Of a stretch of 64,000 bases of DNA, positions 1-64,000 are shown in pieces. The position numbers and the translations under genes are program-made. Each line of letters opens with the position of its first letter. Position 1 is the first letter of the stretch. The DNA is from Perkinsus chesapeaki ATCC PRA-425 (Eukaryota > Protista > Perkinsozoa), in NCBI GenBank assembly GCA_013115145.1, contig JAAPAO010000023.1:1-64000 (forward strand). Direction: 5' to 3'. Below the pieces are notes generated by a model. It did no database searches and was not told the origin of the DNA. It worked only from the letters and a program-made list of their open reading frames with translations.

Positions 1-2
1 CA

Positions 3-1028
3 AGTCTTATTACAGTAGTTGATCTAATACGTGAAGGTAGAGCATGTCTCGCTACTAATCTTGCTACATACTCTTTTTTCATTGTCTATGCGTTTACTCT
101 TACTATTGGTCGACTGGCCATTACCATTATCGGTAACTTCAATGTCAGTGAGTGGGTCTATATCATGAACGATATCGTATTAGGTGTCGGTATGTCATGG
201 ACTATGACCCTTTCTGGCCCCTCCAAGCAACTTGCTCCTTATCGGCCAACTGCCTCCCTTATTGGTTGGCGTACTATCCTATCTTGTATGATTCCCATCT
301 TGATTTCTTATATATGTCAGGCAGCCGCTTTGATTATGTTAAGGCTTCCTGCCTACTCTGATTGGTATTATTATGTTAACACCTTAGACCTAGCGGTACT
401 GCCACGTGATTGGATGAAAAAAGGAGACAACTACGACACAGCTGCCCTCACACTAGTACTTATGTTGCTCCTAGCGACCCATGCGTTCTCCGTTACCTTC
501 GGCGGGGCTTTTCGCAGGAGCATTTTCCGAAATTGGAGTGTAGTTCTGTTCTACGTTCTCTTCCTTATCTTCGGCTATTTCCTAGTTTGGACCCCTCCGA
601 CCACATTCTCGTGCATCTATCGCATGAACTGCGACACTGGAGCTTCTTTGGACACGGCTGGCATACCCGTTATCAGCCAGTACTCTGTCGGAAGTATCGG
701 TGGTTGTTTTCTAGGTCCCCAGATTCACCGCTATCAGCAGCTAGGGTATCCTAACTGGACCCCATCGCCTGTGGACCATTGCAGGCCTCCTGCTGCTGCA
801 TTAGCCCAGCTACCGTGGGACAGTCCTGAGATATCCACCCTGGGTTACGATGGTCCAAATAATGTATTCTCGACAAGCTATGCTGTCGCCTTTACGATCC
901 TAACCGCCAGTTGTATAGCTTCTATGCTTTTGTGGGTCAAAGTGGGGCTACTGGGATGGGTATCTTCTTGGATTAGACGTAACATTCACAAAACTTTACA
1001 CAGCCAACTTGAAGACGCTAGTCCGTAG
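3..1028 (+). CDS. P5-type cation-transporting ATPase (ATP13A-like), C-terminal part; 5' end lies outside the window
   Basis: Frame is open from base 3 and reads DLIREGRACLATNLATYSFF (the P5 'LIREGRA' motif after the P-domain), followed by several TM segments to the stop at 1028. Confidence 0.75.
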   Translation, partial: SLITVVDLIREGRACLATNLATYSFFIVYAFTLTIGRLAITIIGNFNVSEWVYIMNDIVLGVGMSWTMTLSGPSKQLAPYRPTASLIGWRTILSCMIPILISYICQAAALIMLRLPAYSDWYYYVNTLDLAVLPRDWMKKGDNYDTAALTLVLMLLLATHAFSVTFGGAFRRSIFRNWSVVLFYVLFLIFGYFLVWTPPTTFSCIYRMNCDTGASLDTAGIPVISQYSVGSIGGCFLGPQIHRYQQLGYPNWTPSPVDHCRPPAAALAQLPWDSPEISTLGYDGPNNVFSTSYAVAFTILTASCIASMLLWVKVGLLGWVSSWIRRNIHKTLHSQLEDASP

Positions 1029-2026
1029 GTGCTACTTGAAACCATACGGCTTATCCTCCGTTAACTGATTCCCTATCATGTTTTCAAATGTCAAGGCTCA
1101 TGCCTCTATGTCTTTCATACCAGTCGGTGACTGGGATTTTTCAGCTCCACATTAGACCACTTCAGTTGGTTCGTAACTGCGTTGAGCAATTCTGTTCCCA
1201 TCACCAGTTCGCTGCGGTTGAGTTGTTCACGGGAGGTCCCTTTACAGAGCAGTTCGCATTACCGGGGTGCTTCCGAAGTAACCTCCTTGGTATCTTTAGG
1301 GGTGCATCGCTCCAGTGAATCTTCGTCCTATTGCAGGCGTGTGTTTCCCTTCAATGGCGGCAACTGCTATCCAAATCGACGAGCCTTTTGACCTTATCAG
1401 GCTCTCTCTAGATGAGCGGATACAGGTCAAGTGTCGAGGGGACAGATATCTCAGGTGATGCTGCTCGGGAATCCATGCGGGGAGTGATATAGTGTCTCAT
1501 GATCAGCGTGATGTAGTAATATTAATCTCTCCAGTCATCATAACGTGTGTTCAATTCGCGCCTTACGGTATCATAAATAGTGGACTCGTAAGTAGCATCA
1601 CCGCATAATCGTAAAACTGGTTCGCAGAGCAAGCTCTGTTCCTTTCGGTTGCTGCGAGAATCACTTTACGCGACAGGCAGTTGGGTAAGCATACTTCACG
1701 GACTTCCGATGAGCCATTTCCGAATAACTCGAACCTGTCTTGGTCATGTTTTTTGATCGGTTTGTATAACACTCTGTATAGACTGGCAACTCTGTGATAG
1801 GAAGATACATAATGGGAGAATGCGCCAAGATGACAATAATTTCTGTAGGTCTCGCTTTAATCCAGGGTTAAGGTTTCAAAATCATGAACACTGTATCACA
1901 ATGTTCATTGTGACCTTCCTACCGTTTACCGTGACTACGCGTAACTCATGAATGATTCTGATCACAATGATTGTGATTGAAATACGACAAATGATACGAT
2001 ATATATACATCGTTACAACTGGCCCC

Positions 2027-2403
2027 CGCCTATCCCTCGATGAGTAGCATCCAGATGCATCCGAACTACCGTAGATTGCCTGCTGCTTTTGACTCTGTGT
2101 TGTCCGTTATTGTTGTTCAGTATTGCTTTTAGGGGTCGCTTGGTAGCCTATGATTCTCATCTCAATATGGTGCTCAGTGAGGTTGAAGAAGTAGTTGAGC
2201 CCACAGTTAGGGAAGGGGTAGGCTACCGCATACTTTCTCGTTCGCCACGAACCTCTCAGGAGAAGCAACCGAGGCCTGTTCGCCGCGAGCTGGATACTAT
2301 TTTTGTAGCCGCCCGTAGTGTTTAGAATTGCCCTACCGATATTAACACTTCAGGTCCGCGGTGATGGAATCATTCTCATCAATCCTCCCCCAGCCAAACG
2401 TTA
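2027..2403 (+). pseudogene. LSM3: LSm3-like Sm-fold protein, apparently 5'-truncated
   Basis: Exons read RLSLDE / GRLVAYDSHLNMVLSEVEE / RRELDTIF / VRGDGIILINPP*, matching the Sm1 and Sm2 motifs of LSm3. No start codon or 'RIYVK..DREL' segment was found. Confidence 0.65.
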
Positions 2404-3269
2404 GAGTATCAAGGCTTCCTATATCTCTGTTATCTCCGTGCTGAGTCGCGTTGACATCAATTCAATGTGTAGTGCAGTCGTCTCCGCCTCCTTCTTGGTT
2501 TATATTCAATACATATGCTTGACTGCTTAACTGAACCTGACCAGCGACCAAGAGCCAATCCTGATCGGGTACTGAGGAGCGACTTAGGCGCTGTGGTGAG
2601 CTGGTTCCATAGAGTGGGCGGATCGGCAAAGGTTTGCGGTGTCAGGGCGGGTCATCAGTTCACCGAAATGATTGGGTGAAGCCATCAACAACTGCAACGG
2701 ATACTGCTCACAAGACGGCTCCAAGGAAGTTACCGAAAACTGAGCAGCGTGTCACAGGCGAGGCTCGTGGAGTACGTCGAGCACTGCCAGACGAGGACAG
2801 AGAAAATGAGGGAGAACGCGCTAAGCTTCGGCGTACACGGTGGGTCAAATATTAATTCGTGGGGGGAGAGAAACGGTGCCATGATATCAAGTTGCGCGAG
2901 AGCCGGCTCGTCGGGGTAGATTAACATGGCATTCAGCTCTTACACACTTTTTCGGGCGAATCGGGTGAGATCACTATTTCCCGATAAAGTTATAACTCGA
3001 GAACTAGCAGTGAACTTCTCCTCTGGGAGCTCATTCAGCTCAGGGGTATGCCGAAAACGGTTGAGATGGGTCAGAACAATTGGGCTTGCTCGTAATACGA
3101 TCACTTTTCTCCAACTGAGAGGCTGCTTACAACGCGGAGCGAAAGGTTTAAACGTTGTAGCTTAGTTTAACGTGAACTCATCTTAACGTGAATTTTTCAA
3201 TCTCGGCTTGTCCTATGAGCGCATCCGCACTGTACCAGCTGGGATATGCTCGCAATGTGCCTTACACCA

Positions 3270-3470
3270 CTGTGATTTAATAAACTATATGATATATAGA
3301 TAAATATCATTAATAATGGTAATATTTAATATATTGTAAATCTATATAATTTATATTATAAATATATTATCATAAGATATATCAGTATTGATGTATAATG
3401 AATATATTATTTATATTCATAGGGTATTATTAGTAGTAATATTATAGATAGTAATAACTAGTAATAGGGG
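3270..3470. repeat. AT-rich low-complexity tract
   Basis: About 200 bp almost entirely A/T (tatatataga/taatatt-type) within otherwise mixed-composition DNA. Confidence 0.8.
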
Positions 3471-3523
3471 TGTACTGGTACGAGCCATCCAGTGGTATCT
3501 GTAAGCTTGAAACATATACATGA

Positions 3524-4450
3524 ATCATTCACAGTAATACTAGTGGCCGAAATTCCTCGCCGTTTGTTCTGAGGAACTTGGGTATTCAAAAAATTATCAG
3601 GTTGTCATGGCTTGGCCGAGTGGGACATAAAGTTCATCCTTGCCACGGTATCATAGCAGACTTCCTTGAACCCATATTCAATGGTTATGACGCATCTGCA
3701 TCGCATCGAGTCCAGCTGCCGACAGAAGGCTACCCGGTCGGGGTGCCATTCCGGGCTTGGACGATCGATTGCAGCTCAGGGGAGGGATTGTCAATATGTG
3801 CGGGCAAATCCGACATCGCACTTGTCAACGGAGAATGGGTTAAACTCGTCGAGGGTTCTACAATCTTCAGCGCGGCCGTGAGCCCCGATTCAACACGCAG
3901 AGTGTTGAGTACTCATTGCGATGGGAGTGTCAGGATCAACGGCAAGGTTATTATCCATCTGGATGGCTCTGGCCAGTTAGCAGCGAGATGGGTCGACGAG
4001 TCTCGAATAGTGGCCGTTTCGTCTCAAGAAGGGAAGTGCTACCTTGTCGAGGGGGCGTCTGGGAGGGTACTCGGGTCTTGGGGAGACTTCTTTTATCCAT
4101 CTGATGTCGCTGTTATCCATGGACGAGACGTATTATTGGTGGCGGACACCCTCAACCGTCGAGTAGTTGAGATCACTCCAATGGCCAACAGCACGAGAGT
4201 TGTTCTCGACGGCATGTATGCGCGAGGGATCTGTGTGAACCAGGAGACGGGCCATATATTGGTCTCTGATGGGCTGACAGGATCAGTCCGGATATTTGCC
4301 AGCGACTACAGTGAAGTTACTTCAATGCGGATAGCACTTCCGGAAGCTTCTTCATCGCTTCGTGGTATAGCAGTTTCAGAAGGGAAGCATCTTTATGTCT
4401 GCGATAGCGGCTCCCTGTGCGTCTGGCGTTTTCCCCAAGCCTGGCTTTAG
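3524..4450 (+). CDS. NHL-repeat / beta-propeller protein (start codon not identified)
   Basis: Intronless frame open 3524-4450 with NHL-like motifs FFYPSDVAV..LLVADTLNRRV, ARGICVN..ILVSD and LRGIAVS..LYVCDSG. No in-frame ATG at the 5' end. Confidence 0.7.
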   Translation: MIHSNTSGRNSSPFVLRNLGIQKIIRLSWLGRVGHKVHPCHGIIADFLEPIFNGYDASASHRVQLPTEGYPVGVPFRAWTIDCSSGEGLSICAGKSDIALVNGEWVKLVEGSTIFSAAVSPDSTRRVLSTHCDGSVRINGKVIIHLDGSGQLAARWVDESRIVAVSSQEGKCYLVEGASGRVLGSWGDFFYPSDVAVIHGRDVLLVADTLNRRVVEITPMANSTRVVLDGMYARGICVNQETGHILVSDGLTGSVRIFASDYSEVTSMRIALPEASSSLRGIAVSEGKHLYVCDSGSLCVWRFPQAWL

Positions 4451-5349
4451 TATTCAATCTTATTCAGCTACTGGTCATCAGCTGGACCAGCCTATCGCAT
4501 TGAAGGCTCTCTTCAAAATAAAGAGAATACAGTATATCAGTTGTATATCTCCTACTGACCGATTCACTAGTTTTCTATTAGAGTAAATCTCCACTGCACA
4601 TCGTCGTCATCAGAACACCTGGTCGGAAGCATTGATGTATCCAGCAAACTACATATTATGCTGCACTGTATATTAGTAGGGTTGTTACCTTGAAAGCACA
4701 GTGGCCTGCTATCCTCTGCCCTGCCGGTACCTGATGATGTAAATTCATTATTCAATCTCCGTGGAGCGATCGCTCACATGTGTATCCACTCGACATGGAT
4801 GTGGTTCATTCAGTCACTGTCGGGAGTGTTACTGGTGTTTTTTAATCTAGCCGTTATTCCGGGGAAACCGTCAACGCTGCTGCCCAGACGAGAACAGCTG
4901 CATCTGATAACATAGGAGTTCCGATATGAGTGTCTTTAAGTCTGATGATGAGTCATCTGATGATGAGTTCATGACTACCTTCACAGCACAGGTGGGACCC
5001 ATACCCATCCGCTGTACCACTATACACCTGCGTCGCTCCGCCCGTATAACACGATTTGCGTGTGCAGGTTGTCGACCGTTGTCGCAGAACAGCGGAGATG
5101 AGCGAATCATCAACTCCTGAATCCATTGGAGGGGCGCCTAGTGGTGACAGACAGCGCGGTGGGGCTCCAGGTCTTCCCACGCACTCGAGAGGTGAATCCT
5201 CGATCCAGTAAGACCCGATTCACAGCGAATCCTTATTGAACCCTTGTGAACTTCAAACTTTTTACTGGTTGAGCTTTTAGCGATCATTTGATAGCTCTTT
5301 GTCAGAGATCAGCAGACATGTTGTAGCCGGGGCGAGGGAGATAGTGCGA

Positions 5350-7340
5350 TGAGTAGTCCGAGACTTTTGCGAGAGGAGGCGGGAAATCCCAAAATCAACC
5401 TAGTACTCAGACCACTTGCAGGAGTCGAGATCCGGCTCGTCAAAGCTGTCGGATACGAACCTCAAAGTTGAAGCTACCTACAGTAGGACCGAAGCGCCAC
5501 CCATACGCTTATTCAAGCCTAGGCGGGCAACCGACGAGCGAGAAGCAGAGTCCTTCAGCCAGCGAAAGGTGTGAAGGTGAATTCCCAGCAAGAACTGACA
5601 ACGGCTCCCGCGATTCGGCATATTCCGGGTGTGGCAAGGAAGCAGTTCCCTCCTGCACCTCCAGAACTATACGGATGCCTGAACTTCAGATTCGAAAACA
5701 GCATCATGTTTCAACAGGAATCCCGGATACTCGAGCTCACGGAGGAGAGGGATAATGCACGCAGGTGGCAGAATCTGGGGCGTTTCGACAGACTCCTTGC
5801 ACGTGTTTTGCTCGGAGGCAGAATGTTTCAAGCTAAAAACATCCCTCTTGGCCTCAATGCATCCCGGAAGCAAGTTCGATCCAATGTCGATAACACTATA
5901 GCCACTGCAGATACTTGAAAGCTTCGAGAAACTCGAATAAGCGACTCGTAGAACAGGCAGCGTCACTGAAGCAGCTCACAGAATCTCTCCGGTACGATTT
6001 GGAGATGGCTCGGGCCGAGAGCAGCAAAGCATCGAGACAAGCCGCCGAGGTGACTTTCATATTGCAGATTACTTACCTGAGGAATCCTTATAGAATATGG
6101 TTCTCCGAGAGCAACTAAGCGCATCCCAGGAACAACTCCTGAGCTCCCAAAGTGCGGCTAGACGTCTGTCTGTTGCCGAGAAAGAGTTGAGCACATGGCG
6201 GCAAGCAGCGAGTGTACGTGATAGGTCTGCCGAATAACATCACGGACTTTCGCAAGCTGGATTATCAAACAAGTGGACCAATCTTCCCGCTCCTTTGCCG
6301 ATGTCGGCCGACTGCGGCGCCGCGTAGTCTCCTCGCTGTTATCTGCACGATTCGTGCGACACGAACACTCAGGAGCTCCGTGAGGCGTTGACATGCAGGT
6401 CGGAGGAGTGCGCGCGGCTCCGGGCTGAGCTCCGCTCAATTGCGAAGTAGCACGGTCCACTCGGAAATTTCTCACAACTATTCGTCAGAGAGCGCGATGC
6501 AGCAAAATTCGAGCTCGTCGAATGCGAAAGAGCGCGTGAGGAGGATAAAAACAAGACTTACCATACGAAGTAAGATGTCGATAACGAGCCTCGGTCGACT
6601 GCACTTTGAAGAGGGTTTGCAGGCGGTTGGAGCAGAAGCTAGCGAGCGAGATGTCCGTGATACGGCGGAGAGACACCGATTGCGAATTGCTCAGGAGAAC
6701 CAGGGCACACCAAGACCATGGGAATAGAAGCAGGTAAGCACAACGGATATGCTCTACACCGTAGAATCTACTGTAAACCCTCACTGGTATAGAGACCGTT
6801 GGGGTACCCTATCAGAAATGACAAGTAGCGAAGCTACTTTCAATGGTCAGAGGCAGCTGAAACATGTAGGATTATCCATCCACCGTGCAGAATTCAGCCA
6901 TGCTTATCTTAGAAACCGAAAGGTCATCACCATATAGATCATTCCGATTTATTCAATGCAATAGTAGACTTCTCGGAACGCAAGGTTGATGTTGAGAGAT
7001 TGGTGGAGGCTCGAGCCCGAATCGAAACATCCGGATCAGGTGAGTGACTCTCATCCCGGGCTAACATAATGCGAATCCTACTGTAGTGGTAATATGGCTA
7101 CATTACCATTCCCGAACTCAGACACTGGGGCATTAAGCTATAAGATCCTCGAGGCAGAAGCGGAACTGGAATTGGCTGAAGGAGTTTTGAATATAGTGCA
7201 GCTGAACGCAAGCCACAATGAAGTATTCGAACCGACCGGAGGATCTGCTCAGCCTCATGCAAGGTCTCTTCACTTTCGCGGTCTCTCATGGCTCATCTAC
7301 TAACATCAGAAATGGCAGAAAGATGCCATCCTCGAGTGAT
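5350..7340 (+). CDS. multi-exon coiled-coil hypothetical protein
   Basis: Successive GT-AG-bounded exons with heptad-like E/R/L/Q-rich sequence (ESRILELTEERDNARR; LKQLTESLRYDLEMARAE; VLREQLSASQEQLL; EECARLRAELRSI). Ends are approximate. Confidence 0.5.
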
Positions 7341-7549
7341 TCAGACTATACGGCACACCGTTCGCAGAATGTGAGATGGAGCACAAGTTGAATGACGCTT
7401 CAGCTTCTACTCAATCCCGTCAATGATTCACAGGTCGCAATATCAAGCCCCGCCGACTAACGCTGGCCCATGAGATGTGAAAATTTCCTTGTCCACAAGC
7501 GCAATGTGTTGCCTTCGCTCGATTTACTTTGTTGCAGTTTTATATGAAA

Positions 7550-9008
7550 TGCTTCGGTTCGGCCGAATTCTTCGCAAGCAGACGTTATTAGGGAAGCATC
7601 AACGGCGCGTGCACGGGGCTTACGTGAGTCCAGCGTGCTGGGTCCCAACGGGATGCCTGATTTCGTCAGGTAGAGTCTTCATTCCATCATGGCGACATTG
7701 ACCCTCTCAAACCAAAGTTTCAGTGGGTCGCGGAGCCTTTTAAACCGAAGTGAGCCTAAAATCGGCTCTTGGATATCACTACATGAATCAACAGGAATAT
7801 GCCGACCGTGTCACCCGCCGCCAAGCCTCACACGAGCCTCAAAGCGATCACTCATGATGATGTGGAAGGGAAAGGCCGGTGGGCGGCTGGATTACTTGGA
7901 CCCTAAATGAATGTTCACTTGTGATGCAGGTTCCATATTATTGATGCCTCAGGCCTGTCTATTGGACGACTGTCTCAGTTTATTGTGCGCCTGCTCACGG
8001 TAACTTCATGAGCCATCTTTTTGTCTACTTAAGTTCTCAGGGGAAATATCGAGTGGATTATCGTTGTATGGATAACAATAGATCTGATAGCGTGATAGTT
8101 GTTAATGCGATCCATGCACGGTTTGTTGGACATACGTGGGACACTAAGATATACCGGAGTTGGCGGACACGGAAGCGTAAGTTCGTTTCTCGGTTAGTGT
8201 ATTCAGAATAGATTATAATATTATTCTTTTCCATGGGACTCACGCTGACGCCAACCATCTTGTCTACGCATTTAATTGTCTCCAGATGATCCTCTTGGAG
8301 CCAAGATTGTCACAGCAAAGCATTTGATGTTTCACAATCCCGCATTGCCGGTAGTTTCCTGCCTGCCCTGGTTCAACAGACATTAAAATTTCAGCTGAAC
8401 CTCTGCATCAGACGGATGTTACCAAGTACGCTCATACGTACAGTAATGACGAGAAGGCTGTTCATCTACCCCGGCGCCATTCATCCTCATTGGAATATTC
8501 CTCAGGTAAGATTCATTCACTTCAACTATGTTAGACTGATTAGACCATCAATTTGGCAGTTCTTATCATGCTTTATAATTTATGCACCTTTTTGCATTTC
8601 CCGTAACGCAGTGAAAACCAGTGTGACTCGATTATAGTCTTCGCTTCAGCTGAGAAAGTATCGGCAAATTAGCTGGAGTCTAGCTTGATGGTTAGTGTAG
8701 GTAGTTGTTCCACGTCCACCGCCACCTCCAGTTTCGGATCCTGTCTTCACTGTAACGAGACCGCTGAACGATGTAAGTTGTCAAAAAGATCCATATTTTT
8801 CCAAACGCTCGTGTGTTATCTCAGTCTTCGGCGAGCGTGAGGGAAAGAAGGGCGAGAGGCAAGCAGACAAGTAAGCAGTTGATGATGGTATTGAAGATTA
8901 TCGTCGATGTGTCCTTTAGAACTTTTGCAAGCTGCGCAGTCCAGTCGTTCCAGAAAGAATGCCGCGACAAAACGAAAAGCTGATTTGAAGGCCGCTTCAG
9001 CATCATAG
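7550..9008 (+). CDS. MRPL13: mitochondrial ribosomal protein uL13m (multi-exon)
   Basis: Basic transit-like N-terminus [20 protein letters not shown]. Exons [49 protein letters not shown] and CIRRMLP...[13 protein letters not shown] match uL13 motifs. The last exons were inferred from GT-AG sites. Confidence 0.75.
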
Positions 9009-10115
9009 GCGTGACTGCTTCACATGTCCACTCGTTGTGTTGTTTCTGAAATATATATTTTCTGTGTTGTTACGAATTTGCCGGTCAGGCAATCCCGAAC
9101 AATCGCCCAGAGACGCCAGAACATGCGAACGGCGGCATCTTCATTCACAATATCACGACTTCCCACAAACACAACCCCTGGGCTCAAACTCGACGAGGGA
9201 GCTGATGACGGCGTAAACAGCGTAGTTACAGTCAGGGGTACTTGAAGACCATACAGTAACCTGTTTATCACGTAGCGTAACCATTACAGTATTTCTGCTT
9301 GTTATATCTTACTCTAGTCTGACGAGGGGTGAAGGGTCTTGGTCTCGCCTAGGCCCTCTTGTTGTGCTCATGCTGAGTTCCTTTCCTCGAGAAATTGCTG
9401 CTGGGCTCATGCACGGCTCGCCGTTGCGGGAAGACAGCCATTTGCTAGCAGTACCATACAGTACGGCCACCATACAGTACCATACATACTATAGTACGGC
9501 CACCGTGCTCAGCAGTAGGCCGTGCAATCCAGCTAGGCAATATAGTGAAGATCCAGACTCGACGAAACTAAGATGCTTCAGATTCTATTATTTTCTAAGT
9601 TGTGCAGTGCAATACCAGAAACGTGTTTAAAGTTTACACCGTGTACTTTCTACGCAGCGTTTTCTCGTGGGCTACCGTCGCAGCAGCGGTCGGACTCTAT
9701 TCGTGTGGTACACAACTCAAGTCACCTTTTCTGATGATACTTCCATTTAACTAACAGCCAGCTGCATTCGATCCTAAAGATCGGAGTGTAGGTCTGAACT
9801 GTGATCTGCTTCTATCGTCTATCATGTGCAGAACAAGTAAGCGACAACATAACAAGAACCTCGTTATTGCAATTTAGAGATAGCAAGAAAAATTGAGCTG
9901 GATCAATAGTTGGTCGTCAACTAGATCCGGAATTATTTACATGTGACTGGGCGACTAGGCATATCATAACAAGACTTGTGACTCACGAATTGTGAATCGT
10001 AATTGACTTGGGCAATATGCCTTAAGTCTGCTAGGGCTGTTGGGAGGTACCATAGCTAATGTTAGTACAAAATCTTCTACAGCAAAAGACTCGGGACCAG
10101 CTACCGACATGCACT

Positions 10116-10928
10116 CTAGAGAGGCGCAGCTGAGGCATCTGGCTCTTCCGTGGTCTCCTCTGGGAACGGCTCCTCCGTGGTCTCCTCTGGGAACGGCTCC
10201 TCCGTGGTCTCCTCTGGGAACGGCTCCTCTGGGTACGGCTCCTCTGGGTACGGCTCCTCTGGGAACGGCTCCTCTGGGTACGGCTCCTCTGGGAACGGCT
10301 CCTCTGGGAACGGCTCGACCGGAGGGGCAGCAGTTGGGAACGACGGAACCGGAATTACTGGAATGTTGGGAAACGGCCCAGGCCCTCCGGGGGAGATCGG
10401 TTCGACGGGCGGGTTGATAGCTGGCTCTCTGGTCGGCGTCGATGCAGGGGTCGTGGGTGCCCCTGGTGTAGGCTCGGTAGTCGGCTTGGGCGCAGGCTCG
10501 GTAGTCGGCTTGGGCGCAGGCTCGGTAGTCGGCTTGGGCGTAGGTTTGGCAGTGGGTCTGGGCGTAGGCCTTGGTGTTGGTCTGGGCGTAGGCCTTCGGG
10601 CAGGAGTTGGTCTTGGCCTTGGAGCCGGTCTCGGCCTTGGAGCCGGTCTCGGCCTTGGAGCCGGTCTCGGCCTTGGAGCCGGTCTCGGCCTTGGAGCCGG
10701 TCTCGGTCTTGGCCTAGCACGCTTGTTTACGGCAGCGGCTAGTGGATCAACTCGGCCAGCCTCAAAGTCGCCACCTTGAGCTTCCGGGTCCAGCTCATCC
10801 AAGTGACTTAGCAGATTACCGAGCACTTTAGATTGTGCAGGCGCATCTGCGTCCTCTACCAGCGGCTCAAGGGCTCGGACGTACACCGAGAGGGCAAAGC
10901 TCCCCAGCAGATAACCGTTGAAGCGCAT
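10116..10928 (-). CDS. secreted Pro-rich repeat (mucin/surface-like) protein, 270 aa
   Basis: Signal-peptide-like [19 protein letters not shown], then [20 protein letters not shown] and EETTEEPFP tandem repeats. Intronless. Confidence 0.85.
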
Positions 10929-11701
10929 TCTTTGAGAGAAAAAACTGCGAAAATCGAACAGCCAAATTGCGAGTTGTTATTTTGTTGTTCGGCTTTTATT
11001 CCTGATCCTCCTTCCGGCGGTAGTAGCTAGAGTCCTTCGGGTTTAGCTGAAGAATGGTACGCTAAGGATGTACCGATGGTGGAGCTCTTATCGAGAATCT
11101 CGATTCGAGATCAAAACACACATCCTTTGGTGCAAACCTAACAATCAGGGTCTTGGACGAAGGAGAAGAATCCAAGGGTCAGCTTAATACTATCCAGAAA
11201 CAGTATCAGACACGAAATACTCGCACCTTTTACAGTGAGCTTCTTAAAAGCCTGGAAATGGAGTATCAAAGACGCCGAAGATCATCCTAGTGAAACCCCC
11301 TTATCCAAGTTGGATTTTCCGCCCGCAACAAAGCGATTGGCGAGCGCCTCTCAGCATGCACCAGTGTTTAGAATGCATCAAACTGATGCATGTCCAGAAG
11401 GAATGTATCAAGATTCTAGAGCTCAGGAAGGTATAGCTATCAGCAAGAAAATGGAGCTCTCGCATCACAAGGACACGTACATAGGAGAAAAGCAGCGCAA
11501 ATCCGCGTCTCAAGCTAAGCCCGGAGCACAGGGTGCGAGCCAGCCGACACACTCTGGCTGAAATGGAAGAGTCTCTCTCGAGGGGAAATAAACTGATAAG
11601 GACGACGGATGATTCTAGTAGCCCTCTCGGTGCTTACAGTGTGCCACGGAACATGCTTCAACTTGCGCGGTATGATACGGCTTTTATCCAACTGCAGTAT
11701 A

Positions 11702-11740
11702 GCCAAATCCGTACGCGTAACTTACGCGTACGGATTTGGC
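11702..11740. repeat. perfect palindrome, 19-bp arms with 1-nt spacer
   Basis: gccaaatccgtacgcgtaa-c-ttacgcgtacggatttggc. Confidence 0.95.
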
Positions 11741-12676
11741 GGATGCACTGAACCGCACTAAACTCTCGCTCTGAAGCTGCACATAGAATGGATAGTCTAA
11801 CTAAGCCAATCTCGGCGTTGGACTATAAACTCACACACACACACACGCCGCACTGAAACACCGTAATGTTTGAGCCTTATGTTTTCCGATTTGATTCATT
11901 GAGGGGATTAGTTCGTGCCAATAAAAGTCGCATGATGAGACGCATTCGTTGACGTAGATTACATGACTAATCTTTTACGAGACTTGTACAGTAGTTCGGT
12001 TGTAGTTACGGTTCTGCCGCTAACTTCTTTCAACACTTACAGTTGAGCCGCGTAGCTAGGGTTGCTGGGCACTGTGATTCTCGACATACCGAGAGGTTCT
12101 TTCTGTACAGCTACAGCAGCGTTCATTACAGCAGGGTTGCTTTCGGACTACGTTCATTGTTTTTCCAGTCCATTTGCGTGTGGCCTGCTCCACAGACTAA
12201 GTTGAGGAACTCAGAAGTGCCGCGAGCCCCTCCACGGCGTTTTGCTAAGAGCTCGATCGCTCATTGACAACTCAATGCATGCTCGTTTATGAGACGATGT
12301 TACCCGCCGAGCAGACAAATGAGAATCAGAACACAAGTCCTAACTGTTGATGGCTGCCTGCGATATTACGACTATCATCATCAATGTCTACCATAATATT
12401 TGAAGCGAGACATATTAGCCGAAGAAGACGATGACACGACACACACCACCAACCATTATCCAGGCCGTGTTGAAACTTCCGACTCCTCTCGTATAGTGGT
12501 GGCCCTCCACTGGTGGATTTTGTGTCAAAAAATACAACTTAAATAAAGAAGATAGCTGTGATACAATAGACTAGAGTCTTAGGTACACCATAAAGTGAAA
12601 GATACCACTGAGGGTGCATACTTGTTATGCTAATTTTTGTAAAAACCCATGGGAGCAACTCAGCTTCACACGAAGC

Positions 12677-13256
12677 TTAGTCAATATTTTTGGCTGCACA
12701 ATAACCCATAGCATATTTGAAAGAGCCTATAGCAGCGAAGAGGTAACCGGCTGCTGTGTCTGGTTCCTTAGCGCGAAACTCGCAGAACCTCTTGAGCTTA
12801 CGACTCTCACCGCTCTTGCATTTCTTATCAACCTCATTCATAACCTCAGTGAAGTGACTTGTAGTCTCATCCTTAACACACTTGAGAACGGGCTTAGGAC
12901 TCGCGGTGGGTCTGGGATGCAGGGTGGGTCTGGGATGCCGGGTGGGCCTGGGATTCACCAAAGCTGATGCGTCAAAGCGGAGCGGGGCAGGGTTCTCCGG
13001 ACAAGAACCCACGTAGGTCCTTCCTGATATGGAAGTGAATTATGGTCGAAATTTACAGCAGGAGTTCCATACCGAACCCGACGCAGCGTCCAGCCGACTG
13101 GGGTCTGGCCGAGCGAGGTGGCGTGGCGTAGATAGCCCTCAGTGGCGGTTTATATTCAACTCTGGGTGGTGAGTAATTTGGCGCTAGTGGAGAGAGATAC
13201 ATCCGACAAACAAAGACATCTACTTCGCACAGTACAATATACACAAATAATGACAT
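12677..13256 (-). CDS. small putatively secreted protein with HPRPT repeats and a Cys-containing C-terminal domain
   Basis: Hydrophobic start MSLFVYIVLC at 13256, PRPTRHPRPTLHPRPT repeat (18-nt unit), then KCVKDET..KKCKSG..RFCEF..GYC. Exon structure is uncertain. Confidence 0.5.
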
Positions 13257-13313
13257 CGTTGACGTTTCGTATACACGACAGTAAACCTGGACATGACAGC
13301 TAAACCTCATCTG

Positions 13314-15830
13314 TTATGCACCTTGGTGTTGTCTATGGAGTTGCGCTCTATCCTTCAGCTCGATGGAATCTGTATCGCAGATCAAACAGTCTCTGCACCA
13401 GCAGCTCTTCGGTAGCTCTGGTATATAGCATGTCATGAAGGTTAACTTGCATTGCAACTCAACAATAGCGATCGACTGTAAATGTGTTGTCCATGATAAT
13501 ATTGAATTACGTCTTACTGTCGTTGCAAACACGGAACCTTAGCTCCTTCTCGGCATCGTGAGCAACGACTGCTGCTGCTGCTGCTGCCCGCTGTCTTCGT
13601 AGATTGGTGAGATATTGATATATAGCCAAGGGGCTCATGCCCATGCTCACTTGGTTCACACCATGGCCATGGCCCCCGAAGGGATCAGTGTAATACACAT
13701 TGTCAAGCATAGGTGTTATGGAGTTCCCATCTGTCACATGCGAAGCTTTACCGTGTGCTTGTTGGTGTACCATCACCGCTGGCGGTGGTGGCACTGGTGG
13801 TGGTGGGATGCATGGTACAAGTAACGCAGTTGCTGGAGACCACCTGACAATGACTCTCGGAAACAACAGACTTCCAGTCCTACATGCAGTTCGCTGATGA
13901 ATCTTCACCGGCGTATGTCGATGGATGTGGCAGTGCCGCGCTACACACTGCACTAGCCGAGGATGAAGACTTCTTCGAGGAGGAAGTGCTAGAAAAGACA
14001 ACAAGACCAGCAGCAGTAATGCACCAAGATAATCGCGCCGGCGAGACCCGAGTGCCATTCCCTCCGCGAAAAGGAAAGATAGGATAAAGAGATGTTTTGG
14101 GGTTGAGTGGAGCGCTGCTCTGAGGCACCCAATCTACCCTAATGATGGTGCTTCAACACCGTCACCCCCACCGGGCATGCCTGCTGCTTGAGTTGCTGGA
14201 TCGACTACCTGAGTAGGCACGAGTCGGTCCCCTCAGGCAATAACTTCACCTTATTGGTTTGACTATAAGCAGCCTCCGCCGCCGGCGCGGAGGCGTCCTC
14301 CTGAGTGTGGTTTTCCTTTGTAAGAGGTGTTGGTGCGCATATCAGTCGCACCAATCCTGAAACCGCCAATGATCCTTTTACACAGCTTTTCTATGGGCAA
14401 TATCGATACTCACGTTGTTGGTGCTCCCTCGCAACCTCCCCACCAGGCACATACCAAGCAGCAGCTGCCGCCGGCTGAGGGCCCGGACACCACCAATACC
14501 GCAGCTCAGGAAAGTAGGACGGATATTCCTAAGATGATTACTCGAATACACAGTTGCCCAGTTCTGGCGGCTGCTGCTGCTCACTTACTTCCTCCTGTTC
14601 CGGATCCCCTCTCTCCGATCCGATTCCATACGCCCCACCGCCGCCCGGCGACGAGCTCTGAACCACCGTAGACTCCTCGGTCCCGGGAGCTTCTTATTAC
14701 CTCGGACACAGCTGTGGAGGGTCCACCGGGATGCAGACTAGGGTCCATTACGCCCACCATGACCGCGTCCTCCAATGTAGGGTATACCTGGAAAGGATTG
14801 AAGTGATGAAGTAGATGATAGCAGATGCCACCTCAGCGACTAGCTCGTGCGTCGCGGTAACTTGAGCATCTTTCCGCGGTTTCTCAAATGCACATCGGTG
14901 GTATACGTAAACCTGACCAACTCGCCGGATCTGCTGCCATCTAGACATCGGAACGCTGGCTACCTCAATAGATCGGAACGGCTTGGGTGGTATTATGTAC
15001 GAGCAACCACCGGCGACGCTTATCTCTGTGAGGCAAGTAAAAGGTAGAAGCCGACTCAAGCTACCATCGTGGCCCTCAATTGAAAGACAGTCCAGCAGAA
15101 CAGCGGCTTCCCTGGCAGACACCACCAGTCTAAAAGAAGAGCAATATTGTCGTGTTGCAGTGCTCCACCGTACCTTAGATCTACTCTCCTTCCCCCGTCA
15201 GCATCGAGCATCTCTGATGCTTCCTTTTCTGTAGCCACTCTACACACTATGGTGGGAAATGGCCCTGTGCCGCTGGGGGAGCGACGATAAGCAGCTCCAG
15301 CACTACTAAGTATGGAGCTGCTGTTTGAGCGACCGCTCGGGGTTGAAATGATAACATTCGAGCCACTTTGGCTGGTACGATGACATGACCTGGTCGAGAT
15401 GCATGTTAAATGGAGGACAAGCTTTCTACTTAGATGCAGCTTCTAAATTAGGCCCTGTTGAGATCACTTGTTGATTGCATCCAGCTCGGCTGAAAGGATA
15501 CCACCATGACAAGCCCCGGGGTGCTAGGGATAATGCTAAACGAGGGAGGACCACCAGACAACGCTAACCGAAGCGGCTGCTGCTGACAACCGATCTTAAC
15601 TTTCACTTTGTGACTTCATCTGTATGTCTCTGTGATGAGTCACCACAGCGATGAAAAGCGTAAAACAAGGCAAAAAGGCATCATGACTGATGAAGTTTCG
15701 TCGTCATGGATGACTAAACTTATTGTCCCGATATGTAGGCGAGCCCGTCATAGTCATCTCCCGCTGCAGCGTGGTGGTGGTTGTGAGTTGAGATGGTTGG
15801 ATATAATATACACAAACCAGAGTGAGTGAT
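13314..15830 (-). CDS. multi-exon hypothetical protein, possibly Atg13-like (HORMA domain plus disordered tail)
   Basis: Exons LVVLELLIV / ALLLDWW / AVLLDC...LSRLLPFTCL / GQVYVYHRCAF are followed by Pro/Ser/Ala/Gln low-complexity exons. The Atg13 resemblance is by eye only. Confidence 0.35.
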
Positions 15831-15841
15831 CATCATCGAAC

Positions 15842-16450
15842 TCACTTTCGTCGGTCGTTCAGCCACTTCACACAGGCAGCGGCAGTTTTGAACCTTTTCA
15901 GCCGAGTTACTGGTGCCATCGCTTCAAAATCATACGGCTGACCAAAGACAATGTCCACATTGTAAAGTGAATCCTGACTTACTGGTCGATTGGGCTTGAA
16001 AGCGTTACGATCGATCCACACAACTTGAACTATGGGAACACTACTCGGTCCCAGCGGTGAGGCGGCCAGCCCTCGATGGCTGTCGGATAGAGATATAGTA
16101 GGCTGGCGTATTGGGGGCAGACCGAGATGAGTGTGCATGGCGTGCAAGTGGAGGAATAACTATCAAGGCAACTGCAGTTGCAGATAAGCCTACGGGCGGG
16201 TCCTATTGAGGAGGGAAGAACTTTCGAGGGCACTCCTGTCGGGTTATTTGACTTCATCACGGGCGCGTTTCCCGACGTAATGAATGACATCCGACTGAAG
16301 AAGACTAATAGGCCTTTCACCACTTTACAGCAAGAAACGTCCTCTGTCACCACCGCAATAGGGAAGAAGTAAGCAGAGTAACACGTTTACGGTCATCGAT
16401 GATAAGAGTGTGTCAACTTGGGTGCTGTGACCTCAGGCTGGCGACGATAC
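15842..16450 (-). CDS. hypothetical protein fragment, weakly like an acyltransferase C-terminus
   Basis: Last exon VPIVQVVWIDRN...NVDIVFGQPYDF...KWLNDRRK*. Upstream exons are unresolved. Confidence 0.3.
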
Positions 16451-17399
16451 TCTCTAATATAAGAAGCTGATATACATGGTACTGAGGGTCAATAATAATG
16501 TATTGAGAAAAACAAGCATTCCATCCCGAAGGAGACGAAGGCGAGTTAACCATTCAGTGGTAATTACTTTGCCTTTCCCACAGCCATTAACCACACAACT
16601 GAACGCGATAAATGGGGAGGTATTCACTACTGGTAATCAAACGAGGAGGAGGACGGTACTAGCAGCAGCGTGGCAACGGGAGTAGTATAATACAAATGCA
16701 GTGGCGGCAGCAGCAGCAGTGTGAGATACTATACAGCAGCCGAACAATTTCGATGTTACCGATGACAGTGAGCTGCAATTCCTCGAAGTGTATTGAAGTA
16801 ATGGAAAACAAACTTGTAAATCACTATTATCATCATCAGTCTCAAAGTCGTTACAGTGTCGAGAGCAGCAGCGATTTCATATTATTAGTAGGTGATAGTG
16901 GCGGCGGCGGCGGAGCAAAGCAGCAGCAACAAGAACATAACTCCTGTATGCTCATTCTTCCTTATCAAGGCCTAAGCAGCAACACCCTGGGTTGAGCGAC
17001 AGTAGAGGAGGGATGCATAGCAACGCATATCCAAGTCAGGACGATCTAGTATAGCTTATAAAGAACAAGTAAGTGGCCGCCCCGCGGGGCAGAAATACAA
17101 AACTGAGAAATCTGATGGGAGAAAGTTTTCTGGACTACCGGCTCCACTGGCCAGCCTTCCAGGGCTGATAATTGCGAGGGAAGAAGTGAAGATTCAGCTG
17201 CTGAAACGAAGCTCCGCATTTTCTGAGTTCCGGGCATTCATCGAGGAAGTCGAGACTTCCGACTCGTTAAACCTTCGACGGCTCACTAGTTCCCCGCCGT
17301 TTCTCAGATAAAGGACAGAAGAACAGTGTGGTGTAGTTGTACCACTGAATCGAACAGCAGTTACAGTCCGATTTATGATCTTAACCGTGCCTCCGAGGC

Positions 17400-20399
17400 A
17401 GTAAAGCGTTACTAGGGGCACCGTTCTGAAGTTTGTGCCATGTTAGAAGCGAGAAAAAAGGGATGCGTTCTTCTTGGAATTTTATCATATCATAAATGAA
17501 AAAGTAAACCACTAGAAGTTGGTAAAGTGTGGTCATTAATGCTGTAAACGAGTACTTACCGGGCCTAACCCCTCCAGGGAGGAAGCTAGAGTTAAGCGTC
17601 GACACTTGGAAGTAGTCTCCCCTTGTCAGGAACATACTGGTCATCCAAGCAAAGACCGCGTACTTGATACCAAACCATCCAATGAGCATCACCTAACACA
17701 GAGAGCAGCAGGGATAGCGATGCCATTACTAGCGGTATTGCTAGGTACCTTTTGGCGGTAGTAGGGAGCAAAGAGACCGGTTATTATGAAGAGAACTGGA
17801 TAAGAGAAGAAGTAGAGCATTCCCAGACCAGCAAACTTGGCAAGAAAATACCGAAGCTTCATACCTGAGGGAAGGCAACGAGAGACCATATTAATATAGA
17901 GATATCGACAACAGTTGCTCAATGCGTTAATTCGGTAATACAGAGTCGGCATATGATGATTGGCGGTATATCTTCGGCAAGTAGGAGGTTTCAGAAGATT
18001 TTGTGGTTGTTACAAAAAGTCGAATCTACGAGTCAATTTGCAAATGTTAAGCTCGACGGAGGGTGTCTAAAAGATATGTCATCATCATGGGGTAGGCCAT
18101 TTCAGAGTGGCAGTAGAAGGCAGACCGACGGTAGGCAATTGAGATGGATTAGGCGGTATAGACGAGCACCAGATTGCTGGAGCAAAAGCTGGCAACGAGC
18201 ACCGCTAGTTGTGAAGAATCCATTACTAGAGCCTTGATTGTCCATCAAAGGGCGGTGAGAAAGCAGCCCTGAGATGATTCAGGGCGAGTAGTAGCCGCTG
18301 GGAGCTAAAACATTATTAACGTAGACAAGCACAGTACCACCAAACGCGGCGTGACGGCGGCCAAGCGTAACGTCGTACTGCACCCCAAAGAGATCCGAGT
18401 TTTCTATTGCGAGTTTCATAATAAGACCTACCAGCTTCCTTCCTGGTCTCATTAACAGCCCATAAGAACCATGCCGCTAGTAGTAGACGAATAACCACTA
18501 ATATATACCCAACCACACCTGTTTAACACAGTTGACTTACAACACTTTATGTACTCCTTTTACCTTCATTTTCATAGAATTTATACGAGGCGTCATCCTT
18601 GATCTTACCAAACCCGACCAGCAACACATGAACAACCTAATAAACGTTAATAGTCACATCCACCACACCTACGACTGGTTTTCAAACACCCAGATTGGAT
18701 ACCTGCAGCGCTTGCAGAATTGAATAGCAAAATGTGTAAGATTGCTGCCAAGTGAAAAGCTTGGAAAATTTGCGCATTGTTGCCTATACCGCAGGAAGAT
18801 CGGGGCGCATGCCATGCTGGAAGCTTACTGACTAAATCAAGTGGTATGCTTAGGTCCTGGACTAGTGCCGCAGTGAATCACAATTATCATTTATATCACT
18901 GGTAGTGATTTACATGACCAAGGCACCACTACTACGTTAAAAACTAATAAACGGGAAGTGCTAAGTTGATGTGGAGGGGAATGGCCCAAAGGCCAGATTA
19001 TGGTGGTATGGGTGATAGGGATAAATTATATATATAACACACGTAACACTATATAATTCATCCTGTGGGAAGTGCCGAAAGGAAAGTGAAGTGAGCTAGA
19101 GTCCAGGGCAGTGTTTGTATGGATACGATTATCCCCATTTATAGCGATTAGTAATGACCGAATGCTTACCCCGATGATGAAGACTATTGGTATGACGACA
19201 TCAAGGTCTCCCAACTTGCTGTGTAATAACGTATAGCCGAGAGCTATAAGAATCAGCAACGACGACACTGAAGCAATGATAATGGAACAAATTGAGGGGT
19301 TGAGAGGTCTTACATAACACTTCAACAAGCATGCCACATATCTCCGAGAGGACATCTAGAGGCTTCACACCGTAACCGTTATTAGCATAGTTATGCAGAT
19401 GAATAAGCTCGAACACAGTGCTACACAGCTGAAGAAGGGAATGCAGAGTAAGAGGGCGGGCACAGGAGAGATAAACCTACCTGGAGGGCAATTGCGCAGG
19501 CAAGGGTGATGACAACTGGATGAAGATGGTCAGCCGACTTTACGAACTTGCGGCATTCCTTGGCGAAGAACCATGTGAATAGAACTGGGGGAAATTTGGT
19601 AGGAAATATAGATGACAGTTTTACTGGAAATAATAAGTTGAACCCATACGATTCCACGAGTGCCTCGCAGCTCGGCTGAAAACTCCGAGCCATCCTGTTG
19701 ATGTGCAATGAATTCGAACCTATTAGACGGACAGCTAGAGGTGTCAGAAAAGGAATAGACATTACTTAATCCTGGTGGTCGACTTCAATTGCTCACCACA
19801 ATCCAACACTGCAAAATACCATACATGGGGCCGCACAGTCTGGGACAATTCTCCCTACAAAAAGATTGTCCCATAAATTCGGGCAGCATATCCTTACCGA
19901 CACCCAGCCACTCCATTCTCCGTTGGCGGGAAGCTCTATAAATCGGGAAGTCTTGCGAAACCGACTTCGTTCGCAATAGTCAGCCTTTTCTACCGCATCC
20001 CAATCGTTATCAAGGTACCTATATAATATACATTACTGCTGTTGTGAGCAGCAGCAGTGTAGAGACGGTACACTTCCACTGGGATTTTAACAGGTTCGGT
20101 CAAGTGTGGTCTCACAGTACGCATCCTGACGCGCCAGTAACCAGTACCTGAGCTGAGTAAGTGAGGGGATGATGAAAGATACAAAATAGGTTACCTATGT
20201 CGTATCCAAACTTGGAAAGATATTTCCACCTATGCATTTCTCTGGGGCCGCCAAGCATAACTGTCGATGAGGCGTACTTTCCCTCAACCACCGAGGACGG
20301 CAGTACTAATAAGAGTACGCACAATACAAGTGATAGTAAACGACAATTCCGGCCCATCAAACTATAAGCAACTGAAAGATACTTATCGAGGTTGACCAT
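17400..20399 (-). CDS. GPR180/TMEM145 (intimal-thickness-related receptor) family 7TM protein
   Basis: Signal peptide, WKYLSKFGYDIG, ELIHLHNYANNGYGVKPLDVLSEI, LLILIALGYTL, GYILVVIRLLLAAWF, FLAKFAGLGMLYFFSYPV and GDYFQVSTLNSSFLP are typical of this family. The 3' end is approximate. Confidence 0.8.
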
Positions 20400-20944
20400 G
20401 CAAGATACAAGGAAAGTCGATTAGCAGGCCATCTTTCCTGTATATCCATGGCACTTTCTCTAGCCATTCTGTGTCGGATCGTTTCCGTGTTGAAGTCACT
20501 TAATTTCCTATCCCAATAGTTTTTAATTCGACCCTATCCAGATTCGTATCCTCTTCCATCCCCTGCATTCATCAGGAACTAATTAATAACTCACTTCACA
20601 TCCATTTGGCATGGGTAGTCGTTTGTAGTTGACAGCATGGCATTATGGGCGTTTTTACCCAGTTAACACTGAGCGATTATACACACTTACAATCGTTCAT
20701 GGAATTTTCGTACTCTTCTGTTGGCGGTCACAGTCGTGGAGCGGATGGGAAAGGGACTAGCAGGAGAGAACGGTTATCTGCGTGGAAGGGTATCTTGAGG
20801 TTGCGGTGGGAAGATCCGGAATAGGTTAATTGCAGTGACATTTTGTGTTTTGTCCCTTTTGCTGGAACTAAGGGGACTACTGCTCCTCCACTTTGAACTT
20901 GAAGACCTTACTACCGTCACTTAAACTAACCGTCGTAACCCATC

Positions 20945-21947
20945 ATGAATATTTTTCGGTTTTGCGGGGATATGCTTCACTTGACGAGCATCCTATTGCT
21001 CGTGTTGAAGCTGCAGAAATCGAAGAGCTGCGTTGGTAAGTTAACCGCTGATCTTCCCAGAGGTCATTGAATCAACCTCAGGAATATCTTGTAAGATGCA
21101 AGAGATGTATGCTATGGTATTCATATTCCGTTATATGGATCTTTTATGGCTCTATGTGAGCCTATACAACACCGGTACTGCCCCCCCCGCCGGATTGCTA
21201 AAATGACTTCGTCGTTTTTTCAGTGATGAAGTTGGTCTTTATCACCTTGACGGTGTACCTGGTTTACACCATGAAATTCAAAAGGGGACCTGTTAAACAA
21301 ACTTATGACGCCGCTGCAGATAACTTCAACTATGCCACGTAATACCCTCCTCCCTCTCCCCCGCATTCCTGCCTTCAGATGGCTCTTGCCTCCGTGCTTT
21401 GTCCTGACCATGTTCACCACAGCCGACTACTCCATTGCTGAGGTAGTCAGTCATTACTTTGATTAGGTATACTTGCTAAACTCTTAGATATTATGGACCA
21501 TGTCGATCTGGATGGAATCGGTGGCAATCCTCCCGCAGTTGTCGCTTCTCCAACGCCAGAGAGAGGTACTACTCAAATCCGACTTTAAGGATTCTCTCCT
21601 GCGAACTGAGTGAGTGTCCGTATTCATTTTAGGTTGAAAATCTGACCAGCAATTTCGTCTTTGCAATGGGAGCCTACAGAGCCTTCTACATTCTCAACTG
21701 GGTAGGCCAGCAGCTAAACGGCAGCTCTTCCTTCTAGTAGCTCACAACACTCTAGGTTTACCGTTACTTCACTGAGGGGTATGTGAATTGGATTGGCTGG
21801 ATTGGTGGCGCCATTCAGGTGGCACTGTACTGTGATTTTTTCTATTATTACGCTATGAGGTGAGACTTACGGTGCTGCAGTGTCTCTGAAATGTCGCGTG
21901 TCAGCAAATGGTATGGTCAAAAGCTCATACTGCCTATGGCGGAGTAA
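20945..21947 (+). CDS. ERD2: ER lumen protein-retaining (KDEL/HDEL) receptor
   Basis: [31 protein letters not shown]...[12 protein letters not shown]...[16 protein letters not shown]...YRAFYILNW...[23 protein letters not shown]. Confidence 0.95.
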
Positions 21948-22329
21948 TGAGGATGATTAGTGCGGCGGCATAGTTATTGGTGAGTGAATTGGCGGCGGAG
22001 GCGCTTCGGTAGATATTATTTCAGCTCATTTTTATCGCACAGCAGCCAGCTAGAGGTGTCAGAATAATCTCACGGTTTGAGAAATGACCAGTGTTTCGTT
22101 GGCGATGATGATGCGGTATAGGATGACATCTGGTACTGCAGCCCATTTATATCATACTCATTTCCTCCCTGAAGTTGTGTTAAAGTTATCAATACTACTT
22201 TGAATAAGTTAATTGGAAATATGGACGCGAGGTCGGAGTCGGGCGAACAGAGTCAAACCGATGACGACGATTCGGCAACTTTGGATGTAGGACGGTGACG
22301 TCGATGTTGCGGTATCGACGGGCTTTAGG

Positions 22330-25300
22330 AATACCATTATTATGACGATTGTGATGTTGATGATGATGACATTGGTGAATTCGAAACTGATGTGGTCGTC
22401 GATGGCACGCCGGAGCCAGCCCCCCTTGGTGTTGAGGATATGAGGTGGAGCCTTCTAGTGTTAATGTGTGGTGATATATCGCTTGTCGTTATAGTTTTCG
22501 TATGGAGGGAGCATCGCCGTGTAACAGCATAGACATGGCCAGTGAGCAGCTGGAGGTTGGTGATGTTGATGAGGAGGATGTAGGGAGACCGGGACATCAC
22601 ACGCCGACTAGTGACGATGCATTTTCGCTGTGTACTTCCTATCGCCACACTGGAACGTTTATTCGAGTGTCTAGATGGGTAGTGGTACGAGCATCAGATA
22701 CGAGCATTGTCTGCTCACATAACAGAGCCTGTGGAGCCCGCCTCACCAAAGACGCCTCTAGATGGCAATAGTATAGCAGTTACGGCGACACCTTCGAAAG
22801 ATACTCGAGGTTAGTGGAAATAACATCTCACTTGGGCATCAGTGTCATCCATAGCGGTCTCTGTGTGGTGTATGGTATAGGGTGCCTCAATGCAGGCTTG
22901 GATGAACGTCTCCCCCTACGCTCAGCTTCATACATATAGGATAGCGTTTATAAATCGAGCACCATCGTAGTAAATGTGGTGATGAATCATTGAATATAGA
23001 GGGCTGGTTATAACTCAGAAGGTGGCTAATCATTAAACCATCGCAGCAGCTCTTGCTGCTCGATAGCTCTAATCGCTCGACACCTGGTGATGAATTAAGT
23101 GGCCGCCGCCCGAAATAGCGTCAATCTGGCTTTTGTTAGTTGCCCGCTCCCCCCTATGGACGGTATTATACTTGTAGGTAGTGGCTCCTCTACAACGCCG
23201 TTGACTGGTGCGAAGTCTCTTAAAGGCTCGGCAGTGAAGCAACCCACAGCGACTGCGGAAAACATCTTAGCAGCTAAGGACGATAATTCGATATCTGGTA
23301 GGGATGGGGGCCTTCGTGGCGATGTGTTCGTCCAACTGGGGTTCGGTTCAGCTAGAATATCTTGTGCCAACTACTGCGTTATGGCGGCTGCGGACTTGGT
23401 AAGGATATCTAGGAGCAAGGTACGGCTTTTGATGGCGGGGGAGGGAGGCTGGTGATGATGATGAGGGGCCTCAGGCAGCTCGGGTGACGGAGCTATTGAA
23501 TGTGACAGTTGATGATGCATTTGCACTGCTGAAGGAATTTAAGTGGGATGAGGTGGCATTGCAGGAAGTAATAGAGGGACAATGCTTTACTGCTACGAAA
23601 ATACTGCCGTTTAAAAGTGTCAAATATTGATTCGTGGTATGGCAATACAAAACCGGAGGACGTGCGTTCCAGGAACTGTATAGAATTGTACACTGTGATC
23701 GATTCTAACAGCCTTCGTAGAAAGCTGGTTGCTCATTCACGCACCGGCAGTCACGGATGCCCCTACTTCCGTTACCTCTACAGTTTCGTTGGTACCGGGT
23801 CCCAGTGGAGAAAAGCCCTCTTCTGAGGGATACAGCAGGAATCCGGAACTACCCGATATCAATTCCAGAAAATTACTTCCCGCGATGTCTGCGTTCCAAT
23901 CACTTGTAACACCGCTGTATATCAGCTGGAGTGCGAGAAATCACAGTCTGGCTTTTAGTAGAGTATTTTATTCCGACTCAGCGCGCCCCAATGGTCCATC
24001 TCATCTCAGGCATGGTTTTCTGAAGGTCGGGGTGAAGAGTGGGTGCGAGAGAGATGTGGGGTGTTTAAATCCAAAGGCCCCTCTTCTCGACCCTCCGATA
24101 GTAAGCTGCATCATCGTTGCATTCGCTGTGCTAGAGGAAATATTAACTATGCGATTGTATCATCGTCGAGCTGGAGTACGGTCTGTTATAGCTTACCATA
24201 TCCACAGTCTCTAGCTTTTGCTCGTCTACCTACTCACATTCACTGCTTCGCTGGCCTGTGTGGATCGGCGGCGAGGCGGGAGGATCAACTGCCCGTGTAA
24301 AAAAATAGCGAATCGATTCAGCCAGGGAACAGCGTGCCCTTGAAAGAACAGAAGCTGCTTTACCTTTTTAACGACAGCTCAACGTCGGTGCTGCTGGTTT
24401 TGGTCATTGACCCTTCTCATCAGGTAGTGTTGTTACTTGCAAAGTTTGCTATTGTGACGAGCCAATAATGGTAGGGTGATAGGTGAAGTGGTGTATAGCA
24501 CCGTCCTGCTTCTTTCTTAGAACTGCGTAGTGCTGGAGGGATGTCCGATAGACCATGCAGTTTGCAGGGAGTGCTTCGCGCAATACATTCACACTAAACT
24601 CAGTGAGTCTGTGCTGCTGGGCTGTTGTGTAATTTCGTGGCGCGTGACTTCGGACGTCAAGTTGACCGGGGGTCATTATTGAAATAGATAAGACACAATT
24701 GGAACTAGCTTAACACCGTTGCCGCGGATACAGATCGCATAATGCCTTTAAGGGTTTGGGGTAGTCGGTTGGTCCGGGCTCATTCTGGACTGGAGCAAGG
24801 CGGGCATGGGGGGGATATGGACTGGTCTCGTTCGGGTTCGAGTCTTTAGCCATTCCACTTACACTACTACTGGCTAGTAGTAGTGGTATTATTACTGACA
24901 GTTACTACTAGTAACGCATTCCCTTTCGAAGTTCCGACTATATCCGCTCACTACTAGCCTATTTTAACGAATGTGAATCCACCTGTATGGTCTCCCATTA
25001 TTAGATGATGTGGGTCGAGGTTCCCCCGATTCCCGATGTGTGATGCACAAGTGCGGAAGGCGTGGTAGGAGGGTTCATATTAGCAGCCCTATACAGCGAG
25101 CTTACCTTAGTTCCAAAATCACAGTTCTTGCGGTTCCTGGATTCGTCGGAGGACCGCCTTAAGTACATTCGTTTTTATTATGATTTTTTGTAAGTCGCTA
25201 TCTGCATCGGCCGCTGCCATCGAATACTACCTGCTGCTGTTGCTCAGTTTCATTACGGCCAACCCGGCCACTCTTTGGTGTCCGAACCCCATGGGTAGTG

Positions 25301-25500
25301 CGCCTGCTGTAACTGCTGTGTTAGTGTCCGTTATGCAGGCGGATGCGGAAGGGCGGTTTTGAAGTTTCCGCATCCAGGGGATGTTCATAGAGGAGGACGA
25401 CGGGGCAGCTCGATAGCCGTGGAGTCCGATACTGTGGTGTGCGATTGTGGGTAAGGATGGTCCGTGAGAGATCTAACCTTGACAGCATTAGGGCCATGTG
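22330..25500 (-). CDS. multi-exon hypothetical protein
   Basis: Several protein-like open exons on the minus strand (LIYSGVTSDWNADIAGSNFLELISG; FLERTSSGFVLPYHESIFDTFKRQYF; LTEFSVNVLREALPANCMVY; GETFIQACIEAPY). No family recognised. Confidence 0.4.
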
Positions 25501-25749
25501 CACCGCTGTAACGGTGATGCTCTGTTATTTTACTAGTAATACGTCCTGGCTTCCCATGTAGCGCTCGATGGGTGAGGCAGATCGCCGTAAGGGGCAGGAG
25601 TAGACCAGGCGCGAAAGGTCGCTAGGACTGAGCTTATTCTCGTCTTTTTAGGCTTCTGTCACGCGACCTTCTCTCGGTTTATAACTTTGCTGTTTTGCGG
25701 GTTTTCCGAGCTCAGTCTGATTTGGGCGCCAATGAGTTTATGTTCCATC

Positions 25750-28594
25750 AGTTACTGTTGGTGTTTTGCTTGCCAGCGGGAAGCTCACGAGCCGGCCGCG
25801 TGCAAGCAGGTAAGCCCGGTAGGCAGATGCGCCGTCGCCAAAATGATCTGCCTAGGTCTACGAGTGGGAGGTGAAGAACTCTAATGAGAGCGAGAACGTG
25901 TCATGGATATTGGCGAACACAAAGCAGTGTCCCAAAGTAGTACGATCCTGAATCTCGCCGTCTCATCCTTCGGCATAGTGCGCTCGACCTATAGAGAAGA
26001 ATCAAGGATGCAATCATATGCGTTGCAGTGAGGCCGGTGGAGGTGAGGGAGCTAGTCTCGATGACGGTCGTGTGAGGTTTAACTGTATTAGGATGCGGGC
26101 AAGAGTTCTGTTGGTTATGTCTTACACCGTGGGCACAACATGGTCAATCGACCGGAGGGTAAGTGGGGTGAGGCGTGGATTCGAGCTGAGATTTAGAATC
26201 GTGACAACAGGAGGGATGTGAGAGGGAGCTTGGCACTACGGCTAGAGCTGCGGAGTATTATACTCGGCATTCAACCTTACGCGCTTTATGCGGAAAGTGA
26301 GGCTTCTGTCTTCCGGTTTGTCGCTTTATCGGATGATTTTGGGCAACAGTCGAAGAAGACGTGGACGGTTGTCCTGGGTTGCCGGTGCTGCTATCGAGAC
26401 ACGATTCCAGGCTAGGAATCACAAGCTTTCGTTCGGCAGCTTGGAAAAAATGTCGTGAAATTTGCAAGTTTGATATACTAAAGAGGCTACCATCGTCGAT
26501 GAATTTTTTCGTAAAGCGAGATGGGAGTCAGGGTTTCTGTATTTGACCACCGGCGCAGTGAGTTATCTCCATTCTTCAGGCTGTATAGCTGCAACATCTA
26601 TGAGAGGAACACTCGAGAGGATACTGAGGAAGGCCGGAAGCAACGGGAAGGGGTGAGCTAGTCAGGAGCGGCAGCAGAAGGGTGGGATTGGGGTGTTGCA
26701 GGAGAAGGTGCGAGAGAAGGCTAAGCATGCCCTGCAGAAGTACATGTTCCATTATGAACGGTTTGTCAATCATGACAGAGCGGCCAATATGGCGCGGGAG
26801 GTAGGCCGGCAGTGGGGCCATCAGGGACGGTGATGTTGGTTAGGTTATTGCTAGTGGAAAGATAGATGAAATGAAACGGATATTGCATGACCGAGATGAG
26901 ATCGACGTACTAGCAAGAAGTCTCCTGCTTGCTCTATTCGGACGGAGGTTGGTTGGCTCCCTCTCAGATATCAGAGCTCGGGTTCGTCACAAGTGCCCTG
27001 CAGTTAGTTGTAGAATGTCGGCGAGTTCTCAAATGGACGTACGTATACGGTTACTATCTAGCGACAGACGAGGGTGCCTCTGACTCTGATGGAGGGGCAG
27101 GTAGAGACATCCGACGGAAAGTAAGTTCACCGGCGTTTATCGGATATCTATTCGACTTAACAATATGAACATCGCGAGTCGCTATAATCGAGCGCCGTCT
27201 GACCAAGAAGTATAATATTGAACAATTGCCAGTGTAGTGCTTTCCCAGGTGGGCTCCTTTGGTGTGCTAACAGTAGTCACGCGACTGGTGGTATTGGTAT
27301 CCTTCCGCTTAGCTCTCATGGAAACATCGACCGGGGCAGCTTTGCTCGACTGCTAGTATTTCCACCGTGAATGATTGGCCATCTGAGCTGCACCGTCTAG
27401 CCCCGTTTAGACCGTCTTACAGGTCTTCGGCAAATAGGAAATGTCTCAGCTATCGGCAATGTTGGATGCAGTCTCATCATCGATATTGTGCACGTCTCCA
27501 AGTAGTTGGAATCTCGCCTACTTTTTTGGAGAGTGTCGTCATGAAAGCCATATTCATCAATTCCCTTTCTTAAGTATCTACAGACCTAAAGGCTCACTTG
27601 GTTTTGAATATGTATACGTGAGATATTAACTTTTCAGCGACTTGTCTAACCATCACTGTAATTGGTAGCGATGCAAACCTTTGTACACCGCATGCAATGT
27701 TCTTTTCCTTCCCTCAGATGAGTCCACCGAGTAGTAGAGTCCATAGGAATCATCAAAGCAATCATTCTACAGCGTCGTCGTCATCGACGCACCGAAGTGG
27801 TAAGGATGTTGCAAGGCAGTGTTTAAATGCTTGGCGGCGATAGATATTAATGACACTGTGGCACGAAGACAACTTTTCGAGTTTTTACAGAAGAATTTGG
27901 AAGAAAAAACAGGTAAGGAAGAGCAAGCTACTTCGCTGTGCACTTGGACGGAACGGGTCTACTCCCAGCATTAGCGGGGAAATGTCTGCGGCGGCGGTCG
28001 TATGATTCTCTCATTGTGTCGCGTCGTTGTCCCTTCGCCCCAGTTTAGGGCTTGAGGTGGTCTAGTGGGACCGGAACGTTTTTATGGTTCCGCTGTTTAC
28101 TTGTGTTTAGCGGTCGTAAATGCTACGTGTTATTAATAAATGCTGTCGACTGTGGCAGCAGCTGATGCCTGTCCTTATCAGAAGCCCTTCATGAGCTGAT
28201 CGAGAAGGACCTGGAGGAGCGTTTCATTCGATCGCCAGAAGATTCTGATCCGGCATTGACCTCTGCAGTTGACCATCAACCTCCATCCTCCGCGCAAGTC
28301 GGAGATGCCGCGATGCCGGATGCCCACGAGGGTCCAGCGCCAGGTGCGGAGGCTTCCTATAAATATTTGCCGCTCACTCTCCATCTCAGCCTCCTCGCCG
28401 CGGCGGCCGAATGACGAGGACCTTGAAAATTTCAAGAACAAATTCACCGACTTCCGCAGTTACGTCACCAACTACCATCATGTAGGGAAGAATTAATTTT
28501 TTGATTGGAACGGTGACGGCTCTGCCAGGTGACGGAAAAGTTCCTGCACCAAATTCTGACGGACATTAAGGACAAGAGCATCATCGCTTTATGA
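25750..28594 (+). CDS. ARI1: Ariadne-type RBR E3 ubiquitin ligase, C-terminal part (IBR end, RING2/Rcat, Ariadne domain)
   Basis: [17 protein letters not shown] / [31 protein letters not shown] / [10 protein letters not shown] / [11 protein letters not shown] / [17 protein letters not shown] / [14 protein letters not shown] / VTEKFL..*. No RING1 exons were found upstream. Confidence 0.85.
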
Positions 28595-28724
28595 TAATTA
28601 TTACTCAATTTAATATTTTCAATCTCCTTGTCAAGGAGTCCTTGATTTTTGTTGTGTCTTCGAGTGCAGCGAACAGCATTACACAGCAGCAAGTCGCTTC
28701 GAATCGTTTTATGTGGTGTAACTG

Positions 28725-29759
28725 ATGCCTGCCAATCTGAACGGCTGTGGGCTCTCCCGTCGGGCCACTTTGTTGGCAATCCGTTTGGCCACAGCGGCTA
28801 AGTGGGCGACCGTTCCTGAGGGGTATGATAACGGTGATGTGCTGTCGCTTGTTTGGGCCTACCTCGGCGACAGCGAGCTCTCCACTGCCATACCGTACTG
28901 CTTTGTGCTGCTGCAGCAGAGCATCCACAGTGGAGCTATTGCGGCCATGACAGCTACACCAAAAGGAGAGCTTTTCATTGCAGTTGTCGACTCTGATGGT
29001 GAATGCAATATCGTAGCCGTTGGACAGGACTGTGCCTCATTCAGCATTGAAGGGCTAAACGAAGGGCTCTTGTTCGGTGGAGTGCACGGTATGACCGCCG
29101 ATGAAGAGGGGAGGCTCTATGTCACAAGTGGTGGTAGAATCCTTCGCTTCGACGCCTCATCCCGAATATGGTCTAAATTCGCCCCTCCAAGCAGTACCAG
29201 AGGCGGACACCATGACGGGCTTGCTGAACCTGAGCAACTTTGGTTCGACTTGACCACAGGCATCCTCTATGTTGGTGATTGGGGCAGTGATAGAGTTATC
29301 CGCTTCGACTCTCAAGGGTCTCCCACGGTCCTCCTCAAAAACATTGGAGGTGTTCGGCAGGCCGTTTGCGTTTCAGATGGCCGACTAGTTGTTGTTGATG
29401 GCAAGAACGTGCTACTATGGAAATCGAACGGTGAGTTCGACTGCGTGCTGCCCGGTTCCGAGGCCCTCGAATGCCCTGTTGCGATCGCCTATGACAGAGG
29501 CCGAGAAATGCTCTATGTTTTGGATGCATCCCCTGCTGCCGTTGGCAGCCCTGTTTGGCGCTTCCGATGGACCAAGCCGTCACGTGAAGTCGTCAGCGAT
29601 CTTTGCTGGATAGACGGGGCTCATGGTGTCCTTGATGATGCAGCAGCAGGGGCCAGGTGTCTAGCGTTGAGCCCTCGTGGGTGTTTTCTGTACCGAATAT
29701 GTGGCCTGAGCAATGTGGTTAGAATTAAAGTGTGTGATGGACGGCATGGTGCTGACTGA
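28725..29759 (+). CDS. NHL/SMP-30-like beta-propeller protein, 344 aa, intronless
   Basis: Motifs VHGMTADEEGRLYVT, LAEPEQLWFD..GILYVGDWGSDRVIRF and LECPVAIAYDRGREMLYVLD. N-terminal helical segment ends VLSLVWAYLG. Confidence 0.75.
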   Translation: MPANLNGCGLSRRATLLAIRLATAAKWATVPEGYDNGDVLSLVWAYLGDSELSTAIPYCFVLLQQSIHSGAIAAMTATPKGELFIAVVDSDGECNIVAVGQDCASFSIEGLNEGLLFGGVHGMTADEEGRLYVTSGGRILRFDASSRIWSKFAPPSSTRGGHHDGLAEPEQLWFDLTTGILYVGDWGSDRVIRFDSQGSPTVLLKNIGGVRQAVCVSDGRLVVVDGKNVLLWKSNGEFDCVLPGSEALECPVAIAYDRGREMLYVLDASPAAVGSPVWRFRWTKPSREVVSDLCWIDGAHGVLDDAAAGARCLALSPRGCFLYRICGLSNVVRIKVCDGRHGAD

Positions 29760-30020
29760 TGAGGAATGCCATCGCCGCCGCCGCCGCCGCTGTCGGAAGC
29801 GTCGCGTTCAATACCGGGAAGGTCCCATATTAATTTCTCTGCTAAAGGAGTCAGTTGGTATCTTCGCTGTTGGTCTTCCACCCGACCTCGACAGTTCCCT
29901 TATCGACTCGTTCTACACTCGCTGGGAGAGACCATCTTTCATTTTCGGATCTTTTATTGATGAGCAGATGTCTGTGTTCCAATACCACTCCCCTGCAGCT
30001 TGTTTTCTATCTTGCTCTCA

Positions 30021-31330
30021 ATGTCCACAGTCGCCAATGTTTTAACTGAGGAACGCGCCAACGAGCTCTTTGAGGAGGCTGATGGTGATGATACTTCTTC
30101 TGCATCTGATACCGAGTCTTCGAGCAGCTCCGACACAGACAGCGAATCTGACGAGGAGGAGGTCCCCGTAGAGCAGATGGACGTGAAGGAACTAAGGCGG
30201 CAAAGGAAGGCTGTTAAAGGCCTCAACACCTTGAGCGAATCGAAGGTGCCGCAGGGCGGTCCTCGGTTTGAGCTCTGGCAGCATCCAGTCGTCTATAGAT
30301 TGTGATTTTCCTCGTACTTCAGCTCAGCGGCGTTCTGTCGGGTTGCACCATCGATGACTTGCTGGAGATAGACAAACTAAACGGCGAAGGCTGCTTTGAA
30401 AGCAGTGAAGCCTGGAAGTGAGCATGGGCGTTCATTCTGATGCTGATGCTGCTGCTGCTCGTAACTCATGTTGTTTAGCGAGGCATGGCAGAAGGCCGTT
30501 CATATGCGGTTCACCGAGGGCATGATTAAGACCATTAGGAAGCAGATGGAGTCGACACATGGAGTTTTCTCCCAAGGTGAGTTCTCAGCCGCTCGTCTGC
30601 AGCACAAATCTTCAGATGCCTCGACGGCGCAATTAGTCGCTACCTCGGCCCGCCGACTGAATAGAGCTCACTTGCCGCTGGACGATGTAGCTTGTCTAAT
30701 CTCGTATTGGTATGCATATTCCCGATCAGGTGTTGCGAACCCTTCGAGGGCTGGAGGGAGTTGAGGTTACTATGGAGGACCTCAAACTCACCAAAATCGG
30801 CAAAGTGGTGAATGTAGGTTTGACAGGTAGCTCTGCCACTTTAGCACTGCGATCTTTTAGACGATTATGAAGACCTCCATGGATCCAGAAATCAAGGGAT
30901 TGTCCAAGTCGTTGGTTTCCAAATGGCGGAAAGTGGCGGCCGATGCGCGACGTGAGCGTCTTGCTATAATCAGTGTGAGGGACTTAAGTTCGCTGTTCAG
31001 AGCCTGGCTCTTCTTCCTCGCCCTCCGCGGCTCAAACTCCTTCCACCGATGAAGATGATGCTGCGACTGCCAGTCATATGTGCGAGTGGAGACAAGTGTA
31101 AGACGTTTGGGCTCATAGTTCCGGAAGGAGTAAGGTGATGATCATCACTCTACCTTGCCAGCGGCTCTATACATTTGTCATTGGTTCCTTCATAGTTACC
31201 AGTTCTATAAGGATAAGCTGCAGGCGTCTCGAGACCGGGCAAGGAAGGCGCGTGAAACCGGCCTCGATGCCGAAGTTGCTAAACGTCAAAAGAGAACGGA
31301 GGTCGGTCTGGAATCTTGAGAGGAATTGAA
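30021..31330 (+). CDS. Elongin-A-like / TFIIS N-terminal (LW) domain protein
   Basis: Acidic N-terminus, LSGCTIDDLLEIDKLN..SEAWQK (Elongin A-like), then MEDLKLTKIGKVV..KTSMDPEIKGLSKSLVSKWR (LW domain). Confidence 0.6.
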
Positions 31331-32299
31331 GATTCAGTTCTGTTGCTTCCAGGCGAGCTCGATGTCTTCCAGCACTGTTATCCAGGGCTTCCGCCTGCCA
31401 CAGTCGCACCCTCCTAGAAATAACATCGTATCCAAAACCAGGTGAATAACCACACCATGGGACTGGATGATCGAATAACCTTGGCGATCTGTTTAGGGCG
31501 AAGAAAAGAGCACAAGCTCACTATGCTGGGCCAGTAAAAAAGAAGTCTAAGAGAAGCGCCTTCACTGAGGATGGTATGATGGTTCTTCCGGGAGATCGCT
31601 GGTGAACCCTTATCTCCATCTGTGTCATGCAACGACGACGTTAACACAGAATTATTAACAATTGGTCTATCTCTCGTTGAAGAATTGAGCACCATGTTTC
31701 TAAGCTGTTCACCTCGTTTCGATGATGGCGGAAGTGCTGCCGTGAATGATTGTGCTTGTATGTGTTACCATCGCCATTTGAGCAACTCCTGTTTTCTTTA
31801 CTATTGAAATCCATTCTGTATAAATCACATTAGACAACTGTGAATGTATCGAGATAACACTGAAGGTAGCCCCAGACGTATATGATACGAGTCGAGTTCC
31901 ATTCAATATCTATAATAGTAACAAAGCCGCTACTGAATACTCCTTAACTATTCACGTCACTGATACGAGCACCCAATATTCGAATAAAAGGGGTTATTCC
32001 ATGAACCAATCGCGAGCAAGCCGCAACTTGTCGAAACATAACCCGACAAAGTTGCTTTCCGTTCTGATGTAGTAGTTTTGTCGACACCTTCAACATGGCA
32101 TTTGAACCCAGAGGTCGATATCATCAAAACTTGAGATGCACGCATGCGCATCAACTGTTGGCGAATCACGTCGCTTTCCCCACGTTACTTAATGTAAAGC
32201 CCAGAGGCGCTACATCTGATAGAAAGTTTTAGCTCTGAGGCTCGTCAAGACATGTTCAGGTCCGCCCTGTATCATCGCACTTCATAAAGGCGAATGATA

Positions 32300-34040
32300 A
32301 ATGGGGGCATTCGATCGACACGTTAGACGTATCGACCGCATCTTCATCAAACGCGTCAAATACCACTACTATCTCTATTCAGCCACAGCTTACGACGTCG
32401 TGTCCGATACCGAAAGTGTAGGATGTATATACATACGCCTCGAGCTAGTCAGCGATGGCTTTCAGACCAATCGGGTTGTCGAGGGGTTCATCGACTCGGC
32501 TGATAGCAAGCGCTACTATACCACACGTGAAAGCGAACTGTATCTCGGGAAGAGGTAGAACTGAATGACAAGTGCTCGGACTAGATTTCAATGTGTTTAG
32601 GTGGGTTGCTCTCGACGAAGCCGCATGAGTATCCGAACCTTTTCAAAGCGATCCCAGCAAGCCTCTGGGTTGACAACCTGTCTTTGACACTACTAAAGCC
32701 GCCGCTCTCTAACGGTCCATTCGTAAGAAATCTCACCAGGCTATATCAAGTGAAACTTCAACTTCAGTCGGCTGTTTCTCGTGGCTTGCTCGTATTCGAC
32801 GGAGAAGCTGTTGTGGTTAAAAGTTCCACAACAGACTGTGATCTTCATGTAACTATCTGACCACCCTACCGCTGACCACCGAAGGCATAACTGTCAGATT
32901 CTGTCAGAAGTCCGAGTGTTGTCCAAATTGAACCATCCCAATATCGTTAGGCTCCGTGGTGTACGGCATGCCAAGAACGGCCGTGTCCAAGTGAGCCCAA
33001 TTCTCGCGTTTTCCGTGCCTATCATTATTAACGCACAGGCACTCCTTCACGATATACCCCTGAGTCGACCCCTGTCGTTCTATATGATGAAGTCTGATAG
33101 TGCCTCCATTGACAGCACGCGAGCTGCCAGCCTTGGACTGCAGCTAACAGACGTACTCGTTAGTGGTGCTTCTACGTGTTTAGGTGTCGACTCTCAGGCA
33201 GTAGAATACATTCACTTCGGTGTATCCCCAGTAATCATTCATAGAGATATTAAACCAGATAAGTGAGGCGTTCCACAGCACTGCCATTCCCTTCAAACCT
33301 TCAATTCCTGTCTCAGCATACTCGTTACCAACTACGAGTCTATAAGCAACATACAATTGAAACTGATAGACTTCGGTCTTGCTCTCGAGCTAGCTGCCAA
33401 AGACTCACATGTTACGTCAACGCATCCCCGAGGTCCGACCACTATAATCGACTGTGAAGGAGTTTCGGTTTTCAGGAGGAACAGTGCGCTACATGGCGCC
33501 AGAAAATTACGACTTGCATACTGGGCTAACTCGGGCCTGTGACGTGTGGAGTTGTGCATTAGTACTCGGCATTACGAACAAAAAAGTAGACTTTCTAACC
33601 TTAGGTTTTGAACCAACTCTTCGGAGGATCACAGCCTTACCCTATGTGCACAACAGGTCAGCAAATTGCCGCTAAAATTGAAGTGTCCCGGAAAGAGCCT
33701 CACATCGATTGCGACAAAAAACTCTGGCCAGTTGAAGTTTTAGAGGTACTTCGAATTCGCCGCTCCACCACCCGAGCGTTTAAAGCGGGTTGTTAATAAC
33801 AACTTGTTATTGTTCATGTAGAAATCTGTGTCGCTCAATCCTGAAGACCGGCCCAGCATCCGGGACCTTCGAAGCGAGCTGGCTGGTTTTGTGGATAGAC
33901 GTGCGAAATCTACCTCCACGGGCAAACGGAAAAATTCGTCGTGCCGAGATCCACCATCAAAAAGGCCCCAAAGACCACTACAAGCAACTTTGCACCGGAA
34001 AATCAGACTTCGGGAGAAGAGTAACGGTCAGCCATATTAA
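32300..34040 (+). CDS. Ser/Thr (TKL-like) protein kinase, multi-exon
   Basis: VVVK, EVRVLSKLNHPNIVRLRG, IIHRDIKPDN, KLIDFGLA, GTVRYMAPE, CDVWS and LNPEDRPS subdomains occur in order. The start is approximate. Confidence 0.88.
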
Positions 34041-35399
34041 GCGAAAGCATGACTGGTGAGGAGGCTGCTTCATCGGTGCCGTTAGTCGCCCGTCAGGTTC
34101 ATCACATACACTTGACGAGTCAACTATCGTGAAGATGTACTCAACCTGTTCTTGTCGCTGTAGAGTGCTAGCAATTGGCCAAGTTAATACTATGATCATC
34201 CGCATTTCGCTTTAATGCACTCTTTATCGCGACTTTTGGGACAAACTGTTCAGCATGCATGTCATCAGTACTGTTCGTTTTGACGTAGTGAGTTCTAGTT
34301 TCCATTCAGGCTCATGTTGACCTTGTGCTCCTCAACTTCATAGTTGCAGTGGTCTGGTTAAGTGCCATCTGGCCCTCAGATGGATAGACATTCTTCCAGC
34401 GACGAACTGTGGCTCTTGTTGCCGAAAAGCTCACTTGCGACTTCTCGTCACAACTCCCACCACCGTTGAGGAACGGTGCACAGATAGGCTTAAAATAGGC
34501 GACCATTGAATACCTAACATGCCTGCCTTGTGTTCCCAACTAACTATATCCATCGATATCATAGACCTGGTTGCAGTATCCTAGTGTAGTTACTGAGGTA
34601 GACAGCTGTGAGATTTTTGACCAACTCTTTCTGTCCCAACGTACAACTTGTGCTGCACCAGGTAACCTTTCGCAGCGAGACTGCTCGCTGCCATGTAAAG
34701 TGAGGTTTTCGGACCGCAGTTTGCACAAGGACAAGGAAAGACCGACATGATCTGGGAACAGCGAACTCGTCTAAACCAAACCCACACCTTGACCTGAGCC
34801 CCATTCGGACATACGTCTGAGCACAAGGCTCCTCCGCTAGTGCGTCACCGGAAAGATCGACGGAATCCTCAGTTATCCAGGGCAGTGCAGTGGAATACCC
34901 ACATCAGTCCTTTCATCTTCTCCCACACTCCTCGGAAAAGAAGCGGTTTTAGCTTTGAATGAGCCAGAATATTGATATCTTTATTATTACGTGTAGTATT
35001 CGGGACTTGTGGGCGGAGACCGTGCGGGCGGAGACATGATGGATCCGTCCATTCATACTATTGGCCGACGACGATGGTCGACTTTCGTAACACAGTACCG
35101 GAGAGTCTATGGCCGAATAGAAGCGATTCACGAGCAATGAAGGGAGCTGCTACCACAAAGTGGAAAGCGATTTGAACGGAACTGGGACTTGAGCCAGGAG
35201 CGGCGTCACGCTCCGTCACGGAGCCTCCATGGCGCGCCTCGTCTCGTCACCAACGCTTTGTGTTGGCAACTGGAATGTAAGTAATATATGTACAATGTAA
35301 TGAGCATATGACATATCTAGCGACCCCAATCCACGTGCTTTTTTTAGTGGTATCCGCTCTCATCTTTGTTGCACAATGTTCACTAAAAGTCTTATGACT

Positions 35400-36900
35400 G
35401 CCATCTATATGATGATTCTGTCTGTGAACTGCACTCAGGATTCTCCAAGTGCTCAGCTGCGTTCCCTACAAGGTTGTGATCCACGCGACCCTAAGGCATG
35501 CCCGAATAGGCAGTGCGTTTGTTCTCGCATTGGATGCTGGTGCGAGTGACTCGAAGCCCCCCTTTCTAACCTCTGCCGCGGCTTTTTCTGTGGCTGGAGT
35601 TTCTGTGTTGCTGGTGCCAACACTGAGGAGTATGCCCCTTAGAGCAAGAAGTTCAACCAGCTTCTGGCTACTATGGCAGGACGACTCAATTGCCGGCTTG
35701 CCTGTCTAATATCTGTTGGGTCACTTGAAAGGACTTATCTCCCTTACTTTACATTAAAATTTTACATTGGTGTTTTGTTAGTCAATGTGCGTCTGGCCCA
35801 GGATCTTCTACGATCCTGTAAACCCGGGAAATGGCCCATGAGTCTTAGACATCTCCACACAGACCAGTGAGGTGACTTGAGAAAGTTCAACCACAGCTAA
35901 GAATGCCAGGCGATGGCAAGTCCGATCGTCCCGACTCCATGGGCCCTCTGTCCAGGCTCGACCAGCCTATAAAAGGGACTCCGGGGGAAGACAGGATTCT
36001 GATAGGACTTGTGTAAGAGCCAAATCCAATCGTTTGCTCTGTGGTGAGCAGGGTCAGCTATGTACGAGTGCTAATATACAGGAAGGTAAGAGTTTCACCC
36101 TACTCAATTCCAAGCCAGCCGGCGTGGCTGACCGCACGGAATCCCTTTTAACCTTTGATCCCGCGCTTACTAACCGAAGTAAGCGCGGAGGTTGCCCATC
36201 ATAGTAGAGCTGATTGTGTTGCTTTCTGCACCGCGTGGGTTCTTCCGTCATTCTGGTCCAGTATAACCCGTCTATGGACGCAAGCCTTATTTTGTTAGTC
36301 AATTTGTCCGGAGCAAATATACCGTCTAGAAGGAGCTTATGGCAGGCATGCTATTTCTATCAGGACTGACGCGCAGTCGGATCCATAGAGGATGAGAGAA
36401 TAAAAAGTCACTACTCCGTTGTCACCGAGATGTTGTTAGTGGTTCAGAGCTGAAAAAGCTGGTCTATGATCTCATCTACAGAAATGGGTCATCTGGAATG
36501 TCACACTTTGCACCTTTCTAGATGTTGTAGGAGTTACAACCCAGTATCCCTTTGCTCCATTGAGTTGAGAAAGTGAGTACATAGGGAGGGTTACTGACCT
36601 CTTACATATAAGAGGCCTCCGGGTTTTGGGAACCCCGTTTCCGGACGGCTTGGCGCTATAAGTTAAGACCCTTATCTTGCTGATAAGTTCTCTCATGCAG
36701 CTATTACACAGCGCTTTTCAGCGTTTGTAAACTGTGGCGCCAAGATACATATCAATGACGGAGCCTTCGCCGAAGCAAGCATCTGAGCTACATTGCTCAT
36801 GTGCACACTTTCAGCGTTGCTCGACACACAGTTGAGCATTTCATACACGCCGGCAAACGAAGAGGTTCTGAAACTTTTCGATGGGGTCATCCAAGGAGAC
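35400..36900 (-). mobile_element. possible decayed transposable-element/pseudogene remnants
   Basis: Stop-interrupted protein-like frames (WIWLLHKSY..LWLNF..RLMGHFPGL; SSQKLVELLALRGI) with no clear exon pattern. Only a vague integrase-like resemblance. Confidence 0.2.
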
Positions 36901-36935
36901 CATGGCCTTGCCATACACTGAGAAGAGGAGGCCAT

Positions 36936-37108
36936 AGCTCGACCGACTGATGACTCGACGATTGAACCGGAGATGGTACGACTTTGCTGCTCCAGCTGAG
37001 CCACATAGCTCTCCGCAGCCGCCTTGCTCACTCCTAGCATACCGTAGGTATTGAGGAGATCCTCGAAGCTGATGACGTGAGCAATCCGGAATCCTGCCAA
37101 AACGAACA
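36936..37108 (-). pseudogene. 173-bp fragment homologous to 39787-39960 of the MidA-like gene
   Basis: Encodes RIAHVISFEDLLNTYGMLGVSKAAAESYVAQLEQQSRTISGSIVESSVGRA versus ..LLDTYG..TISCSIVESSVGRA in the full gene. Homology stops abruptly on both sides. Confidence 0.9.
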
Positions 37109-37125
37109 TACTTGACATAATCTAC

Positions 37126-37178
37126 ATCTTAGCATACTTGTACCACTGACCTGGTCAGTGGTACAAGTATGTTAAGAT
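37126..37178. repeat. palindrome: perfect 19-bp arms plus 1-nt spacer (37133-37171), extendable to 26 bp with one G-T mismatch
   Basis: atcttag-catacttgtaccactgacc-t-ggtcagtggtacaagtatg-ttaagat. Confidence 0.95.
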
Positions 37179-38136
37179 ATCTCACACTTAGCCTGTTTCC
37201 AGAAACAAGACTTCCACGTGGCTATCAACCCGACACGAGAGCACAGCTCTATGACATACCCTTTGGTCGACTCCTGGTTCTAGATAATAATGCTTGTCAA
37301 CGTATCCTCTAGCAGCAAGCGAGCGGAACGTCCAGCTGCACACCCGGCAGATACAACCGCCTGTTCTCGCATAGCCTGCTGGTGCGCATAACTCGTATGC
37401 CGTTTGCCTTGCCATAGTATCATACAAGTGATATCATTGCTGGAGCACAGCATCCAGTAGATAGCCTCAGACACTGGTGCTCGGTATATCATGTATGGTT
37501 ATTTATCGACAGCTTATATGACTAACGGTGAGTCGGCTCCTGTCGGAGTACAAAAGTGGCGAGGGCGAACTACACCACGCCCTGCTAGGCTGCATTGAAG
37601 GTTCCATTAGGCAACAAAGTCCTTAGTCGGTCTGTCACCAGTCGGGCTACCCAAAACCTATTGCCTTATTGTAGGGTGATGAACGCATGTGGGATCTAAT
37701 GTAAGGAGGGTCGAATAGCGTATAGTAAGTCATATAGTATGGCCCAATTAATTGCTTGCATTACTCCGCCGCTTCCTTAACGGCTGAACGGGCTTTTGTT
37801 CGTGCAAGCGTGGAACAGAGCTTATATTATGACACGATAGTTCGACTTCGTTAACTTCATGTCGTTATGATTAAGCCTTGAAACAGGTTATGTATTCGGA
37901 AAGCATTGTGCCCCGAGTTTCGAAAGGATTGCTACCCCACAGGAGACGCCCCTACACTGTACACGGCGTAGGCACATGAGACGTTGTACACTGGGATTCT
38001 GTAAATGTTCGCCTTCCTTTCAGCAGTCAGTACGTACTGGTTTGACAACCGACGTGTGGCTATGAGCCTTGGCTTGATGTTTCTTTCGGTCTCTAGCATG
38101 TCGGGTTTGATGAACTCAACACAACAGGGTCCCTAG

Positions 38137-40887
38137 CTACCACTGATCATGCATCATCCATGCGAACGGCGGCTCTTCCGCTTTACGGCGGGCCAAACAT
38201 TGAAAGGGTTCAAAGCTACTGCTGTTGCCTATGATACCAATGGTCTCCAAACTTCTGCGCAGAACAGTCGCAACGCGTTGTTCACCCCAGATATCATTCC
38301 ATTTTAAGAGATGATCGCTGTTCTTGGTGCCGAACTTTACAAAGTCTATCAACTGTACACTAAGCTGCGCGTTCTCGTAGCCTCTGGCATACTCCCGAGC
38401 AGTAGCTTCGTGATCATGCTCGAACAGTGTCAGTATACCCAGTCGGTCGACAACGTCTGCTTGAGGAACCTGAGTCCAGGAAGCGTCGGTACAGATTGTA
38501 GTATAGTAAACACGAGAAGAACTAAGACAAGATGGGGGAATAACTAATGAGTGAAAGGGAAGTAATAGGAAATAAATACAAGTGAAACGGAAGTAGTAGG
38601 AAATAAATACAAGCGAAGGGGAAGTAGTAGGAATTAAATACAAGTGGAACGGAAGTAGTAGGAATTAAATACAAGTGGAACGGAAGTAGTAGGAATTAAA
38701 TACAAGTGAAAGGGAAGTAATAGAACGGATTACTTCACTAATATCCACCCTCCAGCAGGGATCCTTTTCTTCGCTACTGAGATGCCAGCTTATCGCACCC
38801 TCTGTAACAACCAGCGCCAGTTCAGCTGGAGTGCCTCTGCTCTGTACTAGGACTTTAAAACCCGTCCACCGCTGTACCCCCTCGAGCTCGTCATGTCCAT
38901 ACCACGATCGCATATGTCTGGCTGCCGGATGGTCCAGTGACATGTGGTCGTGAATGGAGTACAGGCTCGGTAGAGGGACCCGTGCCGATGACGTTGGTGC
39001 GGGTGCGAGCTTCTCCAGAAGATTTTGCGGGCCGTAGAGTATCGTATTCCAGCCTAGCTCTTCGCCAGCCCGCGCCACATTGGTGAAGTCTACAAAGCTG
39101 GTGAGATCCACAAAGCCCGGGCATTTCATCCAATTCGCTTGGCAATCATCGGGGAGCCCAGCAGCAATGCTCGACGGTGGGATCGGGGGAACCGCGACAC
39201 CATCTTCGAATGGGCTCGAGGACACACTGTGAGCTAGAGGTTCGAAGGGTGCGCCATAGTCGATGGAGAGTATGAATCCTCGACCGCCCAGTATACAGTC
39301 GACAAGCTGTACGTATTCCTCTTCACCGTGGCGCACTGAGAAAGCCACCGATACGTGACCCATTTCACGGTAGCGTCTTGCGATAGTCATTATTGACTTC
39401 GCGTTACGCCGCATCCAAGGAGCGAACTGCCGACAAGTGTCGGGACTAAGGGCTACGCTTAAACGCCTTGTCGTCATGAGATGAACAAGTTGTATCTCGG
39501 CAGCCTCGTGGTCTCGCATCAGATGTCTAAGCTCCCTGTATACATGTTTGCCGATGAGTATAGGGCGGGGGCCTTTAGCGATGAGTAACTTATGCTCTTC
39601 TTCAACGAGCATCATGAGGCGGTTCTGAAGGTTGATGTCGTTGCGGAGCCGGATACGCATATTGTGGGCAGCGTGAGGTAGCTGGAGATCTGTGTGGTCT
39701 ATCAGACGTGATAGAGCAAGCACGACGGCGATGCAGTCTTGCTTAGCATCCTCGTTGCACTTCGTTTTATTCAGAGCCTCCATCGCAGCTCGACCGACTG
39801 ATGACTCGACGATTGAACAGGAGATGGTGCGACTTTGCTGCTCCAGCTGAGCCACATAGCTCTCGGCGGCCGCCTTACTAACGCCTAGCATACCGTAGGT
39901 ATCAAGGAGATCCTCGAAGCTAATGACGTGAGCAATCCGTACTTCTTGCCAAGACGAACAGGCTGTTACATTGGTGGCAAAGACAGACAAGCGAAGTTTA
40001 GCCGGTGCAAATGCATCAAGCAGCTCATTGCTAAGTGCCACTCCAGCGCCGAACCATTCATGACGGAGTTGTTGACGTACTCGAGGGCATGTGGACTCGG
40101 CTGATTGAGCATCGGCTTCAACAACATTAAGGCCGCGCTTTCGCTGCCTCGCAGCCAGTGCTGGCGACCGTTCAACTATCACATACTGGCTTGCCTTGGC
40201 CCATCGAGAGGCAAGACCTTTAGTATCAAACGGGGGGTGTGCGAGGCACTCAAGGATATCGGAACCCAGCTGACCGCTGCCGGCACCGAACTCAACTATC
40301 GGAAAATAATCGGGCATGCCAGACACCATCCACATTATGAAGAGCTTTCGGCAGATAACGAAAGCGAAATGTGGCGATAGTGCCATGGGGTAGGTGGTGA
40401 AGTGGGAGAACTCCTCCGTGGTGGCACCATTGAGATCGATCTTGGCTTGTGATATGACTCTTCCTCTCGAGTAGTATCCAAAGTCAGGACCGTACTGCGA
40501 GTCAGTGTAAAACTCAGATAGGCTGTAGATCTCGTCCATAGGTATTGGTAAGAACATCGCCTCGTACCAAGATAGAGCTCCCCGATTCATCTCGCAGCAA
40601 CTTTCTGCTGTGAAAAGCTCGCCATCCCAGCACACCGGGTTCCCTTGGGGACCATGAAGTGTTGAGTTACAGCACGTACTGTAGCTGTAGCCGGACGACC
40701 AGCACTCGGCGTTGGGGCAGCAGTCGTCGTAGTTGATACCACCACTCCAGCATTCTGGCCGCTCAGCAACATCAGCTTTACAGCAATACTGAGGTGTGAA
40801 GCCACCAACCCAGCACTCCATAGCTGATATGTCCGGACCCAGGGGTTCAACGACAGTTACGAGGCCAGCGAGAAGGTAGCGCTTCAT
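38137..40887 (-). CDS. MidA/NDUFAF7-family SAM-dependent methyltransferase with signal-peptide-like N-terminus and four CW-x8/9-CC repeats
   Basis: Probable start MKRYLLAGLVTVV at 40887. Motifs FGYY, FTT, IVEFGAGSGQL, YVIVERSPAL, SNELLDAF, SIDYG and PGFVDLTSFVDF. One intron (~38470-38735) contains a minisatellite. Confidence 0.8.
38549..38725. repeat. 31-bp minisatellite, about 5.6 copies, intronic
   Basis: Unit aagtgraacggaagtagtaggaawtaaatac. Confidence 0.9.
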
Positions 40888-40909
40888 TGGGCAACAATGC
40901 TCGCCGACT

Positions 40910-43481
40910 TCAAAAGTTAATTGACAACTCGAGGGTGAATGGGGTAACTCTGAAACCGCACTCGACAGGATTCCATGGCTTTTGCAACACTTTCCGAAGC
41001 ACACGTAGAATCGACATGTCTGTCGTACAATAAAAAATATGCAACTTGAACCCGGGCACCGAAACCAGGAGCCTGAGACAGTCATCCGAAAGCCGCAAGA
41101 CCTGCGAGCGTACAGCAAGAGCTCTACAGCAGCCAAGCTCCACAACCGAGTAGCCAAGCTTGTGGGTGAGCAGTTCATCGAAAGGATCAAAGTCGAAGGA
41201 GCTGACTTCATCTCCAGAACTATCGCACCTGATGAAGGAGATGAGATGAGTCGAGGGGTGTACTGACAATCTTAGAGTTGAGGGATCGACAAAGAGGAAT
41301 CTTGCACCACCCTCGAGCTCCTTTGCGATGAGCGGCACCTGACGCACAGGTTGTTGAACTCATAAAGGCTTATACATGTTTAAGGAGCAGGGCATGTGTA
41401 GTGTTGTCAGTTTGTTACGTCGATATCATCAATTGCAACATTATAATAATGTTACGTACTATTCAAAGAATAATCGTAACTGACACTTGCAGCGCAGCAT
41501 TGTTGTAGACGTAGTCATCCTATTGTCCAATTCCAAGCCGTGCTTTAACATACAGCTTCAGACACTATTCGATCGACCTCTTCTAGAGTCCTCTTAGATA
41601 TCTGCGATACGACTGTCATCGCCTCGGTTGTCTCCAAGAGGACCTGCCCTTTGCAATATTAAAAGTGACAGCTGCTCTATTCACCGTAATGAGCTGCCCC
41701 TCCAGATAGCCTCGGTGCTTCATCACCTCATCACCGAACATTTTCAGGAAGAGCCTTGTGCAAGCTTCGGGCCTAGCCTGGACGTGAACGGATTTGATGA
41801 GGCTCATGCACGCTGATTGACTGGCAGCCTCCAAGCACGAACGAAAGCCCTGCAGCTTTTTATTCGGAAACTTCTTGTGAATCATGGTTCGGTTCAACGC
41901 TCTTCTCGCTGTCATATTTCCACTTAAAACAGAGCCACCATCGAATCGCCTCGTCTATATCGGACATGTCATCAAGCCCGACCTTAAAGCCACACAGTAT
42001 GATGGAGAATCTCGCATATCTGACCTTGACGCATGCATCCCATATAGCGATCAGGTCATCAGTAGACATCATCGACCGTCGTTTGGTATTGGCCAGCGCC
42101 CACTGGGCCATTCGTTCCAAGTGGGGCTTCTCAAGATGGCGACCATGCCGCTTAGCTATAGCACCGCAATCGAGGCTCCGAGGGAGATCTGACAAGGGGA
42201 GGACCAGGCGGCTTCAAACGCAATCTGAGACCTGCACTCGTTAGTCAATGCTAGTAATCTTCAAAGGCGACCGACTCATCAACGTGACAAGGTTCCGACC
42301 GAAACCTTTCTCGCCTGAGTGGACCGACGGCCCACAGAACTTACCTCCCTGCCAGATCTTGATCCTCTCAAGCAGTGATTGCTCGGCTCTCCGTTGCTGG
42401 TTCCGGAATTCTTCCGGGGGCTCCTCGACTGCGGTCATCGTTTCTGCTACTCTCAGTAACGATGGCAGCGGCAAAGACTCGCAGAGGGACGTTTGGTGGC
42501 TCTTCAGTATCTGACACGGCAGCCTCAAGCACCAACGCAGGATGCCGTCTACACTATCGAGCATCAGCAAAAGGTCTGCATTGTCAACCTGTTTCTGCCA
42601 CTCCTGTGAGCGACTCTCCGCCAACACAGTAGCGATCTGGGCGGCCTGGAAGGGATCGGACCACGGCTCGGTCGGCGCGGGTGTACTTGAATGTAGGACA
42701 TGGTTTGTACGTGGGATATTGTAGAAATCAGCAAAGACGACCAATCGCTGTAGGAGAGACCAGCAACGTTGATCAGCAGTGACCACGCGACAACCTGAGG
42801 AAAGCTGTCAGCTTATCGGAAGATATGCTCGTGAGGGCTCGAGCTCAGAATTGGGCAAGACTCCTACAGGGCGTTGTAGATGCCACCACGAGAAAATGAG
42901 AGGATCTCAAGGCCGAACCGAGGTCGCCAAAAAGGGGATACTTCCGCACCGATTGTTGAGAGCTAACATCTACCCTTACCAAATCAGCCGAGCTCATGTC
43001 CTTCGCGCGCCGTATAATTTTGCGACAGCTTTTGATCGCTGATGGATGATCGAGACCGAAAACGTCCATAGCGAGTCTCGCCTCGTCCATCAGAACACCA
43101 GTGCTAACGGCGCTCTGAGGAAGGATTAAGCGAACGCTGACGGGTGGCCCCTACTTCATCCCTGCTTTCATTCAGCCATTCAATTAGGGCCGTTCGAAGG
43201 CTACTGTCTGTTACCTCTGAAGAAGCCATCAGGCGCGCTACCTACTAAATTCCTTTTTATCAGCTAAAAGATGTATTTACCTCGAGGGCTTCTACCAGGC
43301 GAATTCCTGCTCGGTGACGAACAAGCTCAAGTGTGGCGTCACTCACTTCCAGCCACCGTAGCGGCGGACTTCCAGGGGACCGTGATAGTTCACGAGCCAC
43401 TTTGAGGAGCTGCCGGGCCGAACGGTGCAGCGACAATTTGGTCGATCCGGCGGGAATAGACAGGCAAGTGTGCGAGTTCAT
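40910..43481 (-). CDS. multi-exon hypothetical helical protein, possibly with a degenerate C-terminal RAP-like domain
   Basis: Open exons from MNSHTCLSIP.. through QRLVVFADFY, LLMLDSVDGILRWCL and DDLIAIWDACVK to VPLIAKELEGGARFLFVD...LLTHKLGYSVVEL. The RAP resemblance is weak. Confidence 0.5.
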
Positions 43482-43723
43482 TGCCTTGTGGAGTGCAGAC
43501 TTATATTGCCAAACTCAAATCCACGGCGGTTTAATAATGAAGCTTTGTTTCACGAAAAGAGCGACACACACGAAGGGGGGTAATGAGGACGAGTTGGGTT
43601 GCTAAGACTGAACGAATGATATACCGGGAGAGCTAATGAGCTCGACGAGGACGAAGGAGAAGAAGAGCGTTGCATGGCTTATGCAACGGAAGTTACTGCT
43701 AACAAAAATTATAAAGTCAATCA

Positions 43724-46700
43724 TCATTCAGATGCCTTCTTCTTTATGCTGGCCTTCAGGCTCCGCGGTAAATCTGACGTGATGATGTGCCCGGCGGCAG
43801 TCGCCTGGTGACGATGCTGAGCCTGGAGAGGTAAAGGCGCTGATGCTCCCACCATACCGGGTTGCCGTGGTGTCTTGATTAGAATCTGAAGGGTGCTGCG
43901 ATGGCCACGCATGTCGGAATTATCCTACAATTGATATCGTTCTTGGTGTCAGATGCCTCGCTACTCCAGGGGCCTTCCGATGAAGATTTCCCTTCAATTG
44001 GACTCAATGCTTCGAGGTCGCCATCAAGTGGTGCCAAAGCCCCAAGCTGGCACCCTGTCTCAACATCATCATCGGCAGCAGCAGCAGCCACCCCATCGGA
44101 GCTCCCTCCTGTGCTGCTCCGAGATGACAAATGCCAATCTTCGGCCCAGGAGCACTAATGTCACTAGATGCAGGCGGCAGTAAAGCAACGGGCCTACCGA
44201 GTACGAACCTGGTCGTCGACCAGGCCAGTAGTGACCATCACGCAGCTTGCCTTCGCCCCATGCCACACGTTCTTCAGACGATGCTTCGAAGCAATCCTGA
44301 GAAAGGGTTGGGGGCAAGCCGACCATTCGACCTACCTTGGTGATGACGCCGATAAGACAGTTGGTTCCCTTTTGCACGACAAAGAGGGACTTCAAGCGAA
44401 GCATGGTGAACATGTACTGTACACGGGCTACTGGAAGGGATTCGGGCACCGCTATTGGGGACCAGTCAGCCCCCTTGCCAACTTCTGTTAGTAGGCCTGG
44501 ACAGAGATGAAAGGGATAATATATACCCGACTCGACGTATAGTTTCGAGAAATCCCCTCTCCGCGAAATGCCATGGCGGCTCTACACTTTCTCTCACTCT
44601 AGAGCTCTAAGCTTTACACTGGGATACAATGCCAACCATCCAACACAACGTAACCTATGCGGATGCGAGGGGCCCTCCCATTGGCACTAATACGGCAAGT
44701 ATAACAACGACGACGACAAGGCTGGGAGCGCCGCAAAGGAAGGAGTCTCACTTTCGAGCTCCAACGGTCTTAATGAAATAATATCCTTCTTTTCGGCATC
44801 GGTTGTATCTCGTGGGAGATGACTCTCCTTCAACGCCTCCCTGACTTCGCTAACGATATCAACAGCTGGCACCACCCCTGAATGATAAGCTGACTTAAAG
44901 GGAGGAACCCTCAGCGCGCACCTCTCAGGAGCATCGAGGATCCAGAGCTGTCGAACTCTACCACTGGCACTTTATCGCACCCTTTAGGAAGGCGCTTTGA
45001 GGCATCGTAAGCGGTAATTAGCGGCACGTCATGACCTGATACAACCAGAGATGCTGAAGCCTCAGAAATATACATCACTTATAAACATTAACTCAAAAGA
45101 GGGCGAAGAGGCTCTAGATGCCATATGGGTACCAATAAGGTCATTTAGCACTCGACTGCCAACGCCACAGCCGAGGCAAGAGCTTTTCTCAAGGATATCC
45201 TTCATCGAACGCGTACTACTATTAGATGTCATCATGAATGAAAAATAAAGTGGAAGCTTTGTGAAATTCTGGCAAATGGTTAAACTCCTCGATGAGCGCC
45301 AAAACTGTGGGGGCTGCCACGGTTTTGCCGCAGTGTGGCATATTTCCCCACAGTAAGCGGCTTTAGATTTTCCCGACCTTACCATGCATTTTAGGTTGTG
45401 ATATACAATAGGCAGCATTAATTGGGACGGCTAGATCTCTACAAGTGTGATGATACCTAACACCAACCAGTGATACCAACTGAGAGCAACAAGCGGCTCG
45501 CAGTGGTCCTCAAAGAACATACTCCCTCCTAGAAAACCTGTACTCACGCTCACGATCCGGGGAAAGCCGGAAGTGTTTTTTTTTCAGAATTTTCCGTGAG
45601 AGCCAAAGCAACTTACAGCTCACTGCTCCTGAGGTGAGGAAGATAGGGCAGATTTCGCAAGTGTAAAAGAACATCATAAATGGATATCGTCAGCATCGCC
45701 GAAACAGTGTACGATATCAATGTGCCTGAAGGAGCCATCATCCCAGCCAGGTCTCATGTGCCTTACAAAGGAGGATCGGGGTCATGTTATGTATTTGGCC
45801 GGTCAACTCAAAGGCTATCACTGCCACCGATACCGTCCTGGTCACACCGGCTGTCACAGAAACAGCACCGATCAGCGAATACCTATAAGGGAAGGGAAAT
45901 GGTGAAGTTGTAGAGGAAGATAATGAAAGAGCATATACGTTTGTAAATTATATATAAGTACTTGGAAATACTATACGGGATGCAGTGATGTTTGGAGAAT
46001 TTATATAAATTGGTACGTCAGCGTTATCTACACTGCGCAACAAAACTTTAGCAAGTTGCGTTTTTTATAGGATTTAGGAACAATTAAGTTGTGCAAATCA
46101 ATGAATACCTCAGGTATAAGTTCTCTATGCATAGCAAGTATACCCTCGAAGTTTCAGAGGCAAACTCTTTGCCAGTATTGAGAAACAAGAAAATCGTGCA
46201 AAAATTGCGCAACATATTTTTAGCACATCATTCGGGGGTTAGTAGCAGCATAACCCTCTGTGAAGGGGTGACTCGAGCTCTTATGGTAGAATGATACAGC
46301 AATAGAAGGAAAGCAATATACTTCAATACCTATATGTTTACAGAGCTCCCCGCTAAAAGCACTATTAGATCCTTAAGGAGCACACTTCCGTAAGGCTCGT
46401 TAATGCATTCCAGTCTGCTGGCCGAACTGACTCTTGGTGTCCTTACAATGCTGGAGATGCAAGTCCTGCATCTGGGAAGAGCTCGTTCATTACAACACCA
46501 GCAAACCGACCACAAAGGGCACCGATGACGAATGTAGGAGTGAACACGCCTGCTGGAATGTGACCTGAAAGATACGTTACGAAACAACTTACACTATACT
46601 ACTATGCTTACAGCTTAGACTGAGGACAAATGTGGCGCATTTTACGCCAAGTAGGGCCTGAGTTGAACAACACCTAACCGAGGCCGACTAGCTTCGACCC

Positions 46701-48977
46701 ACCGCCAGATCGCCGATGCTGTGCATTGTGTCGTAATATAGCTGAGTGGTATCTTCTTCAGGGGAAAATAGAAGCTTGAGAAGCTTCTTATCCAGTCTTT
46801 TCAGAACTGGGAAGCTGCAGGAACCGCACTAGAAAGATTTCAGCAAAGATACGCACTTACGCACAGGAGATACCGGCTATGGCGAGCGTCACGCAGGCCG
46901 CCCATATGAACCGCCACACGGTTGGCAACTTGGTAGTGTATCGATTGATGTAGCCAATACAGTACCTGATGGAGGACTCCTATGGCAGCAAACACTGATA
47001 TCAATGTATTTTGTGCCGACAACTACTCTAAAGGTATCTTAGGTTGACCCTTGCTTACACCACAAGACCAGCTAGCACTCCACAGAATGCTGCTAAAAGG
47101 CAGAAGATGACGAGTTCCCAGTGCAGTGTCCAATCGGGAATGAAATCGACTTCGAACAGATCAACTATTCCCTAAAAACAGCCTTCCTCTTCAACATGTG
47201 ACTGATGTGGGCATCCTCACCGACTCCCTGGAGATCCGGTAGACCAGTACACAGACGATAGAGGAATAGAAGGCACGAGAGAGGTTAGAAACAAAGAAGT
47301 ATATAGCGGTGACCTGACAAGGGGAAGCATCGATCAGGGAGTCGCGGTACAAGCCACTTGCTAACAACATGCATCACAGGGCATCACCCCGACGGCTGCT
47401 GCGGCTTTAACATAATTTATACTAGAAATAGAGCGCCCCTATAGCATCTATACGAAAGCAGTTTGATAGGGGATATGTATATGGGCGTTCAAGTTACAGT
47501 GCTGTGTTGTTGTGGTATGCCATAAAAGATAGCAAGTAACCTAGCATCCCATCAAGATCAGTCACACTGTCCGTAGCGAAGCGGTCTCCTCTCTCTGTCT
47601 GATGGTTTACGGGCCACCAAAAATATCTAGGGACAGAGTCAGATCTATAAAGCATTTTCAGCTAGTTATAACTGGCTTTATTATGAGTTATGATGGCACC
47701 AAGGCATCCGATTGGGCGTGTCGACTATATACAAGTTCTGTGAATGCTAAGCTAGCTTTTATCGACTACCCCGTACTACCTCCACCGCGAATATGACACC
47801 GCCAACAGGGGCACCAAACGTGGCGGTGACGCCTGTGCTCACGGCAACTGCCAACAGCTGGAGACGGAAGGTCTCGTAGGTATAGTACCTGGCATGATTT
47901 GAGAAAAGAGCGGTATGAGATACATACCGACGGAACCATTTTTCTGGCAAATACCGACTTAAAGCATTCGCGATGCAACCGGACACGTGAACCTAATTAA
48001 TCTCAGTGAGAGTACAGCACATAGAGTGGACAGCTACAAAAGGGCCTTCGCTACCGATAGTCATGCCGGCTGCTATACCACACCCCAGACCGATCACCTT
48101 GGAGAGGAGGGTACCTGTTGTGGAAAACCTCCTGTGCAAGACCAATATCTTATTCTTCATTAAGGTTTCAAAGAGAAAAAACAGGAATCCACCTTCTGTA
48201 ATAAAAACCGACAACAGGTATGTATTCAAGCACGCCATACCAGCTCCTCCTCGAGCCGCTTCAGCTGACGCTTCTCCCAACAACGATACCAGATTTCATC
48301 ACAGATCTCTCCCCACAGAAACCGCAACATTCGCAAGCCTCCCTCATATCCCTGATTACGCAACGTTAAAAGATTAGATATGTCCTCGCCAACCAGCGTG
48401 GCCTTCATTTGGGGCACTCCTGACCCGAGAGCTGCCATGGAACCGAAATGTCTGAAGGAAAGAGACACGTAATAATGATAGCGTTTAAGGAGGTGGACCT
48501 ACACACAAGACACTGCACCTATGGCAAGAATAGGGCCTGTCAGAAAAAATACCCAAAGGGGGGCCTCAACTCTGAGAGAGTATCTAAATATACATTTCTG
48601 ACACCTCTAGCTGCACAATGACATTACATATTAACCACACAGTACTCCATACAGAGAACAACCAGTGCAGTTATGGCACCCAATAAAGTTAAAAGAATCC
48701 ACTGCGAGAATCTTATGGTAGAAAAGGCGAACCCGATGCGCCGTCTGAAGCTCAACGGCCGAGACGACATCGAAAACAGAGCTCCCTTCTCGCCCATAGC
48801 GGCTCCGAGTCCCGCCCGTGCAGTGTGCGGAACGTCATCCAAGCTGCCTGAAAGAATCCTGATGACCACCTGCACGAGTACGTCTGGTAGTAGTACCAAA
48901 GAGATCGGTGATAGCCATGGCATTGTGGCCTCCCCGACTCCATGGTGCATCATTGGCCGGCATTCAATGGCAGGCAA
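43724..48977 (-). CDS. CLC-family chloride channel, copy 1 (multi-exon, CBS tail)
   Basis: QWILLTLLG, GSGVPQMK, GSEGPF-VH, FGAPVGGVIFAVEV, IPAGVFTPTFVIGALCGR and the CBS2-like PVARVQYMFTMLRLKSLFVV. The exon model across 45000-46450 is unresolved. Confidence 0.85.
45600..45910 (+). mobile_element. degenerate non-LTR (LINE) APE-endonuclease fragment inside a CLC intron
   Basis: DIVSIAETVYD...RSHVPYKGGSGSCYVF resembles the APE 'DI.xxET ... GGGV.iYV' motifs. Frameshifted upstream, antisense to the host gene. Confidence 0.4.
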
Positions 48978-49047
48978 TTAAGAATAGGTAGAGAAATAAT
49001 AAACCAACTGTTAGGTTTGTTGTATAAATAGCGGGAAGCTAGGGAGT

Positions 49048-49073
49048 TGCCGGAACCAGGAATCGAACCCGGG
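49048..49073 (-). other. tRNA 3'-half remnant (T-arm plus 3' acceptor strand; B-box)
   Basis: Minus strand CCGGG-TTCGATT-CCTGG-TTCCGGC-A forms a canonical T-arm. No matching 5' acceptor or D-arm upstream. Confidence 0.35.
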
Positions 49074-49699
49074 TGCCCACACTCAACACTCGCAACAGAT
49101 CAATCGCCCCACAAAAGCACCTGCTCTCAGCAGTGAAGTGGGGATTGCTAAAGCCTAATAGAGATGAACTATAATAGGGGATTCGCAAGGTGGCACAAAG
49201 CCATGTAGAAAATTATCCACAAAATTGAAATCCTGTGGAGCACGGCGGCCTTCACTGTCGACTTGATTTAGACCGCGCCACCTACAACAAAGAGGCCTCC
49301 TTTTCACTACACCATGCCGGCCACTCCTTACTGTCGGCATCCACTCATCAATCCCAGTTTCAGCAGCGCTCTGTGTACCCGCTGATGATGAAGTGGACTA
49401 CCAAAAAACGATTTCCTAAACCAGCTAAACCTTGACCTACTTGTATGGTGCTGGTAGACTCTCGTTGGTCTCCACCGAATAACATAGAGAACGGTAATAC
49501 GTTGGAAGGGGTAATCATGGATGCTGATAAGCTTCCAATAGAGTGCCTTCGGAACTGACTTGGCATACTTTTTATCTGCCCAACAAACAACTCGTGACAT
49601 GTCCCACTACTACTACTAACTCAAAGCGAAAGGGAATGCGATGAACTAAAAGGCAGCATTGCAGTGAGAGCAGAAGTGCATTTAATTCAGCTACTATTC

Positions 49700-50200
49700 C
49701 CACAGTCTCACCATATCGTTGCCATCTGCAGTTGCCTTGATTGCCGACCCACCAACCGGCAACAGCTCATCAGGGATGTCAAACGAGGCCTAAAAGCACC
49801 CAAATCATCGACCGAGCAAGTTGCTATTGTTTCACCTTTGTTACGACCCCCCTGAGATCGTGAGTATTGTCATCGACTACAAAAAGGCAATGAAGTCTGA
49901 GCATCGTGAAGAGATATCTGACAGAAATGACGACGATCCACACAGGTACGAGCGCCTTTATTAAGCGCAGCGACATTTTATCGAGCTTCAACCAATCATG
50001 CCGGTTTTCAGTCGGAGAAGGTATTTTGTTGATGATTGTCAGGCAGTTCCAGTGCTCCACGGAAAACACTAAATTCCGAGCACCGTTGGTGTTGCGGCAA
50101 GTATCTTGCGCGCAGATTGTCTCCTTTGTGTTACATTCTGTCCCCCCCATCACAACCAACCGCTACGTTGGCACTTTACCCCTCTGTCTTCTTCTCACAA
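49700..50200 (+). mobile_element. degenerate non-LTR reverse-transcriptase remnant
   Basis: IVSIVIDYKKA (cf. D.xKAFD), SSFNQSCRFSVGEG and a frameshifted GV-RQ (cf. GVRQG) occur in the expected order, with stops. Confidence 0.33.
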
Positions 50201-50569
50201 CACTTTACCTTTTGAAGCTAATAGGGAGAAGATAAGCTACTGCCAACTACCAATCCCGAGGTACTTATTTGAAGTAGGGCATCTGCGGCTATTAAGCCAC
50301 CAAGAAAAATAGAATTTCGTGGCGCGCTAGAATATAGCTAAATTTTGCCACGCGCCAGCCTCGTGAATCTGTAAAGGGACATCTCTCGATGGAGAAGGAG
50401 TGAACTTGAGAAGTTATTGTTGTAAAGCTGGCGAATTAAGCTGCCGAGGGCCGTATTCCGGCGGGTAGCTAAGTGCGGCGGTTGATGGGATGGAGCCCAA
50501 CGGATGGGTGAACGAGATCGGGCAGGAAGCATCAGTTGTGTCAGATTTTATCGGTTTTGACATTTAAAA

Positions 50570-52045
50570 ATGTCATCCCCTATGGTCGCCTCGCAACCGT
50601 CGTCGGCCAGCTCTTCCAGTCCTAAGAGCGACGCAGCAGCATTGCAGGAGCAGCAGCAAGAGAAGCCGAAGCACTCATCATGGCGTGACCGATTTACTTG
50701 GCAGAAAATGATGATTCCTACTCTCATCCTCACATTGGTGGTTACCGGAACGCTCAACACTATTGCTGGCAAGATTCGTTCCGCGCCTCTTGGTGATGCT
50801 TCCGGATATGTAACAAGTATCATCAGTCAGTTCGTATATTTCACCACCTACTGGTGCATTTTGCTTCTCTTATGGTTGATAAGCGACTTGACTCACAAGG
50901 ATCTGATGACTATGGAAGAGTTCCTATGGGTATGGACTCCGCGAAGGGATGTCGACGAGTCCAAAAAGGGCTTCTGGCGATGGTGGGATCGGTTGCCCGG
51001 TTTCAAGTACACTTTCTTCTCATCCATCGCTGATGTGCTCGGCGACAACCTTATGTTCCTCACCCAGCCGTTTCTGTCGATTATTCTATTTAACCTTTTA
51101 CAACAAGGAATGGTACCTTTCACGCTCATGTGGTCATGCCTCCTCTTGGCTGCTCGATACACATTTGAGGAGCTATTCGGAGTCGGTTTGGTTGTTGCAA
51201 TGACCATCGCCTCAGCCGTACTCTCATCAGCTTCCGGTGGCTCGAGTGGTGTAGGCATGTCTATCTTATGCCTCCTGTCTACTTTGTTCCAGGCTCTAGG
51301 CCAGGTTATCAGAGAAGTCATGTTCAGAGACTACACTCAGTATGCCGAAAAGCACGGCTATAAAAATAAGAACCTCAACGTCTTTGCCGTGAGCAGCTCC
51401 AACCATACATTTGGTATTATCTGGGTCTTTCCAATTTCCATTCTGGTAGAGCTATCACGTACAACTGACGACGTCCTCGGTGTGATGGGAGAAGGTTTCC
51501 AAACCCTCTTGCACGCCCATGGTGCCATGCCGGCTTTCGTCGTATTTATGGTCATCAACGTGTGCTTCAACATAACTATCTATCTCATGGTCTGCTACGG
51601 ATCGAGTCTGTTAACATTTGTTAGCCTTAAGCTCACCGTGCCCCTGTCTGCATTTATGTCGCTCATCAGCTGGCCCCTTATTGGTGCCGACACAATTACC
51701 TGGTTTGAATGGGTGTGCCTGGTGGTAATCCTCGCTGGTGTTATCATATTCCGCCACGGCAATGGCGTCCGAGAAAAACTCGAGACCGAGAATGAGCATC
51801 TCGATGAGACCCATAACAAGACGGTGTCAAAGGCTATCATCTGCTGCTGGCCAATCTTCCGGCACCGGAAGCCGGCCTCACCGAATGATGACCCTAATCG
51901 CGGAGTTGCGCTTAATACTTCCTATTGCTGGCCACACCATAATAGACACCAAAGCTATTCGTCTAGTAGCGATATTACTAGCTTGCCAGACGATATCGAG
52001 AATGGTCCAGCAGTTGTTGAAGGTATAGAAGTTCCTGTAAAGTAG
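50570..52045 (+). CDS. chloroquine-resistance-transporter (CRT/CLT) family transporter, copy 1, intronless
   Basis: About 10 TM segments. GTLNTIAGK..LGDASGYVTS aligns with PfCRT CVMNKIFAK..IGNYSFVTS. YGSSLLTFVSLKLTVPL is CRT-like. Confidence 0.85.
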   Translation: MSSPMVASQPSSASSSSPKSDAAALQEQQQEKPKHSSWRDRFTWQKMMIPTLILTLVVTGTLNTIAGKIRSAPLGDASGYVTSIISQFVYFTTYWCILLLLWLISDLTHKDLMTMEEFLWVWTPRRDVDESKKGFWRWWDRLPGFKYTFFSSIADVLGDNLMFLTQPFLSIILFNLLQQGMVPFTLMWSCLLLAARYTFEELFGVGLVVAMTIASAVLSSASGGSSGVGMSILCLLSTLFQALGQVIREVMFRDYTQYAEKHGYKNKNLNVFAVSSSNHTFGIIWVFPISILVELSRTTDDVLGVMGEGFQTLLHAHGAMPAFVVFMVINVCFNITIYLMVCYGSSLLTFVSLKLTVPLSAFMSLISWPLIGADTITWFEWVCLVVILAGVIIFRHGNGVREKLETENEHLDETHNKTVSKAIICCWPIFRHRKPASPNDDPNRGVALNTSYCWPHHNRHQSYSSSSDITSLPDDIENGPAVVEGIEVPVK

Positions 52046-53174
52046 TGCGACTTCTGTGTGATTTATGAAGCTGATCATCGGCTTCCTCGAGATCAACAAG
52101 ATATCGAGATGACCCCCGTTGTTTAGCTAGACTATGTTGACATTTATACGCACTGTGTTGCTGCATCTACTGTACTACTACTACCACCACAAATGTTGTT
52201 GTTCTAATTCGCCTACTTCCAACACCGCCGCCGCCTGGTGCGTAGGCTGGAAGCCTTTCCTATATGATTGGTGTTCGAGAGAGACTATTGTGTCATTCAA
52301 AGAGGGTACTTTACCGAATATTTCTAATCCAATTCTGTCCGTAGGTTTTGCTACCCTTTCAATACCACCACAACATCATCTATCACCTTTCTCCATTTAT
52401 TGGGCGTTTCTGTTTCTTCATATTGACGGGGGAGTTGCCTCCCCGTCAGAATGCCTCCAAGCCTAACGGCTGTCATTAAGCCCTTAAGTGCAAAATCTCT
52501 GTCTTGTTGCGTTTAAGATTAGTGCATCCCAAAGGTAATGCAAAAGCGCCGCAGGAATCATAATACATTCAAGTAGGCTTTGAGGGTGGAAGCCTTGGAT
52601 CCGATATGGCGGCGCAGCGCAAAGCAATGCAATATCCCGTACGTAGCAACATGTACGTTATATACGTACATCCGTATACGTGCGGTTGAGCGACCAAGTC
52701 TATGCTTGACGAGATTCAACCTGGATGAATGTAAAATGTGTAAACGACATCTGTAAAAGCATAGTCTACCGAAACCGTTCAGATTGTCCCTATTGTGTGC
52801 CGGGCTCGTGCTTTCCCGGGCCTTCACCGCTCCATCAACACAACACTGTCCCTTGGCTCCCCGGCGTTTATCATCGCCGTACCATCTCTCCTGGCCAGTA
52901 GGTCGCCGTTCCTGGTATACCAGCAATCCCACAAACCTAGTTGACTGGATGGTTGGGACATAGAACGCTTCCATGGTACGGCGAGCCTCGCTGTAAACTC
53001 CTCCGAGCAGGGAGCTAGCCGGCTAGCGTCACATCACGGTACTGTGTTAGGGATTTAAAAGATACTTTCTGGCTAGAGAAGCACCCTACAGCTAGACATG
53101 CTACATTCACAACATTCACAGGAATTATTAACTTTTCTATTTCAGGCTTTCTGTCTAATTCTAACAACCCAACC

Positions 53175-54533
53175 ATGTCCAAGAGTGGCATAAACTCTAC
53201 CGCCAAACTCGAACGTCTCGACACCGAGGAGAAGGAGGTTGTTACGGCAAAACCTTCCATCAAGGATCGGATTGGCAAGTGGCTGGTGCCAGGTCTTATC
53301 CTACTTCTGGTTATCACTGGTACCTTCAACACCATTGCTGGCAAGATTCGATCGGAGCCTCTTGGCGAGTACTCCGGCTTTGTTACCAGTATCATCGGCC
53401 AGTTCGTTTACTTTACCGTCTACTGGAGCATCCTTGGTGGTAAGGCCCTCTTGGGTTACGTTACCAAAGAGGAGTTCCTATGGGTTTGGACTCCACGTAA
53501 GGATTCCGAGATCGACCCATCCAAGCGTGGTATTCGACGATGGTGGGCTCGCCTCCCTGGTATCAAATATACGTTTTTCTCATCCATCAGTGATGTGATG
53601 GGTGATAACCTTATGTTCATGACCCAGCCTTACTTGTCCATTATCGTCTTCAACCTCCTTCAGCAGGGTATGGTCCCCTTCACCTTGGTTTGGTCTTGCC
53701 TTATCCTAGCCGCCAGATACACCCTACAGGAACTATTTGGTGTAGCCTTGGTTGTAGCTATGACCATTGCATCTGCCATCACGTCCTCTACCAGTGAAGG
53801 CTCCAGCAGTATTGGTATGTCCATTCTCTGTCTCATGTCTACTATGTTCCAAGCTCTTGGCTTTGTCATTAAGGAATACATGTTCCGTGATTACACCGAC
53901 TTCGCCGAGAAGCACGGCTATAAGCAGAAGAATTTGGACGTCTTCGCAGTTAGCAGTTCCAACCACACATTTGGTATCCTCTGGGTCTTCCCGGTATCGA
54001 TACTTGTGGAAATGGTTAGAACCGACGAGAATGTGTTCGACGTTATGGCTGCTGGTTTCGAGACCCTCCTCACTGCCCACGGTGCCATGTCGTCTTTTGC
54101 CGTCTACATGGTTATCAACGTCTGCTTCAACATCACTATCTACTTGCTCGTATCCTATGGCTCAAGTCTGCTCACTTTCGTGAGTCTCAAGATCACCGTC
54201 CCCCTCTCTGCTTTCATGTCCCTTATCAGTTGGCCCTTGGTAGGCGCTGATACCGTAACATGGTTCGAGTGGGTGTCCCTGGTTGTCATCATGAGTGGTG
54301 TCGTTATCTTCCGTCATGGCAACGGCAAGAGGGAGAAGTTGGAGGCAGAAAACGAGCGCATTGAAGGGTCCGGCGATACTAGCGTCGCCAAGTCTATCAT
54401 TTGCTTCTGGCCTCTTTTCCGCAAGAGGCGCAGTCCGTCTTCGGCAGGTGCCGCCGAAGTAGCCGTTAAATCAAGTGACGCTGATCTGATCGAGGATGGC
54501 GGCTTGAATGGTTCTGGTGCTGCTAAGAATTAG
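53175..54533 (+). CDS. CRT/CLT family transporter, copy 2, intronless
   Basis: Close paralog of 50570-52045 (GTFNTIAGK..LGEYSGFVTS; YGSSLLTFVSLKITVPL), with divergent termini. Confidence 0.85.
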   Translation: MSKSGINSTAKLERLDTEEKEVVTAKPSIKDRIGKWLVPGLILLLVITGTFNTIAGKIRSEPLGEYSGFVTSIIGQFVYFTVYWSILGGKALLGYVTKEEFLWVWTPRKDSEIDPSKRGIRRWWARLPGIKYTFFSSISDVMGDNLMFMTQPYLSIIVFNLLQQGMVPFTLVWSCLILAARYTLQELFGVALVVAMTIASAITSSTSEGSSSIGMSILCLMSTMFQALGFVIKEYMFRDYTDFAEKHGYKQKNLDVFAVSSSNHTFGILWVFPVSILVEMVRTDENVFDVMAAGFETLLTAHGAMSSFAVYMVINVCFNITIYLLVSYGSSLLTFVSLKITVPLSAFMSLISWPLVGADTVTWFEWVSLVVIMSGVVIFRHGNGKREKLEAENERIEGSGDTSVAKSIICFWPLFRKRRSPSSAGAAEVAVKSSDADLIEDGGLNGSGAAKN

Positions 54534-54619
54534 ATAGTAGTTGTGCACTCTAATAAATGTAAAGGCATCATCATCGATCTCGCTCATGCGAGTTGTTGAT
54601 TGCCGTATGTTAATTGTTA

Positions 54620-57600
54620 TCATTCGACTCGGTCGAAATGTCCATATTATGATTGGCGGCATTGGAGCCGTTATATATTTCGACTCTATCTGCCGCCGCC
54701 GTGACTGCGGTTTCTGTTCAAGAATCACTGCAAACAGTTGTTCCTATTCTTCTTCTAGCCTCACGTGTTAATCCTCGGAGTGCAATCGTTCACTCTAATA
54801 ATACCGTACCAGCTGCTGCTGCCGCCGCCCGACAGCAGCAGCAGCTGACGGCAGTTCTGTTAACCAAATATTTGATGTGAAGCTTTCCCTTCTTGCGTTT
54901 ATTATCCCCACCGGGCTGCTTACTGGACTCGGGCGGTCGGCATTGTGTGGGACACGATCAGCGGGTTCCAGTCGACGGCTCGGCCTATCGGCGTCTTCTC
55001 ATCTAAAGGAGCCAATCGCAATCCGACACTATGACTGCGGAAGCCTACAATAAATGGTAAGTTCCTTTTGACCCAGTATATTGCTGTGTTCCCCCACAAT
55101 AGCTTTATCTGTGGGATCGAGTGCATTCGGCGCCAACGCCCTCATCACGGACTCAAGTTCAGTTTCTATGCAGTGGGAAGGGATGGTACCTACAGGAATT
55201 TAACACCCGTAAAAGCCACAAACAATGCCTACCAAGGAGCTTCACGCTGCTGCCATCATTGGCGTTGCGAGCAACCAGAGGCACCATCGGACATGGTTGG
55301 GGAAGATTCCTGGAATGATAATAATAACCTTCGCGCGCCCATTAATCAGTAGCGTACGTCAAAGCTGTATAGGCACTCCACAGCGTTGGTTGTCGACGTG
55401 ATGTTGTTGGTGTCGACGAGGTGTAACCGTCACTGATGAAAATGCAAGCCGAATCCGGCAACACGTGAACTATGTCCCCAACAGGATGATGGTACCTTGA
55501 ATACACACTAGCACGCACCAAGCCAACAGTCGCACAAGCAGCAGCTTACAGCTGTGGGCAGCGCAAGTGAGGTACATATGGCAGGTCCTTCAGGTGGAGC
55601 AGCACATCGTAGATTGATGTGGTAAAGAGCGCCGCTACAGCATAGGCAACCACCGTGCCTGGAGAGCAGCAGACGTTTTATCAGCAGGCTGCGGGTGAAC
55701 TGATACTGATAACAATGACGGTCATCTGGTGAATATGTCCCGTCAGCTCGAACGCTATGACAGCTACAGAGATGGTGCGAGTGACGCCAGAAGTGAGACA
55801 CACAGCTCCAACCAAAGCATACCTGCAACGAGCTCAATCACTCCTCAACGACACCTTACATAGCTGGTGGGGCAAAGTCGTATGTATCTGCAAGGAGTTC
55901 ATGGACCAGAAGACCATATAGCCGTCCGGCAACAGCACCGATGGTGAAGACAGGAAGGAACAGGCCCGCCGGCACCCAACCTGGTCGAAGGGTACGGAGG
56001 AAGATGGAAGGATTCTCTTACAACTCATCGACAGAATTAAGAGGCACACTTTAACCGCGAACACTATCTGAAATGAACACGTCATTGGTCGGCAAAGGAA
56101 AGTTACCAACCCCGAGAGATCCAGCTTGATTGATGACGTCATTGGCAGCTTCGTGGTGGGCCACATTAAGCATGTCACCGAGCAAGCCCTTGTCCAACTG
56201 CCACAGTAGCGGAGACCTGAGCCACGCGGAGATGGCTTCTACGAGATTGCCACCTTACGCATAGGCGGTTCCGGCGTCTATCAGCGCGATGGCCGCCGCC
56301 CAGCCATACCGAACGGGAATGCGGAACGTCTTCGTTATAGAGTTCAGTACCCCGACAAAATACCTGACCATTTTTGCACCCGATTGATGGGTCGAGGAAA
56401 TCTCACACTATGATGCCAGACAGCATGCCACACAGAATTGCAAGTATTACGAATGCCAGCGTCTCCGCTGTAAGGGACAGCGCTGGCAGGTTGTCGGTCT
56501 GGAAGAGCTCCACTATGGGCTGAGAAGAAAAAATGCAATAGATACAGCGGCGGAGCGAAGCAGGTGGCTCACCAGCAATCGAGCGAGCCTGAATACGATC
56601 ATGCAGGCGATAGCAGTATAGAAACCCTTCCATAGCGAAGATACAAAGAAGAAGGTCGCGGTGACCTGAAGTGGGAATGCAGTGGCCTGAGGGGATGAAG
56701 GCGGCCTTGCCTCTATTGAGAAAAGGACACCTCCGACCGGGGCACCAAACGTGGCCGTGACACCAGCGCTGACCGCTACTGCTAACAGCTGCAATCGATA
56801 CGTCTCCACACTTATATATCTGATACGGAATGAACTAACGTAATCGCCGCCGGGACAATCGGACGCGAGCATAGAGTATAATAACTACTGTTTATTTCAT
56901 TTCTTAGTCGACTAAGTGCCACAAAACATGACAAGCAGTATGAAGATATTCGAAAGCATGGCACTAAATCGATCAGCCGTTTCATGTTAAGCATAGAGGA
57001 AGATCATTAGGCAATTTCTCGAATGCTTTTGTCCACCTTCTAGAGGCTAGGGACGACTCGACGGAAAAAATAGCTACGCTTAGAAACCCTCTATAAGAGA
57101 GTATTAGATGAACATCACATGGTCACAGAGGTTGATGCGCATGGGCTTTCCCAAATAGACTTGGAAAGTAAATAACTGTTGTAGCGAATATCTTATAGCT
57201 CGAGAGCTCGAGGCTGGATGCCAGCTCATTGCGCACTATAAAGATTTTGGATATCTTCAGAGAAGTAGCTTACTTGAAGAACCATACATGTGGAAGATAC
57301 GTGCACAGTGCCACAGCGATACAGCCGGAAATGTGTATCTAAGATGAGGTGCTGCCGAAGCCATTGTTAACAATGTGACCTTACAAATGGTCCTTCGCTG
57401 CCAAGTGAGAGGCCGGCTGCCTGGACGGCCACTAGACCTATGCATTTTGCCAACATTGTGCCTGAACAGAACAGCTGAGAAATTGGCGACAAGAAGAAGA
57501 ATGCAGAGGAGCGTGCCAGGTTGAATGCACTACATTATTAGCCAGTAGTGATGGCAGGTTGGAATTACTATTAATATAATCAACCAGTAACAATGTTGGT

Positions 57601-58743
57601 ATATTAAACGTACTGTCGTAATAGTTATATATAAAGTAATGTAATTAGTACATAAAGTAAAGTATGTTCTGCCTAGAGTAGCAATATTAGTGTGTGGTTA
57701 GTCGAAGGCAGGATGCGCCGATTCGCTTACGAAGAGTGAGGAAATCGTCAATGTCTTCGCCGGTCAATGTAACCTTCATCTCGGGTATACCAGAGCCACC
57801 TGCTGCCGGGGAGCCGAGATGCCTTATAAAGACAGACGACCATGCTCAGCAGCAGCAACGACAAGAAGCACTAACACTTACACGCAAAGTACAGCAAGCA
57901 TGGTCAACAGTGGAGCGGTGAGTATCCAGGCCCATATCGGAAGGTAGTCAGCTCGAAGCTCGTATCTGAGCAGATTTCGCACAAATCGAAAAATATTCCA
58001 CTATTCAACCCAAGAAGACTCTTCTACTACTTTATCAAAAAAGAGTTTTTCACTATCCAGCCTTCGAAAAGCCTTCCACTTTTCGACCTTCTAAGAATCT
58101 TTCACTATTCAACCTTCGGGAAATCTTCTACTTTTCGACCGTCTACGAATCTTTCACCCTCCGAAGCATCGCTCACTCTTCGAAGAAATTTTCACTGTTC
58201 AACCTTCGAAGAATCTTCCACTATTCAACCTTCGAAGTATCTTTCAAAGAGAGTAAGGTTCGACAAAGCTACGAGGCACATCTATAACATTCAACGAGCT
58301 TCAGATTTGTCGTCGAAAAAACCAGACAGTTCCTTATAGCGCTGACCGTCACTGCGCCACGAAATCACCTTTGGCACTTACATTTTGGTCACAGCGAATT
58401 CAACAGTGAAGGCCAAGAGAGCGGTAAAGAACCCCAACAATGCCAACAGAATCCACTGAGAAGGCTGACAACACGATACTATGTACCTATACGCAATTTT
58501 GTGGCGCGCGGGAAATGCAGGAGCATACCTCAGCCTTCGTCTGAAACTAAGAGCATGCGCCATCGAAAAGATGTAAGGGTCGGCGATTTTCTCCGAGCCC
58601 TCAGCTTGCCGTCTGGCATCGACAGCTGCCGCTGATGACGAGAATTTCACGCCTTCTGTGGTCCAATGTGGCACGTCATCGAAAGTGCCTACGAGGAGGC
58701 AGCAAGAACCATATCCGATTCCCCCACCCGCCGCCGAGCGCAT
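54620..58743 (-). CDS. CLC-family chloride channel, copy 2 (multi-exon)
   Basis: GGSGIPEMK, GSEGPF, FGAPVGGVLFSIE-VT, PAGLFLPVFTIGAVAGRLYG, YALVGAVCLTSGVTRTISVAVIAFELTG and SIYDVLL..LPY. The 3' end is approximate. Confidence 0.9.
57995..58250. repeat. degenerate ~26-bp tandem repeat, roughly 8-10 copies, intronic in CLC copy 2
   Basis: Unit approximates ttccactattcaaccttcgaagaatc. Confidence 0.75.
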
Positions 58744-59384
58744 CCTGTGTCGTGCTGTCTCTAATGAACACCGCTGCGAAATTATAAAAGATATTTTCCA
58801 AAGTAGTTCTCCAATATGTCGATTCTGTTGATGATTTTTTGTCCGTCAATCGACTTGAGCGTGCCTATGGCGGACCATGTACCGCGCCTCAGCGCCTCCT
58901 TCCCGTTCGTCAAGTTATTTTGGCCGCAAAGTGGCTAGCAGGTTCTGAATTTATCAGTATAATGGACAGGAGCGGTACTTTAATATAAAAGGTTTGGTTA
59001 TTCAAGTGTTGAGTGCCGTCCACTGGCTAGGGAAAGGAGCGAGTCCTACCAAAGAGGTCCACTATAGATCTCGCTGTATGCGTACCAACTCTCCTGGACG
59101 GCATGTGAAATAACAACAAAATAGTCTAACAGGTAACATCTTATGCTGAGCTGACAAAGGCACAGGTTCGACCCAAGGCAGACACAACCCTATTATTAAT
59201 AGTAATGACAACTCGACAATCCGATGTGAGACAGTCACGAAACTCAATAGTAAACACCAGTACACCGCCGGAGCATCTCCCGGGCGGCGGCCATGCACTC
59301 CTAGGAACCTGCGCACTTGAAAGGATTCGCAATGGAACTCTACAGGCGGCTCACCTGCTCCATATCCCCCAACAATATGAATTA

Positions 59385-60914
59385 TCAATCGGCGCATTCT
59401 CGCTCCAAAGCACCGATATCTTCATCAAGCACCACACTTAACTTGACCTCTTTTGTATCTTGCACGCTCGACCTTAAGATACTCATCGCTGCAGCCTCTT
59501 CTCGAGCAGCATATGCCATCCTATACCGCCACGGCCCAAGCATCGCCACAAACGGTGGCATATCTTTCAAGGTCAAGGTCGGCTCGAAGATACGCGTAAT
59601 TTTCCAACTCCCGACTTCGATCAAATTTTCCATCTTCCTCTTGCGTCGATCAAATATTCTCCCTCGTCCTCCAGCATATCTTTTCACCCCCAATCCGTCA
59701 CGCGCCGCAAAAATACCCCCTTGTATGGCGTTCTTGCGGCAAACGTGTGTGTACGTTAAATAAGCGAATTGCTGTTGCCACGGATTCGCAGCGAAGAACG
59801 CTTTTGGCGCCAAAGTCGGTTCCAACACATTCGTCACGCGCCTCGAAACTGCCTCATTGCACAAGTTGAATATAGAACTAATTCGTTTGACACCTTCTTC
59901 CAGCCTTCCCTTCGCCCCGTATAGTAGACATGTTGCAGCGATCGCTCGGTCTTGATCGGTACGAATCAGACAACTCAGGTCATCCTCGACCAAGTCCTGT
60001 TGAAAGCACCCGATCGCCGCCTGCCAATCGAAAGCCAGAGCAAATAACTTCACCAATCGGAAATCACCATCATTTTCCCGGCGAAATTCAAGATAATTTT
60101 CGATGCTGCCGTGATCCCTTATCGCCCTACAGGCCACAATGAACCCCAAATTCGGCAACCTCGACGCAAAATCGCACCCCGCGAGGACGCACAACTCCAC
60201 GAACTCCTCGCAAGTGAGCCCTAGTGCCTCCTCGACCGCCGCTCTCTCCACCAGCTCCGCAGCTGGCTCCTCATCGATGCCCCCAGTCCTATATCGCCAG
60301 ACATTCCTCAAGATTGCCGGAGCTCCAAACGCTAATGCATCGCCATCCTCACTCACTACTACTCCGTTGCACCTCGCTGCCAATTTCGCACAAACCGCCT
60401 CGGCATCCCAGCCATCCGGAGCTCTCACCAATGACAGCCCCCGGGCGAAGAAATTCCGCCACATACACGTCCACCAAATTCCCAGTCGCGCATCCATATG
60501 CGCCGGAGCGGCTCTCGGTGGCACTACAACTTCCTCTTCATCACTATCAGCTTTCTCCACCTTCGCCAAGGCCGCTGCCGCATAGGCCGTCCTCGTGGCC
60601 CATCTTTGATTCAAACAATGTCTCTTCTTTATCTTAGATGGCTTTGCGTCAAACACAAACACAGGTCGCTTTCCCGACAGGACCTTCAAAGCAAAGCTCA
60701 GACGACTGAATCTGTCCATCACTTGGTTCATCGACAATCGACTATGTGAGGCCGTGAAGCGATAAAGGAACATAGTGGCATCGACATAAAGCTGGCGACC
60801 TTCCAACAGACTGCTCCGCGTTATGTTGCTCACCGTGTAGGGCGGCAAGGGGATCTTAGTAAAGACTTCTCGATGACTTTTAGTCAAAGCTGCCCAAAGA
60901 CCATTAACTCCCAT
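59385..60914 (-). CDS. XPG/Rad2-family (FEN1-like) 5' nuclease, 509 aa, intronless
   Basis: MGVNGLW, YVDATMFLYRF, PVFVFDAKP, DAEAVCA, VVSEDGDALAFGAP and the H3TH motif FVELCVLAGCDF..LPNLG..AIRDHGSIE. Confidence 0.88.
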   Translation of the reverse strand: MGVNGLWAALTKSHREVFTKIPLPPYTVSNITRSSLLEGRQLYVDATMFLYRFTASHSRLSMNQVMDRFSRLSFALKVLSGKRPVFVFDAKPSKIKKRHCLNQRWATRTAYAAAALAKVEKADSDEEEVVVPPRAAPAHMDARLGIWWTCMWRNFFARGLSLVRAPDGWDAEAVCAKLAARCNGVVVSEDGDALAFGAPAILRNVWRYRTGGIDEEPAAELVERAAVEEALGLTCEEFVELCVLAGCDFASRLPNLGFIVACRAIRDHGSIENYLEFRRENDGDFRLVKLFALAFDWQAAIGCFQQDLVEDDLSCLIRTDQDRAIAATCLLYGAKGRLEEGVKRISSIFNLCNEAVSRRVTNVLEPTLAPKAFFAANPWQQQFAYLTYTHVCRKNAIQGGIFAARDGLGVKRYAGGRGRIFDRRKRKMENLIEVGSWKITRIFEPTLTLKDMPPFVAMLGPWRYRMAYAAREEAAAMSILRSSVQDTKEVKLSVVLDEDIGALERECAD

Positions 60915-61085
60915 TCATCACACGAAAACCCTGACGACCGCTGCGCCACCAATTTATCAACTTGACAATCTCACTAGGAAGATAGAGTCTCTATAAGTAT
61001 ACGCTTTCTGTGGTGTAAGTAACAGTGAGGAATATGCGTTGAGAAAACGCAAGATAGCAAGATTTACTCTCTTCCTCCCCCTAAA

Positions 61086-61529
61086 TCAATCTTTCTTATG
61101 CAGATATTTTCTGCCCAAGTAGATCGCGCCAACAACAACCGCCGTAGCCATCAGCCCAACAGTAAGCACTCTCTCATAGTCAATCGATGAGGAACTGTTA
61201 TCCTCCTCCTTCTCGCCCACCAATTCCGTGTCCTCCTTCGTGCTTGCATTATCTTCCGTCTCCGTCTCCTCCTCAACAACTTCGGCCTTCTCCTCCTTGT
61301 TCTTTTTACTGCTGCGCTTCTTACCAGATTTCTTACCTAAAGTCCCCCGAGTCAATTAACTTCAGCCTCCCCTTATATTACCGCTAGTCGCCTGTGAAGG
61401 CGCCGACTCCTCGGTGGCCTTCTCAGCTTGACGACTCTCCAATTTTTTCTGAAGTCTAGCTCTGGTAGCCTCAGCTCGCCCGTCCGAAGGAGCCTGCATA
61501 CCACTCGCCGCTGCGGTTTGTTCTTGCAT
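61086..61529 (-). CDS. small tail-anchored membrane protein (2 exons)
   Basis: MQEQTAAASG..ATRARLQKKLESRQ, intron, K/E-rich linker, then a single C-terminal TM (VLTVGLMATAVVVGAIYLG) and the basic tail RKYLHKKD*. Confidence 0.6.
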
Positions 61530-61650
61530 AAACTGATAGAAAAACCATAAAACTCAATCACCACACCATTATCGACTATCCACGCCATTCGCCACTAGAC
61601 GAGGCAATGATGCGATGTCCGATCTAACGCTTAACTTAAGTAACAACTCA

Positions 61651-61748
61651 NNNNNNNNNNNNNNNNNNNNNNNNNNNNNNNNNNNNNNNNNNNNNNNNNN
61701 NNNNNNNNNNNNNNNNNNNNNNNNNNNNNNNNNNNNNNNNNNNNNNNN
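61651..61748. other. assembly gap (N run)
   Basis: Run of N directly adjacent to a tandem repeat. Confidence 1.
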
Positions 61749-61984
61749 CATTATGAGGCTGCTGTTTATATATATACAACTCATTATGAGAATGCTGTTT
61801 ATATATATACAACTCATTATGAGGCTGCTGTTTATATATATACAACTCATTATGAGAATGCTGTTTATATATATACAACTCATTATGAGAATGCTGTTTA
61901 TATATATACAACACATTATGAGAATGCTGCTTATATATATATAACTCATTATGAGGATGCTGTTTATATATATACAACTCATTC
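61749..61984. repeat. 33-bp minisatellite, at least 7 copies, running into the gap
   Basis: Unit cattatgagrmtgctgtttatatatatacaact. Confidence 0.95.
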
Positions 61985-62049
61985 TTGTTACCAAGTGTAG
62001 TGTCAGTAATCACTAACAAGTGTCACTTAATAATTGCAAAGTGTATTTC

Positions 62050-64000
62050 TAATCACTAATTGACAACAAGAACATAACCCATCTACCTTATTCGCCTCCT
62101 GGAATTTATTCTTGGTCTCCTCCAAACCAGCTTCATCAATCAATCCTATTTCAAGCATCAAATTCCGTAATTCGTCCGATGCCTTCTCCAACTCATCATC
62201 CTAAATTGATAAAGGTATCTTAGCTCCATGCGCGCCCCAAGCATCACCTTCGGAACTTGGCACCTGGCAACTAGCAGGAAGGCGGCTTGAGCCACTGGAC
62301 TGCCGTATCGGGCCTCAACAGCATTAATCTGACAAGCCAAGCTATCTCACATAAGTAAACTTTCTTGGCCCAACACTGTAAAAAACATAATCTTAATTTG
62401 CTCGTCATAGCGTGGCATATTTCCCACCATAAGTCGAAGCCGCTACCGGTTCAAGGTTCAACAGGAAGATACGCCTTTTCGAACGAATGTTCTTTTCATT
62501 TCCCTCTTGCATCCTAATAACTGTAATACGCCACAAGTCCCATTCTCAGTCGTCTCAAAAACCGGACAAAAGGTTACTGCAACAAGTACGGGTAAATGGC
62601 AGGGACAAAAGCAACAGTTGGATTGTGTCCTACCTTAACATTAACAGACATCATCTTCAACACCTGTTTATTCGCCTTAATTTCCTCCTCAGTGGCCCCA
62701 CTACTTTGCGGCAGCTAACAAGGTAAACGCTAACAGGCCCACTCTACCCGCTTTAGTAGTACATCCGCATCATCGTCATCATCCTTGCTATTCTTTGCCT
62801 TAATGAGAACGTCGCAAAACTCTCTCATATACCGCAAAACCTGCAGAGGAAACATCTCAACACAAAGACCCCTGAAATTCATTATATATACTAATAACTA
62901 TATTCATTATATATACTAATAACTATACTTATTATATATACTAATAACTATTATACCGTTATAAGTATAGTTATAGTAGTAGCTAGTACAGCTATTAGTT
63001 ATATACGTTTAATGTAATTAAATTGCACTAATCGATCAACCGTTCCATACACGACATTCACAATTGACTCTAGTAAGTGACCGGAAATCCCCCCCGATGA
63101 GTCCCACCAGATGTCACTTCAGAAGAACATATTCCCTAACCGAATTACCATCCTATAGATGCAACCATATATGAGTAAACTCTTCACGGCTCTCTCATTT
63201 CCCACCTCATTTCTACCTTGCTGCGCTCGTCCAGTTTCTTTATCTCCTCAAGCTCGGGTGAATCGACCCACGTACCCTCACTAACATCCACCTTGGTGCC
63301 CGCCGGCAACTGAGGTCATTATTAAAACGGTCTGCCCTGTGCCATATCACCTTTTTCATAGTAACCAGTCCGGGGCCCTCGAATTTAGTAGGGATCTCTG
63401 GCGTTAGGTAGGGACAGCACATATCCATGGTATTGTCATCAGTAAACCGGATGATATACCTACCAGTGGAGTGCAGCGTCATATTTAGACTTCATCCTAA
63501 CCACATGAACCGGTTTAGTCTACCTTGATAAAGGGAAAACGATTTATTATTTTACAATTGCCTTTTAGTATTCTTTATTGATAATAAAGTAACATAGGAG
63601 GCAATTACTAATAAATTATTATACCAAAATTCCGCCAAGTCTTACGGGACATTAGGCCCTTGAGTTCCATCTATAGCAAGATGTACGTTGAGTAACATCG
63701 GCTCCCTACTAACATCAACCATATAACTGGCTTCCTGAGACTGTCCCATAACCATAACGTGCATCTTATGGCCATCCTCGAACTGCATAACCTAAATGGT
63801 ATCCAAGGTTGAAGCGTGCAAGATACAAAGTAGGTTACTTGTGAGTATCCACCAAGCTTTTCAGTAACAGTTCCTTTCCATGACCCCATTAGTTTCTTCT
63901 CTACCGATGCCGTATAACATGCATTCCTCAACGCCTTCAAGTTATCAATATCACCCTAACCAAAAGCAGCGTAACTCAACTACTCCAAACAGATGTCACA
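62050..64000 (-). mobile_element. decayed retroelement-like coding remnants
   Basis: Stop-riddled, intron-free protein-like frames including QAAFLLVARCQVPKVM (resembles the post-RT 'LL.R.C..P+' motif of CRE/R2-type non-LTR elements) and IIRFTDD. Interrupted by an AT-rich repeat. Confidence 0.35.
62878..62952. repeat. 25-bp AT-rich tandem repeat, 3 copies
   Basis: attatatatactaataactat(attc/actt) x3. Confidence 0.8.

Follow-up and report, generated by a model that had tools for sequence, protein, structure and literature searches.

To our knowledge, proteins of the MidA/NDUFAF7 family have been known solely as mitochondrial complex I assembly factors, and MidA is counted among the type II PRMTs. 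The human protein and its Dictyostelium counterpart (structures 5ztz and 5zu0) are about 400–480 aa long and begin with a matrix presequence; the substrate of NDUFAF7 is the complex I subunit NDUFS2. The bacterial COG1565/DUF185 proteins, including those of Burkholderia (4f3n/4g67) and Rhodopseudomonas (1zkd), are compact and cytoplasmic, and their substrate is unknown. Complex I itself was lost before the apicomplexan/dinoflagellate split, before the myzozoan lineages diverged (PMC8554336).

The window considered here, i.e., the whole stretch of DNA that was analysed, comprises 64 kb (positions 1 to 64,000 of contig JAAPAO010000023.1, assembly GCA_013115145.1) from Perkinsus chesapeaki ATCC PRA-425. 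An earlier note on it had described a gene with the full MidA/NDUFAF7 (DUF185) motif set, a short hydrophobic signal-like N-terminus followed by four CW-x(8-9)-CC repeats, an insertion of roughly 200 aa within the catalytic fold and an extra C-terminal exon. All of these elements are present in the gene, which lies on the minus strand, as do all the features given below, and consists of two exons (40887..38734 and 38469..38137) with 828 codons in total. Exon 1 (38734..40887) is an open frame of 718 codons that encodes the leader, the cysteine module and the whole MidA fold including the insertion, and it matches residues 4–723 of P. olseni FOZ60_009862 with 83% identity. The intron (38470..38733) is 264 nt long and has GT..AG ends; a tandem repeat with a period of 31 nt and 5.6 copies occupies positions 38550–38723 in it. 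Exon 2 (38137..38469), consisting of 110 codons plus TAG, encodes a conserved helical C-terminal extension. It shows 68% identity to P. olseni residues 724–820, its counterpart is contiguous in aligned dinoflagellate transcripts, and the same region forms helices H725–H825 in the model of the P. olseni ortholog. The start ATG at 40887 is backed by comparison with P. olseni, where a stop is located 4 codons 5' of the ATG. The open frame continues for 108 codons further upstream (41211..40888), but this extension was not accepted as part of the gene, since it overlaps a conserved upstream neighbour gene in another frame. No RNA run containing the stretch was found among the runs listed; for two runs labelled with the same species, the share is 0.00. 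The gene occurs in a single copy and lies in synteny with its P. olseni ortholog.

Searches were run with each exon by itself, and for the fold of the full-length protein the P. olseni ortholog (83% identity) was modelled. The HMM search proposed in the earlier note gave a match to PF02636 (Methyltransf_28) in two stretches (E 1.1e-19), and its 71.4 bits lie above the gathering threshold of 23.3; at the genome level, this is the sole PF02636 locus in the 41.7-Mb assembly (51.9 bits). No match was obtained in NCBIfam. The N-terminal, SAM-binding lobe (40000..40545) corresponds to Pfam profile positions 2–112 and, in the alignment to 4f3n and 5ztz, carries the motifs FYTD..GYYS (aa 126–142), FTTYPMALSP, EFGAGSG (aa 199–205), VERSP and SNELLDAFAP (aa 286–295). 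The C-terminal lobe (38752..39306), placed by the same alignment, contains IDYG (aa 542–545) and CPGFVDLTSFVDFT (aa 589–602). The GxGxG, ERS, NELLDAFP, DYG and PGxxDLT motifs aligned to these structures are intact, and PF02636, the fold, and the SAM-binding and signature motifs are common to this protein and to human and Dictyostelium NDUFAF7/MidA; motifs are also shared with the bacterial COG1565/DUF185 proteins. Among solved structures, the top sequence match is 4f3n (profile E 3e-10), with 24% identity in the structural alignment.

The structure prediction suggested in the earlier note led to the same family. The model of the P. olseni ortholog (pLDDT 88.8, pTM 0.90) was superimposed on Dictyostelium MidA 5zu0 with Z 22.0 over 349 residues (rmsd 3.4), on 4f3n with Z 21.2 and on 1zkd with Z 20.7, against 15.8 for the top non-MidA methyltransferase. 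Altogether, 328–350 residues were aligned with MidA/COG1565 structures at Z 20.7–22.0; the VIA alignment covers model residues 118–715 and leaves about 250 residues unaligned. Likeness of the model to PRMT5 and PRMT7 is weak (Foldseek E 4e-3 to 1e-2) and limited to the Rossmann core. The alignment takes in no more than the generic class I core, about 200–250 columns with TM 0.1–0.2, and these enzymes belong to a different family. Judging by the model, the gene product is a MidA-fold methyltransferase, and family membership suggests that it would be an arginine methyltransferase.

The SAM-binding motif I, the acidic residue that follows strand 2, NELLDAFP, DYG and PGxxDLT are invariant in 57 sequences from both subfamilies of the family discussed here. 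Such invariance in two old subfamilies argues for selection on catalysis. One motif deviates. In place of T(A/S)PE(L/I)S, which stands before motif I and which we take to be an NDUFAF7 motif, the family has TYPMALSP, compared with TAP-ELSP in 4f3n, and the Glu is lost; as the family-defining character of this motif is based on one aligned structure (4f3n), the loss counts as divergence and not as exclusion. The replacement could alter the way in which cofactor or substrate is handled. The lost Glu also speaks for a rival reading, in which the protein is a pseudoenzyme of the secretory pathway, with a MidA fold that acts as a scaffold or in binding; the unaligned residues might then have a binding role instead of a catalytic one. 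A pseudoenzyme, however, would hardly be expected to keep the SAM-binding and signature positions without change in all the sequences compared, and we consider it unlikely.

In other respects, the protein differs from NDUFAF7/MidA. Identity is about 20%, the length is 828 aa, and a signal-like leader stands in the place of the matrix presequence. Additional elements are four cysteine repeats, a helical insertion of ~170–230 aa, some 110 aa of C-terminal extension, and conserved cysteines, 8 in number; the bacterial COG1565 proteins are devoid of the leader, cysteine module, insertion and extension. The family-specific insertion (39307..39999, about aa 297–527) is mostly helical (helices H327–H440 in the ortholog model). 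Between NELLDAF and IDYG there are about 230 aa (233 query residues in the alignment), compared with about 63 in the Burkholderia protein 4f3n, a net gain of ~170 aa. Four conserved cysteines (aa 310, 357, 385 and 485 of the window protein) and an NVT sequon (aa 306) were found in it. Eight cysteine columns outside the repeats are conserved in nearly all of the 57 family members that were aligned. The catalytic part also has an N-x-T sequon, which is shared by 24 of the 42 members of subfamily 1.

The signal-like N-terminus (40822..40887, aa 1–22) consists of MKR, a 10-residue hydrophobic core and EPLGPDISA, and its highest Kyte–Doolittle 9-mer has a value of 2.74 at aa 5–13. Weak points of this leader are the shortness of the core (10 aa) and a Pro at position -3 of a candidate cleavage site. 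More than 50 relatives from the two subfamilies, and nearly all of those that are complete, have a hydrophobic leader within their first ~25 aa. Neither an ER-retention nor a membrane-anchor signal was seen in the protein.

Almost directly behind the leader, four CW-x8-9-CC repeats with 12 cysteines form a disulfide-style module of Dinozoa type (40594..40815). Of the five CW-x6-11-CC matches in the six frames of the window, four are these repeats. Each unit contains three cysteines, and C-x9-C spacing is observed in three repeats; the 12 Cys and 4 Trp show no or almost no variation among 33 orthologs. The usual form of the module is tandem C-W-x8-9-C-C units after a signal-like leader, often with a ..G(P)xGN..CW spacer. 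A profile built from the orthologs retrieved 334 protein clusters (E ≤ 1e-3), most of which are not MidA proteins and some of which come from this genome. Pfam partners of the module include GT90, GT92, GT2, GH47, Nucleotid_trans, Acyl_transf_3, TylF, FkbM, other methyltransferase domains and ShK. Pfam-annotated proteins are a minority among the module-bearing ones (8 of 9 in a spot check have no Pfam domain), and their annotations are mostly glycan-processing or methyltransferase domains. In this genome, the module stands directly behind the signal-like leader of a GT47 exostosin (E 5e-31) and that of a DUF273-like transferase. The genome-wide search with the repeat pattern gave mostly low-complexity noise with equally high control counts, and only in-frame matches inspected by eye were accepted.

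We found no description of the CW-CC module or of this MidA family variant in Pfam or in the papers that were searched, and literature searches on NDUFAF7/MidA in dinoflagellates, PF02636/DUF185 and the Perkinsus secretome yielded nothing relevant. A Pfam search at E ≤ 1 of the whole 848-aa open frame containing the module gave no match for it. The module modelled alone (pLDDT 68, mediocre) had no VIA-align match at Z ≥ 2 against 48,161 chains, a result that does not imply a novel fold. Shape matches in the ESM Atlas (HhH-GPD rows, TM 0.40) were rejected as unrelated, matches of the repeats to psalmotoxin (E 0.13) were judged to be due to chance, and an ESM Atlas feature search with the N-terminal region gave no usable match.

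These data bear on the cell compartment of the protein. The characterised family members, human NDUFAF7 and Dictyostelium MidA, are mitochondrial (PMC3829151), and the C-x9-C spacing recalls motifs of intermembrane-space proteins. Consequently, the protein might still be mitochondrial, either as a matrix enzyme with another protein target or as an intermembrane-space protein imported via Cx9C-like motifs. The N-terminus, however, is MKR with a hydrophobic core, followed by acidic residues and cysteine repeats, and not an amphipathic Arg-rich presequence. Twin Cx9C (CHCH) proteins have two long antiparallel helices with a C-x9-C pair on each, whereas the repeats are modelled as 4–5-residue helices with Gly/Pro-rich loops and three cysteines per unit. 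The module also co-occurs with the secretory-pathway enzymes GT47, GT90, GT92, GH47 and Acyl_transf_3, and the main text of the Perkinsus mitochondrial complexome paper names no methyltransferase, MidA or NDUFAF7. In our opinion, a mitochondrial location is very unlikely.

Plastid proteins of dinoflagellates and perkinsids also begin with a signal peptide, and a linker of 10–40 aa follows the leader in the dinoflagellate orthologs, as might be expected if a bipartite leader, with a transit peptide behind the signal peptide, directed the enzyme to the relict plastid. These linkers are acidic rather than Ser/Thr-rich and basic, in the window protein and in P. olseni the repeats leave no space for a transit peptide, and a module of 12 cysteines with glycan enzymes as partners is a poor fit to a stromal enzyme, all of which makes this destination highly improbable. 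Entry into the secretory pathway, which had been proposed from the disulfide-type repeats, has good comparative backing from the conserved leaders, the cysteine module shared with glycan enzymes of Golgi/ER type, and the extra conserved cysteines and N-x-T sequon of the catalytic part. We infer from the sequences that the leader functions as a signal peptide and that the protein is disulfide-bonded, catalytically active and located in this pathway.

The substrate was considered with regard to complex I. Profiles PF00346, PF01058 and PF01512 (NDUFS2, NDUFS7 and NDUFV1) gave no match in the assembly, which is fragmented (3544 contigs), so that this absence is not absolute; cytochrome c1, used as a positive control, was found with E 8e-56. 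The organism accordingly appears to belong to a lineage without complex I, as the earlier note had assumed. Since no core subunit was found, the canonical substrate NDUFS2 would be absent and a new one required, and the proposal of a new substrate is strengthened by the fact that the gene is the only PF02636 locus found in the assembly. Candidate acceptors may be protein arginine (by homology), a glycan or another lumenal molecule.

The distribution of the family indicates its age. Homologs with the repeat-plus-MidA architecture, a search for which had also been proposed, were found in Perkinsus and in free-living, symbiotic and heterotrophic dinoflagellates, including Symbiodinium, Durusdinium and Effrenium of the Symbiodiniaceae as well as Gymnodinium and Polykrikos; identity to the dinoflagellate proteins is about 40%, with 95% of the length covered. 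A paralog that lacks the repeats was found in Biecheleria, Yihiella, Polykrikos, Symbiodinium and Amoebophrya. In the tree, the two subfamilies are separated with 100% SH-aLRT, and the window gene lies within subfamily 1. Because the same architecture is spread across dinoflagellates of all lifestyles, the protein is, as far as sequence comparison goes, an old Dinozoa enzyme and not a parasite invention.

For this reason, the suggestion of the earlier note that the enzyme is possibly a host-directed effector was not supported. Perkinsus is a parasite, the closest ortholog comes from P. olseni, and a signal-like leader with neither a retention signal nor a membrane anchor is compatible with export, after which the enzyme would methylate arginines on mollusc host proteins. 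However, the design is kept in phototrophic, free-living, symbiotic and heterotrophic dinoflagellates, the partners of the module are housekeeping glycan enzymes, and a single-copy, syntenic gene with 83% identity between two Perkinsus species shows no expansion or fast evolution typical of effectors. We regard this role as quite improbable.

Summarizing these data, we favour, with a probability of about 0.65, the view that the gene encodes a soluble SAM-dependent MidA/COG1565 methyltransferase which is directed by a signal peptide into the secretory pathway and acts on a substrate other than NDUFS2. A cleavable signal peptide would send the MidA-fold enzyme into this pathway, and its place of action would be the lumen of the ER/Golgi, a secretory organelle or the extracellular space. 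The family is restricted to Perkinsus and dinoflagellates, as far as named sequences show; its members have the large helical insertion and the C-terminal helical extension, and nearly all of those aligned have the eight extra cysteines. The subfamily with this gene additionally possesses the N-terminal block of four CW-x8-9-CC repeats. This block is a lineage-specific module that also follows the predicted signal peptides of glycosyltransferases, a glycosidase, acyltransferases and O-methyltransferases of sugar type. In that compartment it would most likely assist folding, retention or the binding of a glycan or wall substrate.

Plant pectin methyltransferases of the Golgi lumen offer an analogy, being SAM-dependent enzymes beside glycosyltransferases in the same proposed place. 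Their methyltransferase families are unrelated to the present one, and most of them have a type II membrane anchor. A bolder and rather doubtful idea is that perkinsids and dinoflagellates methylate protein arginine in the secretory pathway or at the cell surface by a MidA-fold enzyme that was freed, or separately acquired, when complex I was lost, and that the CW-CC module is an undescribed Dinozoa-specific domain by which glycosyltransferases, glycosidases and several methyltransferases are brought together on one shared substrate in the lumen or wall.

It may be concluded that the MidA fold apparently persists in a lineage without complex I, rebuilt for a predicted role in the secretory pathway in a design kept across Perkinsus and dinoflagellates. 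An assembly-factor family of an organelle would thereby have gained a new predicted address and a new substrate. The finding also hints that methylation may take place in the lumen of the ER/Golgi or in the cell wall of a group of ecological and economic importance, with coral symbionts, bloom formers and oyster parasites among its members, and the CW-CC module might be of use in delineating the secretory glycan machinery of dinoflagellates.

The product of the minus-strand gene at 40887..38137 is a MidA protein at the level of both family and fold. Its two exons were searched separately, and the predicted full-length fold is that of P0001, the 826-aa Perkinsus olseni ortholog FOZ60_009862. 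The Pfam profile search and structure prediction proposed in the earlier note both bore the assignment out: PF02636 was matched with 71.4 bits (E 1.1e-19, cut-off 23.3), and the AlphaFold2 model built from a 57-sequence alignment (pLDDT 88.8, pTM 0.90) gave six significant Foldseek matches, all of them MidA/COG1565 structures. In VIA-align, the model was superimposed on Dictyostelium MidA with Z 22.0 (349 residues, rmsd 3.4) and on the COG1565 structures 4f3n from Burkholderia and 1zkd from Rhodopseudomonas with Z 21.2 and 20.7, while the top non-MidA methyltransferase reached 15.8. The MidA signature motifs are present in the window protein and invariant across the family; compared with 4f3n, one motif differs, TYPMALSP standing in place of TAP-ELSP. 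The fold occupies residues 118-715 of the P0001 model, of which about 350 align and about 250 are additions, most of them between NELLDAFP and IDYG. This stretch numbers 233 residues in the window protein against 63 in 4f3n and is predicted to be mainly helical.

Exon 1 (40887..38734, within a long open frame at 41211..38665) aligns with residues 4-723 of FOZ60_009862 at 83% identity, and exon 2 (38469..38137, 110 codons and TAG) with residues 724-820 at 68%; the 264-nt intron between them (38733..38470) is of the GT..AG type, and dinoflagellate transcripts span the junction without a break. The coding sequence probably starts with the ATG at 40887, a position placed only by comparison with P. 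olseni. The 108 same-frame codons upstream were excluded from the gene because P. olseni has a stop four codons before the ortholog's ATG, the DNA of the two species is similar only from 40842 onwards, and this stretch overlaps a conserved neighbour gene in a different frame (40910..41347). The neighbour, a minus-strand ORF without a Pfam match, ends only 22 nt before the methyltransferase ATG, a closeness that would be compatible with 5' ends formed by spliced-leader trans-splicing; its homolog in P. olseni lies about 2.8 kb upstream of the ortholog. Most of the gene's only intron is a 31-nt tandem repeat (38550-38723, 5.6 copies, 90% matches), whose in-frame translation yields small spurious ORFs on either strand. 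About 1 kb downstream of the gene, a 174-bp fragment at 36936-37108, inside the minus-strand ORF 36693..37118, matches 39787-39960, where the insertion region starts, at 91% identity and is a partial duplicate of the gene. A partial N-lobe copy is also found near the P. olseni ortholog (12245-12579 of stretch L010, 68% to window 40577-40269).

A word-index search returned 67 related proteins, nearly all with PF02636, all of the named ones being P. olseni or dinoflagellate sequences (Symbiodinium, Durusdinium, Effrenium, Gymnodinium smaydae, Polykrikos, Biecheleria, Yihiella and Amoebophrya). In databases they are entered as "hypothetical" or "midA" or bear the automatic label "type II protein arginine methyltransferase", and our literature search found no paper on this MidA family or on the CW-CC module. 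The tree contains two subfamilies (SH-aLRT 100% for the split). Subfamily 1, to which both Perkinsus proteins and a further relative belong, shows about 40% identity across 95% of the length and shares the four Cys repeats, the insertion and the C-terminal extension; the repeat-plus-MidA architecture is indeed found in P. olseni and dinoflagellates. Subfamily 2 (27-31% identical) retains the insertion and extension and is devoid of the repeats, its leader being followed directly by an AWNS motif and the catalytic domain.

The Cys repeats are not due to chance. Of the five CW-x6-11-CC matches that the six reading frames of the window contain, four fall in this gene, and the 12 Cys and 4 Trp of the module show little or no variation among 33 orthologs. 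The remaining isolated match (CWADGYGGCC, 61132-61161, minus strand), near a 98-N assembly gap at 61651-61748, is probably fortuitous. The module has no match in Pfam and no convincing one in fold searches. The model of the module alone, however, is mediocre (pLDDT 68), whereas within the full-length model the module scores 82-96, an indication that it packs against the enzyme.

In the P. chesapeaki genome, CW-x8-CC units follow signal-like leaders on several other genes. One of them encodes a GT47 exostosin (Pfam E 5e-31), another a DUF273-like transferase, and several are multi-exon genes, two with PAN-like exons upstream; the others have no Pfam domain. These genes lie on contigs C2904 (stretches L003/L047), C1154 (L006), C2862 (L044), C2891 (L045), C2893 (L046), C1047 (L036), C3275 (L052) and C442 (L009). 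Scored against 1.84 billion representative proteins, the module profile matched 334 clusters at E<=1e-3, of which 65 reach E<=1e-10, mostly near the N-terminus; every example with a name comes from a dinoflagellate. Among 83 module-bearing proteins outside the MidA family, a minority carried a Pfam domain: GT90 (four), DUF3431 and 2OG-Fe(II) oxygenase (three each), TylF O-methyltransferase, FkbM methyltransferase and Acyl_transf_3 (two each), and GH47, GT92, GT2, Nucleotid_trans, Methyltransf_22, Methyltransf_24, aldo/keto reductase, GMC oxidoreductase, ARS2 and ShK (one each). On this evidence the module belongs to enzymes of the secretory pathway, and most of the annotated ones are glycan-processing. 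It also occurs as a stand-alone repeat protein, as the long tandem arrays making up most of P0068 from Fugacium kawagutii indicate (1153 aa, 11 matched stretches, E 4e-66).

The secretory location proposed in the earlier note is thus well backed by comparison, with signal-like leaders, conserved cysteines and the enzyme partners of the module all pointing to it. In both subfamilies, almost all complete proteins have a hydrophobic stretch within the first ~25 residues. Outside the module, nearly all of the 57 sequences in the alignment keep a further eight Cys columns (the insertion contains four, two precede the PGxxD motif, the seventh lies late in exon 1 and the eighth in exon 2), and an NVT sequon at aa 306 is common to 24 of 42 subfamily-1 members. 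Such features may be read as marks of folding in an oxidising, glycosylating compartment; neither a membrane anchor nor a retention signal was found in the protein. The further proposal of a host-directed effector is not supported: the same architecture is common to free-living, symbiotic and heterotrophic dinoflagellates, and the gene has a single copy and shows both synteny and good conservation between Perkinsus species.

The 41.7-Mb assembly of 3544 contigs contains a single PF02636 locus and no match to NDUFS2, NDUFS7 or NDUFV1; by the same method, cytochrome c1 was recovered as a positive control (E 8e-56). These results are consistent with the accepted view that complex I was lost before the split between apicomplexans and dinoflagellates (PMC8554336). 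The role of the methyltransferase would therefore not be the canonical NDUFAF7 job, and the suggestion of a new substrate is well backed by these genomic comparisons. The family may have originated from a retargeted NDUFAF7 or by separate acquisition of a COG1565 protein. Several module-bearing enzymes are other SAM-dependent methyltransferases, which implies that SAM is available in that secretory compartment. As candidate acceptor there, homology points to a protein arginine and association to a glycan.
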